Assembly: GCA_021399395.1 (NCBI GenBank)
Contig: JAAFKJ010000178.1
Span: 1 to 29,749 of the forward strand
From: Candidatus Heimdallarchaeota archaeon
Lineage (GTDB): Archaea > Asgardarchaeota > Heimdallarchaeia > Heimdallarchaeales > Heimdallarchaeaceae
Length of the DNA stretch: 29,749 nucleotides
Reading direction: 5' to 3'
In this document: positions 1 through 29,749 of the stretch, one piece after another
Numbering within the stretch: position 1 is the stretch's first letter
How the letters are laid out: each line of letters opens with the position of its first letter
The notes under the pieces: generated by a model
What the model saw: only the letters and a program-made list of their open reading frames with translations
Databases searched by the model: none
Told to the model about the DNA's origin: nothing
Program-made: the position numbers and the translations under genes

Positions 1-78
1 AACACAACCAAAAGCGATCCGAAAGCTTTGTCTCTGAACAAGGTGAACGGGGTAGGAGGGGATGTGACGTCCCCATGA
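1..78 (+). CDS. 3' end of a CDS entering from the left edge (NTTKSDPKALSLNKVNGVGGDVTSP*); possibly the C-terminal tail of an IS200/IS605 TnpB-like protein
   Basis: Frame +1 is open from base 1 to TGA at 76-78. The Gly/Val/Pro tail overlaps the first hairpin of a structured region, as TnpB tails overlap their omega-RNA. Only 25 codons are visible. Confidence 0.3.
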   Translation, partial: NTTKSDPKALSLNKVNGVGGDVTSP

Positions 79-180
79 TGTGCATGATGCACTTCTAAAG
101 AATTTGTACAAAATTCATGTCATAAGGTTACAAACATCAGTTCAATGTAGATGAACAAAAGAAAGTACTCTGATGTGCAA
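58..180 (+). ncRNA. Putative structured RNA or transposon right end (omega-RNA-like)
   Basis: Consecutive inverted repeats: GGGGATG-TGA-CGTCCCC (58-74), GTGCAT-G-ATGCAC (80-92), GAATTT-GTACA-AAATTC (100-116), and ACATCAG (134-140)/CTGATGT (170-176) with GTTCA/TGAAC (140-156) inside or alternative to it. Confidence 0.3.
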
Positions 181-215
181 AACACTTTTCTTCTATATTG
201 TTATAATGTTATATT

Positions 216-983
216 ATGAAAAATGTAGAAGTTTGTCTAACTTTTGATCTTGATGCGGAAAGTGCTCAAATTAGAAGAGAAGACGAACCGGTTAAAGTTT
301 CTAAAGGACAGTTTGCGATTCAAAGAGGTGTTCCTCGAATTCTAGAATTATTAGAAAAATATAACATAAAAGGCACTTTCTTTGTTTGTGGTTGGGTGGT
401 TGATAAGTATCCAGGAACAATTGCTACCATAAGAGATGCTGGACATGAAATTGGTGCTCATGGGTATTTACATGAAGAACTGGATAAATTAGAATTCAAT
501 GAAGAAGTAGTTATTCATGAACATACAGATAAACTACTGGAAGAGTTAGATATCTCAGTAAAAGGGTTCAGAGCCCCATATTGGAAACTTTCAAAGAACA
601 CTCTTACTATCATAGCGGAGATGGGATACAGATATGATTCTTCTTTCATGGATGAAGATAGACCTTACATTTACTCCGTACCTGAGTCACCAAGAAATCT
701 TGTAGAATTCCCAGTAGAATGGTTCATGGATGACTGGATACTATTCGAAACTCATCAAAAATCACCAACAGAGGTTTTCGATATATGGAAGTCTCAATTT
801 GATGCGCTTATGGAAATGGAAGATCTGAAAGATGGGAAAAAGGTCTATACCTTAACCTGCCATCCCAGCTGTATTGGACATGCCTATAGAATAACAGTAC
901 TTGATAGACTAATTAGATATATGAAATCCAAACAAGCTCGTTTCCACATGATGTATGATTTAGCAGTAGATTATCTGCTATAG
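216..983 (+). CDS. Polysaccharide deacetylase, carbohydrate esterase family 4 (PuuE/HpPgdA-like)
   Basis: CE4 motifs TFDLD, TFFV, EIGAHGYLH (metal His pair), GFRAPY, YDSS and HP near the C-terminus. Confidence 0.9.
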   Translation: MKNVEVCLTFDLDAESAQIRREDEPVKVSKGQFAIQRGVPRILELLEKYNIKGTFFVCGWVVDKYPGTIATIRDAGHEIGAHGYLHEELDKLEFNEEVVIHEHTDKLLEELDISVKGFRAPYWKLSKNTLTIIAEMGYRYDSSFMDEDRPYIYSVPESPRNLVEFPVEWFMDDWILFETHQKSPTEVFDIWKSQFDALMEMEDLKDGKKVYTLTCHPSCIGHAYRITVLDRLIRYMKSKQARFHMMYDLAVDYLL

Positions 984-2705
984 TTAATGGTAAAGATAGA
1001 GAAATCTTTCCATATAATAGAGAAAAACTTGATTATAATACCCTGAAAAGTATAAATCTGATGCATGTCCCCCATATGGAAAAGTTAGCAGAGCACAATC
1101 GCTTCTTCCTAAATTTATGTGCGTGTCTTTAAGTAATTGTGATTGGATTATTAAATGATCTTTTTCACCTTGGAAAATCAGACATGGTGGAGAGCTTGAA
1201 TTAATCAACAGGTAGGGATTAACCCATTCTTGTTTTGAGGTTATCGCAAATATATTACTATTATTGTTAGCTGGATAGTAGGGTATGAACCCTCTGATAT
1301 TCATTTGATCAGAAAAGATGTCAGTATAGTTTCCTGATGCAATACTTAGTGAAACTGCACAGGTGAGTTGTCCACCAGATGACCCTCCAGATACAAAAAC
1401 GGAATTAAGGTTTACTCTGTATTCTGATGAATGTAGTTCCAAAAATGCAGTAAAATTACCTATATGTCTAACCATATCGTCTATAGTGAAATTACTAACA
1501 ACGTTTGCAGGTGGAGGATATACACTCCCTAAATTGGAAGTCATATTTGTCAAACCATATTGAACATCAAATACACAATAACCTTGGGCTGCAAGATAAC
1601 GGTTCATCATTCTTATATTGCCTAACCCTTTATCTCCGATGGTCCATCCCCCACCATGGATTCTGATAATAATTGAATTGTTACCAGGTAGATCTGCTCC
1701 ATTGTTTGGAGGGAGGTACGCATCGAAATACAAGAGCACATTATTGTCAATCGTAAATGCACTCTCACTCCCATTAAAATATAAAACATCTAGAAATGTT
1801 TCACATTGGGGATTTCCGTTACCAATAAAATATCCCATAATTTGAAAGGGCTGTTTGAGAAAATAATCTTCATATCCTGATTGTGAAATCACCTCTTTCC
1901 AATCGCCCCCAAAATACGGATTGAAAGCTTGTGAAAATTCTGCATCAGCTTGAACAACAAAAGAAGGTGTAGAGAATAGAGGAACAAAACAGATACTAGA
2001 AATAATCACACCTATTGATGCTATGATTGAGATTTTAGTTTTGAAGTATTTCTTGTTCATTTTCACGGAATGTAGGAGAATAAATGTGTTGGACATTGCA
2101 CCCAAACCAAAGAAAATTCCCGACATTGCAGCGAAAACTGAGAAGAAGAAGGAGAAAAGTCCAAATCTGAGAGTAGTTAGTATAGTAAGATCTGTAAGAA
2201 TACCAAGAACTAGTCCAATTATATTACCAGCAATAAGTGTAACTTTGAGAAATATCTCCAGTCGCTTCCTTACTGGTTTTTCTTCTTGTGAAACTTCTTC
2301 TTTCTTACTGTATATGAAAAATGCAGTTAAAGTAAGAGGATAGATTAGCACGCCAAAATAGCTCAATCCAATGAGTAAAGCAATTGCAAAGTTAAATCCC
2401 AAACCAACATTGAAACCAATAAAATTAGCTAAAAATAACATGAAATAAGCTAAAATAGAAAACAGAAAATACCCATAAGAGGCTAATCTGAATTTTCTCT
2501 GATTAATATTGGACTTTCCTATTTTACCAAAATAGATAATTGTTACTCCATTAAGAAAGATAGTTGATATAAAGAGAATCCCTGCAAAATTCCAATAATG
2601 TGAATTACTAGGAACAGCTAGATAGACCATCCCATGAATGATACTAATAATATTCAAAAGAATTGAAATCGTACCCAAAATATAGTTGAATCCCTTCTTA
2701 TTCAT
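984..2705 (-). CDS. Membrane-anchored alpha/beta-hydrolase (HSL-family esterase/lipase) with about 7 N-terminal TM helices
   Basis: HGGGW oxyanion motif, GGSSGG nucleophile elbow, GEKD acid and GGH catalytic His. The N-terminal ~245 aa are hydrophobic. Confidence 0.85.
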   Translation of the reverse strand: MNKKGFNYILGTISILLNIISIIHGMVYLAVPSNSHYWNFAGILFISTIFLNGVTIIYFGKIGKSNINQRKFRLASYGYFLFSILAYFMLFLANFIGFNVGLGFNFAIALLIGLSYFGVLIYPLTLTAFFIYSKKEEVSQEEKPVRKRLEIFLKVTLIAGNIIGLVLGILTDLTILTTLRFGLFSFFFSVFAAMSGIFFGLGAMSNTFILLHSVKMNKKYFKTKISIIASIGVIISSICFVPLFSTPSFVVQADAEFSQAFNPYFGGDWKEVISQSGYEDYFLKQPFQIMGYFIGNGNPQCETFLDVLYFNGSESAFTIDNNVLLYFDAYLPPNNGADLPGNNSIIIRIHGGGWTIGDKGLGNIRMMNRYLAAQGYCVFDVQYGLTNMTSNLGSVYPPPANVVSNFTIDDMVRHIGNFTAFLELHSSEYRVNLNSVFVSGGSSGGQLTCAVSLSIASGNYTDIFSDQMNIRGFIPYYPANNNSNIFAITSKQEWVNPYLLINSSSPPCLIFQGEKDHLIIQSQLLKDTHINLGRSDCALLTFPYGGHASDLYFSGYYNQVFLYYMERFLYLYH

Positions 2706-2891
2706 TGATTTTCCTTTCCTATGTTATGCTTAATGGTGTGTCTAGTATCTCTTCACTTTTTACTTCCCGGAAATTATTTCTACTTGAACGGACAATTGCG
2801 AAACCTATCTCAAGAATATACCGTACTTCTTATAGATAGAGGTGATAATTTTAGATATTAAAATATGTTGGAAAAAAAATGAAAGATTGAG

Positions 2892-3974
2892 TTACAATGA
2901 ACTCAAATAATTAAACCATTCAACTACTTTTTCATTAAAGAAACTAATTAGACCTGATATTGTTCCTAAGGCTGAATATACAAACAAAGAATAATATTGC
3001 CATCTAGAGATATTGATTCCGAAGATTGCTTCTAATTTATGCTTGTAGATTTTAATTGGTATATTCACTGCTTTGATAATCTTGAAGTGTTGTTCAAATT
3101 CAAGTCTGAGATTGCTAACTAATTCCTTTGACCATCTTGTTGGAGTTAAGAAGAACTCAACTACAATTTCCTCTGCGCTTGGGTCAAAAAATACTGTTCG
3201 TTGACTTGGTGAAACAACTGCTACATTCCCTATCGCTATTGGTCTAACAATCAGTGTATCTTCAGATAGTCCTTCTATTCTAGTTGTAGCTTCAGTTACT
3301 TTTTCACCCAGTTTTGTTACATTGAGTGAGAAGTATTCTGCTTCTTTCTTATCTAGTTCAAGTTCTTTTATTGTTAGCTCATCTTTGAATTTTTCAGATT
3401 TGATCAAGGTAACTTTTAATCTGAAAACCTCATCCAAACACATATTCTTAGGCAATTGTATGGATAAATCACGAGACATATCATCAAGCACTTCAGCTTC
3501 CTCTTTTATCTCAATTGCTTCTACTACCTCTGCTTCTTCGATCATCTCAGCTTCTTCAGCCATTTCCAATTCGTCATCGAAACCTCCAGCTGATTTTTTG
3601 TAGTCAGCAATTTCCGCAGATTTTGGTGCATAACCCGAACCTGGTGATGGTCCTGTTAGAGCATCTTCATTGTCTTCTTCTGATTCTTCATCAAATACAA
3701 TTTTCTCCCGTTCTTCTTCTCTATAATCAAGAATTGGTTCAGAACTAGAAGGCAATGTTTGTGGTCTAGCACTTTTACTTCGTCTACCCTTTGCTTTTCT
3801 TTTGGATGTGGTTCCAACTTCATAAGATTCTCTGAACATTTTCCTTCGATCTCGTATGTTGAATAATCTATCACCAAAATCAATTTTCCTTGCTGATATA
3901 GCAACTATGATAGCAAAAACTGCAGTCCCGATAAGAACTGCGCCTATCGTATAATATAATGCGTTTAAAGCCAT
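2892..3974 (-). CDS. Hypothetical membrane protein: N-terminal TM, basic then acidic low-complexity linker, beta-rich domain, C-terminal TM
   Basis: 360-aa ORF with hydrophobic segments at both ends and an E/D-rich middle. An oligo-T tract (A-run 2872-2879 on +) lies downstream. Confidence 0.75.
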   Translation of the reverse strand: MALNALYYTIGAVLIGTAVFAIIVAISARKIDFGDRLFNIRDRRKMFRESYEVGTTSKRKAKGRRSKSARPQTLPSSSEPILDYREEEREKIVFDEESEEDNEDALTGPSPGSGYAPKSAEIADYKKSAGGFDDELEMAEEAEMIEEAEVVEAIEIKEEAEVLDDMSRDLSIQLPKNMCLDEVFRLKVTLIKSEKFKDELTIKELELDKKEAEYFSLNVTKLGEKVTEATTRIEGLSEDTLIVRPIAIGNVAVVSPSQRTVFFDPSAEEIVVEFFLTPTRWSKELVSNLRLEFEQHFKIIKAVNIPIKIYKHKLEAIFGINISRWQYYSLFVYSALGTISGLISFFNEKVVEWFNYLSSL

Positions 3975-4116
3975 GAAATATTATTGTAGTACGGTTTAAA
4001 TAAATCTTCTGGAGAACTGTGAAAATTAGCAGAATATGTCACAAAATATTCGATGTTTTACTCACGTAATACGTGTCTTTTTTAATATAGCAATTAGCTC
4101 ACAAAATGGGGTATTC

Positions 4117-4425
4117 ATGGCAAAGAAAATGTGTTATGAAGGTGAGGTCGTTTTTGTTAACAAATATGGTACAAGATACCGTAGATGCGAGAAAACTGAT
4201 TGTCTTTGGAACGCCGATTGTAACGAGATATCAACTGGTGGAATAATGTCTGGAAAGATACGTGTTCCAAGGTTTAAAGCAAGAGTATGTAATTGTTCAA
4301 CAGAGAACCCTGTCGCTTTAACTGAAGCTCTAAAAATGAGTTGTTATCCAATTGAAGAAAGGGTAGCAGGAGATCTAACCAATCTCGAGTTTATTAGAAA
4401 TATGAGACAGAAACAAGCATTATAA
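4117..4425 (+). CDS. Small Cys-rich hypothetical protein (102 aa, 7 Cys)
   Basis: The ORF track starts at 4036, but the in-frame ATG at 4117 follows GGGGT and is the more plausible start. Cys pattern C..CEKTDC..C..CNC..C. Confidence 0.65.
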   Translation: MAKKMCYEGEVVFVNKYGTRYRRCEKTDCLWNADCNEISTGGIMSGKIRVPRFKARVCNCSTENPVALTEALKMSCYPIEERVAGDLTNLEFIRNMRQKQAL

Positions 4426-4467
4426 TGGTTGAAAATTTAAATACTTGTTATTCTACTTGTTCTTGCG

Positions 4468-5172
4468 ATGGACAGGAAAGTTCTAAGAAACATCTTCATT
4501 GCTATAGCAAGTTTAATCGTGATAGCACTTCTATTTGAAATAGTTGCTATGGTTTATTTTCCTGGAGGTAACCACGTTACAGGAGATACTGAGGGATTCG
4601 ATTTCATTTATAACACTTTAACTGATTTGGGAAGAGATCCTACACCAAGTGGGAAACCAAACTTAATCTCACGTCCGTTATATCGTATAGCTATTTTCTA
4701 TATGTCGTTTTTCTCGATTGTCTACCATTCGATTATCTGGAAATTTTTTACCAAGAATAAACTAACCAAATATCTGAGTATTGCCGGTTCTTTCTTTGGC
4801 ATCGCCCAAGCAGGGTTATATATAGGTGTTCTATTTGTTGAAAAACATCCTGAACACAATCAGCTTATAGAGGCAGCAGCTGGATCTTTAATTCTTTCTG
4901 TGTTATTATATACTATAGCATTTTTTAGGAACAAAGATTTTCACAAAATTAACAAATGGACATATTTCTCTATATTCTGTGTAGCAATTATCTATGCAAT
5001 TGTAATCCTTATCGGATTTTTAATAGTAAATTCTGGCGGTTCAAATGTGATATTTGTCACAAGTCAGAGAATAGGCCATACATTATTTAGTTGGTGTCTA
5101 AAAATCTCATTTACCATACAATCAGTGGCAATTTATTACTTTCTAAAACAGAAAGAGGTTGTAGCAGCATAG
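4468..5172 (+). CDS. Polytopic membrane protein, DUF998/Frag1-DRAM-Sfk1-like
   Basis: About 6 TM segments; YFPGG...FDFIYNTLTDLG resembles the DUF998 N-x-(I/L)-S-D-L-G motif; His (HPEHN) before TM4. Confidence 0.6.
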   Translation: MDRKVLRNIFIAIASLIVIALLFEIVAMVYFPGGNHVTGDTEGFDFIYNTLTDLGRDPTPSGKPNLISRPLYRIAIFYMSFFSIVYHSIIWKFFTKNKLTKYLSIAGSFFGIAQAGLYIGVLFVEKHPEHNQLIEAAAGSLILSVLLYTIAFFRNKDFHKINKWTYFSIFCVAIIYAIVILIGFLIVNSGGSNVIFVTSQRIGHTLFSWCLKISFTIQSVAIYYFLKQKEVVAA

Positions 5173-5292
5173 AATAGTTGTTTTAAGCTCTAGATTTATT
5201 GAGTATCATTAATCAGAAAGAAATATGCAAAATTAAGACAATCGTTACTTTTGAGAAAGTAAATAGCATACTCTTTGAAATATTGAAGATTG

Positions 5293-5322
5293 AAAAATAA
5301 GAAAAAGAAAGAAAAGAAAAAG
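5293..5322 (-). terminator. Oligo-T (archaeal-type) terminator tract downstream of the SPFH gene
   Basis: A-rich tract on + (T-rich on -) immediately after the stop codon at 5324. Confidence 0.45.
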
Positions 5323-5323
5323 A

Positions 5324-6310
5324 TTAATCCATTTTTTCGCCACAGTTACCACAGAATTTGGCACCTGTTTCATTTTTGGACCCACAGTTGGTACAAAACT
5401 TCAATTTTCCTGATTTCTCATCATCTGTCGGATCACCACAGTGGGCGCAGAACTTCGCTGCTGGAGAGACTTTCTTTCCACATTGGTTACAATCAATAAA
5501 AGCTGCTTCAACATCACCTTTTTCTTCAATTTTGGTGGCTTGTTTTATTTCACCTCTAGAGAAAAGATTGTTAACCATGACAGCACCAGTCAAACCACTT
5601 CCACCTTCAGGGAGTTTTTCAACAACTTTAGCCATACCAGCATACTGTTGTACTTGACCTGCTGAAACACCAGAACGCATCCAGAAGAGTCTGTCTCTGT
5701 ATTCAGGTGTAGTATCAATGCCTCCAAACTTTAGTGTTTTTAGCTTGATTCCGAATTCTTTGAGATCAGGTTTTACTTCATCTTCTACGAAATCTGAAGT
5801 TTTTCCTAAATTGGACATTAGATCAACTATACTTTTTTCTGATAGTTTGCTAATAACAGATTCTACAATGAATGAACGGAAAAATTCATTGAATGCAGCT
5901 GTTGTATAGATATTTCTATTACCTGCTATTTCAAATGCGAATTTCTGTATGTCGTCAATCTTGTAGTAATAATCACCAAAGAATTGCACTGGAGCTAATT
6001 CTTGTGTTTGAGATCGCCCTCCGAATTTTCCTTGAAAGTCTGCCATATTTATGAAAATCACTTGACAATTGAATGGTGATTTATCAAATCCAACTATTTT
6101 CGACAAAAATGTTGTTAACAATGGAATATTCTTGGTTTTTATAAAATGTCTACCTGGTTTTAGAACATCAAAGACTACTGAATCTTTGATGAAAACTGCT
6201 ACCTGGTTAGGTAAAACATTACATTGGTCTCCCCAATTCAAAGTGTCACGAGGATGTCTGTACATTATCTCGTCGCCTCGACCTAGGGGCCATTCTATTA
6301 CTTCTACCAT
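5324..6310 (-). CDS. SPFH (band 7) domain protein with C-terminal double zinc ribbons (YdjI-like)
   Basis: N-terminal QCNVLPNQVAVFIKDS...LKPGRH...TKNIPLL, typical of YdjI-type SPFH proteins. C-terminal CNQC/CAHC and CTNC/CGNC. GAGGT precedes the ATG. Confidence 0.85.
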   Translation of the reverse strand: MVEVIEWPLGRGDEIMYRHPRDTLNWGDQCNVLPNQVAVFIKDSVVFDVLKPGRHFIKTKNIPLLTTFLSKIVGFDKSPFNCQVIFINMADFQGKFGGRSQTQELAPVQFFGDYYYKIDDIQKFAFEIAGNRNIYTTAAFNEFFRSFIVESVISKLSEKSIVDLMSNLGKTSDFVEDEVKPDLKEFGIKLKTLKFGGIDTTPEYRDRLFWMRSGVSAGQVQQYAGMAKVVEKLPEGGSGLTGAVMVNNLFSRGEIKQATKIEEKGDVEAAFIDCNQCGKKVSPAAKFCAHCGDPTDDEKSGKLKFCTNCGSKNETGAKFCGNCGEKMD

Positions 6311-6390
6311 TTTTATACCTCTTTAGTATTATAGAATTATTAACCGCTAATGGTTCTAATTCAATTTAATGATTTCCTTACTTTTAAATG

Positions 6391-7263
6391 TTACAATAAG
6401 GGGCAAGTAGCAGTATCTTCTTTTTTGAGTAATTTTCTTTTGGTAATTATTCTTGAAACTATGAATATTGCACCTAGAACAATATAGAAGCTCAAATATA
6501 CTATTAACTCTAACCAAGTAGGTTTATCTTGGTATCCAAATAAAGCTCTTAAGAATTGGCCCAATTCAGTCGTTTTGTCATTTAATATATTACTTGAGTC
6601 CCACACATATTGTTGTAACCAATGAGTGTCAGGACCAAACCAACCTATCTCTTGAAATTCATGAAACCCATGTGCAATCATCCCAGCAGCAAAAAGGATC
6701 AATAAGAAGCCGGTGATTACGAAAAACCATTTAAGATTAATTTTCTTTCCAGAATAAAAAATCATTATAGCTATTGCGACTGCAACTACTATTCCAAGTA
6801 TTCCTGACCATAATACCACCCAGAAGCTTTCTTCAATGGCTTCAACACCTGCTAGAAATAGAACTGTTTCTATTCCTTCTCTCAATACAGATATCAATGC
6901 CAGTGCCAATAAGCCATATTTCCGCTGATTTGCAATTGACTTATCTACTTTGTTTTCGATTTCTTTTCTAAGATTTTTACTTGCTTTAGCCATCCATATT
7001 ATCATCCATGTTAATAGTAGTGATGCTATAATCATTGCAAAACCTTCAAAGACCTTTTCATAATTAGCAAAACCACCCAAAACAAGTTGGAAAATGACCG
7101 CTGAGAGTATTGAAAGAATAACTCCTATCCCAGTCCCTATCCAAATCTGCTTTCTATATTTTTTTTGATCAATTTTTGTAACGTAAACTAATAGTATACC
7201 AATGATAAGAGATGCTTCTATTGCTTCTCGCAATGTTATCAGAAAGCTAACAGTACTAAACAT
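6391..7263 (-). CDS. FTR1/EfeU-family high-affinity iron permease
   Basis: Two RExxE motifs (LREAIE, LREGIE), about 7 TMs, HGFHEFQE and LFGY..P motifs. Confidence 0.92.
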   Translation of the reverse strand: MFSTVSFLITLREAIEASLIIGILLVYVTKIDQKKYRKQIWIGTGIGVILSILSAVIFQLVLGGFANYEKVFEGFAMIIASLLLTWMIIWMAKASKNLRKEIENKVDKSIANQRKYGLLALALISVLREGIETVLFLAGVEAIEESFWVVLWSGILGIVVAVAIAIMIFYSGKKINLKWFFVITGFLLILFAAGMIAHGFHEFQEIGWFGPDTHWLQQYVWDSSNILNDKTTELGQFLRALFGYQDKPTWLELIVYLSFYIVLGAIFIVSRIITKRKLLKKEDTATCPLL

Positions 7264-7424
7264 TTCAATCCCAAATAAAATTCAAGCAACATTCCACAAG
7301 TTACAAATAAAAGCTTTAGTTTGAACAAAAATTCTATTTCTGAGCACTATTTTCTTGAAATCGCTTCGAATCCATTCCGTTTGTAAAAATTTAAGAATAG
7401 GTGAAAGCGACTGTTTGTTTAATA

Positions 7425-9020
7425 ATGCCATCCAAAAAAACCCTCAGTAGACTGAATCACATCTTTGGATTCATCTTGTATTGTCTGTTTCTACTATACT
7501 TTGGCTCATCTATAGCGGCTTTCGTAGTTAATGCATCTGAACTTGGAGCGGGAGGAATAATACTTAATTTCTTAGTCTTAGTTATTGAATTACTAGGTCC
7601 TCTATATGCAACTTATTTCCTTATTCAGAACATTGATGGTGTTCTTGATATCGGATCAGTAGAATATGATATCAAGAAAACTAAAGACCATCCTGCTATT
7701 GATGTAATTGTTCCCGTTCACAATGTAAATCCCAAAATTCTAGATTTAACACTTGAGGGTTGTAGTAAATTCACTTATCCCAATTTCAAAGTCTGGATAG
7801 CAGACGATAATTCCTTACCGGAATTTGAAGAGTCTACACAGAAGCTAGCTCAGAAATATGGTTTTACCTATCTCCGAGGAAAAGGTAGATCCTACAAAGC
7901 AGGAGTTGTTAATCAAGTAATGTCTGAAGCAAAAGCTCAATTTGTTGTAGTTTTTGATTCTGATCAAATACCTGTACCAGATATTCTGGACAAATACATT
8001 GCAATTCTAGAACAACATCCTGAATTTGCCTTTGTTCAAGCAAAATATGAATTCAGAAGCGTGTCTAATTTTCTACATATTTGGGAAACAATGTCTACTC
8101 ACCAATTATTTGTTTCTGAGGGTGGCAAAAGACGAATAAAATCAGTTGTTTTCTTTGGTACATCTGCTTGTTTCCGCAAAGAACACCTATATCCTATGCC
8201 AGAGAACAAGCTTTCAGAAGATTATGACCATTATATCACAATTGCAGCAAATGGCCATTACGGTTACTGGTTGAATGAAGTTGCTGCAAAGGGTTTGTCA
8301 ACAGAATCCTTTGATCATAAGATGTCACAGATGTTTCGCTGGACTAAAGGTCAATTTGGTGCAGTAATGGATCATAAGAAAGAGCTTTTTGTTAGCAAAC
8401 TAAGACTTCGTCAGAGAGTAGATATTTTTATGAGTTCAACTGTTGTGGTTGTTTTGACAGCTTTCTATTTCATGGGTGCGCTCTTTATTGCTCATTATTT
8501 CACAGACATACCTATGTATAGAGCGCTTGGTATTGATCAACTTGCACTTATCATTATGCCAGTAATTATTGCTTTGGTATACTTCGGTGTCTTTGGAGCT
8601 GTAGGAGCCTATTCCAAGAAATCTAACGATTTCAAATTTAGATGGTGGTATGTTCTTTACTTTATGCTATACGGAGCACTAATGGCACCATTCTTACTCA
8701 TTCCTTTAGGCAACGGTTTATTTGGCCGAAACAAGATAAAACCAGGTAAGAAGTTCCAATGGAACAAGAAAATCAGGGTCTATTTGATAGCTGTAATTTA
8801 TACAATTTTAGGAGCTGGGTTTGGCTTCTTAGGAGTAATCTCATTAATGGATTCTTTAAACATAGGTCCCTTTCAATTCTATACAGACCCAAACATGTTT
8901 TACATCATGTTTCTCTCAATAGCTTTCATGTTAATCTTTGCTTTACCATTTGTAGCCATTTCCAAGAAAATTTTCAAAATAGAAGAATATTATACCGAAG
9001 ATGCAAGCATCTACTACTAA
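7425..9020 (+). CDS. Processive GT2 glycosyltransferase, cellulose-synthase-like
   Basis: D,D,D,QxxRW signature: ADD, YKAG, FDSD, FFGTS, SED, QMFRW. Two N-terminal and several C-terminal TMs; no PilZ domain. ATG 7425 preferred over GTG 7401. Confidence 0.85.
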   Translation: MPSKKTLSRLNHIFGFILYCLFLLYFGSSIAAFVVNASELGAGGIILNFLVLVIELLGPLYATYFLIQNIDGVLDIGSVEYDIKKTKDHPAIDVIVPVHNVNPKILDLTLEGCSKFTYPNFKVWIADDNSLPEFEESTQKLAQKYGFTYLRGKGRSYKAGVVNQVMSEAKAQFVVVFDSDQIPVPDILDKYIAILEQHPEFAFVQAKYEFRSVSNFLHIWETMSTHQLFVSEGGKRRIKSVVFFGTSACFRKEHLYPMPENKLSEDYDHYITIAANGHYGYWLNEVAAKGLSTESFDHKMSQMFRWTKGQFGAVMDHKKELFVSKLRLRQRVDIFMSSTVVVVLTAFYFMGALFIAHYFTDIPMYRALGIDQLALIIMPVIIALVYFGVFGAVGAYSKKSNDFKFRWWYVLYFMLYGALMAPFLLIPLGNGLFGRNKIKPGKKFQWNKKIRVYLIAVIYTILGAGFGFLGVISLMDSLNIGPFQFYTDPNMFYIMFLSIAFMLIFALPFVAISKKIFKIEEYYTEDASIYY

Positions 9021-10367
9021 TCATTCCTCTACATAGGATGATTCAGGGAGGAATTCTTCTTCCTTTTTATCTATTATCTCTTTACAGACAGGACATTTAG
9101 GATTAAATCTTAACCATGTTTCTAAATGATCTATGTGGTAGATATTTTCACACAATAAGCATTTTGCTATTTGGGTCCCTCTTTCAATTTTACTATTGCA
9201 TATCATACATTTAGGTAACAACTCTTCACAATTCCAGCAATATTCTTTACCTATTTCATTAGGTCTATTACAATTTGGACACCTAGTTAGTTTTCTATAT
9301 TTGAATACTCGTTTAGTTTTCTGAGCTGTCTTATATAGATACATTCTAGCATTACTGATATCTTCACCAAAGTGTTCTCTCCAATCTAAAATTGGTTTAA
9401 CTATTGCTATTCCGCATACTAGAGAAGATAATGCTATGCGTATTTCTAGTTCAAATATTCCTAAGAAATGAAATACTAGAAACATTGCCACTCCAAAAAC
9501 AAATAAAATCAGATAATTCCTAATGATAATAAATTTGATTGACTTCCCAATTACTTTGAAAACCTCAACAGTTTTTTCATAAATCCAAATCACAAACTTC
9601 TTCATAATTTGAGGAAACTGTTTGATAGCTCTCCACCATGCTTGGAACATAGTTGTGAATACTTTTCCAATTGTCACAAGTATTTCAGCGATTTCCCTTC
9701 TAAAGTGCCAAATGAGGTTGATTAGAATTAAACCTCCTCCAATTAGATACCAGTATAATGGTTTAATCCAAACTAATACTTGAACAGCTGTTAAGATAAT
9801 TACAGTTATACCTGCAACGGATAACAAATTCCAAGGTGATAGGAGTAATTTCCAGTTGATCTTCTTCCAAATATTCTTTATTGCTTCCTTAAGTTTCTTC
9901 AAGAGTGCGATTATTTTTAAATTCAGATCATACGCCTCAAAGAAGAAACCAAAAAGTATCAATATTGCTCCCGCTCCCATCATAATATAATAGATATAAT
10001 CACGATCAAATGCAGTCACACCAACAGCGAAAAGAATTGCAGGAAAAGCTACTAAAATGAATCCTATATATGCTGTTATTGCTCCGGTTACAAAGTAGTC
10101 TATCCCCTTTCTTCTTATTCTTCTTAGAATTAGAGCAAAGAACAAAATCAGTACTCCTATTACAAAGACTCCAAGAACTATTCTAAAGACAAGATCTTCG
10201 TAAGTCATATCCAGAGCTAAAGTAATGACTAAAATCCCAATTATGCTTAAAACTGAAATAGCAAATCCTATCCACAGAGTTGTAATAACAGGATTTCGCT
10301 CTACAAGACCAGGATCTTTAAGCTCCCCTTTCAAATCAATGGAATCCTTGCTGTTCATTTCTTCCAC
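9021..10367 (-). CDS. Polytopic membrane protein with C-terminal Zn ribbon plus RING-type finger (putative membrane E3 ligase-like)
   Basis: About 8 TMs, then CPNC...CWNC, then C-x2-C-x12-C-x2-C-x4-H-x2-H-x3-W-x6-CP-x-C with the RING-type W...CP signature. Confidence 0.75.
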   Translation of the reverse strand: MEEMNSKDSIDLKGELKDPGLVERNPVITTLWIGFAISVLSIIGILVITLALDMTYEDLVFRIVLGVFVIGVLILFFALILRRIRRKGIDYFVTGAITAYIGFILVAFPAILFAVGVTAFDRDYIYYIMMGAGAILILFGFFFEAYDLNLKIIALLKKLKEAIKNIWKKINWKLLLSPWNLLSVAGITVIILTAVQVLVWIKPLYWYLIGGGLILINLIWHFRREIAEILVTIGKVFTTMFQAWWRAIKQFPQIMKKFVIWIYEKTVEVFKVIGKSIKFIIIRNYLILFVFGVAMFLVFHFLGIFELEIRIALSSLVCGIAIVKPILDWREHFGEDISNARMYLYKTAQKTKRVFKYRKLTRCPNCNRPNEIGKEYCWNCEELLPKCMICNSKIERGTQIAKCLLCENIYHIDHLETWLRFNPKCPVCKEIIDKKEEEFLPESSYVEE

Positions 10368-12865
10368 CTCTCTCGAATCTGTTTGAGAAGTTCCTTTGAA
10401 CTACCAGTTCTTAATTTCTTTAATTCTCTTCTAAGTAGGATGAAAGCAACTACTGCTACAACATCGAAGAATGCACCTAAAGAGATTCTAATTGCAGGTT
10501 CAATTGCATCAAATATATGGAAGAAATCAAAATTGAAAATAACAAATATACCATATACCAGAGTGAATATCATCACTACGAGTAGAATCAGTCTAATACC
10601 GTTTTTGTAGATGTAAATTGAAACAGATTTGATTGCTAACAATATTGTAACAGATATTTTGTAGATAGTCTTAGGAATGCTAACTAGGAATTTCCAAAGC
10701 TTCTTTGGATGATAAATGAAATGTGCAAATAGAGTAAATGTACCTCCAATTGATACAATTAGGATAAATGCGACTAGACCGATAATATCATCAAATGCAA
10801 AATAAAGGACTACTCCAACAATTACAGCTGCGAATCCAATGACTCTTGAAATAATAATTCTTTTATTAAAGATGAATGTAAATATGGCTTTGAAAAATTC
10901 ATAGATCTTAACTAAAACAATCTTTCTACTGAACAAGCCACTAATAAGTATAACAGGGATTCCTATCCAAATTAGATAATCATAACCAACAAGAATTAAA
11001 CCATATACTATTAGAGTAACACCACCTGCCACTCCAATCAACCTTAATAGTTCTTTTGTGACGCTCCACCAATGTTTCTTGATGAATTTAGCAACTTCAA
11101 CCATCCAATTCCATATAGCTTTGAAGAAATCTACTATGATATTCAAAAAACGCAAGAAAGGATTGTAAAAGATCTTGATACCTATAAATTTGATACCCTT
11201 CCATACTTGTTTGTAGTGATGAACGGGGATGTAGCAAAAACTAATTACTAGTAGAACAATATACCACCATTCAAACATCCAGGTCACAGAAAGATAGATG
11301 ATTGCGGTAATTGCAACCAAATCTAGTATGTATAACAAGACCTTGAACCAGTTTTCAATGAAAAATTTAGTAAGATTAACTATGACCTTCCATATGTAGT
11401 TTAGTGGTCTCCCTAACCATTTTATAAATTCCCAAAAGGCTAGGGTTATTTCCTTAAGTGCTGCATATATCCTTCTTAATATTGTCATACGTATGAAAAA
11501 TTCTGCTAATAGAATTACTGCAATTCCAATATAAACAAAGTAATAGAAAACTTCATTGACAATTCCATAATAAATAAGGAAGATACCCACTCCAACAAAA
11601 ATCAATCTAACTGTTTCATTAATAATTCTCTTGTAATGTGGTTTGATAATATTCTCCCAGATGAAAGTGAAAATAGCTGAAATCATGTTCCACAAACCTA
11701 TCAAAACAGTTTTTCTAGATAGGATTATAGAACAGATGATAACTACAACACCTATGCCTATGAAGTAAGAAAACTGATCATATACTGTTCCATGATAGAT
11801 GAGATAAGCTCCACCACCAGCTCCAATCAATCTTAATAGCTCTTTTAGAATGGGCCACCAATATTTGAGAATAACTCTTGCAAAAGCAACTATCAGATCC
11901 CATATGAACGATGTAATTGAGGTTAATACATCCCATAACATAGTTAATACAATTTTTCGGGTAAAAACTACACTTATAATTGCAGTTAGTATCCCTAATC
12001 CTATCAAAAATCTGTATTCAACTATTATCACACCAAAATAGATCATTACTCCCCCTCCTGCAGCTCCACTCCATCTGAAAAACTCTCTGAGAATAACCCA
12101 CCAATATTCCTTTATGAGTTTAGCAAAATTGACTAAGCCTTTCCAAATTGAAGTAAGAATCAATTTAAAGAAATTATAAAATTTAGTTAGGACTAAATAA
12201 ATCATATCTACTGCAACATGTTTTATAGCATTCCATATTCTTTTGTGGTGATGAATAATTGGGAAAGCACAACTTACTGAAAGGATTATCATCTTCCACC
12301 AATTAACTTCCCAGAAGATTGCCACAAAAATTATTCCAGCCAGAGATGCTAAATCAAGTGTATAAAGAATGATGTTTAACCAATGTTTTCGAACCCATTT
12401 AGCAAATTTAACCATTAGTTTCCAGAGCTGTTTGAATGGCTCTACAAATAGTTTCCAGATGAATTGATCTAAAAATGTAAGTTCAACAATAATCCCCAAT
12501 ACTATTGACCCTATCCCCCAATATACGAAAAATCTATAACCAAGATAACTCAGATTTAAATTTTCTAGAAATGAGATATTCTTACTAGTTGACATTAGAA
12601 TCAGTAAAAATCCAATAACGACAAAGAATATACCAACTTGTATTTTCTTATTAACTGTCAAATTGTATCTCAGCATCTGTACTGTCAAGTAAAAAACAAT
12701 GACAAGAGAACTCACAATTAGAGAGATGAAGAGGATATCGTTGAGTAAAGCAATTTCCTCGATTACTAGAGAAAGAATAAACATAGTAACGATGATAATA
12801 ACAAAAGAATAGTAAAATACATTTGATAAAACATTATGTACTCTTTTTTCCTTCTCTAGCTCCAT
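10355..12865 (-). CDS. Large repetitive polytopic membrane protein (TM-hairpin plus amphipathic-helix repeats)
   Basis: 836-aa ORF in which hydrophobic helix pairs alternate with W/K/F amphipathic stretches. Overlaps the downstream RING gene by 13 bp. Confidence 0.8.
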   Translation of the reverse strand: MELEKEKRVHNVLSNVFYYSFVIIIVTMFILSLVIEEIALLNDILFISLIVSSLVIVFYLTVQMLRYNLTVNKKIQVGIFFVVIGFLLILMSTSKNISFLENLNLSYLGYRFFVYWGIGSIVLGIIVELTFLDQFIWKLFVEPFKQLWKLMVKFAKWVRKHWLNIILYTLDLASLAGIIFVAIFWEVNWWKMIILSVSCAFPIIHHHKRIWNAIKHVAVDMIYLVLTKFYNFFKLILTSIWKGLVNFAKLIKEYWWVILREFFRWSGAAGGGVMIYFGVIIVEYRFLIGLGILTAIISVVFTRKIVLTMLWDVLTSITSFIWDLIVAFARVILKYWWPILKELLRLIGAGGGAYLIYHGTVYDQFSYFIGIGVVVIICSIILSRKTVLIGLWNMISAIFTFIWENIIKPHYKRIINETVRLIFVGVGIFLIYYGIVNEVFYYFVYIGIAVILLAEFFIRMTILRRIYAALKEITLAFWEFIKWLGRPLNYIWKVIVNLTKFFIENWFKVLLYILDLVAITAIIYLSVTWMFEWWYIVLLVISFCYIPVHHYKQVWKGIKFIGIKIFYNPFLRFLNIIVDFFKAIWNWMVEVAKFIKKHWWSVTKELLRLIGVAGGVTLIVYGLILVGYDYLIWIGIPVILISGLFSRKIVLVKIYEFFKAIFTFIFNKRIIISRVIGFAAVIVGVVLYFAFDDIIGLVAFILIVSIGGTFTLFAHFIYHPKKLWKFLVSIPKTIYKISVTILLAIKSVSIYIYKNGIRLILLVVMIFTLVYGIFVIFNFDFFHIFDAIEPAIRISLGAFFDVVAVVAFILLRRELKKLRTGSSKELLKQIRERWKK
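10700..12450 (-). repeat. Protein-level tandem repeats (~75-95 aa) inside the 836-aa membrane protein
   Basis: Type A units at aa ~162 and ~506 (WxxxxLYxLDL...WW...HHxKxxWxxIK). Type B units at aa ~255, 336, 411 and 599 (WWxxx(K/R)ExxRxxG(A/V)xGG...IYxG...IG...SRK). The A-to-B distance is 93 aa in both copies. Confidence 0.8.
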
Positions 12866-12963
12866 CTAGCTATCTATGTTTGCTTATTATTTAAGTATTA
12901 ACTATTCGTAATCTTAACACATTACATGCTTGCAAGTCTCAGAAATTTAATTATGAAGAATGA

Positions 12964-14331
12964 CTAGGGTAAGGGATGTAGATAATGCCTATCTACATCT
13001 ACATATTCCTCTCCGTTGTAAACTAGATATTCAGCATGTACATCATGTAATTCGTTATACTTCTGATACCAAGGTGATGTCCCAAGTAATGACCATTTTT
13101 CAGCAATTTCTTTGCTTATCGAAATCTTTTTTTCATTCTCCATTGCTATTTTTATTGATTCTGCAAGAGAAAGAGAGCATGCCAATATAACAGCTGTTGG
13201 AGTTGTTCGAATTGAGGAAAAATTCCAGAGTCTTGTCTTAGCTACAATATAATTAACAATCTCTGCAGGAAAGATTTCTTCGTTTATATTTGATTTTTCT
13301 AAGAGTTTTGTAACCAATTCTTTCAGGTGTGATTCATTAAAAGGGAATTCTTTGGAAATGTCATATACATCAAAACTTTCATCTACAAAAGAAGAGATAT
13401 CTTTTCCTCCCGAAATAATAAAAAGATTGATTTCTTTTTTAGGATACTTTGATTCCATTTTCTGTTTCAAAACGTGAATATCTATATCTATCTCGTCAAC
13501 AAATAATACTAGATTTTCTCCTGGAGATTTTTCCACAACCCATTCAGTGACACTTTCAGCAGAATTTTCCGGGTTAAATTCTACATCAATATATTTTCCA
13601 TCGTCTCCCTTCCAAAACTCAGTTCTATAGATGAATGGCAAAGAAAGATCTTTACACCTTTTCATCAAAGAGTAACAAATTTGAGTTTTACCAGAACCAC
13701 CATATCGACCATAAATGTGCGCGTTCTTCTCAGGTTGAATACCTTCTTTCATTTGGGTAAGTGTTTGATCAAGTATTTGTACCAACGAATGATCTACAAC
13801 AAAATCGTGTCTCATCCAGCAACTATCAGGATTAACGAGTGGTGAATATTGTTTATAGTTGCTAAAGATATCTAGGGCGTCCTCTCTTGTAAAACCTATA
13901 TTTATTTTTAGTATTTCTGTTTCATTATGAGGAAATGGAATTGTCGGAATAACATCTGAGCCATAGAGGAGTGTTCGTGTATTCTTTAGATTAATCTGGT
14001 CTTCTGGCAAGAGACAGTGGTTATTCCTAATATTAATGTGCCACAGATTAGTTTTAGTACGTATATAACTTCTTGAAAATGAATTTGCAAGTCTTACACC
14101 TTCCTCCCAACCAAATTCATCTTGTAGTTTGTCATAAATTAAATCGATGAGTAAAAGATTTTCGAGACTGTAATCAGATTCAGATATAATAATGACTAAC
14201 CCTTCACGCTTTTCTAGAATTTTATCAAAAAGAGTGATTTCCTTATCAAACTCATATACTGCAATGATCTCTGGAAAGATAAGTAATAGTTTTTCAATAA
14301 ATGATTTGAGTATGTCTTCTCTCGAGCTCAT
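12964..14331 (-). CDS. P-loop NTPase (AAA+/STAND-like) with a degenerate nucleotidyltransferase-like N-terminal domain
   Basis: Walker A HIYGRYGGSGKT and Walker B LVLFVDEID. The N-terminal LLPEDQINLKNTRTLLYGSDVIPTIPFP resembles the neighbouring gene's LSPADDFMIMKQGEVLYGVDLRKHFPIP. Confidence 0.65.
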   Translation of the reverse strand: MSSREDILKSFIEKLLLIFPEIIAVYEFDKEITLFDKILEKREGLVIIISESDYSLENLLLIDLIYDKLQDEFGWEEGVRLANSFSRSYIRTKTNLWHINIRNNHCLLPEDQINLKNTRTLLYGSDVIPTIPFPHNETEILKINIGFTREDALDIFSNYKQYSPLVNPDSCWMRHDFVVDHSLVQILDQTLTQMKEGIQPEKNAHIYGRYGGSGKTQICYSLMKRCKDLSLPFIYRTEFWKGDDGKYIDVEFNPENSAESVTEWVVEKSPGENLVLFVDEIDIDIHVLKQKMESKYPKKEINLFIISGGKDISSFVDESFDVYDISKEFPFNESHLKELVTKLLEKSNINEEIFPAEIVNYIVAKTRLWNFSSIRTTPTAVILACSLSLAESIKIAMENEKKISISKEIAEKWSLLGTSPWYQKYNELHDVHAEYLVYNGEEYVDVDRHYLHPLP

Positions 14332-14341
14332 CTGAGTATAC

Positions 14342-15241
14342 TTAGAGGTTCTCTATTATATTTCTTATCTCCATGAATATTCTACTAAAATTTGCATGTC
14401 CTTGGTCTTCTTTGTAAAGAGATTTTAGGTCTGGTACAAATATGCCCTTAATCGTGAATGCTTTTTCCAAGCAAAATAATAAGAGTTCCCGGCTATGTTC
14501 TACTACCCCCATAACACTAGATAAAGAGATATTCCTTTGCCTACACATCGCTACTTCTACAACGAAATCACCTAACTTGCTAAGATATTCATTCGAGAAC
14601 CAATATGCTCCCTTCATTTTCCCAATTATGTCATTATTTTTTATGGAAAACAATACTCTTGAAAGGTAAAGTATCCAATTTGTTGCATGATCATAGTTTG
14701 GGGAATCAGTATGTTGGAAAGGATACGATTTTGCGACTTCTTCTATATTTGGAACCTCTGCTAGAAACTGATGCCAAAAACACTCTATTGGTGGTATAGG
14801 GAAATGCTTTCTCAAGTCTACGCCATATAATACCTCGCCTTGTTTCATAATCATGAAATCATCAGCAGGAGAAAGAGGATATTGGTTGATTATCTCTTGT
14901 TGAAGATTGGCAACTACCATTCCTTCCAAATCTTGGTGATTAATTCTTGGATTTTCTAACATGATATAAGGAACAAAATATGCCCTAAGTATCTGGGAGA
15001 AATCCTTATTCATGGTTGAAAGTTTATCTATAATCGAATCAAGTTCGTTGAAATCTTTTTCCCATAACCCCTTTTCTAAAACAATTATAACCTTAATAAG
15101 ACTGTATCTTTTAGAAAAATCATCTAAAACGACATCACCAAAGAGGATGAAAGATCTCGTTGCAAGAGATGTTGCTGTGAATTCTACAAAAGTTTTGAGA
15201 AATCTAGGTAGCTCTGGATACCTTCCATAGGTGACTTGCAT
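14342..15241 (-). CDS. Nucleotidyltransferase-fold protein, aminoglycoside adenylyltransferase (AadA/DUF4111)-like, apparently catalytically inactive
   Basis: FILFGDVVLDDF...SLIKVIIV aligns with the hhhGS...SDxDhhh motif. GEVLYG and ILYLSRVLFSIKNNDIIGKMKGAYW match the ANT C-terminal helical domain. The catalytic aspartates are absent. Confidence 0.65.
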   Translation of the reverse strand: MQVTYGRYPELPRFLKTFVEFTATSLATRSFILFGDVVLDDFSKRYSLIKVIIVLEKGLWEKDFNELDSIIDKLSTMNKDFSQILRAYFVPYIMLENPRINHQDLEGMVVANLQQEIINQYPLSPADDFMIMKQGEVLYGVDLRKHFPIPPIECFWHQFLAEVPNIEEVAKSYPFQHTDSPNYDHATNWILYLSRVLFSIKNNDIIGKMKGAYWFSNEYLSKLGDFVVEVAMCRQRNISLSSVMGVVEHSRELLLFCLEKAFTIKGIFVPDLKSLYKEDQGHANFSRIFMEIRNIIENL

Positions 15242-15289
15242 AGATTATTGATACCTAGTTAGTAATATTAGCTTTTCGAAAGTATTAAT

Positions 15290-15318
15290 GAAAAAAATAA
15301 GAAAAAGAAAGAAAAAAG
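15290..15318 (-). terminator. Oligo-T terminator tract downstream of the pilin-like gene
   Basis: A-rich tract on + directly after the stop codon at 15322. Confidence 0.45.
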
Positions 15319-15321
15319 ATG

Positions 15322-17100
15322 TTATTGATCTACAAAGAATATTTGCCAAACACCCAATTCTTGAATATAAAATCTAATTTCAAAATCAGCCTTGTCTGTT
15401 CTATCAAAGTAGTCAAATAATATCGTTAATTTATGAATACTTCCTCCATCTAGAACTGCTCCTGTACCACCATTAACTGGTAGAACACTTTCTTGAGCAT
15501 ATGGCTGTCCTGTGGGGTCTAACCAGATTGTTCCATCGGTGTTATCTCTCATCTCAAAGATGTAATCTGCTCTATTATCTGGTTCCCAATCAATATAGAT
15601 TTGAGTAATAGTAATTTCGTTTGGTAAGTTGTTTGTGAGGAAGAAACTAAATGTGCTTCTAGAGAAAAATCCTCTTACACCTACAGCTCCAGATAATGTC
15701 ATTTTTGGATTAGCTACAGACATTAGAATAATAGTTGTTTTTGCATTCATGGCATCAGAAGAATCGTATACAAATGTTACCATTGCGTAATCATCATCTG
15801 GTAATAGATAGCTGTTGAAATCTAGTTCCCATGTTTTATCAATGACATTATATGTAGCTTGATCGTCGATTACATTCTGGTAAAGATAGTAAAAGTCGGT
15901 TGTTTGACTGAAGAAGTAGATGTCAAAGTTTGTTGTATCAATTCCAGATGGATCGTCTGCATAAACCTCAATTGTCAATACTCCTTCTATACCTACAGAA
16001 TTGTTTTCAGGTGTTAAAACATATGATGTTGGTGCGAGAATATCAACTAATGAGAATGCTTTACCTGAGCTATTCAAGTTCCCTACTGCATCTTTTACAT
16101 AAAGTGTAAGAGTAAAATCATCTTCAGCCATAATTGCAGTCTTAAAACCCAACAAATCATAAGATGTAATAGTGTCATCAGTTGCTGTAAATACAGATTC
16201 TGAATTATGAACATCTCCTGATAGTACTAGAGTTTGATTGATTACTGGAGCACCACCTAACTCATCCCACACCCAAGTAGCATTCAAATAATCACCTTGG
16301 TTAATGGATGAATTACTCAAACTCAATGTAACACCGATTGCTTTGTTATCAATATTGAAGGTATTAGTTATAATGTCGGACTGGTTTAAAGCATCATTTA
16401 CAGCGAAGGTCATTTTATATCCTAAATCGTCATCATAATCAGTTGAATCAATGTCTGTTGCTAGATTTTCATCATCAAATACAACAGTTTGATCAGGCAA
16501 AAGGAAATCATAAGTTACACCTGTAGGTAAATACCCTCCAGACACTAATACTTGAGGATCTATAATGCCTTTCACCCAACTACCGTTTATAGGATTTAAA
16601 ACTGTTAACTCTAATGGGTAAATTACACTGGCGTGATTCAAATTTTCTGGAGCAACTGTACTTAAACCATCGCTATAAGTAAGTATTATCTGGAAATTAT
16701 TAGTTCCTACTGAAATATAAGCTGATGGATCAAAAGAAATTGCTATATCCATTCTTGCGGTAACATCGAGCGTTAAAGGAAGCTCTTCCACAACCAGTTC
16801 TGCATTATCAATTGCTATATTCTCTGCTAGAGCATCATTATTTACTGTAATTGTAATATTTGATATTATAGTGCTCGCCGATCCAGAATTTTGTAAAGTA
16901 ATATAGACTAGATCTGTAACATCGTCACCATCACTATCGAACCATTGGGTAGTAACAATATTTACGCTAGCGCTCCCCCTTAATAAGGGTACAACAATAA
17001 AGTAGACCATTGCGCTTGCTGCCACTACTAAACTTATTAAAAGAACGGTTGCAATGACTGGTGAAACGGCTCTTTTTAATTTTCTTATTCTTCTATTCAT
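15322..17100 (-). CDS. Archaeal type IV pilin/archaellin-like N-terminus fused to multiple Ig-like beta-sandwich domains (large minor pilin/adhesin)
   Basis: Class III signal peptide MNRRIRKLKRA|VSPVIATVLLISLVVAASAMVY; LQNSGS motif; D/T/N-rich beta repeats such as YVKDAVGN, DILAP...TPENN and ADDPSGID; GAGGT precedes the ATG. Confidence 0.85.
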   Translation of the reverse strand: MNRRIRKLKRAVSPVIATVLLISLVVAASAMVYFIVVPLLRGSASVNIVTTQWFDSDGDDVTDLVYITLQNSGSASTIISNITITVNNDALAENIAIDNAELVVEELPLTLDVTARMDIAISFDPSAYISVGTNNFQIILTYSDGLSTVAPENLNHASVIYPLELTVLNPINGSWVKGIIDPQVLVSGGYLPTGVTYDFLLPDQTVVFDDENLATDIDSTDYDDDLGYKMTFAVNDALNQSDIITNTFNIDNKAIGVTLSLSNSSINQGDYLNATWVWDELGGAPVINQTLVLSGDVHNSESVFTATDDTITSYDLLGFKTAIMAEDDFTLTLYVKDAVGNLNSSGKAFSLVDILAPTSYVLTPENNSVGIEGVLTIEVYADDPSGIDTTNFDIYFFSQTTDFYYLYQNVIDDQATYNVIDKTWELDFNSYLLPDDDYAMVTFVYDSSDAMNAKTTIILMSVANPKMTLSGAVGVRGFFSRSTFSFFLTNNLPNEITITQIYIDWEPDNRADYIFEMRDNTDGTIWLDPTGQPYAQESVLPVNGGTGAVLDGGSIHKLTILFDYFDRTDKADFEIRFYIQELGVWQIFFVDQ

Positions 17101-17231
17101 ATAATTACCTCTAAACGGTTACTATAGATATTACAAATTTTAAGGTAATAAATCTTATTGCTGTACTAGTGCAATTCCATAGTTAAAACGAATCACTTAT
17201 AACACTACAAATACCTCGGAAATTCAAGGAA

Positions 17232-17882
17232 ATGACTCAAGAGAAGAAAATTACTGTAAAAAAACCTGCTTATCTTCAAAATGATAAACTAGCAGATGAA
17301 ATAAGAGAGATAATGAAGAGCAAAGATAAACTATTCTTCAATGTTATGGGGTCCATTGGTGCAGGTAAGACATTCTTATTAGAGCGAATAGCTGAGAAGC
17401 TAACCCCCCATTATAGGATTTTTGTAATTAATGGAGATGTCGCAACTACCATCGATGCAGATAGGATAGCATCAAAAGGAGCTACAACTGTTCAGATAAA
17501 CACAGGTGGAGGATGCCATCTCAATGCAAAATTAATTCAGAACGAATTGGATAAAATAAATATAGATGACTATGATATTTTCTTCACAGAAAATGTTGGT
17601 AATTTGATATGTCCTTCTGCTTGGGATGTGGGAGCCCAACTGGACATTGTTGTTGTAAGTATTACAGAAGGAGAGTATGTAATTAAGAAACATCCAATTA
17701 TTTTCAAAGGTGCTCAAATTGCAGTAATTAATAAATGCGATTTAGATGGATTAGGCTTCAATTCAGATACTTTGGTAGAAGATGCAAAAAAAATAAAATC
17801 TGACATGAAGGTTATTTGTACAAGTGCAAAACAGATAACGGGTATAGATGAGCTTATCGCAGCATTAGGTATCAAGATATAA
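17232..17882 (+). CDS. hypB: Hydrogenase nickel-incorporation GTPase HypB
   Basis: GSIGAGKT, NGD...DA, TGGGCHL, ENVGNLICP, SITEG...KHP, NKCD and SAK motifs. Confidence 0.95.
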   Translation: MTQEKKITVKKPAYLQNDKLADEIREIMKSKDKLFFNVMGSIGAGKTFLLERIAEKLTPHYRIFVINGDVATTIDADRIASKGATTVQINTGGGCHLNAKLIQNELDKINIDDYDIFFTENVGNLICPSAWDVGAQLDIVVVSITEGEYVIKKHPIIFKGAQIAVINKCDLDGLGFNSDTLVEDAKKIKSDMKVICTSAKQITGIDELIAALGIKI

Positions 17883-17896
17883 TAGGTTGTAGTGAA

Positions 17897-18268
17897 ATGC
17901 ACGAATATAGTCTTGCTTCAGCAATCATAAATCAAGTTAAACAGGTAGCTAGAGAACACAATGCTACAAAAGTCAATAAAATAACTGTTTCAGCTGATCC
18001 TTATGAAATGGTCATTCCTGAACTTTTACAGGATGCATTTAATATAATAACAAGCGAACTTGAACTCTTCGAAGGTACACAACTTGAATTACTTCGTCTC
18101 CCTGCTGAAATTATATGTTTAGATTGTGATTACAAAGGGAAACCATCTGAAGAAGGCGACAAGGAATTTGCTTACAATTTTAAATGCCCAAAATGTGATT
18201 CTAGAGACACCCACCTAAATATTAGACATCTAACAATTGAAACGGTTGATCTTGAAATACCAGAGTAA
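17897..18268 (+). CDS. hypA: Hydrogenase maturation nickel metallochaperone HypA
   Basis: N-terminal MHE Ni site, CLDC and CPKC Zn site; adjacent to hypB. Confidence 0.93.
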   Translation: MHEYSLASAIINQVKQVAREHNATKVNKITVSADPYEMVIPELLQDAFNIITSELELFEGTQLELLRLPAEIICLDCDYKGKPSEEGDKEFAYNFKCPKCDSRDTHLNIRHLTIETVDLEIPE

Positions 18269-18331
18269 TTTTCTCAATTTTTTTATCATCTCTCGGAAAA
18301 ATATAAAAACGAGCATTATCTAAATAGGTGT

Positions 18332-18520
18332 ATGAAGAAAGCTCTCAAAATCATAGGTGGAATTATTTCTGGTATAATTATAGTACCAATTGCACTAAGT
18401 TTGGCTATAACTATAGGTCTTGTTGTTGTTTTAATTGTACTGCTTGTGAAACTCTTCAGGTTGTTGACATTCGCGGAGTTAAGAAAAAACAGAAAGAAGA
18501 AGAAAGAAAAAGAAAGTTAA
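18332..18520 (+). CDS. Small membrane protein (62 aa) with a long hydrophobic segment and basic tail
   Basis: AGGTG directly upstream of the ATG; ~35-aa hydrophobic stretch; K-rich C-terminus; stop overlaps the convergent gene's stop. Confidence 0.6.
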   Translation: MKKALKIIGGIISGIIIVPIALSLAITIGLVVVLIVLLVKLFRLLTFAELRKNRKKKKEKES

Positions 18521-19302
18521 TTCAATTCATAAAATGTTAGATTCACACTTGATTCTGTCTGATATGAATCGTTTTTCTCTATTTTATTTTCAATGATGAA
18601 ATTATCTATTTCTGTTAATGATTTATCAAAAATTCTATTTTCCACCTCCCACAAACTTCTGAATGAGCGGCTTCTAATCCCTTCATAAACTTGCGAGTTC
18701 TTGATAGAACTATTAACTCTTTTGTTTTTCTTTGTAATGATAAAATCAAACCTCTGCATATATTCATTAAAATTAATTGTCTTTGGTTCGTCTTCTCTTA
18801 TATCATGCCAACCATTTTCTTGCAGAATCTCGAAAAATTTGATATATATAGGGTGTTTATGAGTTTCTGTGTAAGCATTACCTTCTATTAGTACATCACA
18901 GAAGTTTCTCAGTTCATTGAAGAGATTTTCATACTTTGCTACTAAATGAATAACTTGAATGAGTAGAATTACTTTAAATTGTTTGACAAACGGTAAAGTC
19001 AACCCATCAGCTTGAGTTGTATAGCAAGGAGGATCCAATCTTTTAAGACTCAATTTCTTAAGCATGTCATGCGCTATATCAATTCCGAATAATTGATATT
19101 CCTTAGAAGATAAGAGTGATTCTATTCTTCCTGTACCTAAACCGATCGATAACAGATTAAATGGAGGAGAAGAAAAACGAGCTCTTATGTAATCTCGTAT
19201 TTCATTTTTGAAAAAAGCGTATAATTCCAGAGGAATGATTCTTGTTTCATCATAAACCTCTGCTAACCTATCGTAATTCCAGTATCTCATGGTTATTTCC
19301 AC
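18517..19302 (-). CDS. Class I SAM-dependent methyltransferase
   Basis: YDRLAEVYDETR, motif I LLSIGLGTGR, FGIDIA, ADGLTLPF and VIHLV. The start may be 19290. Confidence 0.85.
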   Translation of the reverse strand: MEITMRYWNYDRLAEVYDETRIIPLELYAFFKNEIRDYIRARFSSPPFNLLSIGLGTGRIESLLSSKEYQLFGIDIAHDMLKKLSLKRLDPPCYTTQADGLTLPFVKQFKVILLIQVIHLVAKYENLFNELRNFCDVLIEGNAYTETHKHPIYIKFFEILQENGWHDIREDEPKTINFNEYMQRFDFIITKKNKRVNSSIKNSQVYEGIRSRSFRSLWEVENRIFDKSLTEIDNFIIENKIEKNDSYQTESSVNLTFYELN

Positions 19303-20378
19303 AAATATCTATCAAATTCAACTAGTCTTTTTGATTTTTCTTTAACCAACACATCATCTTCTATACGAACACCAAATTTATCCGGGAGATATATTCCTGG
19401 TTCATCGGTATGTACATTTCCAGCAACTAGAGGTTCTTTGTTTCCTTTAACGATGTAGGGTTCTTCATGCACTTGAAGCCCTAACCCATGACCTAAACGG
19501 TGAGTAAAGTATTGTCCGTATCCAGCATTTTCAATTATTACTCTAGCTGCAAAATCTACTTCTTCAGCCGGAACACCTGCTTTGGATTTCTCAAGTGCAG
19601 CATTATTAGCTTCTTCAACAATTGAATAGACCTTCTTGAATTCATCCGAAGCAGTTCCATGTACACTTGTCACTGTTATATCTGCAAAATAGTGCTCACA
19701 GCTAGTACCTGCATCGATGAGAATAACACTATCTTTCTTCAATTTCTTATTGGAAGGTTTTCCATGTGGAACAGCACTATTATCATCTATTTGCACTAAT
19801 GCCCAACTCATTTCTCCAGAGAGAAGTGTCATCTGTTTCTGTGCAAGTTTTAGTATTTCCAATTCAGTTTGTCCTTCATGAATCAGTTCCAGTGTCTTCA
19901 AAATACCTTCAGCAGTATGTTCAGCTGCTTGAACCATTCTTTCCATTTCAGCATCATTTTTTATCATTCTTAGTTCATTGAGGATTGAATTGCCGTTAAC
20001 AAACTCACTTGTTGGAAATTGCTTTTTTATTCTTGAAAAGACTTCAAAGGGAGTAGAAGGTTCTAAAGCTATTCTTCTTGGCTCATACGAAATTTCTTGC
20101 TTAAGGATCGTATATGGGTCCTCATCTTCTTTCCAAGTAATTACATCATCAAATGTTGTTTGTATTTGCATATTTTCTTTTTCGAAAGATGGTGCTATGA
20201 GCAAGGAATCATCTTTTTTGTCAATTACACCGCAAATTAATCTTTCACTCAATTGCATATAACCTTCGAACAGGTAGAAGAAATTAATAGAAGGAGGTAT
20301 CATCAGCAAATCAATATCTTGAGTGCTAAGTTTTTCTTGTACCAACGTTTGTCTTCTTAGAAAATCTATAGGTTTCAC
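19293..20378 (-). CDS. Xaa-Pro dipeptidase/aminopeptidase (M24B, creatinase N-domain)
   Basis: Metal-binding motifs RMIKN, VPHG, IDAG...YFADIT, HRLGHGLGLQVHE, DEPGIY and GVRIEDD; GTG start. Confidence 0.93.
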   Translation of the reverse strand: MKPIDFLRRQTLVQEKLSTQDIDLLMIPPSINFFYLFEGYMQLSERLICGVIDKKDDSLLIAPSFEKENMQIQTTFDDVITWKEDEDPYTILKQEISYEPRRIALEPSTPFEVFSRIKKQFPTSEFVNGNSILNELRMIKNDAEMERMVQAAEHTAEGILKTLELIHEGQTELEILKLAQKQMTLLSGEMSWALVQIDDNSAVPHGKPSNKKLKKDSVILIDAGTSCEHYFADITVTSVHGTASDEFKKVYSIVEEANNAALEKSKAGVPAEEVDFAARVIIENAGYGQYFTHRLGHGLGLQVHEEPYIVKGNKEPLVAGNVHTDEPGIYLPDKFGVRIEDDVLVKEKSKRLVEFDRYLWK

Positions 20379-20465
20379 AACATCTATTTCGAAAGGGATT
20401 ATTTAGATTTTTTGCAGAAAATGTATATACAAAACATTTATTGAAGACGAGAACAATTTATTTAC

Positions 20466-22760
20466 ATGCATCTTTCTTTGTTAGATACGCGTCCTTTCAA
20501 TAAATTTGTTGAAATGGAATTAGAAAGGGACACTCTTTATCGTTCCTTTACCACCCTTGATGAACAAAAAGAAATCTCAGAAGCTTGGGTATCTTTTGCT
20601 GAATCATGTTCAAGAAACCTCTCAGCAATCAATAATCTTGCCGATATGGCTATTGAAAGAGTGTATGACGTATTGTTTGACATTGGTGACGGAAAAGAGA
20701 ATCCTCTTCCACTTCATGAATTGCTCTATGGGGATTTTCGAAATCAAATTATGGCTCTGAATCAGTTTGAGTTACAATTAAGTATTCTCACATATGTCTA
20801 TTCTCAAGTAAGAAATAGAGGTGTTTTCAATCATTCTCCCTCCACTAGCCAGTACATATACTATATAACAGCAAAAGAATCGATTGATAGAATCCTATAT
20901 CGAATACTTAACGATCAATTGCCCCCGATAGAAGTACAGGGACTAACACCAACACCCACAAAGACCGACCTTCTACGAGTACTCATGCCTTTAGTGCAAT
21001 TGGAAAATCAAAAACGGCTGCTTCCAGTTTATGACAGTCTTCCAGAGAGTGAAGATGATCCTGCTGTATTGCTTGTAAAAAGTGAATACGATTATCTTCA
21101 AGGTGTTACTTTAGTCTCCCATATTATTGATATTTCCCGCAAAGCTTCCCAAGATTTCTGGTGGGGAGATCCTATCTCTGAATTATCGATTCTCAATCAT
21201 GCTAGAGAGCATTTTGAGACCACAATAAAGTATCTGAACAAAGCTCCAGAAACCCAAGGAAACAGAGTTTTTGCAATACAAAATGAATTTTTACCTATTG
21301 TTGATGCCCATTCTTCCATATCACTTGTTCAGCATTTTAAATACCTTGCAAAGAATGCTCTTGAAATAGGTGATTTGGACCACGCATCTAAATATTATAA
21401 TGAAGCTCTAAAAGAATATGACAACGCATGTAAATTGCTTACTTCAACTGAGAATCCTGAAAGCCAGGAGATACATAAAAAGCTACAAAAAGATGAATCT
21501 GAACTAAAAATCCTAGAATCGCTTACAAAACTGGGACTAAAATATTCTAGCATTGTTGATAGTCTCTTTAAGCAAGATATTGAAAAAGCTATAAAAGAAT
21601 GTGTTGGATTAGAAAAATTACTTAGCAAGATTGAATCAGCAGGATCTTTACCCTTCATATATGGTGTGAGTGTAGCATATTCTTCTGCAGCAACTATAAC
21701 AACTGAATTATTAGAACAAGACCTCTCTCACCTCAATATTATTGATAGGTTGATTTCACAATTCAATTTTCCTTTGAAATCGATGGGTTCTGCATTATCC
21801 GACATTCAATTAGATTTACTCTACATAAATGATGAAGACCCACAAGCTAGCTATGATCAGCTGGAAGAACAAGATAAAAAACTCTCTTTCTTAGAAAAAG
21901 CAATTGAATTACTGCCATCATTCCTTCCTGAAAGAGACGATCAACGGAAGAAAATCCATGCAATTCGAAATTACGTTAAATCATTAATTGCTGAAAACAA
22001 AGTCTATCTTTATGCAGATAACAATATTGTTCTAGATTTGATTTTACGAGCAAGAGCTCACTATTATGCAAAGAAAGCTGACCAAAGTTTGACAGGTATT
22101 AAAAAGAAAGAGAAATCACTGAATAGTCTAATTAGTGAGCGTATGGTTGAAACCAAAACTGTTGGAATGGTCACAGAATCTAGTTTAGTATCGTTAGGAC
22201 TTCAAAGCACCTACAAAAAAGTTATTCGTAGATTTATAGAAGAGTTAATTGAATTGACTGCCGAAACTGAAGCTCTTCCAGGTTATCTTGGAGAAACATT
22301 CGAAAAACAATTTAATGAGATGCCTGAATTTACAGAATTGATTGACCTAATCCTTCTTGACACCAAAGAATTAATTGCAATTAACAAAGATGTTTCGATT
22401 AAAGGCAATCTAATTAATTGGGATTTTGTGAAACGAAGGAATATCTTTGGACCTTTGATAAAGAAGACTTTTGAGGCTATTAGAAACGTTTTGTTAGGAG
22501 AGGTATACCATCTTGCTAAGAAACCAACTATTGCTACAGGTTGGTATACTTCAGCAAGTAAACTATTCTATGAGATAAGTGAAACTTTAGGAAAAATAGT
22601 GGAATATCTAGAGGATCAAAAAGATTTACCTCAGATGATTTATAAATTTTCGTTGTTCTGTAGAGAGAATGCAAATGCTATTCGAAACAGAAGAAAAAAA
22701 CAACCTGTTCCTTATCAAGAATTAGTTTCAACATTGGATTATTTCGTTCTGAATCTTTAA
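20466..22760 (+). CDS. Large all-alpha (TPR/solenoid-like) hypothetical protein
   Basis: 764 aa, helical L/E/K/I-rich, with TPR-like segments (LAKNALEIGDLDHASKYYNEALKEY; LGEVYHLAKKPTIATGWYTSASKLF). No TM segment or catalytic motif seen. Confidence 0.7.
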   Translation: MHLSLLDTRPFNKFVEMELERDTLYRSFTTLDEQKEISEAWVSFAESCSRNLSAINNLADMAIERVYDVLFDIGDGKENPLPLHELLYGDFRNQIMALNQFELQLSILTYVYSQVRNRGVFNHSPSTSQYIYYITAKESIDRILYRILNDQLPPIEVQGLTPTPTKTDLLRVLMPLVQLENQKRLLPVYDSLPESEDDPAVLLVKSEYDYLQGVTLVSHIIDISRKASQDFWWGDPISELSILNHAREHFETTIKYLNKAPETQGNRVFAIQNEFLPIVDAHSSISLVQHFKYLAKNALEIGDLDHASKYYNEALKEYDNACKLLTSTENPESQEIHKKLQKDESELKILESLTKLGLKYSSIVDSLFKQDIEKAIKECVGLEKLLSKIESAGSLPFIYGVSVAYSSAATITTELLEQDLSHLNIIDRLISQFNFPLKSMGSALSDIQLDLLYINDEDPQASYDQLEEQDKKLSFLEKAIELLPSFLPERDDQRKKIHAIRNYVKSLIAENKVYLYADNNIVLDLILRARAHYYAKKADQSLTGIKKKEKSLNSLISERMVETKTVGMVTESSLVSLGLQSTYKKVIRRFIEELIELTAETEALPGYLGETFEKQFNEMPEFTELIDLILLDTKELIAINKDVSIKGNLINWDFVKRRNIFGPLIKKTFEAIRNVLLGEVYHLAKKPTIATGWYTSASKLFYEISETLGKIVEYLEDQKDLPQMIYKFSLFCRENANAIRNRRKKQPVPYQELVSTLDYFVLNL

Positions 22761-22815
22761 TCCATCCATCACCTTTTTTTGAATTCCTAAAACTTAAAAT
22801 TTAAAACGACAGTTG

Positions 22816-23745
22816 ATGATGTTTTTTGAGAACCTAATGGAAGATTTACTAATACTTGAGAAGAAAGGCATCCCAATAACGATTATTGGCTTACCTTATG
22901 TAGGGAAAACCACACTTGTCAACTGGCTTAAAAATGAGAAATTTACTAGACCAAAACCCTCAGTAGGAGTAAACTTCGAACAGATTAAGGTAGGAGATTT
23001 AATGTTAAATATTTTTGATATTTCAGGTCAGAAATCTTACAGATCCACCATTTGGAAGTCTTATGTTATGACTTCAGTTGGTATTATATTTACTATTGAT
23101 TCAACTGACAAAGAACAGATAGATGAAGTGGCAAAATGGTACTGGATTATGATTGATGAATGGTTAAAAGGGAATTACTCAGATAAGGTTATACTCTTTT
23201 TAGCTAATAAAGCAGACCTTAAAGATTCATTAAATCTAGAATATATAATTGATAAACTCAATTTGACAAAAATGTCAAATTATCCAGATTTATCATTTCA
23301 GATTTTTAAAACATCAATCAGAGAAAATCAAAATATAGAATATGCAATGAAATGGTTTGTTAAGAAAGTTAACCAACTCATCGAAATTCAGAGAATAACT
23401 CCTGAAGCAATTCTTATCTCAGACACTTCTGGTAATATTATCAGTTTATATGATCCCAATAAAATCATTGAGGATCCAGATATGTTTGTTGGGTATTTGA
23501 AAGCTTTAAGCGGGTTTACTAATGAACTGTTAGGTCATGAAAAGTTTAAAGTAATCAAGGTGAATCCATTCTTCTATTTCATAACTGAAGAGGAGGATTA
23601 TTGCATTTCAATTGCTGTCAAGGATGAATTAACACTTCCCGAAGCAAGAAGACTTTCTTTTCTAATTCAAAACTATCTGAGTAAAAACAAGAAGAATTTA
23701 GACCATGAAGAACTCAATGTGTATATCCACTCGCTTTTTTCTTAG
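22816..23745 (+). CDS. Arf/Sar1-like small GTPase fused to a C-terminal longin/roadblock-like domain
   Basis: G1 GLPYVGKT, G2 KPSVG, G3 FDISGQ followed by YRSTIWKSY (Arf-like R..W..Y), G4 ANKAD, G5 TSI. The C-terminal region from 23401 has a longin-like beta-beta-alpha-beta-beta-beta-alpha pattern (AILISDTSG...YLKALSGFTNEL...). Start TTG 22813 or ATG 22816/22819. Confidence 0.85.
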   Translation: MMFFENLMEDLLILEKKGIPITIIGLPYVGKTTLVNWLKNEKFTRPKPSVGVNFEQIKVGDLMLNIFDISGQKSYRSTIWKSYVMTSVGIIFTIDSTDKEQIDEVAKWYWIMIDEWLKGNYSDKVILFLANKADLKDSLNLEYIIDKLNLTKMSNYPDLSFQIFKTSIRENQNIEYAMKWFVKKVNQLIEIQRITPEAILISDTSGNIISLYDPNKIIEDPDMFVGYLKALSGFTNELLGHEKFKVIKVNPFFYFITEEEDYCISIAVKDELTLPEARRLSFLIQNYLSKNKKNLDHEELNVYIHSLFS

Positions 23746-23840
23746 AAAGAGAAAACATTTTATAGATATACATAGGGGTAATTCCGCAAAGAATATAAAG
23801 TCCTTATAATTATCTTCTTTGTATTATACGGTGAAAAGGT

Positions 23841-24449
23841 ATGGATTGTAAATTTTGCAAACTGGAAGAAATAGATCTCTTAGATGATAAATCAACTTTT
23901 AGATGCTCTTATTGCGGATATTCTTTTAGTGTTTCCAGAGCTGCGATAATGTATGATAAAATGATGCAAATGCCATTAAATTCTTGGTTATTAGCATCTA
24001 TACTTTGGTTTGCAGCTATGCTAACAGGAATTCTTCTAGGGCTTGGATTTAACAGTGGATCTTTGAATACTACAATTATATTCTTGTTCATGTATGGAGT
24101 TCTTACACTTATCTACGGTTTTTCAACATCTCTTGATTTCATAAAAGCTATTGGGTTATGGATAAAATCATCTTTCTATACAAAAAATAAATTTTTCAGG
24201 GTTAAAGCAGCAAACTTCGAGGAAATCAAGAAAGAAGTTCAGGTCCTTAGAAAGAAGAAGATTATTAGTGAGATGGCAACAGGTCAATCTATTGATGATT
24301 CAACTGGAACCTTTATTGATACTGATATCCGTCCAGGTGAGAAAAGAATACCTAAACTAGCACCTTCATTCTTAGCAGGATTCTATACAGTAGTTCTTGC
24401 AGGGTTATTTGCACTAATATTCAACCAAATATTCCCTCCATTATACTAA
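23841..24449 (+). CDS. Zn-ribbon (CKFC/CSYC) membrane protein with 3 TMs
   Basis: N-terminal CxxC-x16-CxxC, two central TMs and one C-terminal TM; GGTGA upstream. Confidence 0.75.
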   Translation: MDCKFCKLEEIDLLDDKSTFRCSYCGYSFSVSRAAIMYDKMMQMPLNSWLLASILWFAAMLTGILLGLGFNSGSLNTTIIFLFMYGVLTLIYGFSTSLDFIKAIGLWIKSSFYTKNKFFRVKAANFEEIKKEVQVLRKKKIISEMATGQSIDDSTGTFIDTDIRPGEKRIPKLAPSFLAGFYTVVLAGLFALIFNQIFPPLY

Positions 24450-25312
24450 TTATTTTCATTTCTAATTAAAGAGTGTAAATATCGTATATTTTCACTGTCT
24501 CCTCTTATTTCATTAATAGGTGTTTCAAGAATCCATGGTTTCTTTTTAAAATTCGGATTGTTAATTAATGCTTTGAATCCTTTTTCCCCGATTTCTCCAA
24601 GTCCTAAGTGTTGGTGTCTATCTCTGTTAGAATTAAGTTCTCCAATTGAATCGTTAGCATGAATCAGAGAGATATTATCAAACCCAAAATGAGTTTGAAT
24701 ATCGTCAACCGTAGCATCTACTGCTTTTTCATCTCGCAGGTCATATCCAGATCCAAAAGCATGACAGGTATCAAAACAAACCTGAACTGCAGTTTTATCA
24801 TTTATCTCATCTAGGATTAAACTGATATTTTTATGAGAACTTGTCAAAGAATTAGCTCCACCTGAGGAATTTTCAATAAGAATGACAACCTTTCCTCTAG
24901 TAGAATTGATTCCTTCTAGAATAGATTCCACATATCTACTCATTCCCTTTTCAAATGAACTACTTTTATAAGATCCCCCATGAACAACAAAATACTGTAC
25001 ACCTAAAATCTTACATCTTTCGATTTCATTTAGAAATGATTCTAGTGATTTACTATATATTTCTGGATCTGTTGAAGCAAGGTTTGGTAAATAAGAAATA
25101 TGCCCAAAAATAGGAGAAAGATTATGTTTCTTTGATTTAGCTTTGAACTTTTGAATTTCCTCCTCTTGCATTTGTTTAGCAGCCCAACCTCTTGGATTTT
25201 TAGTGAATATCTGAAAAGTATTTCCATTAACTTCAAGCGCCCTATCTATAGCTAAATCAACTGACTTTGCAATAGAAACATGACACCCGATTTTAATATC
25301 ATTGTGCTTCAT
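24446..25312 (-). CDS. nfo: Endonuclease IV (AP endonuclease family 2)
   Basis: IGCHVS, QIFTKNPRGW, HISYLPNLA, VVHG, IENS, CFDTCHAF.SGYD, HANDS, DRHQHLG.G.IG and ILETP. Start ATG 25312 or GTG 25321. Confidence 0.95.
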   Translation of the reverse strand: MKHNDIKIGCHVSIAKSVDLAIDRALEVNGNTFQIFTKNPRGWAAKQMQEEEIQKFKAKSKKHNLSPIFGHISYLPNLASTDPEIYSKSLESFLNEIERCKILGVQYFVVHGGSYKSSSFEKGMSRYVESILEGINSTRGKVVILIENSSGGANSLTSSHKNISLILDEINDKTAVQVCFDTCHAFGSGYDLRDEKAVDATVDDIQTHFGFDNISLIHANDSIGELNSNRDRHQHLGLGEIGEKGFKALINNPNFKKKPWILETPINEIRGDSENIRYLHSLIRNENN

Positions 25313-25324
25313 TTTTTTCACACA

Positions 25325-26305
25325 TTAGAATCTATAAGTATAGGATAATTCCATGTACTTCGAAGCAAGATCTACAAATTCTGTTTTCTTTTGCTCAGAT
25401 TGCTCTTGTATGGACTGAGAGAAATAAACTTTGGCTCTTACATAAGCCCTATACGACTTATAGAAGTGAATTATAGGTGAATCTGGAGTTAGATTTTCTT
25501 CAGTTTGCTTAAGGTATGAAGATAAAAACAGATTAGATTTTTGTGCCATTTCATGGAAATCTAAATCCATAGCTAGAAACGTTATTTCCTCCAGGATATC
25601 TTGAATTCTCAGCATTTCATTAAATTCTATACAATCAAAAATAATAACACCTTTATCAGATTTGAAAATATTTGCTAAAATCAAATCCCCGTGACCATCA
25701 ACAATTTTTCCTTCTTCACCCCTTTTCTCAAAATAATCCTTGTGATTTTTTAGATATGCATAAACTCGTTTCTCTAAATCTTCATTAAAAGGAAACTTAG
25801 GGTAAGATTTAGTTGTTCGGAAATTCTCATCCCATTTTTCAAAGATATTATCAAATACCGAAAATTTGGGAGAAATAATATTTTTCTGGTGAAAATCAAA
25901 TATTGTTTTTGCTAGGTCAACTAACAGCTCATTAGAGATATCTTTACCTTTGTTTACTTGTTCTAACAGCAGGTCACTTTGATCTAATTGTTTCATCTTG
26001 ACCAAACACTCTATTGGTGACCCTTCACCTGATATTTTGAAATCAGATGTCAGTGAAACACTCTCAAGATATATTGATGATGCCAATCGTCGATTGAATA
26101 CAATCTCATTCTCACATGCTGTACATCTCTTTTCTAGTGTTGAGAAGTCTAAAATTTCACCGAATTTGATTTCCTTCTTCATTTTGTACGCAAAAGAACC
26201 TGTAAGAAAAACCCAGCTTATATTAGTCTCAATTACTTGAATATTCAAGTCAGTATTATGAGGATAAATTGAGGGTTTACTTAATAATTCAACTTTTTCT
26301 TTCAT
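25325..26305 (-). CDS. Aminoglycoside-phosphotransferase-like kinase (N-terminal half of the Rv2004c-type bifunctional APH/ATP-binding family)
   Basis: IETNISWVFLT, AYKMKK, LDFSTLEKR, HGDL..NI, FDCIEF, FLAMDL and FYKSYRAYVRAKV. Start ATG 26305 (upstream ATGs to 26317). Confidence 0.85.
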   Translation of the reverse strand: MKEKVELLSKPSIYPHNTDLNIQVIETNISWVFLTGSFAYKMKKEIKFGEILDFSTLEKRCTACENEIVFNRRLASSIYLESVSLTSDFKISGEGSPIECLVKMKQLDQSDLLLEQVNKGKDISNELLVDLAKTIFDFHQKNIISPKFSVFDNIFEKWDENFRTTKSYPKFPFNEDLEKRVYAYLKNHKDYFEKRGEEGKIVDGHGDLILANIFKSDKGVIIFDCIEFNEMLRIQDILEEITFLAMDLDFHEMAQKSNLFLSSYLKQTEENLTPDSPIIHFYKSYRAYVRAKVYFSQSIQEQSEQKKTEFVDLASKYMELSYTYRF

Positions 26306-26864
26306 AGATAGCATCATTAATCATTTTTAGAATTGTTTCATGGTCTGTGCCCATATCGACGTCTAGATGACGTAACTTGGTTGGTTCAAATAATTGTTTG
26401 AATTTCTCATAAACTTTTGAATCTGCATCACTTAAAGTTCTTCTTTCTCTTTTTTCTCTCTCTTCGAATCTCTTTCTGATGGTTTCTTCGGGGCACGTAA
26501 CTATAACGAGTAAGAATTTTGCATTGAAACGATCACAAATTCTACTAACCTTAGCCCTCATTCGATCTTGATAAAAAGTCCCGTCTAACACACAGCCTAC
26601 ACCGTGTTTTAGTAAGGTATAGAGAACATAGTAGATGGTGTCATATACAACCATCCTTTGTCTATTAGAGTAAGAACCACGCCCGAAGTGGTCTCTTCTT
26701 ACATCTCTGAAAATTCTCTTTCTAATTGAATCAGTACTAATATGCTCTAACCTATATCGGCGGGATAGTTTTCTTGCTAGTGTTGACTTTCCTGTTCCTG
26801 GTAATCCTGCTAATAATATTACTATGGGAGGTCTTTTCTTATATCGGTTAGAGATGTGTGTCAC
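26289..26864 (-). CDS. P-loop kinase, AAA_33/gluconate-kinase/PNK-like (C-terminal half of the Rv2004c-type family)
   Basis: GLPGTGKSTLA, STDSIRK, VLDGTF, lid RKRFEER and SDAD; GTG start overlaps the upstream TGA. Confidence 0.85.
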   Translation of the reverse strand: MTHISNRYKKRPPIVILLAGLPGTGKSTLARKLSRRYRLEHISTDSIRKRIFRDVRRDHFGRGSYSNRQRMVVYDTIYYVLYTLLKHGVGCVLDGTFYQDRMRAKVSRICDRFNAKFLLVIVTCPEETIRKRFEEREKRERRTLSDADSKVYEKFKQLFEPTKLRHLDVDMGTDHETILKMINDAIYERKS

Positions 26865-29749
26865 TTCCTTTTGACATGATCAGGGCACTTGTAAAGTTTT
26901 TCTTCTTTGAACATCCCTTTCTTCTCTATCTCTTTTGAATGTTTCTTACAAAGAACCTTTTTACAATTAGAACATCGCACTATATGCTCTTCACAAACAT
27001 AATCATCACAGAAGTCACACTTTGTAGCTATTTTTGATGATATCACATTCTTACAATATGAACAAATTACAGCATGCTCGGAACATAGAATAGAGTTTGT
27101 AGTACTATCAACAATAGTATGGTCTTGACATAATACTTTTCCACAAACCGAACAAACATCTGGTGTCGAAATAAAAAGCATTTTTGCAGAATGTTTACTC
27201 AAACACATATCACACAGCAGATGAATCTCAGTACCAAGAACAGATTCAGCGATACCATTTACTTTGATTTGATTTCCTTGTGAATCAACTATAGATATCT
27301 CTGCTAATGAAACTGGAATATATACCAAAGCTGCATAAATATCTTTGATTTCTGACGATTTTGGTGTGATGAAATCTTTCTTGTTAATTATATGTTTGCT
27401 TTCATCTAGCATCTTAACTTTGGGTGAGGTTTTGATCATTTTGTCGATTTCTTTGATTCTAGCTACACCATTTTCAACTTCCTTAACGAAGTTCTTCACC
27501 ACTTCTGGACCAAATCTGATGGTTTCAATAGCTTTGTTGTAATTTCCAACTTCTCCTGTGCTCTTGTACTTGAACTTATCTTGCATCAATGGTTTTAGGG
27601 TGACATAGATGGCCTTCGCTTCCTCAATTTTAGCTTTGAATTGTTTCACTTTCTTTCTCTTATCATCTATTATTGTCCAGATCAGATCTCTTTCCTTTTC
27701 TAATTCCTCTAACCAAACTTTAATTTCTGCTTTATGCTCATCTTCTATCTTGAGTAACCCTTCATTTATGGCACTAGACCACGCGTCCACATAGAAAGTA
27801 TGATCAATAAGCAACACATCATGGAAAGATTCGAGAATGCTTTCTGGTTTTCTTTGTACATTGAGTTGTTTAATATTTGATGAAGATGGAGCAAATAAAC
27901 TCCCAAGATTCTTCATTGGTAGTATGGAAATTAATTCTTCAAATACTTCTTCAGGTTGAATAGGAATACTAGTTTCATTCCAGACTTTCTCCCCATCCTT
28001 GAATTCAATGCGGTCAACTAATGGGAATATTCTTTTTATTGGTAGTTCTAGAATAACTTCTTCCCATCGTTCTGCATTTGCATAATATACTTTTATTCGC
28101 CGATTTGCTTTGATTTGAAAGTCTAAGTAGAGGAAAGGAAGATAAGCTAATTCGAGATTTTCTGTACCTAGATATTTGATTTTTTCTCTACCAAAAAACT
28201 TCTGTAAAAGGTCCTTAAAATCTACAGGTTCATACTTGAGATATTGTTCTCCCATTGACTTAACAATATGGCTTAAATCAATAGATTCGATAATTTCAGG
28301 CTTTTCCGCTATTTTAGTTACAGGAGTTTCTTCAAGAGATTCTTCGGATTCTTCAACTTCAGATTCATCATCAAAGATTTCAGGTTCGATGTCAACTTGA
28401 TCATCCAATAAACTAGAGGATTTAGTTAGTTTACGAATTATTGAGAGTTCTTTTTCTAAATCTTCTAAATTTAGTTCTTTCTCAATATCTTCAAAATCTA
28501 CTGAATCAATATCATGATCGTAATCACCTATTTGTTTACATAGAGTTGGAGGAGGTAATTCATACATTCGTGCTACATCTTCATCTGATAGAGTTTTATG
28601 GATCGAATACAATCTCCTAGTAAGAATATGTACTGGAGCTTTGAAATTGTCTGGAGATAAAACGTAAAACTCTCCACTTCTAAATTTTGGAAGTTGATCA
28701 ACTATGAATCTTGCTTCAGGATGAGACTGAAGCATCTTATCAACAATTCTCAAATCTTGAGGAGTAACAAACCTCCCAAAGAGGAATGTACTCACTTGCC
28801 CAAAAGCTTTGTAGTCTACATCGCTGATATTTTGTGTAGCAACTAACATTGATAAACCAAACTTTCGTCCTTGTTTAAACAACAGTTGTAACCATTGTTT
28901 AGTAGGTGGATTTCTGGGATGAGGAGGGATCAATTGAGGTGGTCCTGCTAACTCATCTATATAGAAAATAAGTTGAGGATCAGAAGAGGGGTTTGAACGG
29001 ATATAGGTGTAGAGACTTTGAGCTAGGGTTGTAATATATAGTTCTCTTAACCTCAAATTGGCTAGAGTATTAAGAAATATAATCGCAATTCTAATTTTAT
29101 CGGGATCAGTTGATTTGATTAAAGTCTGAATAGATAATTTAGGTCCTAAGTTAAAGACTAGGGAAGGAGCCCCAACTGTTACTGATTTTATTCTCTTGAT
29201 TAATGATTCTTTTTCTCTAGTAGAGAGAAGTGATCGTATACTACTAGAAAGATAAGCTTCTTCTGTTTTTATCAGATCAATCAACATTTCAAAATCAGCT
29301 ATCAAAATGTCTTTCTCTAAACATTGCTCGAAAAGAGAAACTAGATAGGCTTTTACAGCCCCTCCCTTCTCTGAATTAAGTTTGTATCTTAAAACATTAG
29401 CCATGGTTGTTGCCATACCATCGATAGCTAGAATTTTCTCTTCCCTATCTAGTTCCTGAGGAGGCATTATTAGAGGATTTATAGAAAGAGGAATCCCCTT
29501 TTCAGATGCTGGTGTGAAAATTACTACTTCAATTTTGTCCTTATATTGATTATAGAATTCCTCTGAAATCCCATAAGGTTTAAGTTTTTCATAGTCCTCT
29601 ACCATTGCTAAACAGCTGATATCACCTTGAGGATCAATAATAATTGCAGGAATATTTGCTTTACTAATAGCTTCCTCAATTATGATCTTACAAGCTACTG
29701 TTTTTCCACTTCCAGATTGCCCAAAGACACTCACATGCTTGTTAAGCGC
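26861..29749 (-). CDS. HerA/FtsK-family ATPase (DUF87/DUF853-like) with acidic linker, coiled coil and C-terminal Cys/His Zn-binding repeats; 5' end lies outside the window
   Basis: The frame is open to the window edge (ALNKHVSVFGQSGSGKT). IIDPQGD, IFTPAS, Walker B FYIDE, arginine finger QGRKFG, sensor ATQN; many CxxC/CxxH pairs at the C-terminus. Confidence 0.85.
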   Translation of the reverse strand, partial: ALNKHVSVFGQSGSGKTVACKIIIEEAISKANIPAIIIDPQGDISCLAMVEDYEKLKPYGISEEFYNQYKDKIEVVIFTPASEKGIPLSINPLIMPPQELDREEKILAIDGMATTMANVLRYKLNSEKGGAVKAYLVSLFEQCLEKDILIADFEMLIDLIKTEEAYLSSSIRSLLSTREKESLIKRIKSVTVGAPSLVFNLGPKLSIQTLIKSTDPDKIRIAIIFLNTLANLRLRELYITTLAQSLYTYIRSNPSSDPQLIFYIDELAGPPQLIPPHPRNPPTKQWLQLLFKQGRKFGLSMLVATQNISDVDYKAFGQVSTFLFGRFVTPQDLRIVDKMLQSHPEARFIVDQLPKFRSGEFYVLSPDNFKAPVHILTRRLYSIHKTLSDEDVARMYELPPPTLCKQIGDYDHDIDSVDFEDIEKELNLEDLEKELSIIRKLTKSSSLLDDQVDIEPEIFDDESEVEESEESLEETPVTKIAEKPEIIESIDLSHIVKSMGEQYLKYEPVDFKDLLQKFFGREKIKYLGTENLELAYLPFLYLDFQIKANRRIKVYYANAERWEEVILELPIKRIFPLVDRIEFKDGEKVWNETSIPIQPEEVFEELISILPMKNLGSLFAPSSSNIKQLNVQRKPESILESFHDVLLIDHTFYVDAWSSAINEGLLKIEDEHKAEIKVWLEELEKERDLIWTIIDDKRKKVKQFKAKIEEAKAIYVTLKPLMQDKFKYKSTGEVGNYNKAIETIRFGPEVVKNFVKEVENGVARIKEIDKMIKTSPKVKMLDESKHIINKKDFITPKSSEIKDIYAALVYIPVSLAEISIVDSQGNQIKVNGIAESVLGTEIHLLCDMCLSKHSAKMLFISTPDVCSVCGKVLCQDHTIVDSTTNSILCSEHAVICSYCKNVISSKIATKCDFCDDYVCEEHIVRCSNCKKVLCKKHSKEIEKKGMFKEEKLYKCPDHVKRK

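Follow-up and report, generated by a model that had tools for sequence, protein, structure and literature searches.

A gene pair of Heimdall-group Asgard archaea encodes two putatively paralogous membrane proteins, one of them a candidate membrane-embedded RING ligase

Within the window, by which we mean the whole 29,749-nucleotide stretch of DNA analysed here, two overlapping genes encode polytopic membrane proteins that appear, from the comparison of sequence profiles, to be distant paralogues, the shorter of which carries a RING-like finger, a type of zinc finger that serves ubiquitin attachment in eukaryotes. We propose that the pair consists of a membrane-embedded putative RING E3 and a RING-less, repeat-expanded paralogous partner, a reading that we consider about evenly balanced between right and wrong. 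The two genes are as follows.

10355..12865, minus strand: long gene, encoding the 836-aa polytopic membrane protein P0001 (ORF list)
9021..10358, minus strand: short gene from its ATG start, encoding 445 aa (8 predicted TM helices, then Zn ribbon and RING finger)

The features around the starts of the two genes bear on how they overlap.

10355..10358, minus strand: ATGA overlap, the long-gene stop shared with the likely short-gene start (sequence read and P0027)
10365..10370, minus strand: GAGGTG, a putative Shine-Dalgarno-like motif whose end lies 6 nt ahead of the short-gene ATG
12884..12900, minus strand: AT-rich TATA-like stretch TAATACTTAAATAATAA, found by reading the sequence, ~25 nt upstream of the long-gene ATG

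A preliminary description of the locus had the genes overlapping by 13 bp. The overlap is real, and measures 13 bp if the first GTG of the short ORF is taken as its start (9021..10367 on the minus strand, 448 aa); however, the true overlap is most likely the 4-nt ATGA. Read directly, the gene junction is GAGAGGTGGAAGAAATGAAC, in which the candidate ATG of the short gene occupies 10358-10356 and the TGA of the long gene 10357-10355. We favour the 4-nt overlap because of this ATGA, because GAGGTG stands 6 nt before the ATG, and because P0027, a database copy of the short protein (445 aa, 444/445 identical), starts at the same ATG; the alternative GTG (10367) lies inside the GAGGTG motif itself. 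The TATA-like stretch sits within the 98-bp spacer that separates the stop of the preceding gene from the long gene, and may be the promoter.

The arrangement of the two genes, whose conservation across Asgard genomes the preliminary description had named as a check, is conserved. In 21/21 genomes with both genes on one contig, a count that takes in the window's own genome, the long gene lies directly upstream of the short gene on the same strand; G034, an additional genome, has the two on different contigs. We also examined 6 of the 8 matching genomes from two more distant families, f2 and f4, and in 6/6 a polytopic ORF of 501-731 aa adjoins or overlaps the RING gene, the overlap being 4 nt in 5/6. 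A profile of these six ORFs matched the long family (prob 96.1%, E 3.2e-9, score 82.6, 599 columns), as compared with a shuffle null of 18.5±2.9 (max 22.5) and 32.6 for the reversed profile. Judged by these profiles, the six f2 and f4 genomes, which belong to the same order, keep a diverged homologue of the long gene beside the RING gene. The long family comprises 24 relatives of 33-78% identity, the only representatives among 1.84 billion clustered proteins, and the gene pair occurs only within a single order of the Heimdall-group Asgard archaea.

Both proteins begin with 4 TM helices that are followed by repeats, the hydropathy scan agreeing with AF2 secondary structure on this point. The repeat unit in both is a K/R/W-rich helix of 28-62 aa and then a hydrophobic hairpin of 40-49 aa. 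In the long protein, TM1-4 are followed by modules of ~90 aa, each a K/R/W-rich amphipathic helix plus a TM hairpin, with hairpin arms of ~16-19 residues each and an outer turn of 3-8 residues, and there is no soluble domain.

12671..12832, minus strand: TM1-TM2, the first hydrophobic hairpin (long residues 12-65; hydropathy scan)
12419..12631, minus strand: TM3-TM4 hairpin (long residues 79-149), which scores as a module copy with the module HMM
10850..12442, minus strand: six tandem ~90-aa modules (long residues 142-672; module HMM and self-hhalign)
10427..10861, minus strand: two degenerate C-terminal hairpins (long residues 669-813; hydropathy scan and invariant columns I730...W834)

The AF2 helices in the region of the first hairpin span residues 3-34 and 38-71. 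The TM3-TM4 hairpin contains the invariant motif G85 F86 ... W116 G117 I118 ... E128 L129 T130 .. D133 Q134. With the module HMM, 7 modules reached at least 25 bits (boundaries 79-149, 142-227, 231-323, 317-405, 405-482, 486-573 and 578-672), and the tandem modules scored 72-110 bits each in hmmsearch, as compared with a maximum of 6 bits for reversed sequence. The modules are 10-45% identical to one another, and the internal repeats align with E values of 1e-38 to 1e-55 when the protein is compared with itself by hhalign. Two module types can be told apart: M1 and M5 end in an H-H motif, and M2, M3, M4 and M6 carry a GxGG...IYxG hairpin. Conservation within the family is good in the degenerate C-terminal hairpins, which precede a K/R-rich tail and align (long residues 669-813) to short residues 206-328. 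The 7 modules and two degenerate hairpins agree with the earlier count of about 8 modules and no soluble domain.

The short protein follows the same plan up to its C-terminal part, with TM1-4 followed by 2 modules (two long amphipathic helices), a further helix, the Zn ribbon and the RING finger.

9387..10292, minus strand: membrane domain (short residues 23-324, counted from the ATG), colinear with long residues 11-303 (hhalign, hydropathy)
9228..9281, minus strand: Zn ribbon, C360-x2-C363-x10-C374-x2-C377 (from the ATG), with invariant cysteines and a weak DZR match
9084..9209, minus strand: RING finger, C384 C387 / C400 C403 / H408 H411 / C422 C425, in invariant columns

In the hydropathy scan, K/R-rich segments alternate with turns that are acidic or very short, so that by the positive-inside rule the N terminus, the amphipathic helices and the RING would be cytoplasmic. 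The membrane domain of the short protein, which has 36 relatives, has no match in Pfam, NCBIfam, PADLOC or the PDB, and the long protein has none in Pfam at E<=1 or in NCBIfam, PADLOC or the PDB. The preliminary description thus anticipated the architecture of both proteins, from the 4 initial TM helices to the 2 modules and Zn ribbon/RING of the short one, and was borne out in not recognising the pair as a described family. The locus adds a new, previously undescribed family of repeat-built membrane domain.

That the short protein is tipped by a RING, as had also been claimed, is upheld by matches to zf-RING_2 (PF13639) at E<=0.01 in 31/31 family members (best 2.5e-7). The match of the window protein (26.9 bits, E 5.7e-6) falls just under the Pfam cut-off of 27.3, and precomputed Pfam results list PF13639 for most relatives. 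Prok-RING_1 (PF14446) matched 10/31 members at E<=0.01 (best 2.4e-6), and the window protein did not reach its cut-off (13.2 bits vs 29.1). As a variant of RING-H2, the finger is of the C4H2C2 type; all 8 candidate Zn ligands are invariant, their order being C384 C387 C400 C403 H408 H411 C422 C425 as against the C-C-C-H-H-C-C-C of the cross-brace; I386, N405, W415 and P423 are also invariant in the 31 sequences. Among PDB sequences it is matched best by RING-H2 E3 ligases, namely the RINGs of Arkadia and RNF165 (E 2.7e-7), followed by RNF38, EL5, RNF13 and synoviolin; indeed, the significant matches to solved structures are all of them E3 RINGs. Relative to canonical RING-H2, the alignment with Arkadia places Asn405 at the position of the ligand-4 His and His411 in place of the Cys at ligand 6, and there is an extra Cys three residues before ligand 3. 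I386, W415 and P423 align to the I, W and P of Arkadia, positions that we take to be E2 contacts in RING-H2 domains, and, by our reading of their sequences, the five f4 homologues retain residues of this type (V/I, W and P). The finger of the homologue in the one f2 genome is without the first CxxC and both His, and therefore the membrane pair can persist without a complete RING. Taken as sequence, the finger is probably a ubiquitin ligase module, its activity being putative.

Ubiquitin, E1, E2, small RING E3s and ESCRT are all known from Asgard archaea. The window's genome contains 4 UQ_con (E2) and 2 ubiquitin matches over the Pfam cut-offs, as well as about 10 ORFs that combine a Zn ribbon with a RING; the pattern C..CPxC-x4-HxxH..W..CPxC was common to 4/4 of those that we inspected. 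An E1/E2/RING-E3 cascade of Asgard origin has been reconstituted in vitro, with an E3 that, in the available part of that report, is a small protein whose N-terminal loop binds UEV-Vps23 (bioRxiv 10.1101/2023.07.25.550441). In the literature searched, as far as its accessible text extends, we found no membrane-sited Asgard ligase.

Comparison of the two families by profile supports the view that the long and short proteins are distant paralogues. With diversified alignments, hhalign rendered long residues 11-303 colinear with short residues 22-321 over 268-293 columns (prob 94-97%). In particular, long residues 1-320 scored 60.7 against the short membrane domain in local mode (prob 94.2%, E 1.1e-7, 287 columns), as compared with 17.9±3.3 (max 25.0) for 20 block shuffles and 33.8 for the reversed profile, and 54.1 in global mode (prob 96.7%, E 4.8e-10), as compared with 5.8±4.3 (max 19.2) and 26.8, respectively. 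The block shuffles keep the local hydrophobicity of columns, and the score stands ~13 sd over them. These results make it very improbable that the proteins are unrelated and resemble each other only in the composition and periodicity common to helical membrane proteins, the operon merely setting them side by side, although such a reading would account for the lack of a significant BLASTP match (best E 0.084), for the failure of the short-family HMM to separate real from reversed long sequences in HMMER (7.8 bits vs 6.0), and for the thin margin by which unrestricted full-length profiles exceed the best shuffle (34.3 vs 32.6). Against it also stand the profile of the f2/f4 upstream ORFs, which independently matches the short-family N terminus (39.9-43.6 vs a null of ~19±3.3), and the register of the profile alignment, in which the invariant motifs of the two families coincide (G85-F86 with G99-F100, E128..D133 with E141..N146, and HHHKRIW with WHFRREI). 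Smaller, original alignments scored 41.0 against a null of 18.4±3.9, and the long-family HMM gave 20.1 bits on short-family sequences, the reversed maximum being 3.3 bits (HMMER). The AF2 models lend no support from tertiary fold because both have low pTM (0.37 for the short protein, with a mean pLDDT of 74.5, and 0.24 for the long); no fused long-short protein was found, which is weak evidence. The HMM-HMM comparison supports the paralogy, and recovers the register of the N-terminal motifs, that had been proposed from the sequence alone.

Related as they appear to be, the proteins could serve ends other than ligation. One possibility, which we regard as quite unlikely, is that the hairpin arrays are the functional part, forming a wedge scaffold of the reticulon/REEP kind by which membrane would be bent or its curvature stabilised, with the RING only regulating the scaffold's turnover or tagging it; membrane shaping had been raised in the preliminary description. 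The pairing of an amphipathic helix with a short-armed hairpin is the anatomy of reticulon-type wedges; by the hydropathy scan there would be almost no extracellular mass; and the number of modules varies from 4 to 8 among family members, which suits a scaffold better than an enzyme. However, neither the Reticulon nor the TB2/DP1 profile matches the long protein (Pfam, E<=1), and the invariant charged or polar residues within its membrane segments (E128, D133, Q134, D171, D515 and H549-H550) would be unexpected in a passive wedge. Both families have invariant E, D, Q and H residues inside their TM segments or at the margins of these, and such residues, together with a finger that is non-canonical, just short of its Pfam cut-off in the window protein, and half-degenerate in the f2 homologue whose membrane pair is nonetheless kept, could instead point to a membrane transporter, channel or enzyme that uses intramembrane acidic and His residues, the Zn module being a regulatory or protein-binding finger and not an E3. 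We consider this unlikely, since no transporter or enzyme family was matched in Pfam, NCBIfam or the PDB, the three presumed E2-contact positions are retained in both sets of sequences described above, and the finger's solved-structure matches are uniformly to E3s.

In the ligase reading that we prefer, the products of a two-gene operon would be paralogous polytopic membrane proteins that share a single building block, in which an amphipathic K/R/W-rich helix facing the cytoplasm leads into a TM hairpin whose outer turn is very short. The short protein would consist of the common core (4 TM helices and 2 modules) followed by the cytoplasmic helix, Zn ribbon and RING-H2-like finger; it would most likely be a membrane-embedded RING E3 that draws a charged E2, supplied by the ubiquitin system of the same organism, to the membrane's inner face. 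The long protein, the same core without the RING and with five to six extra modules, would most likely assemble with it as a RING-less partner, the genes possibly being translationally coupled through the ATGA, and would provide a large platform, both in the membrane and at its surface, on which membrane-protein substrates are selected or oligomers form. The sequences themselves show the two genes with their repeats, paralogy and synteny, the RING signature, and E2 and ubiquitin genes in the genome; the topology that puts the RING inside the cell, ligase activity, substrates, and the physical association that the preliminary description had also proposed are here what we infer. A more far-reaching version, which we put forward as doubtful, is that the RING subunit and hairpin array jointly recognise membrane proteins in the bilayer, and that the tag they attach directs these proteins to sorting by ESCRT or to extraction by Cdc48 and the proteasome. 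The pair would then be an Asgard functional counterpart of eukaryotic membrane ligases of the ERAD or peroxisome type, perhaps even a forerunner in kind, with a membrane fold not seen elsewhere, and its hairpin array might in addition sense membrane curvature or impose it. A membrane-sited ligase would be needed for tagging membrane cargo in Asgard archaea, and the locus is a compact candidate: it has just two genes, its soluble C-terminal finger lends itself to assay with E2 and ubiquitin from the same organism, and the partner is at hand to be co-expressed. If the ligase is active, the origin of membrane-protein ubiquitylation before eukaryotes becomes directly testable.

Several known systems resemble the pair in part. 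Reticulon/REEP-type proteins, as generally described, likewise set short-armed TM hairpins beside amphipathic helices; unlike them, the long protein has up to about ten hairpins and conserved charged membrane residues, and no sequence match links the two. Pex2, Pex10 and Pex12 are paralogous membrane proteins whose C-terminal cytosolic RING fingers form part of one membrane-embedded ligase. The pair would resemble them as paralogous membrane proteins assembled into one ligase with a C-terminal RING; no similarity emerged from PDB sequence or fold searches, and all three peroxins bear fingers, whereas here one paralogue is fingerless and repeat-expanded. The soluble Asgard RING E3, as far as the available part of its report describes it (bioRxiv 10.1101/2023.07.25.550441), comes from the same phylum, bears a finger of the same kind and presumably shares its E1, E2 and ubiquitin partners, but the short protein adds an 8-TM anchor of no known family and a paired paralogue. 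Similar in layout are the eukaryotic ER ligases Hrd1/synoviolin and gp78/AMFR, in which, as in the short protein, a multi-pass membrane domain precedes a C-terminal finger of RING-H2 type that lies in the cytoplasm. Its 8 predicted TM helices being followed by a helix, the Zn ribbon and the RING, on what would be the cytoplasmic side, the short protein conforms to the layout of Hrd1, which itself has 8 TM helices. The RINGs of synoviolin and AMFR are among the PDB sequence matches of the finger (E 1.8e-3 and 6.3e-3, respectively), and the RING alone is matched, the membrane domains having no detectable sequence similarity. In a fold comparison with VIA-align, Hrd1 chain 9uav_B aligned to the short model (pTM 0.37) over 120 residues (Z 7.4, rmsd 6.0), at rank 32 and tied with generic helical hairpins, which leaves the comparison uninformative. 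Ligases of the Hrd1/gp78 type work with other membrane subunits, according to the part of the source available (PMC6914336), as the short protein would with the long one; in the pair described here, however, a Zn ribbon comes before a finger of the variant C4H2C2 type, and the partner would be the ligase's own paralogue.

The long protein (P0001) and its RING-bearing short partner are encoded by overlapping genes on the same strand:

10355..12865, minus strand: long ORF, polytopic, 836 aa, P0001
9021..10367, minus strand: short ORF as read from its first GTG, 448 aa, P0002

The junction of the two ORFs reads ...GAGAGGTGGAAGAAATGAAC... The preliminary description had put their overlap at 13 bp, a figure that stands if the first GTG is used; an overlap of 4 nt is preferred. 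In particular, the ATG at 10358 shares ATGA with the TGA of the long gene (as read from the sequence), the last base of a GAGGTG lies six bases ahead of that ATG, and P0027, a database copy of the short protein (444/445 identical), begins there. For these reasons we take the short protein to be 445 aa long, and we count its residues from the ATG at 10358. A 4-nt overlap of the ATGA type is a common arrangement for coupled translation, and the two genes form a conserved and probably translationally coupled unit. The long gene is preceded by a 98-bp AT-rich spacer in which, from reading the sequence alone, a TATA-like stretch stands ~25 nt ahead of the ATG of the long gene, and the end of the short gene lies back-to-back with a convergent GT2 gene; these features suggest that the transcription unit probably comprises just the long and short genes.

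For the long protein, word-indexed searches returned 24 relatives, and for the short protein 36; the named relatives come from Heimdallarchaeaceae or Heimdallarchaeota MAGs, save one labelled Thorarchaeota. Locus tags are consecutive in three pairs. When 1.84 billion representatives were searched with HMMER using the long-family profile, only 24 proteins matched at E<=0.001, the weakest longer match among them being P0083 (E 7.3e-7). The membrane domain of the short protein was found in 32 of 400 Asgard genomes, counting the genome of the window itself; the others belong to three families of one order, f1 (23/30), f2 (1/1) and f4 (7/12), and none of the 400 genomes outside these families carried the domain. 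With P0001 as the query, the long protein was found in f1 only (22/30). In every genome with both genes on one contig, the long gene lies immediately upstream of the short gene on the same strand (21/21, own genome included); in G034 the two genes are on separate contigs, and in G022 the contig stops where the long gene would lie. For f2 and f4, which are more distant, we examined the neighbourhoods in six of the eight matching genomes, and in all six a polytopic ORF of 501–731 aa abuts or overlaps the RING gene, with a 4-nt overlap in five. These upstream ORFs had no match to the long family by BLASTP or with the long-family HMM. As a six-sequence profile they do match it (prob 96.1%, E 3.2e-9, score 82.6 over 599 columns), the null for that score being 18.5±2.9 and the reversed control 32.6. 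Because of this profile match, the two-gene cassette is taken as conserved across the order, with a long partner that is fast-evolving and varies in module number. Synteny of the two genes was thereby borne out, both by their adjacency in f1 and by the diverged long homologue at the RING gene in f2 and f4.

For both proteins, a hydropathy scan and AF2 secondary structure were concordant. Four TM helices come first in each protein, after which K/R/W-rich helices of 28–62 residues alternate with hydrophobic stretches of 40–49 residues, each of which AF2 splits into two helices with a 3–8-residue turn between them. One amphipathic helix together with one TM hairpin makes up a module of ~90 aa. 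Along both proteins, segments rich in K/R alternate with turns that are acidic or minimal; from this pattern and the positive-inside rule, we infer that both termini, all of the amphipathic helices and the RING would lie on the cytoplasmic side. Of the outer loops of the long protein, only one (residues 96-111; window 12533-12580, minus strand) exceeds 8 residues; it contains two N-x-S sequons, NIS and NLS, at which N-glycosylation would be possible were the loop extracellular.

When the long-family alignment was used as its own template in hhalign, off-diagonal alignments were obtained with E values from 7.5e-55 to 1.2e-38. An iterated family module HMM, for which the top score on reversed sequences was 6 bits, detected seven copies scoring at least 25 bits in P0001:

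Residues 79-149, 142-227, 231-323, 317-405, 405-482, 486-573 and 578-672: module copies

Long-family members carry between four and eight such copies. The TM3-TM4 hairpin of the long protein itself scores as a copy, and residues 669-813 form two further, degenerate hairpins in the hydropathy scan. Within P0001, three of the four GxGG-type copies are 35–45% identical to one another, M4 and M2 are 24% identical, and the two HH-type copies, whose hairpin ends in an H-H motif, are 30% identical; by these identities, the duplications that gave rise to the copies are old. In the f2 genome G010, the long-type ORF (L056 2833-4572, minus strand) contains two near-identical ~60-residue copies (...LWTKKRWRGISTT...LNWT.IKLALYELGK...), a recent module duplication which shows that the array is still growing. 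The order of elements in the short protein is TM1-4, two modules, a helix, a Zn ribbon (C360/C363/C374/C377) and the RING.

The preliminary description had held the two proteins to be paralogous. By pairwise BLASTP they did not match significantly (best E 0.084), whereas hhalign of the two family alignments paired long residues 603-822 with short residues 118-328 (prob 83.7%, E 8e-6). Because helical membrane repeats inflate hhalign scores, we ran shuffled and reversed controls, using as the null block shuffles in which local hydrophobicity is preserved. With the original alignments, residues 1-320 of the long protein scored 41.0 against the short membrane domain in local mode (25 shuffles, 18.4±3.9, max 27.1; reversed, 20.4) and 27.4 in global mode (shuffles, 2.6±2.2; reversed, 12.5). 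The full-length long profile, with insert columns removed, gave a marginal 34.3 against the short membrane profile (40 shuffles, max 32.6; reversed, 27.6). With HMMER, the long-family HMM scored 20.1 bits on short-family sequences, versus 3.3 bits reversed; the short-family membrane HMM gave no signal on long-family sequences (7.8 bits versus 6.0 reversed). We then diversified the alignments, to 30 and 37 sequences, by including divergent homologues that come from two sister families within the order. In local mode these aligned long residues 2-306 with short residues 18-324 (score 60.7, prob 94.2%, E 1.1e-7; shuffles, 17.9±3.3, max 25.0; reversed, 33.8), and in global mode they scored 54.1 (prob 96.7%, E 4.8e-10; shuffles, 5.8±4.3, max 19.2; reversed, 26.8). 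The alignment recovered the motif register that had been proposed from the sequence alone, IGFLLIL with IGFILVA and the hairpin end HHHKRIW with WHFRREI, and also paired GIIVELTFLDQ with GFFFEAYDLN. In view of the controlled profile scores and this register, the short membrane domain and the N-terminal ~305 residues of the long protein are very probably homologous; that the two proteins share no true homology we consider improbable. A search for fused long and short proteins of 785–2240 aa found none, which is weak evidence.

The RING assignment was likewise upheld. The short protein matched zf-RING_2 with E 5.7e-6 (26.9 bits; the cut-off is 27.3 bits), and all 31 aligned members of the short family matched it at E<=0.01. 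Against solved structures, the family profile placed RING-H2 E3s on top, led by Arkadia (2.7e-7) and followed by RNF165, RNF38, EL5, RNF13, synoviolin (1.8e-3) and AMFR. Aligned to Arkadia, C384/C387 are ligands 1/2, C403 is ligand 3, H408 is ligand 5 and C422/C425 are ligands 7/8; H411 stands in place of the ligand-6 Cys, and Asn405 occupies the position of the ligand-4 His. C400, likewise an invariant Cys and located three residues ahead of C403, is the obvious candidate to substitute for ligand 4. This placement of Asn405, H411 and C400 identifies the finger as a predicted C4H2C2 variant within the RING-H2 superfamily. Also invariant in the short family are I386, W415 and P423, which we take to be the E2-contacting positions of RING-H2 domains. 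In a PDB profile search, short residues ~349-430 (window ~9069-9314, minus strand) weakly matched the C-terminal zinc modules of IFT-A WDR19/IFT144 (E 1.4e-4) and of GATOR2 subunits (E 0.02-0.2). The single f2 homologue (L056 1238-2836, minus strand, in G010) has a finger in which the first CxxC and both His are missing; its membrane domain and Zn ribbon are retained, and it has a long acidic/lysine-rich tail.

Elsewhere in the window's own genome, about ten ORFs have C termini matching the Zn-ribbon-plus-RING region (contigs C172, C95, C161 (two), C53 (two), C75, C54 and C57; loci L002-L008). The four of these that were read share the variant pattern of the short protein's finger, C..CPxC-x4-HxxH..W..CPxC, with differing N-terminal regions, and two of the four have 1-2 predicted TM helices; the set points to a lineage-specific expansion of the variant RING type. 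Matches above Pfam cut-offs to E2 (UQ_con) number four in the same genome, and those to ubiquitin two (loci L040-L045). Some of these lie a few kb apart on two contigs, at C180:12309-14091 and C179:14885-19610 (L041, L042, L044, L045), and are likely to represent clusters of the ubiquitin system, which would provide E2 for the RING proteins. A preprint (bioRxiv 10.1101/2023.07.25.550441) describes an Asgard E1/E2/RING-E3 cascade reconstituted in vitro.

Around the pair, a defence-island reading was discarded, there being no PADLOC match for either gene or for six neighbouring genes. A conserved link to the GT2 gene (7401-9020) was rejected because that gene is missing between the pair and an SPFH gene in L049, L051 and L052. 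The SPFH/Band-7 protein (Band_7_1, E 4e-22), with two C-terminal Zn ribbons, is encoded downstream of the RING gene and shares its strand:

5324-6310, minus strand: SPFH/Band-7 gene in the window
L049 12359-13348, L050 12077-13060, L051 7589-8572, L052 14736-15675: SPFH/Band-7 gene in relatives

In four same-genus relatives it is the very next gene after the RING gene; in the window, GT2 and FTR1 genes are inserted between them. It is not conserved beside the pair in G014 (L053), which represents the only other examined f1 genus with downstream sequence, or in f2 and f4. Eukaryotes have SPFH proteins (erlins) that partner with a membrane RING ligase. Two conserved genes lie upstream, one for a 455-aa protein (12964-14331, minus strand) that has a Walker-A-like motif, GGSGKT, and a stretch reading LVLFVDEID, the other for a 299-aa protein (14342-15241, minus strand); neither protein has a Pfam, NCBIfam, PADLOC or PDB match. 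In most genus-level loci examined they accompany a 592-aa archaeal-pilin-N protein; this set is not always beside the RING pair, and L049 and L050 are rearranged. Across the genus, a HypB-like (cobW/HypB/UreG) and HypA nickel-insertion pair (17232-18268, plus strand) is conserved close to the locus.

The preliminary description had not recognised the system as a described family, and we found none: the membrane parts of both proteins had no match in Pfam, neither protein had one in NCBIfam or PADLOC, the long-family profile had none in the PDB at E<=1, and searches of the ESM Atlas with the long protein and with short residues 1-335 returned nothing usable. The AF2 models (short, pLDDT 74.5, pTM 0.37; long, pLDDT 65.3, pTM 0.24) are confident in their helices and not in their packing. 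With the short model, Foldseek returned nothing from the PDB at E<=0.001, the best rows being mostly the RING or Zn modules of other proteins, and VIA-align wide gave generic two- to four-helix matches to residues 17-142 (best Z 8.4) and no assignable fold. A complex prediction from long 1-330, long 560-836 and short 1-340 scored 0.18, the mark being 0.32, a result that speaks neither for binding nor against it.

We suggest, with about an even chance of being right, that the short protein would be a membrane-anchored E3 with its finger facing the cytoplasm, that the long protein would be its RING-less partner, providing an extended platform within the membrane and on its surface, and that the substrates may be membrane proteins. 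The invariant E, D, Q and H residues within the membrane segments would also suit a transporter or an enzyme whose finger is regulatory, which we regard as unlikely, and the short-armed hairpins and amphipathic helices would suit a reticulon-like curvature scaffold, to which we give slightly less weight still. The earlier interpretation, a putative heteromeric complex that would couple membrane shaping or scaffolding to ubiquitin-like tagging, is partly supported, in that paralogy, synteny and the RING hold.

Our literature search, which covered neither supplements nor subscription papers, found no polytopic RING protein described from Asgard archaea. In VIA-align, Hrd1 ranked 32 with Z 7.4, no higher than background. 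As the finger alone matches, the pair is a demonstrable member of neither the Hrd1/gp78 nor the Pex2/10/12 family. Its layout is like that of Hrd1 and gp78, the eukaryotic polytopic RING-H2 ligases, and it resembles the Pex2/10/12 complex in being made of paralogous membrane subunits.

Follow-up and report, generated by a model that had tools for sequence, protein, structure and literature searches.

Eukaryotic cells are distinguished by the use of ubiquitin marks at membranes, as in ERAD, endosomal sorting and peroxisome import. In Hrd1/synoviolin and gp78/AMFR, as in the archaeal protein described here, a multi-helix membrane domain is followed by a cytoplasmic RING; we know of no zinc ribbon in either Hrd1 or gp78. 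A zinc ribbon placed directly before a C-terminal RING is common to the archaeal protein, to IFT144/WDR19 and IFT122 of IFT-A, and to the GATOR2/SEACAT subunits WDR24, MIOS and WDR59 (Sea2-4 in yeast). The eukaryotic tails cap scaffolds built of a beta-propeller and an alpha-solenoid and act as junctions, whereas the archaeal tail caps an eight-helix membrane domain. Whether the zinc tails of GATOR2 and IFT-A serve as ligases or as scaffolds has long been debated. Published work describes RINGs that heterodimerise in the yeast SEA complex, with a clear structural role and a ubiquitin role yet to be determined (PMC9646525), IFT-A RINGs that bind IFT43 and TULP3 (10.1101/2022.08.09.503213) and a U-box-like tail of IFT172 that binds ubiquitin (PMC13290226). 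E1/E2/RING E3 cascades of Caldiarchaeum and of a Helarchaeial Asgard archaeon are reported to be active in vitro (10.1101/2023.07.25.550441; PMC5654768).

Within the window, the whole 29,749-nucleotide stretch of DNA that was analysed, a Heimdall-group Asgard archaeon encodes a polytopic protein that ends in such a tandem. The tandem corresponds, in archaea, to the tails on GATOR2 and IFT-A scaffold proteins, and we regard it as somewhat more probable than not that the gene product is a membrane-embedded RING-type ubiquitin ligase. The initial annotation had seen a MIOS-like ribbon-RING tandem on a membrane protein, had compared it with Hrd1 and had read it as either a ligase or a module ancestral to coat-like complexes. 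Its ribbon-RING assignment, the likeness to GATOR2/SEACAT and the expected ubiquitin genes have stood, whereas the preference for MIOS and the coat ancestry have not.

The gene and its operon partner

The open reading frame encodes 448 residues from a GTG at 10367, or 445 from an ATG at 10358 (Table 1). The ATG is probably the true start: read directly from the sequence, it forms an ATGA overlap with the TGA stop of the upstream partner gene, and the database protein P0002, which is 100% identical to the ribbon-RING protein, has 445 residues. Such an ATGA junction is typical of coupled translation, and the listed reading frames of the pair overlap by the same ~13 nt in related loci. A scan for bacterial-type promoters over 8800..13200 returned 23 sites against 23.6 expected and is therefore uninformative.

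The partner adjoins the RING gene in 16 of 16 informative loci, these being the ones with upstream DNA among 19 related loci. Neither Pfam nor the ESM Atlas gave a match for this 836-aa protein, and no RING was found in it (translated reading frame, Pfam). Its repeats are evident from the family profile, which matches itself off the diagonal at E values of 1e-51 to 1e-35. Profile comparison also gives a weak match to residues 184-271 of the RING protein (probability 69.8%, E 4.2e-5, 87 columns), which offers a hint of sequence kinship between the two proteins; BLASTP of one against the other gave nothing significant (best E 0.084).

Homologues of the ribbon-RING protein number 36 at E<=1e-3 and, where named, belong to Heimdallarchaeota/Heimdallarchaeaceae. 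The family occurs in 32 of the 83 genomes of the class (E<=1e-20), and in 0 of 22 in one of its families (f5).

Table 1. Positions in the window of the ribbon-RING gene, its parts and its partner gene
Feature	Position	Strand	Basis
Gene for polytopic ribbon-RING protein (stop codon 9021..9023)	9021..10367	(-)	ORF list and translation
Short acidic C-terminal tail, residues 429-448	9024..9083	(-)	Model
RING finger, C4-H2-C2	9084..9209	(-)	Conservation, zf-RING_2 score, Arkadia/RNF165 alignment, fold matches
Zinc ribbon, C363-x2-C366-x10-C377-x2-C380, first zinc site (predicted)	9228..9281	(-)	Conservation, model
Juxtamembrane cytoplasmic helix (predicted), residues 328-355	9303..9386	(-)	Model helix 307-355
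Membrane domain (predicted), residues 26-327	9387..10292	(-)	AlphaFold2 model, hydropathy, K+R counts
Gene junction, GAGGTGG (10370..10364), then ATGA (10358..10355)	10355..10370	(-)
Partner gene, 836-aa polytopic membrane protein with internal repeats	10355..12865	(-)	Directly upstream, same operon

Anatomy and conservation of the tail

Residues 361-428 (9084..9285) read RCPNC-NRPNEIGKEY-CWNC-EELLPK-CMIC-NSKIERGTQIAK-CLLC-ENIY-HIDH-LET-W-LRFNPK-CPVC, that is, CxxC-x10-CxxC-x6-CxIC-x12-CxxC-x4-HxxH-x3-W-x6-CPxC. The motif proposed in the initial annotation lies here on the minus strand, and both its spacings (x10, x12, x4, x5) and its C4-H2-C2 ligand order agree with the translated sequence. 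The proposed order of ribbon then RING is borne out. In 30 of 30 homologues, with tail identities of only 40-85%, none of the 12 Cys/His ligands varies, nor do I389, N408, W418 and P426; on this conservation and on the zf-RING_2 score given below, the ribbon-RING motif is no chance pattern.

The four ribbon cysteines, modelled in two short hairpins, are invariant in these homologues and likewise in 31 of 31 sequences in A5, a broader alignment of the cassette. The RING ligands are C387, C390, C403, C406, H411, H414, C425 and C428, and I389, W418 and P426 occupy the usual E2-contact positions of a RING. Directly after the last cysteine, position 429 is Lys in 15 and His in 15 of the 30 homologues. 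In the tail model (pLDDT 78.9; a predicted, not a solved, structure) the C-terminal residues 429-448 include one strand packed on the RING (model residues 85-89), with pLDDT dropping at the end; E437 is nearly invariant in the family alignment.

The isolated tail scores 30.6 bits against zf-RING_2, above the curated Pfam cut-off of 27.3, and the whole protein scores slightly below it at 26.9 bits; at E<=1 zf-RING_2 is found in every one of the 30 family members. At the same threshold Prok-RING_1 (PF14446) is found in 22 of these 30, the best at 2.4e-6, and at E<=0.01 in 18 of 31 A5 sequences, but the scores of 13.2 bits for the whole protein and 16.5 for the tail lie below its cut-off of 29.1 and involve the first half of the model only.

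Similarity to scaffold tails and to RING ligases

The likeness to GATOR2/SEACAT is statistically and structurally real, both in profile searches of the PDB and in Foldseek. The A5 cassette profile finds WDR19 at 2e-10, WDR24 at 2.4e-10 to 6.5e-10, MIOS at 1.7e-7, IFT122B at 1.1e-5 and WDR59 at 5.6e-5, and IFT144/WDR19 and WDR24 rank above all RING-H2 ligases in this search. The printed alignment spans residues 688-781 of WDR24 and 1177-1327 of WDR19, in each case both zinc modules. With the family profile A2, WDR19 is found at 2.8e-5 and the GATOR2 chains at 0.005-0.04; with a single sequence, the WDR19 and GATOR2 tails all lie at E>0.5. The WDR24 tail reads CxxC-x10-CxxC-x6-CxVC-x10-CxxC-x4-HxxH-x3-W-x6-CP, which nearly matches the archaeal spacings of x10, x6, x12, x4, x3 and x6. 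A preferential likeness to MIOS, as first proposed, is not what these searches return: the best match is IFT144/WDR19, and MIOS falls behind WDR24.

Structure comparison likewise places IFT144 first. IFT-A and GATOR2 chains take ranks 1-9 in Foldseek with the tail model, ranks 2-9 being GATOR2; IFT144 is matched at E 5.5e-4 with TMq 0.60-0.62 and rmsd 2.6-2.7. In VIA-align the IFT144 tail (8fh3_C, residues 1240-1342) reaches Z 9.1 over 97 aligned residues with rmsd 4.1, and is the sole structure with Z >= 8 among the matches listed. The GATOR2 chains superpose more loosely (TMq 0.44-0.47 and rmsd 6.6-7.3 in Foldseek; Z 5.8, rmsd 10.1). IFT144 has lost part of the RING ligands and one zinc site (CIATG, and no HxxH, in the printed alignment). 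The hydrophobic, Trp and Pro positions of the archaeal RING recur in WDR24, so their conservation alone cannot tell a ligase from a scaffold.

PF17034 (zinc_ribbon_16), which we take to be the MIOS-type family, was considered as a label and set aside: it does not match the ribbon-RING protein (P0001) and, at E<=1, picks up only 10 of the 30 members of the family. P0034 scores 29.0 bits against the cut-off of 27 through fragments only, and P0044 lies just below at 26.8.

The RING half taken by itself is closest to RING-H2 ligases. Arkadia is its best match (1.3e-7 with a single sequence, 2.1e-8 with a profile), and RNF165, RNF38, RLIM, EL5, synoviolin and AMFR are also found. The archaeal RING aligns residue by residue with Arkadia, whose Trp at the W418 position has a mutant structure (5lg0), and superposes on E2-bound RNF165, RNF38 and RNF12 with rmsd 1.2-1.5 A over 48-49 residues. 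Against RING/U-box structures generally, the tail model reaches Z 5.4-7.5, and the rmsd starts at 1.2 A. Ligases of the Arkadia/RNF165/RNF38/RLIM/EL5 type share the CxIC, W and CPxC positions with the archaeal RING. The ligand orders differ, being C4-H2-C2 here and C3-H2-C3 in RING-H2 ligases, and the archaeal finger has a zinc ribbon fused in front. In place of the C-x-H ligand 4 that defines the RING-H2 subclass, the invariant N408 stands at the position of Arkadia's His, and the ligand is supplied instead by C403, an extra Cys that precedes C406 by three residues; 4 of the 31 A5 cassette sequences have the canonical RING C-x-H in place of the extra Cys. The most active RINGs have Arg directly after the last Cys, where the archaeal family has Lys or His.

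The initial annotation had allowed that the domain might fold as a PHD or other non-RING finger. The predicted fold is that of a RING/U-box: nearly all of the best 50 matches in either VIA-align search are RING/U-box structures, and no PHD finger is among them. The sixth ligand, Cys in PHD fingers, is the family-invariant His414.

Membrane domain and topology

The N-terminal 350 residues are predicted to form eight membrane helices and amphipathic helices (AlphaFold2, K+R counts), in keeping with the earlier description as a polytopic membrane protein. The full-length model (m1f2a4b503a68; pLDDT 76.5, pTM 0.42) arranges the hydrophobic helices in four hairpins (26-51/59-87, 89-115/123-145, 181-194/203-221 and 285-302/307-327), with amphipathic cytoplasmic helices at 148-169 and 223-282 between hairpins. 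In the last two hairpins the helices are short (14+19 and 18+21 residues) and the outer loops span just 8 and 4 residues; these hairpins could be wedge-like. The ribbon-RING tail is predicted to face the cytoplasm because 45 Lys and Arg lie on segments modelled as cytoplasmic against 2 on the outer loops. The juxtamembrane helix region bears the conserved motif KP-ILDWRE-HFGE ... LYKT, with K324, P325, R330, G334, R341, Y345 and K346 invariant in the family alignment.

Neither a Pfam family nor a usable ESM Atlas match was found for the membrane domain, and Foldseek of the full-length model (pTM 0.42) against the PDB gave no match at E<=1e-3. Transporter or channel families did not appear in Pfam or Foldseek, nor did a WD40 or solenoid family appear in Pfam; the protein has no beta-propeller and no alpha-solenoid. 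The synoviolin and AMFR RINGs match the tail profile at E 1.5e-4 to 2.1e-3. For the membrane domain, the best 50 Foldseek matches of the pTM 0.42 model include no Hrd1 membrane domain, and no similarity to the Hrd1/gp78 type was seen among those 50 or at E<=1e-3. The partners differ, a repeat-built 836-aa protein here versus Hrd3- or Der1-like proteins.

The ubiquitin system of the genome

Ubiquitin, E1 and E2 genes, which the initial annotation had proposed to look for, are all present in the genome, with 4 matches to UQ_con, 2 to ubiquitin and 3 to ThiF/E1. Contig C179 holds an operon of E1, Ubl, transmembrane RING, JAMM and E2, and contig C180 a cluster of ESCRT, E1 and ubiquitin genes. E1 genes lie at C179 13504..14754 and C180 12748..13755, E2 genes at C18 17006..17473 and C179 19101..19631, and a ubiquitin gene at C180 13876..14112. 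A 155-aa E2 was found in 30 of the 31 related genomes searched. The window itself contains no ubiquitin-system gene. A co-fold of the tail (A2) with the 155-aa E2 (A4), one of four E2-like genes, run without controls, scored 0.00 (mark 0.32) and speaks neither for nor against E2 binding.

The small RING E3s encoded in the Asgard and Caldiarchaeum operons belong to a like kind of organism with like ubiquitin machinery. The ribbon-RING gene, unlike these, stands outside any ubiquitin operon; its product, a polytopic protein, bears the cassette and has a membrane protein as its coupled partner. The genome's own operon RING (C179, 17198..18328) matches the tail profile weakly, at E 0.002 and in the RING part only.

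A putative membrane-embedded ligase and its alternatives

In the mechanism we propose, the protein is anchored by its eight membrane helices, both termini lie in the cytoplasm, and the last ~90 residues would hold three zinc ions, one in the ribbon and two in the cross-brace RING. With I389, W418 and P426 as its contact surface, the RING would recruit ubiquitin-charged E2 supplied by the genome's own E1, E2 and ubiquitin genes, and would then promote transfer of ubiquitin onto membrane or membrane-near proteins. The ribbon would be a fixed accessory packed on the RING, an arrangement also seen in the IFT144 and GATOR2 tails. The 836-aa partner probably forms a complex with the protein, in which it may present substrates as an adaptor, provide a platform or itself be the main substrate. 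Such a ligase is consistent with the invariance of the ligands and of three usual E2-contact residues (30/30), with a RING half closest to catalytic RING-H2 ligases and a tail that passes the zf-RING_2 cut-off, and with fold matches to RING/U-box E3 domains, several of them solved with their E2. The predicted cytoplasmic location of the tail, the ubiquitin, E1 and E2 genes and the constant adjacency of the partner (16/16 informative loci) with its ATGA overlap point the same way, as does the reported in vitro precedent in the Helarchaeial archaeon and Caldiarchaeum. Other features speak against ligation: ligand 4 lacks the canonical His and has an invariant Asn there, Lys or His (15/30 each) rather than Arg follows the last Cys, the window itself is without ubiquitin-system genes, and the family is narrow (32/83 genomes of the class, 0/22 in f5).

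The closest relatives of the whole tandem, IFT144, WDR24, MIOS and WDR59, are structural junctions, which also counts against ligation and favours a non-catalytic assembly module of the kind seen in SEAC/GATOR2, IFT-A and HOPS. Through RING-RING or RING-partner contacts, the tail would then assemble a complex at the membrane, either with the 836-aa partner or with further proteins of the ribbon-RING kind, and transfer no ubiquitin. The SEA complex and IFT-A provide examples (PMC9646525; 10.1101/2022.08.09.503213), and at least seven other full-tandem genes in the genome could supply pairing proteins. The operon partner, however, has no RING, and the archaeal family keeps all ligands and E2-contact residues in 30 of 30 members, whereas one zinc site of the RING is missing from IFT144. 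The best scores of the RING half are against active ligases, and the genome holds a full ubiquitin system; assembly and ligation are, moreover, not mutually exclusive. We judge an exclusively assembling tail to be unlikely. Still less likely, in our estimate, is a non-ligase tail that binds or senses in a zinc-dependent way, recognising ubiquitin(-like) marks, lipid head groups or another membrane ligand, with the main function, for example transport or membrane shaping, residing in the membrane domain. The membrane domain is indeed large, well conserved and without a fold match, its last two hairpins are possibly wedge-like, with their short helices and outer loops of 8 and 4 residues, and ubiquitin binding is described for the IFT172 tail (PMC13290226). 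Yet Pfam and Foldseek returned no transporter or channel family, and in the tail it is the hallmarks of a RING that are strictly conserved. The PHD pattern is CxxC-x4-HxxC, which the CxxC-x4-HxxH spacing resembles, and PHF21A PHD fingers appear as weak sequence matches (E 0.0035 and 0.042). A PHD-type or other non-RING cross-brace finger with no link to ubiquitin is nevertheless highly improbable, given a His as ligand 6, a Trp four residues past it as in RING-H2 fingers, the canonical C-x-H in 4 of 31 A5 sequences, zf-RING_2 matches in 30 of 30 family members and the near-uniform RING/U-box folds, without a PHD, among the best 50 matches of each VIA-align search.

Spread of the cassette and evolutionary implications

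The ribbon-RING cassette occurs in 78 of the 121 genomes of the phylum, and a search with it, irrespective of organism, returned 4181 representative hits; this genome has at least seven further genes with the full tandem, and paralogues with such a tail lie on contigs C161, C53 and C172. On these sequence searches, the cassette is a common Asgard module that has been shuffled widely and stands next to many kinds of other domain, and because of this the membrane protein is one carrier among others and, contrary to what had first been suggested, not itself an ancestor of coat-like complexes. Through the tail, this abundant cassette is linked at the sequence level to the GATOR2 and IFT-A zinc tails. 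We did not find that link stated in the literature searched, a limited collection of papers; supplementary tables of Asgard gene families may already list the ribbon-RING family.

More tentatively, and with a negative outcome being the likelier one, the Asgard cassette may be the direct forerunner of the tails of GATOR2/SEACAT, IFT-A and perhaps HOPS/CORVET and alpha-COP, still in use as a putative ligase handle. If so, the eukaryotic scaffolds would have inherited a former ligase domain and converted it to a structural junction, and the eight-helix protein with its repeat-built partner would represent a pre-eukaryotic machine for ubiquitin marking, in ERAD-like quality control or sorting. A conserved operon and a set of E1, E2 and ubiquitin genes, in the lineage nearest to eukaryotes, would offer a test system for pre-eukaryotic ubiquitin ligation at membranes, and a homologue with all ligands and contact residues intact is a good place to probe ancestral activity.

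No protein with both a beta-propeller and a solenoid bore the tail among the representatives scanned; it was found there on a TPR protein (P0113) and on an LVIVD-propeller protein (P0188), neither of which has both. A word-indexed search for longer carriers returned almost only the ribbon-RING membrane family. Four long reading frames in relatives were considered as propeller or solenoid carriers and rejected: they comprise FG-GAP/TSP3 and beta-helix proteins of surface type, one protein of no family and a ResIII helicase, which has its RING at the N-terminus.

A candidate membrane-embedded RING ligase

The Cys/His motif that the initial annotation had placed at 9084..9285 of the window is confirmed, with the same spacings, by translation of a minus-strand open reading frame, and the reading of its product as a GATOR2-like membrane RING is partly supported. 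The last 90 residues of the RING protein contain RCPNC-x10-CWNC-EELLPK-CMIC-x12-CLLC-ENIY-HIDH-LETW-LRFNPK-CPVC, and that interval encodes residues 361-428. The database protein P0002 (445 aa) is identical to it, and the true start of the gene is probably the ATG at 10358, which, read directly in the DNA, follows a GAGGTGG and overlaps the upstream gene's TGA stop as ATGA.

Thirty-six homologues were found among 5.8 billion clustered proteins, and those with a source name belong to Heimdallarchaeota/Heimdallarchaeaceae, apart from one record labelled Thorarchaeota. In a whole-length alignment of 30 homologues (46-84% identity to the query), all 12 Cys and His residues of the tail are invariant, as are I389, E395, N408, W418 and P426; both counts were repeated in the tail alignment. 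Pfam zf-RING_2 matches 30/30 family members at E<=1, with 30.6 bits on the 99-residue tail alone and 26.9 bits on the whole protein, the cut-off being 27.3. The family is narrow: at E<=1e-20 it was found in 32 of the 83 genomes of the class, namely 23/30 in its own family, 5/12 in family f3, 0/22 in f5 and 1/12 in f7; all these genomes are incomplete, so that misses are no proof of absence.

Coordinates of the RING gene, its neighbourhood and other loci discussed in the text (C, contigs of the window's own genome, G000; L, loci in relatives)
Feature	Location	Strand	Remarks
RING protein ORF	window 9021..10367	-	448 aa counted from GTG
836-aa partner gene	window 10355..12865	-	
455-aa protein	window 12964..14331	-	Walker-A-like GSGKT motif; upstream of pair
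299-aa and 592-aa proteins	window 14342..17100	-	592-aa protein with archaeal type IV pilin N-terminus; upstream of pair
Divergent 345-357-aa membrane gene	L022:4306-5379, L036:4149-5186		in relatives
SPFH/Band-7 gene	window 5324..6310	-	two C-terminal zinc ribbons
GT2 glycosyltransferase gene	window 7401..9020	+	
Terminator-like hairpin	window 9045..9065	+	within final codons of RING gene
Unannotated ORF	window 20466..22760		764 aa
Arf-family small GTPase gene	window 22813..23745	+	310 aa; Pfam Arf 109 bits
Tandem gene	C172		694-aa soluble protein
Tandem genes	C161 and C53		two neighbouring pairs; N-terminal hydrophobic segments
Tandem gene	C54		433-aa protein
Tandem ORF	G000:C95:449-3508	-	~1012 aa; P-loop mid-protein, helicase-like by eye only; one TAA stop just past RING
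E1, ubiquitin-like protein, membrane protein, membrane RING, JAMM peptidase, E2	C179, 13504-19631	one strand	roles from motifs and Pfam matches
ESCRT-like genes, E1, ubiquitin ending GGS, 470-aa E2-like protein, small GTPase	C180, 8162-16230		roles from motifs and Pfam matches
Cassette-terminated proteins	L071:381-4325, L072:377-4351		1314 and 1324 aa; genomes G035 and G116

The claim of a polytopic membrane protein agrees with an AlphaFold2 model built on the whole-length alignment, in which hydrophobic helices span residues 26-51, 59-87, 89-115, 123-145, 181-194, 203-221, 285-302 and 307-327, and long amphipathic helices span 148-169 and 223-282 (pLDDT 76.5, pTM 0.42, so that helix packing is uncertain). 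If the eight hydrophobic helices are taken as four hairpins, the predicted inside segments hold 45 Lys and Arg residues and the four short outer loops hold 2; by the positive-inside rule, this suggests a cytoplasmic location of the RING and of both termini. No Pfam family matched the membrane domain and the Atlas held no usable neighbour of it. Compared with PDB folds, the full-length model found nothing at E<=1e-3, and the Hrd1 membrane domain was absent among the matches listed.

Relationships of the zinc-ribbon and RING tandem

Searched alone against PDB sequences, the tail matched, on its residues ~32-84, Arkadia (1.3e-7), RNF165/ARK2C, RLIM, RNF38, EL5, synoviolin and AMFR, and the family tail profile gave the same RING ligases (Arkadia 2.1e-8). 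The Ile, Trp and Pro of CxIC...W...CPxC in Arkadia align with I389, W418 and P426, and the residue matching W418 is changed from Trp to Ala in the Arkadia entry 5lg0. Unlike RING-H2 fingers, which have C-x-H, the family has an invariant Asn (N408) at that His position, and the alignment indicates that an extra C403, three residues N-terminal to C406, stands in as ligand, in keeping with the C4-H2-C2 order originally put forward. In a wider cassette alignment (the window's tail and 30 short representatives of 99-227 aa), 11 ligands are invariant in 31/31 sequences; four of the 31 lack the extra Cys and have the canonical His instead, and thus the two ligand variants are tied together.

The cassette is probably homologous to the tails of IFT-A and GATOR2 subunits, because the wider profile's scores and the ligand spacing match WDR24 and WDR19. 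Against the PDB, the family tail profile reached WDR19/IFT144 at 2.8e-5, spanning both zinc modules (profile positions 10-87), and, at 0.004-0.05, IFT144 from further species as well as MIOS, WDR59 and WDR24 of GATOR2. The wider profile placed WDR19/IFT144 at 2e-10 and WDR24 at 2.4e-10 to 6.5e-10 (including two chains that carry the label SEH1 but align like the WDR24 tail), followed by RNF126 (1.8e-9), RNF165 (5e-9), MIOS (1.7e-7), IFT122B (1.1e-5) and WDR59 (5.6e-5), although Cys-rich profiles may inflate such scores and short zinc modules might also converge. The order is thereby reversed, with WDR19 and WDR24 tails above the RING ligases, unlike in the searches with the family profile or the single sequence. 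The GATOR2/SEACAT likeness first noted holds for WDR24, MIOS and WDR59, but the resemblance to MIOS in particular falls behind that to WDR19 and WDR24. WDR24 residues 688-781 (CSHC-x10-CDRC-x6-CAVC-x10-CQGC-x4-HLQH-x3-W-x6-CP) are spaced like the archaeal tail except for one loop that lacks two residues, whereas WDR19 keeps the ribbon and has partly lost the RING ligands (CIATG, no HxxH).

Structure comparison with an AlphaFold2 model of the tail (pLDDT 78.9) placed the IFT-A chain 9a2d_F at Foldseek rank 1 (E 5.5e-4, TMq 0.60, rmsd 2.6, 83 columns); ranks 2-9 were mostly GATOR2 chains (TMq 0.44-0.47, rmsd 6.6-7.3), above RING-only matches. Among the VIA-align rows listed for the Foldseek list, human WDR19 (8fh3_C 1240-1342) was the sole match with Z >= 8 (Z 9.1; 97 residues aligned at rmsd 4.1, covering model residues 1-98), and the remaining rows, at Z <= 7.5, were RING or U-box domains that matched model residues ~36-95. 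A Foldseek-free VIA-align search of 48,161 representatives gave RING/U-box domains at Z 5.4-7.3 and loose tandem-wide matches to WDR59 (Z 5.8, rmsd 10.1) and the SEA-complex chain 8adl_A (Z 5.5, rmsd 9.4). Backing from PF17034, which we take to be the MIOS-type family (displayed name 'Zinc-ribbon like family'), is patchy: 10/30 RING family members match at E<=1, one above the cut-off via fragments, and 9/31 sequences of the wider alignment match at E<=0.01, with the RING protein itself unmatched.

The cassette as a shuffled module

The cassette is a shuffled module. Among 1.84 billion representative proteins, the family tail profile matched 4181 at E<=1e-3, of which 168 reach E<=1e-10, and most of the best 150 of the 4181 cover both modules (profile positions ~9-86). 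Of the 148 proteins among these 150 that were new to the analysis, 115 had the full ligand pattern (regular expression), and a crude hydropathy scan found at least one hydrophobic helix in 87. Elsewhere in the genome that holds the window (2.8 Mb in 201 contigs, completeness 81.8%) there are 11 matches, of which seven, on C172, C161, C53, C54 and C95, cover both modules. At E<=1e-8 the profile matches 78 of 121 sampled genomes of the phylum, with a maximum of 24 matches in one genome. In Pfam scans of 23 representatives and four long ORFs, the cassette is preceded by winged-helix/PCI-like repeats, LRR, TPR, an LVIVD propeller or surface-type domains (FG-GAP/TSP3, beta-helix), and none combines propeller and solenoid with it.

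Two cassette-terminated proteins of relatives (L071 and L072) contain surface-type FG-GAP/TSP3 and beta-helix/NosD domains and look like receptor-like membrane RING proteins. In a relative (L073), a ResIII helicase has a RING at its N-terminus, whereas the C95 ORF of the window's own genome has one at the end.

Possible functions of the RING protein

On balance, we lean towards a membrane-embedded RING E3 ligase, in which the face formed by I389, W418 and P426 would recruit a charged E2, the zinc ribbon would serve as a fixed accessory of the RING, and the 836-aa protein encoded directly upstream would be its partner in a complex. The ubiquitin, E1 and E2 for which a check of the genome had been proposed are represented by two ubiquitin, three ThiF and four UQ_con matches; two ubiquitin gene clusters lie on contigs C179 and C180, and a 155-aa E2 (contig C18) is present in 30/31 related genomes. 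Asgard and Caldiarchaeum E1/E2/RING cascades are reported to be active in vitro (10.1101/2023.07.25.550441; PMC5654768).

The main rival, a non-catalytic junction, is rather unlikely in our estimate, but it has precedents in SEAC/GATOR2 and IFT-A, whose RINGs heterodimerise or hold partners and have an unsettled role in ubiquitin chemistry (PMC9646525; 10.1101/2022.08.09.503213). Since WDR24 has the same contact-type residues as the RING protein, conservation alone cannot decide between ligase and junction. A binding or sensing role of the tail appears improbable, and a PHD-like reader could hardly be expected, as no PHD finger was among the matches listed in the Foldseek-free search of 48,161 representatives.

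Earlier publications cover RING ligases as such, the ubiquitin cascades of Asgard archaea, prokaryotic RING families and the ZnF+RING tails found on coat-like proteins. Those of IFT-A are said to echo 'COPI, HOPS, CORVET, and GATOR2' (10.1101/2022.08.09.503213), and the RINGs of alpha-COP, Vps proteins and Sea2-4 are listed by Kaur and Subramanian 2015. In literature on Asgard and Heimdallarchaeia RINGs and on Asgard archaea with GATOR2/WDR24 or protocoatomers, covered mostly at listing level, we found no description of a polytopic Asgard RING protein and no link between an Asgard cassette and GATOR2/IFT-A tails.

Operon and genomic neighbourhood

The gene of the 836-aa partner lies directly upstream of the RING gene, with the small overlap kept, in 16/16 loci with upstream DNA, out of 19 related loci from named Heimdallarchaeota assemblies (L028, L038 and L039 are too short upstream). 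The partner matched no Pfam family; profile comparison showed it to be strongly self-repetitive (off-diagonal E 1e-51 to 1e-35) and to have at most one weakly similar unit in common with the RING protein. The pair forms its own unit, since in relatives a divergent 345-357-aa gene for a membrane protein stands ahead of it and separates the partner gene from the 455-aa P-loop gene. The divergent gene is lost or moved in the window, which has a 98-nt gap there (12866..12963). The order of the 455-, 299- and 592-aa genes is kept in 6/19 related loci (L022-L025, L027, L036).

The RING gene (stop codon 9021..9023) and the GT2 gene are convergent with 0 bases between their stop codons, and a terminator-like hairpin lies in the end of the RING gene. 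Eight of the 19 related loci encode the SPFH/Band-7 protein at 84-90% identity, against only ~50-80% for the RING protein there; in those eight the SPFH/Band-7 gene usually follows the RING gene directly on its downstream side, and in the window GT2 and FTR1 genes separate the two. Farther along the window, an unannotated ORF lies upstream of the gene of an Arf-family small GTPase, a typical Asgard eukaryote-like gene.

Follow-up and report, generated by a model that had tools for sequence, protein, structure and literature searches.

On the minus strand of the 29,749-nucleotide stretch analysed here (the window), a single open reading frame (ORF; 10355..12865) encodes an 836-aa membrane protein, P0001, referred to below as REP; the window coordinates given for features below are all on this strand. 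The protein begins with a non-repeated module of four transmembrane (TM) segments that ends in an ELTxLDQ motif (residues 1-129; 12479..12865) and is its most conserved part (mean identity 0.66). Eight units follow, each combining a two-arm hairpin with a predicted amphipathic helix, and a basic tail with 11 K/R closes the chain (residues 811-836 plus the stop codon; 10355..10435). Whole hairpins measure 37-43 aa, with arms of 13-24 aa, the first of which are Gly-rich, and turns of 2-6 aa in seven of the eight, in agreement with an earlier, sequence-only reading of this DNA that described two TM segments joined by a very short loop. Linkers of 26-60 aa separate the hairpins. That reading also called the helices Trp/Lys-rich, which holds for Trp (4.1% of REP, the highest content among the 20 window ORFs) but not for Lys, which at 6.7% is not enriched overall.

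The units are ordered A-B-B-B-A-B and are followed by two diverged units. Unit A1 (residues 130-204; 12254..12478) consists of an amphipathic helix with a conserved Pro143, then a hairpin that carries LYTLD171L and ends in HH205-206. Unit B1 (residues 205-301; 11963..12253) has a 60-aa amphipathic linker, E261..R264, a Gly-rich arm, an EYR turn and a second arm, and is followed by B2 (residues 302-383; 11717..11962) and by B3 (residues 384-457; 11495..11716), which has a shorter linker. Units A2 (residues 458-548; 11222..11494), with D515 and HH549-550, and B4 (residues 549-646; 10928..11221) are copies of A1 and B1, respectively, at an offset of 344 aa. The diverged units C1 and C2 (residues 647-810; 10436..10927) are weakly repeat-like (B-profile score 12).

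This order had been proposed by the sequence-only reading and is upheld by fragment-versus-self BLASTP. At offset 344, residues 161-236 aligned with 505-584 and residues 204-280 with 548-624 (E = 5e-20 for each); at offset 81, residues 241-320 aligned with 322-401 (40% identity, E = 5e-23), and at offset 263, residues 321-400 aligned with 584-663 (46% identity, E = 7e-23). The internal repeats scored 70-79 bits, compared with at most 37 bits in chance controls made from reversed P0001 and 20 block-shuffled copies, and off-diagonal HSPs at E<=1e-5 numbered 39 in real REP, 2 in the reversed protein and 32 over all 20 shuffles combined. The A-unit starts proposed earlier (nt 12382 and 11350) correspond to residues 162 and 506, at the first arms of the two A hairpins, and reproduce the 344-aa offset claimed for the duplicated A-B block. 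Likewise, the B-unit starts (nt 12103, 11860, 11635 and 11071) correspond to residues 255, 336, 411 and 599, where a WW/ExxR motif lies just ahead of each B hairpin. The motifs then singled out (ExxR in B units, an Asp and HH in A units) are conserved: in 32 aligned A-B blocks, the invariant residues include the Tyr and Asp of LYxLD, the HH pair, the E..R ahead of the B hairpin and an R behind it. In an alignment of 25 REP proteins these residues are likewise invariant or nearly so.

REP belongs to a small family, with 25 proteins found in 5.8 billion clusters and 24 clusters found in 1.84 billion representatives. Strict members occur in 24 of 400 Asgard genomes, all within one family, Heimdallarchaeaceae, and the source names of the homologs (Heimdallarchaeaceae/Heimdallarchaeota) match the Asgard setting supposed earlier. 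The gene is single-copy and is absent from seven of the 31 genomes of its own family, two of them closed. Unit counts follow the pattern A-B(1-4)-A-B: two A units with a variable number of B units are present in 24 of 25 proteins, the exception being P0024 (B-B-A-B). Read by eye, P0033 and P0034 apparently lack any A unit. Homologs in the sister family reach 1152-1285 aa and up to about 25 membrane segments, and align with the REP alignment at 97% probability (hhalign, E = 8.5e-11, 461 columns); out-of-family homologs keep the LD...HH pair inconsistently. A Pfam-A hmmscan of REP returned 0 families at E<=1, NCBIfam held no match for REP, its partner protein P0002 or the unannotated neighbours, and the PDB held no relative of REP. 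The literature searched, in which subscription journals are thinly covered, gave no account of the REP family or of an archaeal reticulon-like protein. A spurious or low-complexity ORF is excluded by conservation over 24 genomes and by the invariant polar residues. REP is a genuine conserved polytopic membrane protein outside every described family.

The linkers reach a best 18-residue hydrophobic moment of 0.47-0.68. Compared with 1000 shuffles in each test, the moment is in the top 3.2% for five of the eight linkers and in the top 7.2% for six; the earlier claim of amphipathic linkers stands for these but not for AH-B3 and AH-C1, the linkers of units B3 and C1, whose amphipathicity was not significant. 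Six of the eight have a spectral peak at 96-100 degrees, and Trp occupies the flank sector of the helical wheel. The same moment analysis found no amphipathicity in the hairpin arms. Conservation in linkers (0.51) equals that in arms (0.53) and exceeds that in turns (0.36). Charge is strongly asymmetric, with 61 K/R versus 17 D/E over 350 aa of linker and 2 K/R versus 11 D/E over 38 aa of turn, which assigns all linkers and both termini to one side. Applying the positive-inside rule to this asymmetry, we infer that this side is cytoplasmic. Approximate insertion energies are +3.5 to +14 for linkers and about -5 to +6 for arms, the weakest-inserting arm being arm 1 of B2 (+6.1). The first halves of the linkers could be excluded as extra TM helices, given K/R on both flanks and positive insertion sums; such a reading is also contradicted by unbroken predicted helices of up to 74 residues. 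The hairpin plus amphipathic-helix design described by the sequence-only reading is thus borne out, with tight hairpins and with linkers that are predicted helices free of extra TM segments. Each linker is one unbroken predicted helix, and both of its ends must be on the cytoplasmic side; most likely, therefore, the linkers rest flat within the cytoplasmic leaflet, with 4-9 nm between hairpins.

AlphaFold models of REP ignore the membrane and use shallow alignments (25 and 32 rows), and their non-compact appearance is therefore weak evidence. The whole protein was modelled with confident helices and without a compact bundle (pLDDT 68, pTM 0.26). The A-B block scored higher (pLDDT 90.5, pTM 0.43), and residues 78-151 of that model form one continuous 74-residue helix comprising a linker and the first arm. 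Foldseek and VIA searches with these models returned nothing above the level common for helical models: the best Foldseek E was 0.74 for whole REP and 5 for the A-B block, and the best VIA match of the block (Z 7.4) covered one hairpin only. With the same low-pTM models and tools, no transporter or channel fold was matched. The ESM Atlas gave no usable match for P0001 or for residues 1-345 of P0002.

Directly downstream of REP lies the gene for P0002 (448 aa; 9021..10367), which encodes a polytopic membrane domain, a Zn ribbon, a RING-H2-like finger and an acidic tail. The Zn ribbon (CPxC..CWNC) and the RING (9084..9281) together have 12 ligands, all invariant in 11 of 11 orthologs. The RING pattern is C-x2-C-x12-C-x2-C-x4-H-x2-H-x10-C-x2-C, with HLxTW...CPVC; like RING-H2 fingers, it has eight Zn ligands at cross-brace spacing, a conserved Trp and a CPxC end. 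The pattern is kept in five of six out-of-family partners and is degenerate in one (L054). The predicted finger is matched by profile both to zf-RING_2 (32.2 bits in the genome scan, above cut-off) and to solved RING-H2 domains in the PDB, with the P0002 family profile finding Arkadia (7.1e-7), RNF165 (9.4e-7), EL5 (7.2e-5), RNF38, AMFR and, over profile positions 377-421, synoviolin (5.6e-3). These PDB matches comprise RING domains only, with none to the membrane domain. As a single sequence, P0002 scored 26.9 bits against the RING Pfam profile, marginally under the 27.3 cut-off. This genome also has genes for E2-like and ubiquitin-like proteins (4 UQ_con, 2 ubiquitin and 12 zf-RING_2 matches), and Asgard E1-E2-RING cascades are reported to be active in vitro (bioRxiv 10.1101/2023.07.25.550441). 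The literature searched, with its thin coverage of subscription journals, described no membrane RING protein from Asgard archaea.

The pairing of the two genes had been missed by the sequence-only reading: REP is translationally coupled to, and co-occurs with, this polytopic RING-H2 protein. The REP stop codon TGA shares bases with an ATG of the RING gene in an ATGA overlap (10355..10358), and an alternative upstream GTG start at 10367 would give a 13-nt overlap. The RING gene lies directly downstream of REP in 13 of 20 short loci, the other seven being cut by the flank or a contig end, and in 9 of 9 long loci containing REP. Their occurrence agrees in 29 of the family's 31 genomes (both in 23, neither in 6); of the other two, one genome has REP only, as a contig-end fragment, and one has the RING gene only, in a truncated 201-aa form. 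In 6 of 6 loci from two further families of the order, the gene just before the RING gene encodes a 501-731-aa polytopic protein of like design; the two genes abut in one locus and share a 4-nt overlap in the other five. For the upstream partners in families f2 and f4, homology to REP is no more than suggestive (hhalign 53% probability, E = 1.3e-4), and plain hmmsearch found no REP match among them. In 3 of 3 sister-family loci checked, the 1152-1285-aa REP homolog is followed by a homolog of the membrane module of the partner. The sister-family partner has Zn ribbons only and no RING, and ubiquitin ligation is therefore not the ancestral or universal function of the pair. All of these adjacency counts come from one class of related genomes and do not amount to many independent observations. 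The coupling suggests that REP is one subunit of a membrane module of two proteins rather than an autonomous reticulon-like shaper.

Complex prediction with REP residues 1-165 and 650-836 against residues 20-345 of the RING protein returned no answer (score 0.21, mark 0.32). Homology between the N-terminal 4-TM modules of the two proteins was unsupported (hhalign 2%). Their C-terminal parts show weak similarity (hhalign 59-64%), and a weak alignment connects the C1/C2 region of REP to the C-terminal membrane region of the RING protein and of partner proteins from outside the family.

Within the window, the genes on either side of the pair encode a GT2 glycosyltransferase of the processive type and a 592-aa protein whose N-terminus is of the archaeal pilin type, and genes for an FTR1 iron permease and HypA/HypB nickel chaperones are nearby. 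The FTR1 and Hyp genes are not conserved beside the pair outside the genus (L027). A triad of pilin-N, hypothetical and P-loop genes moves independently of the pair within the genus, and the GT2 gene is adjacent in some loci only. In two of three sister-family loci checked (L074 and L075), beta-helix/NosD, F5/8-type-C and fibronectin-III proteins border the operons with the REP homolog, and there are overlaps between genes. A scan for bacterial-type promoters and terminators, a pattern not applicable to archaea, gave the same counts as shuffled sequence.

Several known systems resemble parts of this module. Reticulons (RHD) and REEP/DP1/Yop1 proteins share with REP tight double-pass hairpins, an amphipathic helix on the cytoplasmic leaflet, the lack of a globular domain and a design compatible with leaflet wedging. 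Yet REP matches neither the Reticulon nor the TB2_DP1_HVA22 Pfam profile, has eight hairpins per chain as opposed to two, and places long amphipathic helices between hairpins where reticulons and REEPs have a hydrophilic loop. Unlike them, it also has acidic turns, consistent with full membrane spanning, and an obligate RING-protein partner gene. The units of Piezo are linked by in-plane helices, and the Piezo blade, like REP as predicted, is one chain of many tandem small TM units in an extended, non-bundled arrangement, which in Piezo curves the bilayer. Each Piezo arm comprises nine 4-TM units arranged as a dome (PMC9532583). The REP unit is a 2-TM hairpin and not a 4-TM bundle, REP lacks Piezo's pore, cap and beam module, and the two have no Pfam or fold match, although the absence of a fold match alone says little. 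Hrd1 works with polytopic partners. P0002 resembles Hrd1/synoviolin and gp78/AMFR in its order of parts, with a cytoplasmic RING-H2 after a multi-pass membrane domain, and in being paired with a second large polytopic protein. However, only the RING domains match, the membrane domains having no detectable similarity; the C4-H2-C2 ligand pattern and preceding Zn ribbon of P0002 are unlike Hrd1 and gp78, and REP is unrelated to Hrd3, Der1 and Usa1. Archaea are not known to have an ER.

We tentatively favour a two-subunit RING module in which REP would serve as the large, non-catalytic platform in the membrane. With cytoplasmic linkers and spaced hairpins, REP would form an extended, flexible belt rather than a bundle. 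The belt would occupy a patch of the cytoplasmic leaflet, deforming or sensing it, would hold the RING protein there, and may bring targets to the E2-ubiquitin machinery, be they in the membrane, bound to it or REP itself. Effects on curvature or lipid packing would then be a property of the platform and not its sole purpose. A bolder version, which we consider improbable, is that the pair is an archaeal membrane-embedded ubiquitin ligase machine: the repeat-built belt, with its hairpins and in-plane helices, would locally make the membrane thinner, curve it or corral it, and the attached RING would ubiquitinate membrane proteins or the belt's own Lys-rich cytoplasmic helices. If so, it would be a prokaryotic counterpart of the eukaryotic ligases of membrane quality control or ubiquitin-dependent sorting, and the sister-family giants, with ~25 membrane segments, would represent a RING-less version of it.

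The sequence-only reading had instead proposed a polymer-like curvature generator relevant to Asgard protrusions and vesicles. As a stand-alone device, REP would use hairpin wedges and in-plane helices that expand the cytoplasmic leaflet to tubulate or stabilise curved membrane such as protrusions or vesicles, and the RING protein would only regulate its abundance. Such reticulon-like curvature fits the design of REP: its hairpins are short, with Gly-rich first arms, some 350 aa of amphipathic, cationic, Trp-rich helix would lie on one side, and no compact fold is predicted. In published work, reticulons and REEPs act as double-hairpin wedges and depend on oligomerisation (PMC9804665), and the elastic unit number over evolution is as expected of an additive, length-dependent effect. 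Nevertheless, no reticulon or REEP profile is matched at E<=1 (Pfam-A), and REP is single-copy with its partner gene present at every checkable locus. REP cannot be a general shape determinant of these archaea because it is absent from 7 of 31 own-family genomes, including two closed ones, and because the hairpin turns carry acidic residues, the arms probably cross the whole bilayer and are not a half-inserted wedge. We regard a stand-alone curvature-generating role as rather unlikely.

The invariant membrane Asp and HH pair of the A units are left unexplained by a pure scaffold and could mark a binding or transport site. In such a reading, the two A units, with Asp, Tyr and HH at the cytoplasmic interface, might pair into a site or pathway for an ion, metal or small molecule, with B units as spacers. 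The invariance of these residues in 32 of 32 A-B blocks and in the 25-protein alignment, the constancy of two A units against a variable B number in 24 of 25 proteins, and the FTR1 and HypA/HypB genes nearby all suit this idea; we doubt it, however, as no transporter or channel family is matched by sequence or fold, pTM is low for both models, P0033 and P0034 seem by eye to have no A units, the LD...HH pair is inconsistently kept in out-of-family homologs, and the metal-related genes do not accompany the pair outside the genus. We think it equally doubtful that the pair is a cell-envelope platform organising how large surface proteins or polysaccharide are inserted, anchored or turned over, with the cytoplasmic Zn-ribbon/RING as a regulatory or adaptor domain. 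Its position in the window between the GT2 glycosyltransferase and the pilin-type protein, and the surface-type neighbours in two of three sister-family loci, are in keeping with such a role, but within the genus the pilin-N triad is independent of the pair, GT2 adjoins it in some loci only, and the presumed outer-face turns of 2-6 aa would leave hardly any of the protein exposed on the outside.

Among archaea, Heimdallarchaeia are closest to eukaryotes, and what is at issue is how membrane remodelling and ubiquitin signalling first came together at a membrane. The locus offers a concrete two-gene system, a polytopic RING-H2 protein coupled to a large hairpin/leaflet-helix partner, both of them lacking known relatives. 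Should the two proteins associate and the RING prove active, the pair would be the first ubiquitin ligase complex integral to the membrane to be reported from a prokaryote; the literature searched, with its thin coverage of subscription journals, contained none. Should REP curve membranes, it would be a modular curvature device that arose independently and whose length has been tuned by evolution. Even with neither role, the REP family is a clean natural case of repeat expansion in an integral membrane protein. No RNA run is listed among the sequencing runs matching the locus, which are DNA metagenomes of sediment and cold seep.

REP, the repeat membrane protein of the window (P0001), is encoded by a single open reading frame of 836 aa on the minus strand (10355..12865); its relatives, from records named Candidatus Heimdallarchaeaceae or Heimdallarchaeota, are always annotated "hypothetical protein". 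We searched REP in 80-aa fragments against its whole length, with composition correction off given its hydrophobicity. The A-B block described in an earlier sequence-only reading was recovered, residues ~127–332 recurring at ~473–676 (offset 344 aa, E down to 5e-20), and B units recurred at offsets of 81, 263 and 188 aa (E down to 5e-23, 40–46% identity). Because omitting the correction made a chance control necessary, we scored the reversed sequence and 20 block-shuffled copies, which reached at most 37 bits versus 70–79 bits for the real repeats. The A-unit starts assigned earlier map exactly to the A hairpins (residues 162 and 506), and the B-unit starts to the WW/ExxR motif preceding each B hairpin (residues 255, 336, 411 and 599). 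The earlier observation, with its order A-B-B-B-A-B followed by two diverged units, is confirmed and extended. Matches weaker than about E 1e-8 are not to be trusted, and these include the diverged C-terminal units (C1 and C2), which scored just 12 bits against the B profile.

REP begins with a non-repeated module of four transmembrane (TM) segments (residues 1–129) and ends in a basic tail; it has eight hairpins, with arms of 13–24 aa and turns of 2–6 aa in seven of the eight, and eight linkers of 26–60 aa. Its charge distribution is strongly one-sided, with 61 K/R versus 17 D/E across 350 aa of linker and 11 D/E versus 2 K/R across 38 aa of turn. The positive-inside rule predicts that every linker and both termini are cytoplasmic and that the turns face outward. 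The linkers are amphipathic, with best 18-residue hydrophobic moments of 0.47–0.68, placing five of eight in the top 3.2% and six in the top 7.2% of 1,000 shuffles, and periodicity peaked at 96–100 degrees in 6/8. Amphipathicity was not significant by the shuffle test in AH-B3 and AH-C1, the linkers of units B3 and C1. Moment analysis found no amphipathicity in the hairpin arms.

Trp makes up 4.1% of REP, the highest among 20 window ORFs, and 22 of its 34 Trp residues lie in linkers, where most occupy the flank sector that separates the polar face from the apolar one, a placement typical of interfacial helices. Lys had no overall enrichment. We also considered the linkers as hidden TM segments. 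Approximate insertion free-energy sums ruled this out: the best linker windows gave +3.5 to +14, versus about −5 to +3.5 for most arms (weakest, B2 arm 1, +6.1). Nor are the linkers mere spacers, since in the family alignment they are as conserved as the arms and more so than the turns (mean identity 0.51, 0.53 and 0.36, respectively).

Eight positions did not vary across 32 A-B blocks aligned from 16 loci plus the window, confirming the A-unit Asp and HH motif and the B-unit E..R noted earlier: A units always keep Tyr and Asp within LYxLD, an arm-1 Ile and the two His closing arm 2, and B units keep E..R ahead of the hairpin and an Arg behind it. The Asp, His and E..R positions were likewise invariant or nearly so in a 25-protein alignment, in which the N-terminal module was the most conserved region (identity 0.66). 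The Tyr/Asp/HH cluster should lie near the predicted cytoplasmic end of each A hairpin.

AlphaFold predicted whole REP, from the 25-sequence alignment, as all-helical (pLDDT 68, pTM 0.26), and the A-B block, from the 32 aligned blocks, with pLDDT 90.5 and a pTM of just 0.43. The block model has helices at 2–31, 33–54, 60–76, 78–151 and 157–174 (block numbering); the 74-residue helix 78–151 takes in the entire 58-aa linker and the first arm of the B hairpin with no break drawn. As both linker ends must be at the cytoplasmic face and the linker itself is unbroken, the simplest geometry would have the linker run in the plane of the membrane and bend close to E..R, a kink that a membrane-blind model would not draw. 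Foldseek and VIA-align matched only generic helical hairpins (best Z 7.4, residues 126–175), and a sequence-profile search found no solved relative.

The family is very narrowly distributed. It comprised 25 proteins in a 5.8-billion-cluster collection and, searched with the profile, 24 clusters among 1.84 billion representatives; REP was present in 24 of 400 Asgard genomes, all in one GTDB family (24/31, including the window's genome, and 0/369 elsewhere). Unit number is elastic: the architecture N-A-B(n)-A-B-C, with n = 1 to 4 and lengths of 700 to 938 aa, supports the nested duplication history proposed earlier. In a sister family of the same class, homologs of 1152–1285 aa, with 23–28 apolar runs and their own internal repeats, matched the C-terminal half of REP (hhalign 97%, E 8.5e-11, 461 columns); these were reached through the partner gene and missed by plain HMM searches. 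A 200-aa cluster representative, P0046, joins a Rossmann-type N-terminus (nucleotide-binding glycine motif by eye) to the last ~90 residues of a REP-family protein and is probably an assembly or gene-call chimera.

The gene directly downstream (9021..10367, minus) encodes P0002, a 448-aa protein with, in order, a polytopic membrane domain, a Zn ribbon and a RING. The REP TGA overlaps its ATG (ATGA), with an alternative GTG start nine bases upstream of the ATG. The membrane domain is likewise built of hairpins and W/K-rich helices; the REP C-terminal helix-plus-hairpin showed weak likeness to the matching part of P0002 (hhalign 59–64%, cross-controls 2%), and the N-terminal modules showed no similarity (hhalign 2%). 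The RING reads C-x2-C-x12-C-x2-C-x4-H-x2-H-x10-C-x2-C with an HLxTW...CPVC signature, and all 12 Zn ligands were invariant in 11 orthologs. The family profile matched solved RING-H2 E3 domains (Arkadia 7e-7, RNF165, EL5, RNF38, synoviolin 5.6e-3, AMFR 1.3e-2); likeness to Hrd1-/gp78-type ligases extends to domain order only, the match being confined to the RING.

This pairing is conserved wherever checkable. Of 20 short loci, 13 have the RING gene directly 3' of REP and seven are cut by the flank or contig end; it also lay there in 9/9 long loci holding REP, where the pair stayed constant while the upstream pilin-N/hypothetical/P-loop triad shifted place and strand. Within the family, both genes occurred in 23 genomes and neither in 6 (two closed genomes among them); REP occurred alone once, as a contig-end fragment. 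These counts are a pattern rather than a statistic, related genomes not being independent. One genome (G001) had the RING gene alone, as a truncated 201-aa form keeping the last membrane hairpin and RING (L060 6307-6912, minus), with no REP-like gene upstream.

The P0002 membrane domain has a wider reach than the REP profile and also occurs in two further families of the order, where the partner directly follows a 501–731-aa polytopic protein in 6/6 loci (4-nt overlap in five, abutting in one). These upstream proteins share the design (12–17 apolar runs, 3–7 long cationic amphipathic gaps), and one contains a fresh tandem repeat (81 aa, 78% identity); co-linear C-termini and hhalign (53%, E 1.3e-4) are suggestive of homology to REP. 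In the sole genome of one of these families (L054 1238-2836, minus), the partner keeps the Zn ribbon and has a degenerate finger, the RING region lacking both His ligands. What follows the giant REP homolog in the sister family is a protein that retains the N-terminal portion of the partner membrane module and carries Zn ribbons but lacks a RING.

The window's genome encodes other ubiquitin-type components: 4 E2-like (UQ_con), 2 ubiquitin-like and 12 zf-RING_2 matches. Several of its other RING proteins share P0002's ligand pattern (C..C/C..C/H..H/C..C, closing with H..HL..W....CP.C), a likely sign of a RING variant typical of the lineage; P0002 alone has a many-pass membrane domain. The zf-RING_2 matches concerned lie on contigs C161, C53, C57, C54, C174, C172, C95, C75 and C135 (L037–L044). 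A preprint reports in vitro reconstitution of an Asgard E1-E2-RING cascade (bioRxiv 10.1101/2023.07.25.550441).

Given its architecture, one-sided topology signal, linker conservation, elastic unit number and obligatory coupling to a Zn-ribbon/RING protein, we tentatively propose, at somewhat less than an even chance, that REP would form an extended belt of spaced hairpins joined by helices in the cytoplasmic leaflet and serve a two-subunit membrane module as its large, non-catalytic platform, with the RING protein as the putative catalytic or adaptor part. A belt of this kind would inevitably load the cytoplasmic leaflet, which makes it plausible that its action includes effects on curvature or lipid packing. 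The sequence-only reading had proposed a reticulon/REEP-like curvature generator; the hairpin/linker design is supported, but the partner RING gene changes the picture of a stand-alone protein, and an autonomous generator of this kind appears unlikely. REP resembles reticulon/REEP proteins in parts list but is not a member, with no profile match and a different unit. It is also like the Piezo blade in stringing many small TM units in tandem along one chain, but does not belong with it: the unit differs, no profile matched and REP has no pore module.

A binding or transport protein centred on putative Asp/His sites of the two A units would fit the invariance of these residues; AlphaFold, Foldseek and VIA-align, on shallow alignments (25 sequences, 32 blocks), gave no sign of a compact transporter or channel fold, and we regard this function as very unlikely. 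The REP-RING pair could also be an envelope-assembly platform, as beta-helix/fn3 neighbours in the sister family and GT2 and pilin-type neighbours in the window would favour, a role we consider quite improbable; a small share of probability goes to none of these readings. The pair would be a polytopic RING module in which the partner is built of repeats, and neither protein has known relatives. A literature search, with most subscription journals outside its scope, turned up no description of the REP family, of a RING protein integral to the membrane in Asgard archaea or of anything reticulon-like in archaea. The system is directly testable and belongs to the archaeal class closest to eukaryotes; its distribution is narrow.

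The window's other genes and the relatives' record names bear out the earlier guess of an Asgard source, through an Arf-family GTPase, an archaeal pilin-type protein and HypA/HypB. The GTPase (22813-23745, plus; 310 aa; Pfam Arf, 1.8e-31) has a C-terminal extension of ~120 aa without a family match. Three minus-strand genes (12964-17100), for a 592-aa protein whose N-terminus is of archaeal pilin type, a 299-aa protein of no family and a 455-aa GSGKT P-loop protein, move as a block, and genomes differ in where this block lies and which way it points with respect to the REP-RING pair. The gap from the P-loop gene to REP is 98 nt in the window versus ~1.2 kb in three close relatives (L021 6845-8034; L022 10851-12031; L029 5933-7123), an interval that could be an extra gene or an insertion missing from the window. 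Large beta-helix/NosD, F5/8-type-C and fibronectin-III proteins share an operon with the giant REP homolog and its partner in the sister family, and gene ends there overlap (L074 2187-4766 and 11346-13919; L075 11142-13223). The window also encodes an SPFH/Band-7 protein with two C-terminal zinc ribbons (5324-6310, minus). In 5 of 10 related loci (L023–L026, L030) its gene is the immediate neighbour of the RING gene; in the window, GT2 and FTR1 genes lie between. The 539-aa GT2 glycosyltransferase (7401-9020, plus), with hydrophobic segments at both ends by eye, like processive polysaccharide synthases, is convergent with the 3' end of the RING gene, with zero intergenic gap.

Follow-up and report, generated by a model that had tools for sequence, protein, structure and literature searches.

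Two adjacent genes of a Heimdallarchaeaceae (Asgard) archaeon raise the question of whether a nucleotidyltransferase (NTase)-like protein of 299 amino acids and an ATPase of 455 amino acids belong to one functional system. We analyzed both genes within a stretch of 29,749 nucleotides (hereafter, the window), starting from an earlier note that had described them as a dead NTase next to a fusion of a dead NTase with an ATPase and had proposed a possible sensor-switch system.

Organization of the locus and its transcription signals

The coordinates of all features are listed in Table 1. The two genes had been described as co-oriented and 10 bp apart, lying 98 bp upstream of a gene pair for a membrane-repeat and a RING protein. 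Both spacings proved correct, as the two open reading frames share the minus strand with a 10-nt gap, and the gene following the ATPase begins at 12865, 98 nt downstream. Among the loci compared, the NTase-ATPase spacers elsewhere are ~9 to 22 nt long.

The CGAAAAGCTAATA element ends 24 nt upstream of the ATG of the NTase gene, which suggests a leaderless promoter serving the NTase-ATPase pair. All 17 loci examined carry its core, GAAAA[GC]CTAATA, at the same position; 15 of them belong to the window's genus and 2 to a second genus, and four loci with short flanks were left out. A T-rich run parts the pair from the upstream gene, and T-rich runs are present at the equivalent position in other loci. 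The upstream pilin-like gene and hypB show synteny equal to that of the NTase-ATPase pair. A link with the pilin-like gene was considered for this reason; the T-rich run and a separate promoter element intervene between this gene and the pair. The neighboring genes are of a housekeeping kind (HypA/B, M24 peptidase, FTR1, GT2, and SPFH).

The suggestion that the two genes act together with the membrane-repeat/RING pair as a four-gene system was not supported. Of the 20 loci of the same genus, only 7 have the membrane-repeat/RING pair behind the ATPase, no locus from another genus has it there, and the membrane-repeat gene has a BRE/TATA-like element of its own. Thus, we rejected the four-gene system on the basis of synteny.

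Table 1. Positions of genes, predicted domains, motifs, and putative signals in the window (aa, amino acid residues).
Feature	Position	Strand	Basis
Gene for the 455-aa predicted pseudo-NTase/AAA+ ATPase fusion	12964..14331	minus	ORF
Gene for the 299-aa ANT/KNTase-like protein	14342..15241	minus	ORF
Spacer between NTase gene and ATPase gene	14332..14341	minus	10 nt
BRE/TATA-like element CGAAAAGCTAATA	15266..15278	minus	exact match in window
T-rich run, archaeal-terminator-like, just past the stop codon of the pilin-like gene upstream	15291..15318	minus	sequence
299-aa protein: predicted NTase-fold domain, aa 1-150	14792..15241	minus	model strands and helices in NTase order; minimal-NTase matches
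299-aa protein: codons 48-50 (L-I-K), place of the metal-binding D-x-D	15092..15100	minus	alignments; 1ylq register
299-aa protein: predicted HEPN-like/KNTase_C-type helical domain without Rx4-6H, aa 151-299	14345..14791	minus	VIA HEPN matches
455-aa protein: predicted N-terminal non-catalytic NTase-fold domain, aa 1-145, R42/G44 at the DxD place	13897..14331	minus	VIA, atlas, hhalign
455-aa protein: linker with superfamily-invariant R174, aa 146-200	13732..13896	minus	alignments, model
455-aa protein: predicted AAA+ alpha/beta core, aa 201-330	13342..13731	minus	VIA, Foldseek
455-aa protein: Walker A YGRYGGSGKTQ, aa 207-217	13681..13713	minus	invariant Y207, R209, G212, G214, K215, T216, Q217
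455-aa protein: Walker B hhhhDE, aa 274-282, D279/E280	13486..13512	minus	D279 and E280 invariant
455-aa protein: predicted AAA+ lid with FPFNESHLKELV and IVAKT..RTTPT, aa 331-416	13084..13341	minus	model helices, VIA
455-aa protein: C-terminal tail with H(D)xHxE...D and predicted beta-hairpin, aa 417-455	12967..13083	minus	alignment, model

Predicted fold and active site of the 299-amino acid protein

The model of the 299-amino acid protein found its best Foldseek matches in AAD(9) (6sxj, E 2.3e-6) and AadA. VIA comparisons returned 7uy4 (Z 10.9, rmsd 10.9, 222 aligned), 6sxj (Z 10.7, rmsd 9.5, 216 aligned), and ANT(4′) 6nlt (Z 8.9, rmsd 9.8, 214 aligned), the full-length ANT matches spanning residues 8 to 265 of the model. 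Taken separately, the NTase domain matched 8xeh (Z 8.1, rmsd 3.0, 97 aligned) and 1no5 (Z 7.0, rmsd 3.2, 99 aligned), and the helical domain matched YutE 1ylm (Z 7.7, rmsd 3.5, 115 aligned, model residues 152 to 269), the HEPN toxin 8xdj (Z 6.2, rmsd 3.3, 109 aligned), and the HEPN domain of sacsin (Z 5.7, rmsd 3.7, 109 aligned). The Rx4-6H RNase motif of HEPN domains is absent, and the homologue alignment contains no invariant histidine in residues 151 to 299. The Pfam family AadA_C scored below threshold (E 0.0033, 18.0 bits versus a cutoff of 22.2), and PF01909 (NTP_transf_2) did not match the window protein; precomputed annotation of some of its relatives lists PF01909 or PF13427.

PDB sequence searches with single proteins and with narrower alignments returned nothing usable. 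Only the wider NTase profile reached a solved minimal NTase, 1ylq (E 0.016), with "GG..sdid" aligned to "GS..SDID". In the register anchored by this match, L48 and K50 fall at the two aspartate positions. The hG[GS] region of the window protein retains G35, followed by D36, and L48/K50 replace DxD. On the strength of these models and alignments, the 299-amino acid protein is predicted to be an ANT/KNTase-type NTase domain joined to a HEPN-like domain, with the DxD carboxylates gone. The earlier reading of an NTase fold without DxD is thus supported by Foldseek, VIA, and the 1ylq register.

The description "dead NTase" fits the window's sub-lineage but not the family as a whole, since D-x-D is retained in 13 of the 16 wider NTase relatives (GG...DxD). 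Among 23 Heimdallarchaeaceae loci, five carry both acids, 13 carry the second only, and five, including the window, carry neither. Across the same loci, position 48 is occupied by L, K, N, Q, T, S, V, D, or E and position 50 by K, N, D, or E; the flanking segment LDDFSKRYS is invariant.

For the same genome pairs, dN was 0.085 to 0.19 for the NTase and 0.17 to 0.30 for the ATPase; dS was saturated between genome pairs, and omega was ≤0.11 wherever computable. Both genes are under strong purifying selection. Because the NTase gene has lost DxD and yet remains under such selection, the retained role would be binding; the conserved pocket might hold a nucleotide or another ligand, the protein might bind the ATPase, or it might do both. 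The NTase gene offers a view of the stepwise loss of catalytic residues under strong purifying selection.

A predicted AAA+ ATPase in the 455-amino acid protein

The 455-amino acid protein was modeled with a pLDDT of 89.7 and a pTM of 0.88, and has 54 homologues, all at 100% coverage, with identities down to 46%. VIA matched the core to Orc1/Cdc6 proteins, namely, 2qby_B (Z 12.6, rmsd 4.0, 223 aligned) and 1w5s (Z 12.6, rmsd 4.3, 231 aligned); these alignments cover residues 158 to 428 and end at 417 to 428. The Foldseek matches were 2qby, p97, and proteasome Rpt subunits. Thus, the C-terminal part is predicted to be an ATPase of the AAA+ type whose core and lid most resemble those of Orc1/Cdc6 and whose Walker A and Walker B motifs are intact, in agreement with the earlier AAA+-like reading.

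All of the motifs that had been pointed out are present. Walker A is one residue longer than GxxGxGKT, with R209 in the first P-loop position, and Walker B (FVDEID, which contains the VDEID noted before) carries E280, which is invariant across the superfamily. The segments FPFNESHLKELV and IVAKT...TP fall in the modeled lid helices (333 to 346, 356 to 365, 378 to 399, and 407 to 416). The model contains no winged-helix domain of the Orc1/Cdc6 kind, as just 39 residues follow the lid, and these are modeled as a short beta-hairpin. This tail is the best-conserved segment of the protein, with 11 of 39 positions invariant; superfamily-wide, H432, E434, and D447 scarcely vary.

In the 12 superfamily members, inspected for an arginine finger and a sensor 2 arginine, we found no arginine between Walker B and the lid that is invariant superfamily-wide. 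R375 is invariant in the archaeal clade only, and R174, which lies upstream of the core, is present in all members. Lacking a superfamily-invariant arginine past Walker B, the protein is not assured to hydrolyze ATP as a ring-type AAA+.

None of the Pfam, NCBIfam, and PADLOC models matched the ATPase, and sequence searches found no relative of it in the PDB. A weak, sub-threshold match to ATPase_2 (PF01637; E 1.4e-4) was present in the relative P0093, and nSTAND_NTPase5 matched weakly in two of the 12 superfamily members (best E 1.8e-4).

The N-terminal domain of the ATPase and its kinship with the 299-amino acid protein

The N terminus of the ATPase had likewise been regarded as NTase-related, and structure, clustering, and profile comparison all point the same way. 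In the full-length model, residues 2 to 143 matched 6sxj in VIA (Z 9.2, rmsd 3.2, 125 aligned), a score to be read against the 7 to 8 that unrelated models commonly attain. 6sxj is also the best PDB neighbor common to this domain and to the 299-amino acid protein, for which it was found by Foldseek. NTP_transf_2 was present in 18 of the 30 protein-atlas clusters nearest to residues 1 to 145 (score 0.90), and the order of secondary structure elements agrees between the models of the two NTase domains. Pfam searches of the 12 superfamily members assigned no NTase family to the N-terminal domain.

The place of the catalytic G[GS] is taken by YEF, G44 is invariant in 25 sequences, and none of the 12 superfamily members has an acidic pair at the DxD place. 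The N terminus of the ATPase is thus predicted to be an NTase fold that is non-catalytic in every relative seen. Alignments agree with the earlier observation that DxD is missing from both window proteins, with L48/K50 in one and R42/G44 in the other.

A segment written "L.P.D......LYG.D....P.P" had been reported as common to both proteins. We recovered it in register by ungapped BLASTP (11 of 34 identities between NTase residues 117 to 150 and ATPase residues 101 to 134, pairwise E 0.016). Its actual spacing is L.P.D-x10-LYG.D-x5-P.P, the earlier dot counts having been schematic. A second common stretch, (L/I)D.I.DKL, emerged from the profile alignment. The profile comparison that the earlier note had called for gave a collinear match: NTase and ATPase profiles aligned over 149 collinear columns (E 0.005, probability 7%), and with a wider ATPase alignment, hhalign returned 146 collinear columns (E 5.5e-4, probability 30%). 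By sequence alone, homology of the two NTase folds is suggested but not decided.

Distribution and pairing of the two genes

The ATPase family is rare, with 25 matches in 1.84 billion clustered protein representatives. We found it in 29 of the 30 other Heimdallarchaeaceae genomes and in one of two genomes from a second archaeal family, whereas 50 genomes from the other five families of the class yielded none; the window's own genome contains a single copy. Because the ATPase is near-universal in one Asgard family though rare overall, it marks a lineage-specific cellular function. The NTase is present in 26 of 30 Heimdallarchaeaceae genomes.

The expectation that the two genes co-occur was borne out in part. 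Within the window's genus, 19 of 20 loci have the NTase directly upstream of the ATPase, and the remaining locus begins at a contig end; both loci of the second genus show the same arrangement. However, a third genus, represented by two complete genomes, has them ~190 to 250 kb apart, and we found the ATPase but no NTase in another two genera, whose genomes are 89% and 91% complete; the syntenic locus of one of these ATPase-only genera holds no NTase remnant. In the second archaeal family, the NTase neither adjoins the ATPase homologue nor was found elsewhere in the genome. A third archaeal family has a DxD-bearing NTase relative, encoded by a gene that is cut by the start of its contig; no ATPase gene lies downstream, and none was found elsewhere in the genome. 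Thus, the NTase-ATPase pairing is not obligate. Moreover, because related genomes inherit synteny from common ancestors, finding the genes side by side within one family says little about function.

The ATPase family crosses domains, from Heimdallarchaeaceae to Clostridia, where a divergent stand-alone clade occurs at seven loci with varied neighbors. The NTase family was not found in five Clostridia genomes, the sole match being weak and generic (E 0.004). The Clostridial and archaeal ATPase clades split at 100/100 support in a tree that is unrooted and has long branches, so that no direction of transfer can be claimed. A metagenome scan for an intermediate ATPase clade returned only ordinary Heimdallarchaeaceae-type loci.

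A possible two-protein ATPase switch and its alternatives

We tentatively favor the reading that the NTase and the ATPase form a lineage-specific two-protein ATPase switch whose NTase folds bind rather than catalyze. Both genes would be expressed as one transcription unit for the two-protein ATPase system, in which the 455-amino acid protein would serve as an ATP-hydrolyzing AAA+ switch or remodeler. Its NTase-fold head, predicted to be incapable of nucleotidyl transfer, would provide a site for docking or for ligand binding. The 299-amino acid protein would have arisen from DxD-bearing ancestors and become a pseudoenzyme in the window's lineage. Going beyond what the analysis shows, namely, the folds, the state of the motifs, the signals of an operon, the co-occurrence, and the selection, we infer that it binds the ATPase physically and regulates it. 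The partner might touch the ATPase head by NTase-NTase or NTase-HEPN contacts and thereby tune ATP turnover or assembly. Contacts of this kind occur in KNTase dimers and in MntA-HepT.

A serious though rather unlikely alternative is that the two proteins are independent neighbors. The ATPase would then work alone, as in Clostridia, the NTase-like protein would have an unrelated role, and their adjacency would be inherited synteny. Such independence would agree with the separation of the genes by 190 to 250 kb in two complete genomes, with the ATPase occurring without the NTase in two genera, the second archaeal family, and five of five Clostridia genomes, with one genome from another family in which the NTase is present and the ATPase was not found, and with the pilin-like gene and hypB, which match the pair in synteny. 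It fits less well with the short spacers and the single conserved promoter-like element at 17 of 17 loci from two genera, or with the NTase fold in both proteins, their same best PDB neighbor, and the collinear profile match. In addition, DxD has decayed in the lineage in which the ATPase adjoins, as opposed to its retention in most of the wider relatives.

An evolutionary extension of the switch reading appears improbable to us. An MNT-HEPN fusion from toxin-antitoxin-type modules, captured in a Heimdallarchaeaceae ancestor, would have become the regulatory subunit of a previously undescribed pseudo-NTase/AAA+ ATPase that the family shares only with some Clostridia. DxD would then have become dispensable, decaying lineage by lineage, and the NTase may nucleotidylate the ATPase in D-x-D species, with binding-only control in the window's lineage. 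If this were true, the family would be a natural series leading from an enzyme to a pseudoenzyme regulator.

Less probable again is that the 299-amino acid protein has kept an enzymatic activity. In that case, D40/D41 in LDDFSKRYS, or D104/E106, all invariant acids, would stand in for DxD, and the protein would nucleotidylate a small molecule or a protein, possibly with the ATPase as a helper or substrate. D40, D41, D104, and E106 are indeed invariant, and the pocket segment of residues 28 to 56 is the best conserved in the protein (48% of its positions are invariant, as compared to 26% for each whole domain). The strong purifying selection, as well as Pfam NTP_transf_2 and D-x-D in relatives, would also suit an enzyme. 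However, positions 48 and 50 vary freely, which is unexpected under maintained metal-dependent catalysis, and model confidence is lowest at residues 39 to 45.

We give least credence to the defense role raised before, in which a STAND/AAA+-like NTPase would sense invasion and act with the NTase-derived partner against viruses or in other conflicts: NTase and ATPase gene pairs are known in defense systems, Hailong HalB and MntA/HepT are among the weaker structural matches of the 299-amino acid protein, and the weak nSTAND_NTPase5 matches and the sporadic Clostridia distribution (seven loci) would fit, but PADLOC matched none of the four proteins of the extended locus to any family at E up to 1, phage, plasmid, and viral-contig collections contained no relatives, neither an effector domain nor sensor repeats were found, the HEPN-like domain lacks Rx4-6H, selection on both genes is purifying rather than diversifying, and the ATPase is near-universal in the family, single-copy in the window's genome, and in stable synteny amid housekeeping genes. 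The NTase-ATPase system looks more like a housekeeping trait of the family than a mobile defense module.

Comparison with known systems

The ATPase constitutes an unannotated family, and the literature and libraries searched contained no description of an AAA+ core to which a dead NTase fold is fused, which makes the predicted pseudo-NTase/AAA+ fusion an undescribed architecture within that scope; the accessible part of PMC7159879 does not mention it either.

The 299-amino acid protein shares the two-domain plan of ANT(3″)(9)/AadA, ANT(9)/AAD(9), and ANT(4′)/KNTase, in which a Pol-beta-type NTase is followed by a helical KNTase_C/HEPN-like domain. It differs from these aminoglycoside nucleotidyltransferases in lacking DxD and in its AadA_C score (18 bits, below 22.2). 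Furthermore, its gene is archaeal, conserved across one family, and ATPase-adjoining, and nothing ties it to antibiotics. MntA-HepT (MNT-HEPN, type VII toxin-antitoxin) likewise combines a minimal NTase with a HEPN-like partner (matches 8xeh, 5yep, and 7ae2). In the window, by contrast, these parts are fused in one chain without Rx4-6H or DxD, and there is no sign of toxicity or mobility. According to the accessible text of PMC3710099, KNTase-type fusions may derive from MNT-HEPN modules, and fused HEPN domains typically lack the RNase residues.

For the ATPase, the archaeal ATPase_2 (PF01637) and STAND NTPase (PF25199) families give weak matches in some relatives, all below curated thresholds, and the 455-amino acid protein differs from them in lacking sensor repeats and effector domains. 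With Orc1/Cdc6 and other AAA+ proteins (p97, FtsH, and RFC), it shares the alpha/beta core and lid, the Walker A Lys/Thr, and the Walker B Asp-Glu. In contrast to Orc1/Cdc6, no candidate arginine finger is invariant across its superfamily, its P-loop is one residue longer, a conserved 39-residue tail takes the place of the winged helix, and its N terminus is a predicted pseudo-NTase head.

Domain architecture of the ATPase

The 455-aa ATPase had no match in Pfam, NCBIfam, PADLOC or PDB sequences. Its predicted model was confident (pLDDT 89.7) and placed a AAA+ core and lid at residues ~158–428. In structure comparisons with VIA, the best match of the core was Orc1/Cdc6 (Z 12.6), ahead of numerous classical AAA+ proteins (Z 10–11). 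The Walker A Lys/Thr and the Walker B Asp-Glu are invariant, while the P-loop is longer than GxxGxGKT by one residue.

Residues 2–143 matched the NTase domain of AAD(9) (6sxj; VIA Z 9.2, rmsd 3.2 Å, 125 residues), the structure that also heads the Foldseek list of the 299-aa neighbor. The two models share the order of their secondary structures in this region, and the feature neighbors of residues 1–145 in the protein atlas were NTP_transf_2 clusters. In a profile-profile alignment (E 5.5e-4, probability 30%), the ATPase and its neighbor shared 146 collinear columns. P0110, the most divergent ATPase relative, opens with 'SIVLFG', like the family of the neighbor. These four observations, each not decisive alone, agree on a predicted NTase fold for this head. 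No member carries acids at the place of the catalytic metal-binding carboxylates (DxD), where an invariant glycine is found instead.

Conservation of the head, and likewise of the 39-aa C-terminal tail (H.HxE...D), equals or exceeds that of the core. The tail (residues 417–455, HDVHAEY...D.HY.HPLP) is the best-conserved segment of the protein, and its H432, E434, and D447 are near-invariant, Clostridia included. It may form a metal or ligand site.

A predicted pseudoenzyme partner

For the 299-aa protein, Pfam returned only a sub-threshold AadA_C match. Its AlphaFold model (pLDDT 78) resembled spectinomycin/streptomycin adenylyltransferases across both domains (Foldseek 6sxj E 2.3e-6; VIA Z 10.9 for 7uy4, 10.7 for 6sxj, and 8.9 for ANT(4')), with the N-terminal half matching minimal NTases and the C-terminal half HEPN-fold proteins. 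Passages of PMC3710099 present enzymes of the KNTase type as fusions of MNT with HEPN, the latter serving as the substrate-binding domain.

In the profile of the wider relatives, 'LFGG..LDDFSKKYSDIDIVVVL' aligned to 'LYGS..SDIDVAIV' of 1ylq, a solved minimal NTase, which identifies positions 48 and 50 of the window protein as the DxD positions. They are occupied by L48 and K50. As D-x-D persists in 13 of the 16 wider relatives, the family is ancestrally a normal-looking NTase. Thus, 'dead', as the earlier note had called it, fits the window lineage but not the family. Among 23 Heimdallarchaeaceae loci, both acids were present in 5, only the second in 13, and neither in 5. The segment around the site is nevertheless the best-conserved part of the protein (residues 28–56, 48% invariant). 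The amino acid rate of the gene is about half that of the ATPase gene, and omega was ≤0.11 wherever dS was computable. This pattern argues that the 299-aa protein is a maintained pseudoenzyme and not a decaying gene.

Gene pairing and neighborhood

The NTase gene lies immediately 5' of the ATPase gene in 19/20 loci from the window's own genus (the remaining locus starts at a contig end) and in 2/2 loci of a second genus; the spacer measured 9–22 nt in the 17 loci examined. A conserved element with the core GAAAA[GC]CTAATA ends ~22–24 nt before the NTase ATG in 17/17 loci examined. It is preceded by T-rich runs, in the window right after the stop of the pilin-like gene. This gene is set apart from the pair by a T-run and a distinct promoter element. 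Based on archaeal promoter architecture, the element probably acts as the BRE/TATA promoter for a leaderless, bicistronic transcript. The two-gene module proposed earlier is supported. Elements of this type are perhaps a local promoter consensus of these archaea.

Features of the window (a Heimdallarchaeaceae contig, as placed by its homologs; low GC, ~33%)
Feature	Position	Strand	Remark
957-aa protein with HerA-type DUF87, then 191-aa AAA_33/zeta-toxin-like kinase	26289-29734	-	4-nt overlap
Arf-family small GTPase with C-terminal extension	22813-23745	+	PF00025, E 1.8e-31
592-aa protein, archaeal type IV pilin/class III signal-peptide N terminus	17100..15322	-	first in minus-strand series
BRE/TATA-like element, core GAAAA[GC]CTAATA	15266-15278	-	5' of NTase ATG
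299-aa ORF	15241..14342	-	second in series, after pilin-like gene
455-aa ORF	14331..12964	-	10 nt after 299-aa ORF
ATPase tail	12967-13083	-	
Second BRE/TATA-like element	12896-12908	-	2 mismatches; ends 30 nt before membrane-repeat ATG
836-aa internally repeated multi-pass membrane protein	within 9021-12865	-	98 nt after 455-aa ORF
448-aa membrane protein, C-terminal zinc ribbon and RING-H2 finger	within 9021-12865	-	13-nt overlap with 836-aa gene
SPFH/Band-7 protein with C-terminal double zinc ribbons	5324-6310	-	

The pairing is not obligate. Two complete genomes from a third genus have the ATPase gene 190–250 kb away from an NTase gene that has kept its ancestral position, close to pilin, hypB, and SPFH genes. 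The NTase was not found in two further genera, one of which has a syntenic locus without a remnant. A DxD-bearing NTase relative from another family has no ATPase gene 3' of it, nor was one found in that genome. The pilin-like gene was found 5' of the NTase gene wherever that side was assessable in two genera, and in a third and a fourth genus it has kept its ancestral position.

Downstream, the membrane-repeat gene follows the ATPase gene in 7/20 same-genus loci, a methyltransferase/M24 peptidase pair does so in 10/20, and 3 are uninformative. In other genera, the ATPase gene is relocated or is followed immediately by the SPFH gene, so the genes between the two in the window look inserted. 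Given this synteny and its own promoter-like element, the membrane-repeat/RING pair was rejected as part of the module, against the four-gene system suggested earlier, and is better read as a lineage-specific insertion. This pair, which is not a constant neighbor of the module, also occurs jointly in two more genomes (L032, L039). Its 448-aa member scored just below the zf-RING_2 cut-off (E 5.7e-6, 26.9 bits; cut-off 27.3). The window also encodes an Arf-family small GTPase, one of the eukaryote-like signature proteins that Asgard archaea typically carry.

Distribution and the question of defense

A profile search of 1.84 billion representatives (E up to 0.001) found 25 ATPase proteins. A survey of the class (83 genomes) recovered the ATPase from 29/30 other genomes of the window's family, the lone miss being a 1.2-Mb bin, from 1/2 genomes of a second family, and from 0/50 genomes of the remaining five families. 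None was detected outside these families in a 301-genome phylum sample, and the window's own genome has one copy. The two genes co-occur in related genomes and are adjacent in two genera.

Seven Clostridia loci hold a divergent clade (~490 aa) whose members likewise combine a pseudo-NTase, a P-loop, and the conserved tail (motifs YGRLNGSGKSQ ... DFHCEYIVFDG), which makes the ATPase family common to Archaea and Bacteria. The hosts are Haloimpatiens, Sporosalibacterium, a Clostridium sp., and several Clostridia MAGs, where the genes stand alone among varied neighbors; 5 of these genomes lack an NTase of the 299-aa family. The split between the archaeal and Clostridial clades has 100/100 support in the tree, from which no direction of transfer can be read.

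This sporadic Clostridial pattern, together with weak nSTAND matches in 2/12 ATPase relatives, would suit a role of the pair in defense, which the earlier note had raised. We assign it a small probability, as PADLOC gave no match, phage, plasmid, and viral-contig collections held no relatives, the module's neighbors are housekeeping genes, nearly all genomes of the family carry the ATPase, and purifying selection on both genes is strong.

Proposed mechanism

The interpretation offered in the earlier note is partly supported. Every motif it quoted was found in the window, and its domain assignments, an NTase-fold protein beside an ATPase with an NTase head and a AAA+ core, hold. What the analysis shows comprises the folds and the state of their motifs, the operon signals, the co-occurrence of the two genes, and the selection on them. 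In the mechanism we propose, the ATPase would hydrolyze ATP and its dead NTase head would serve as a binding module. The 299-aa pseudoenzyme would bind a ligand and/or this head and could modulate the ATPase. For a dead NTase fold fused to a AAA+ core, with a pseudoenzyme partner, the databases and literature searched gave no description of the domain architecture.
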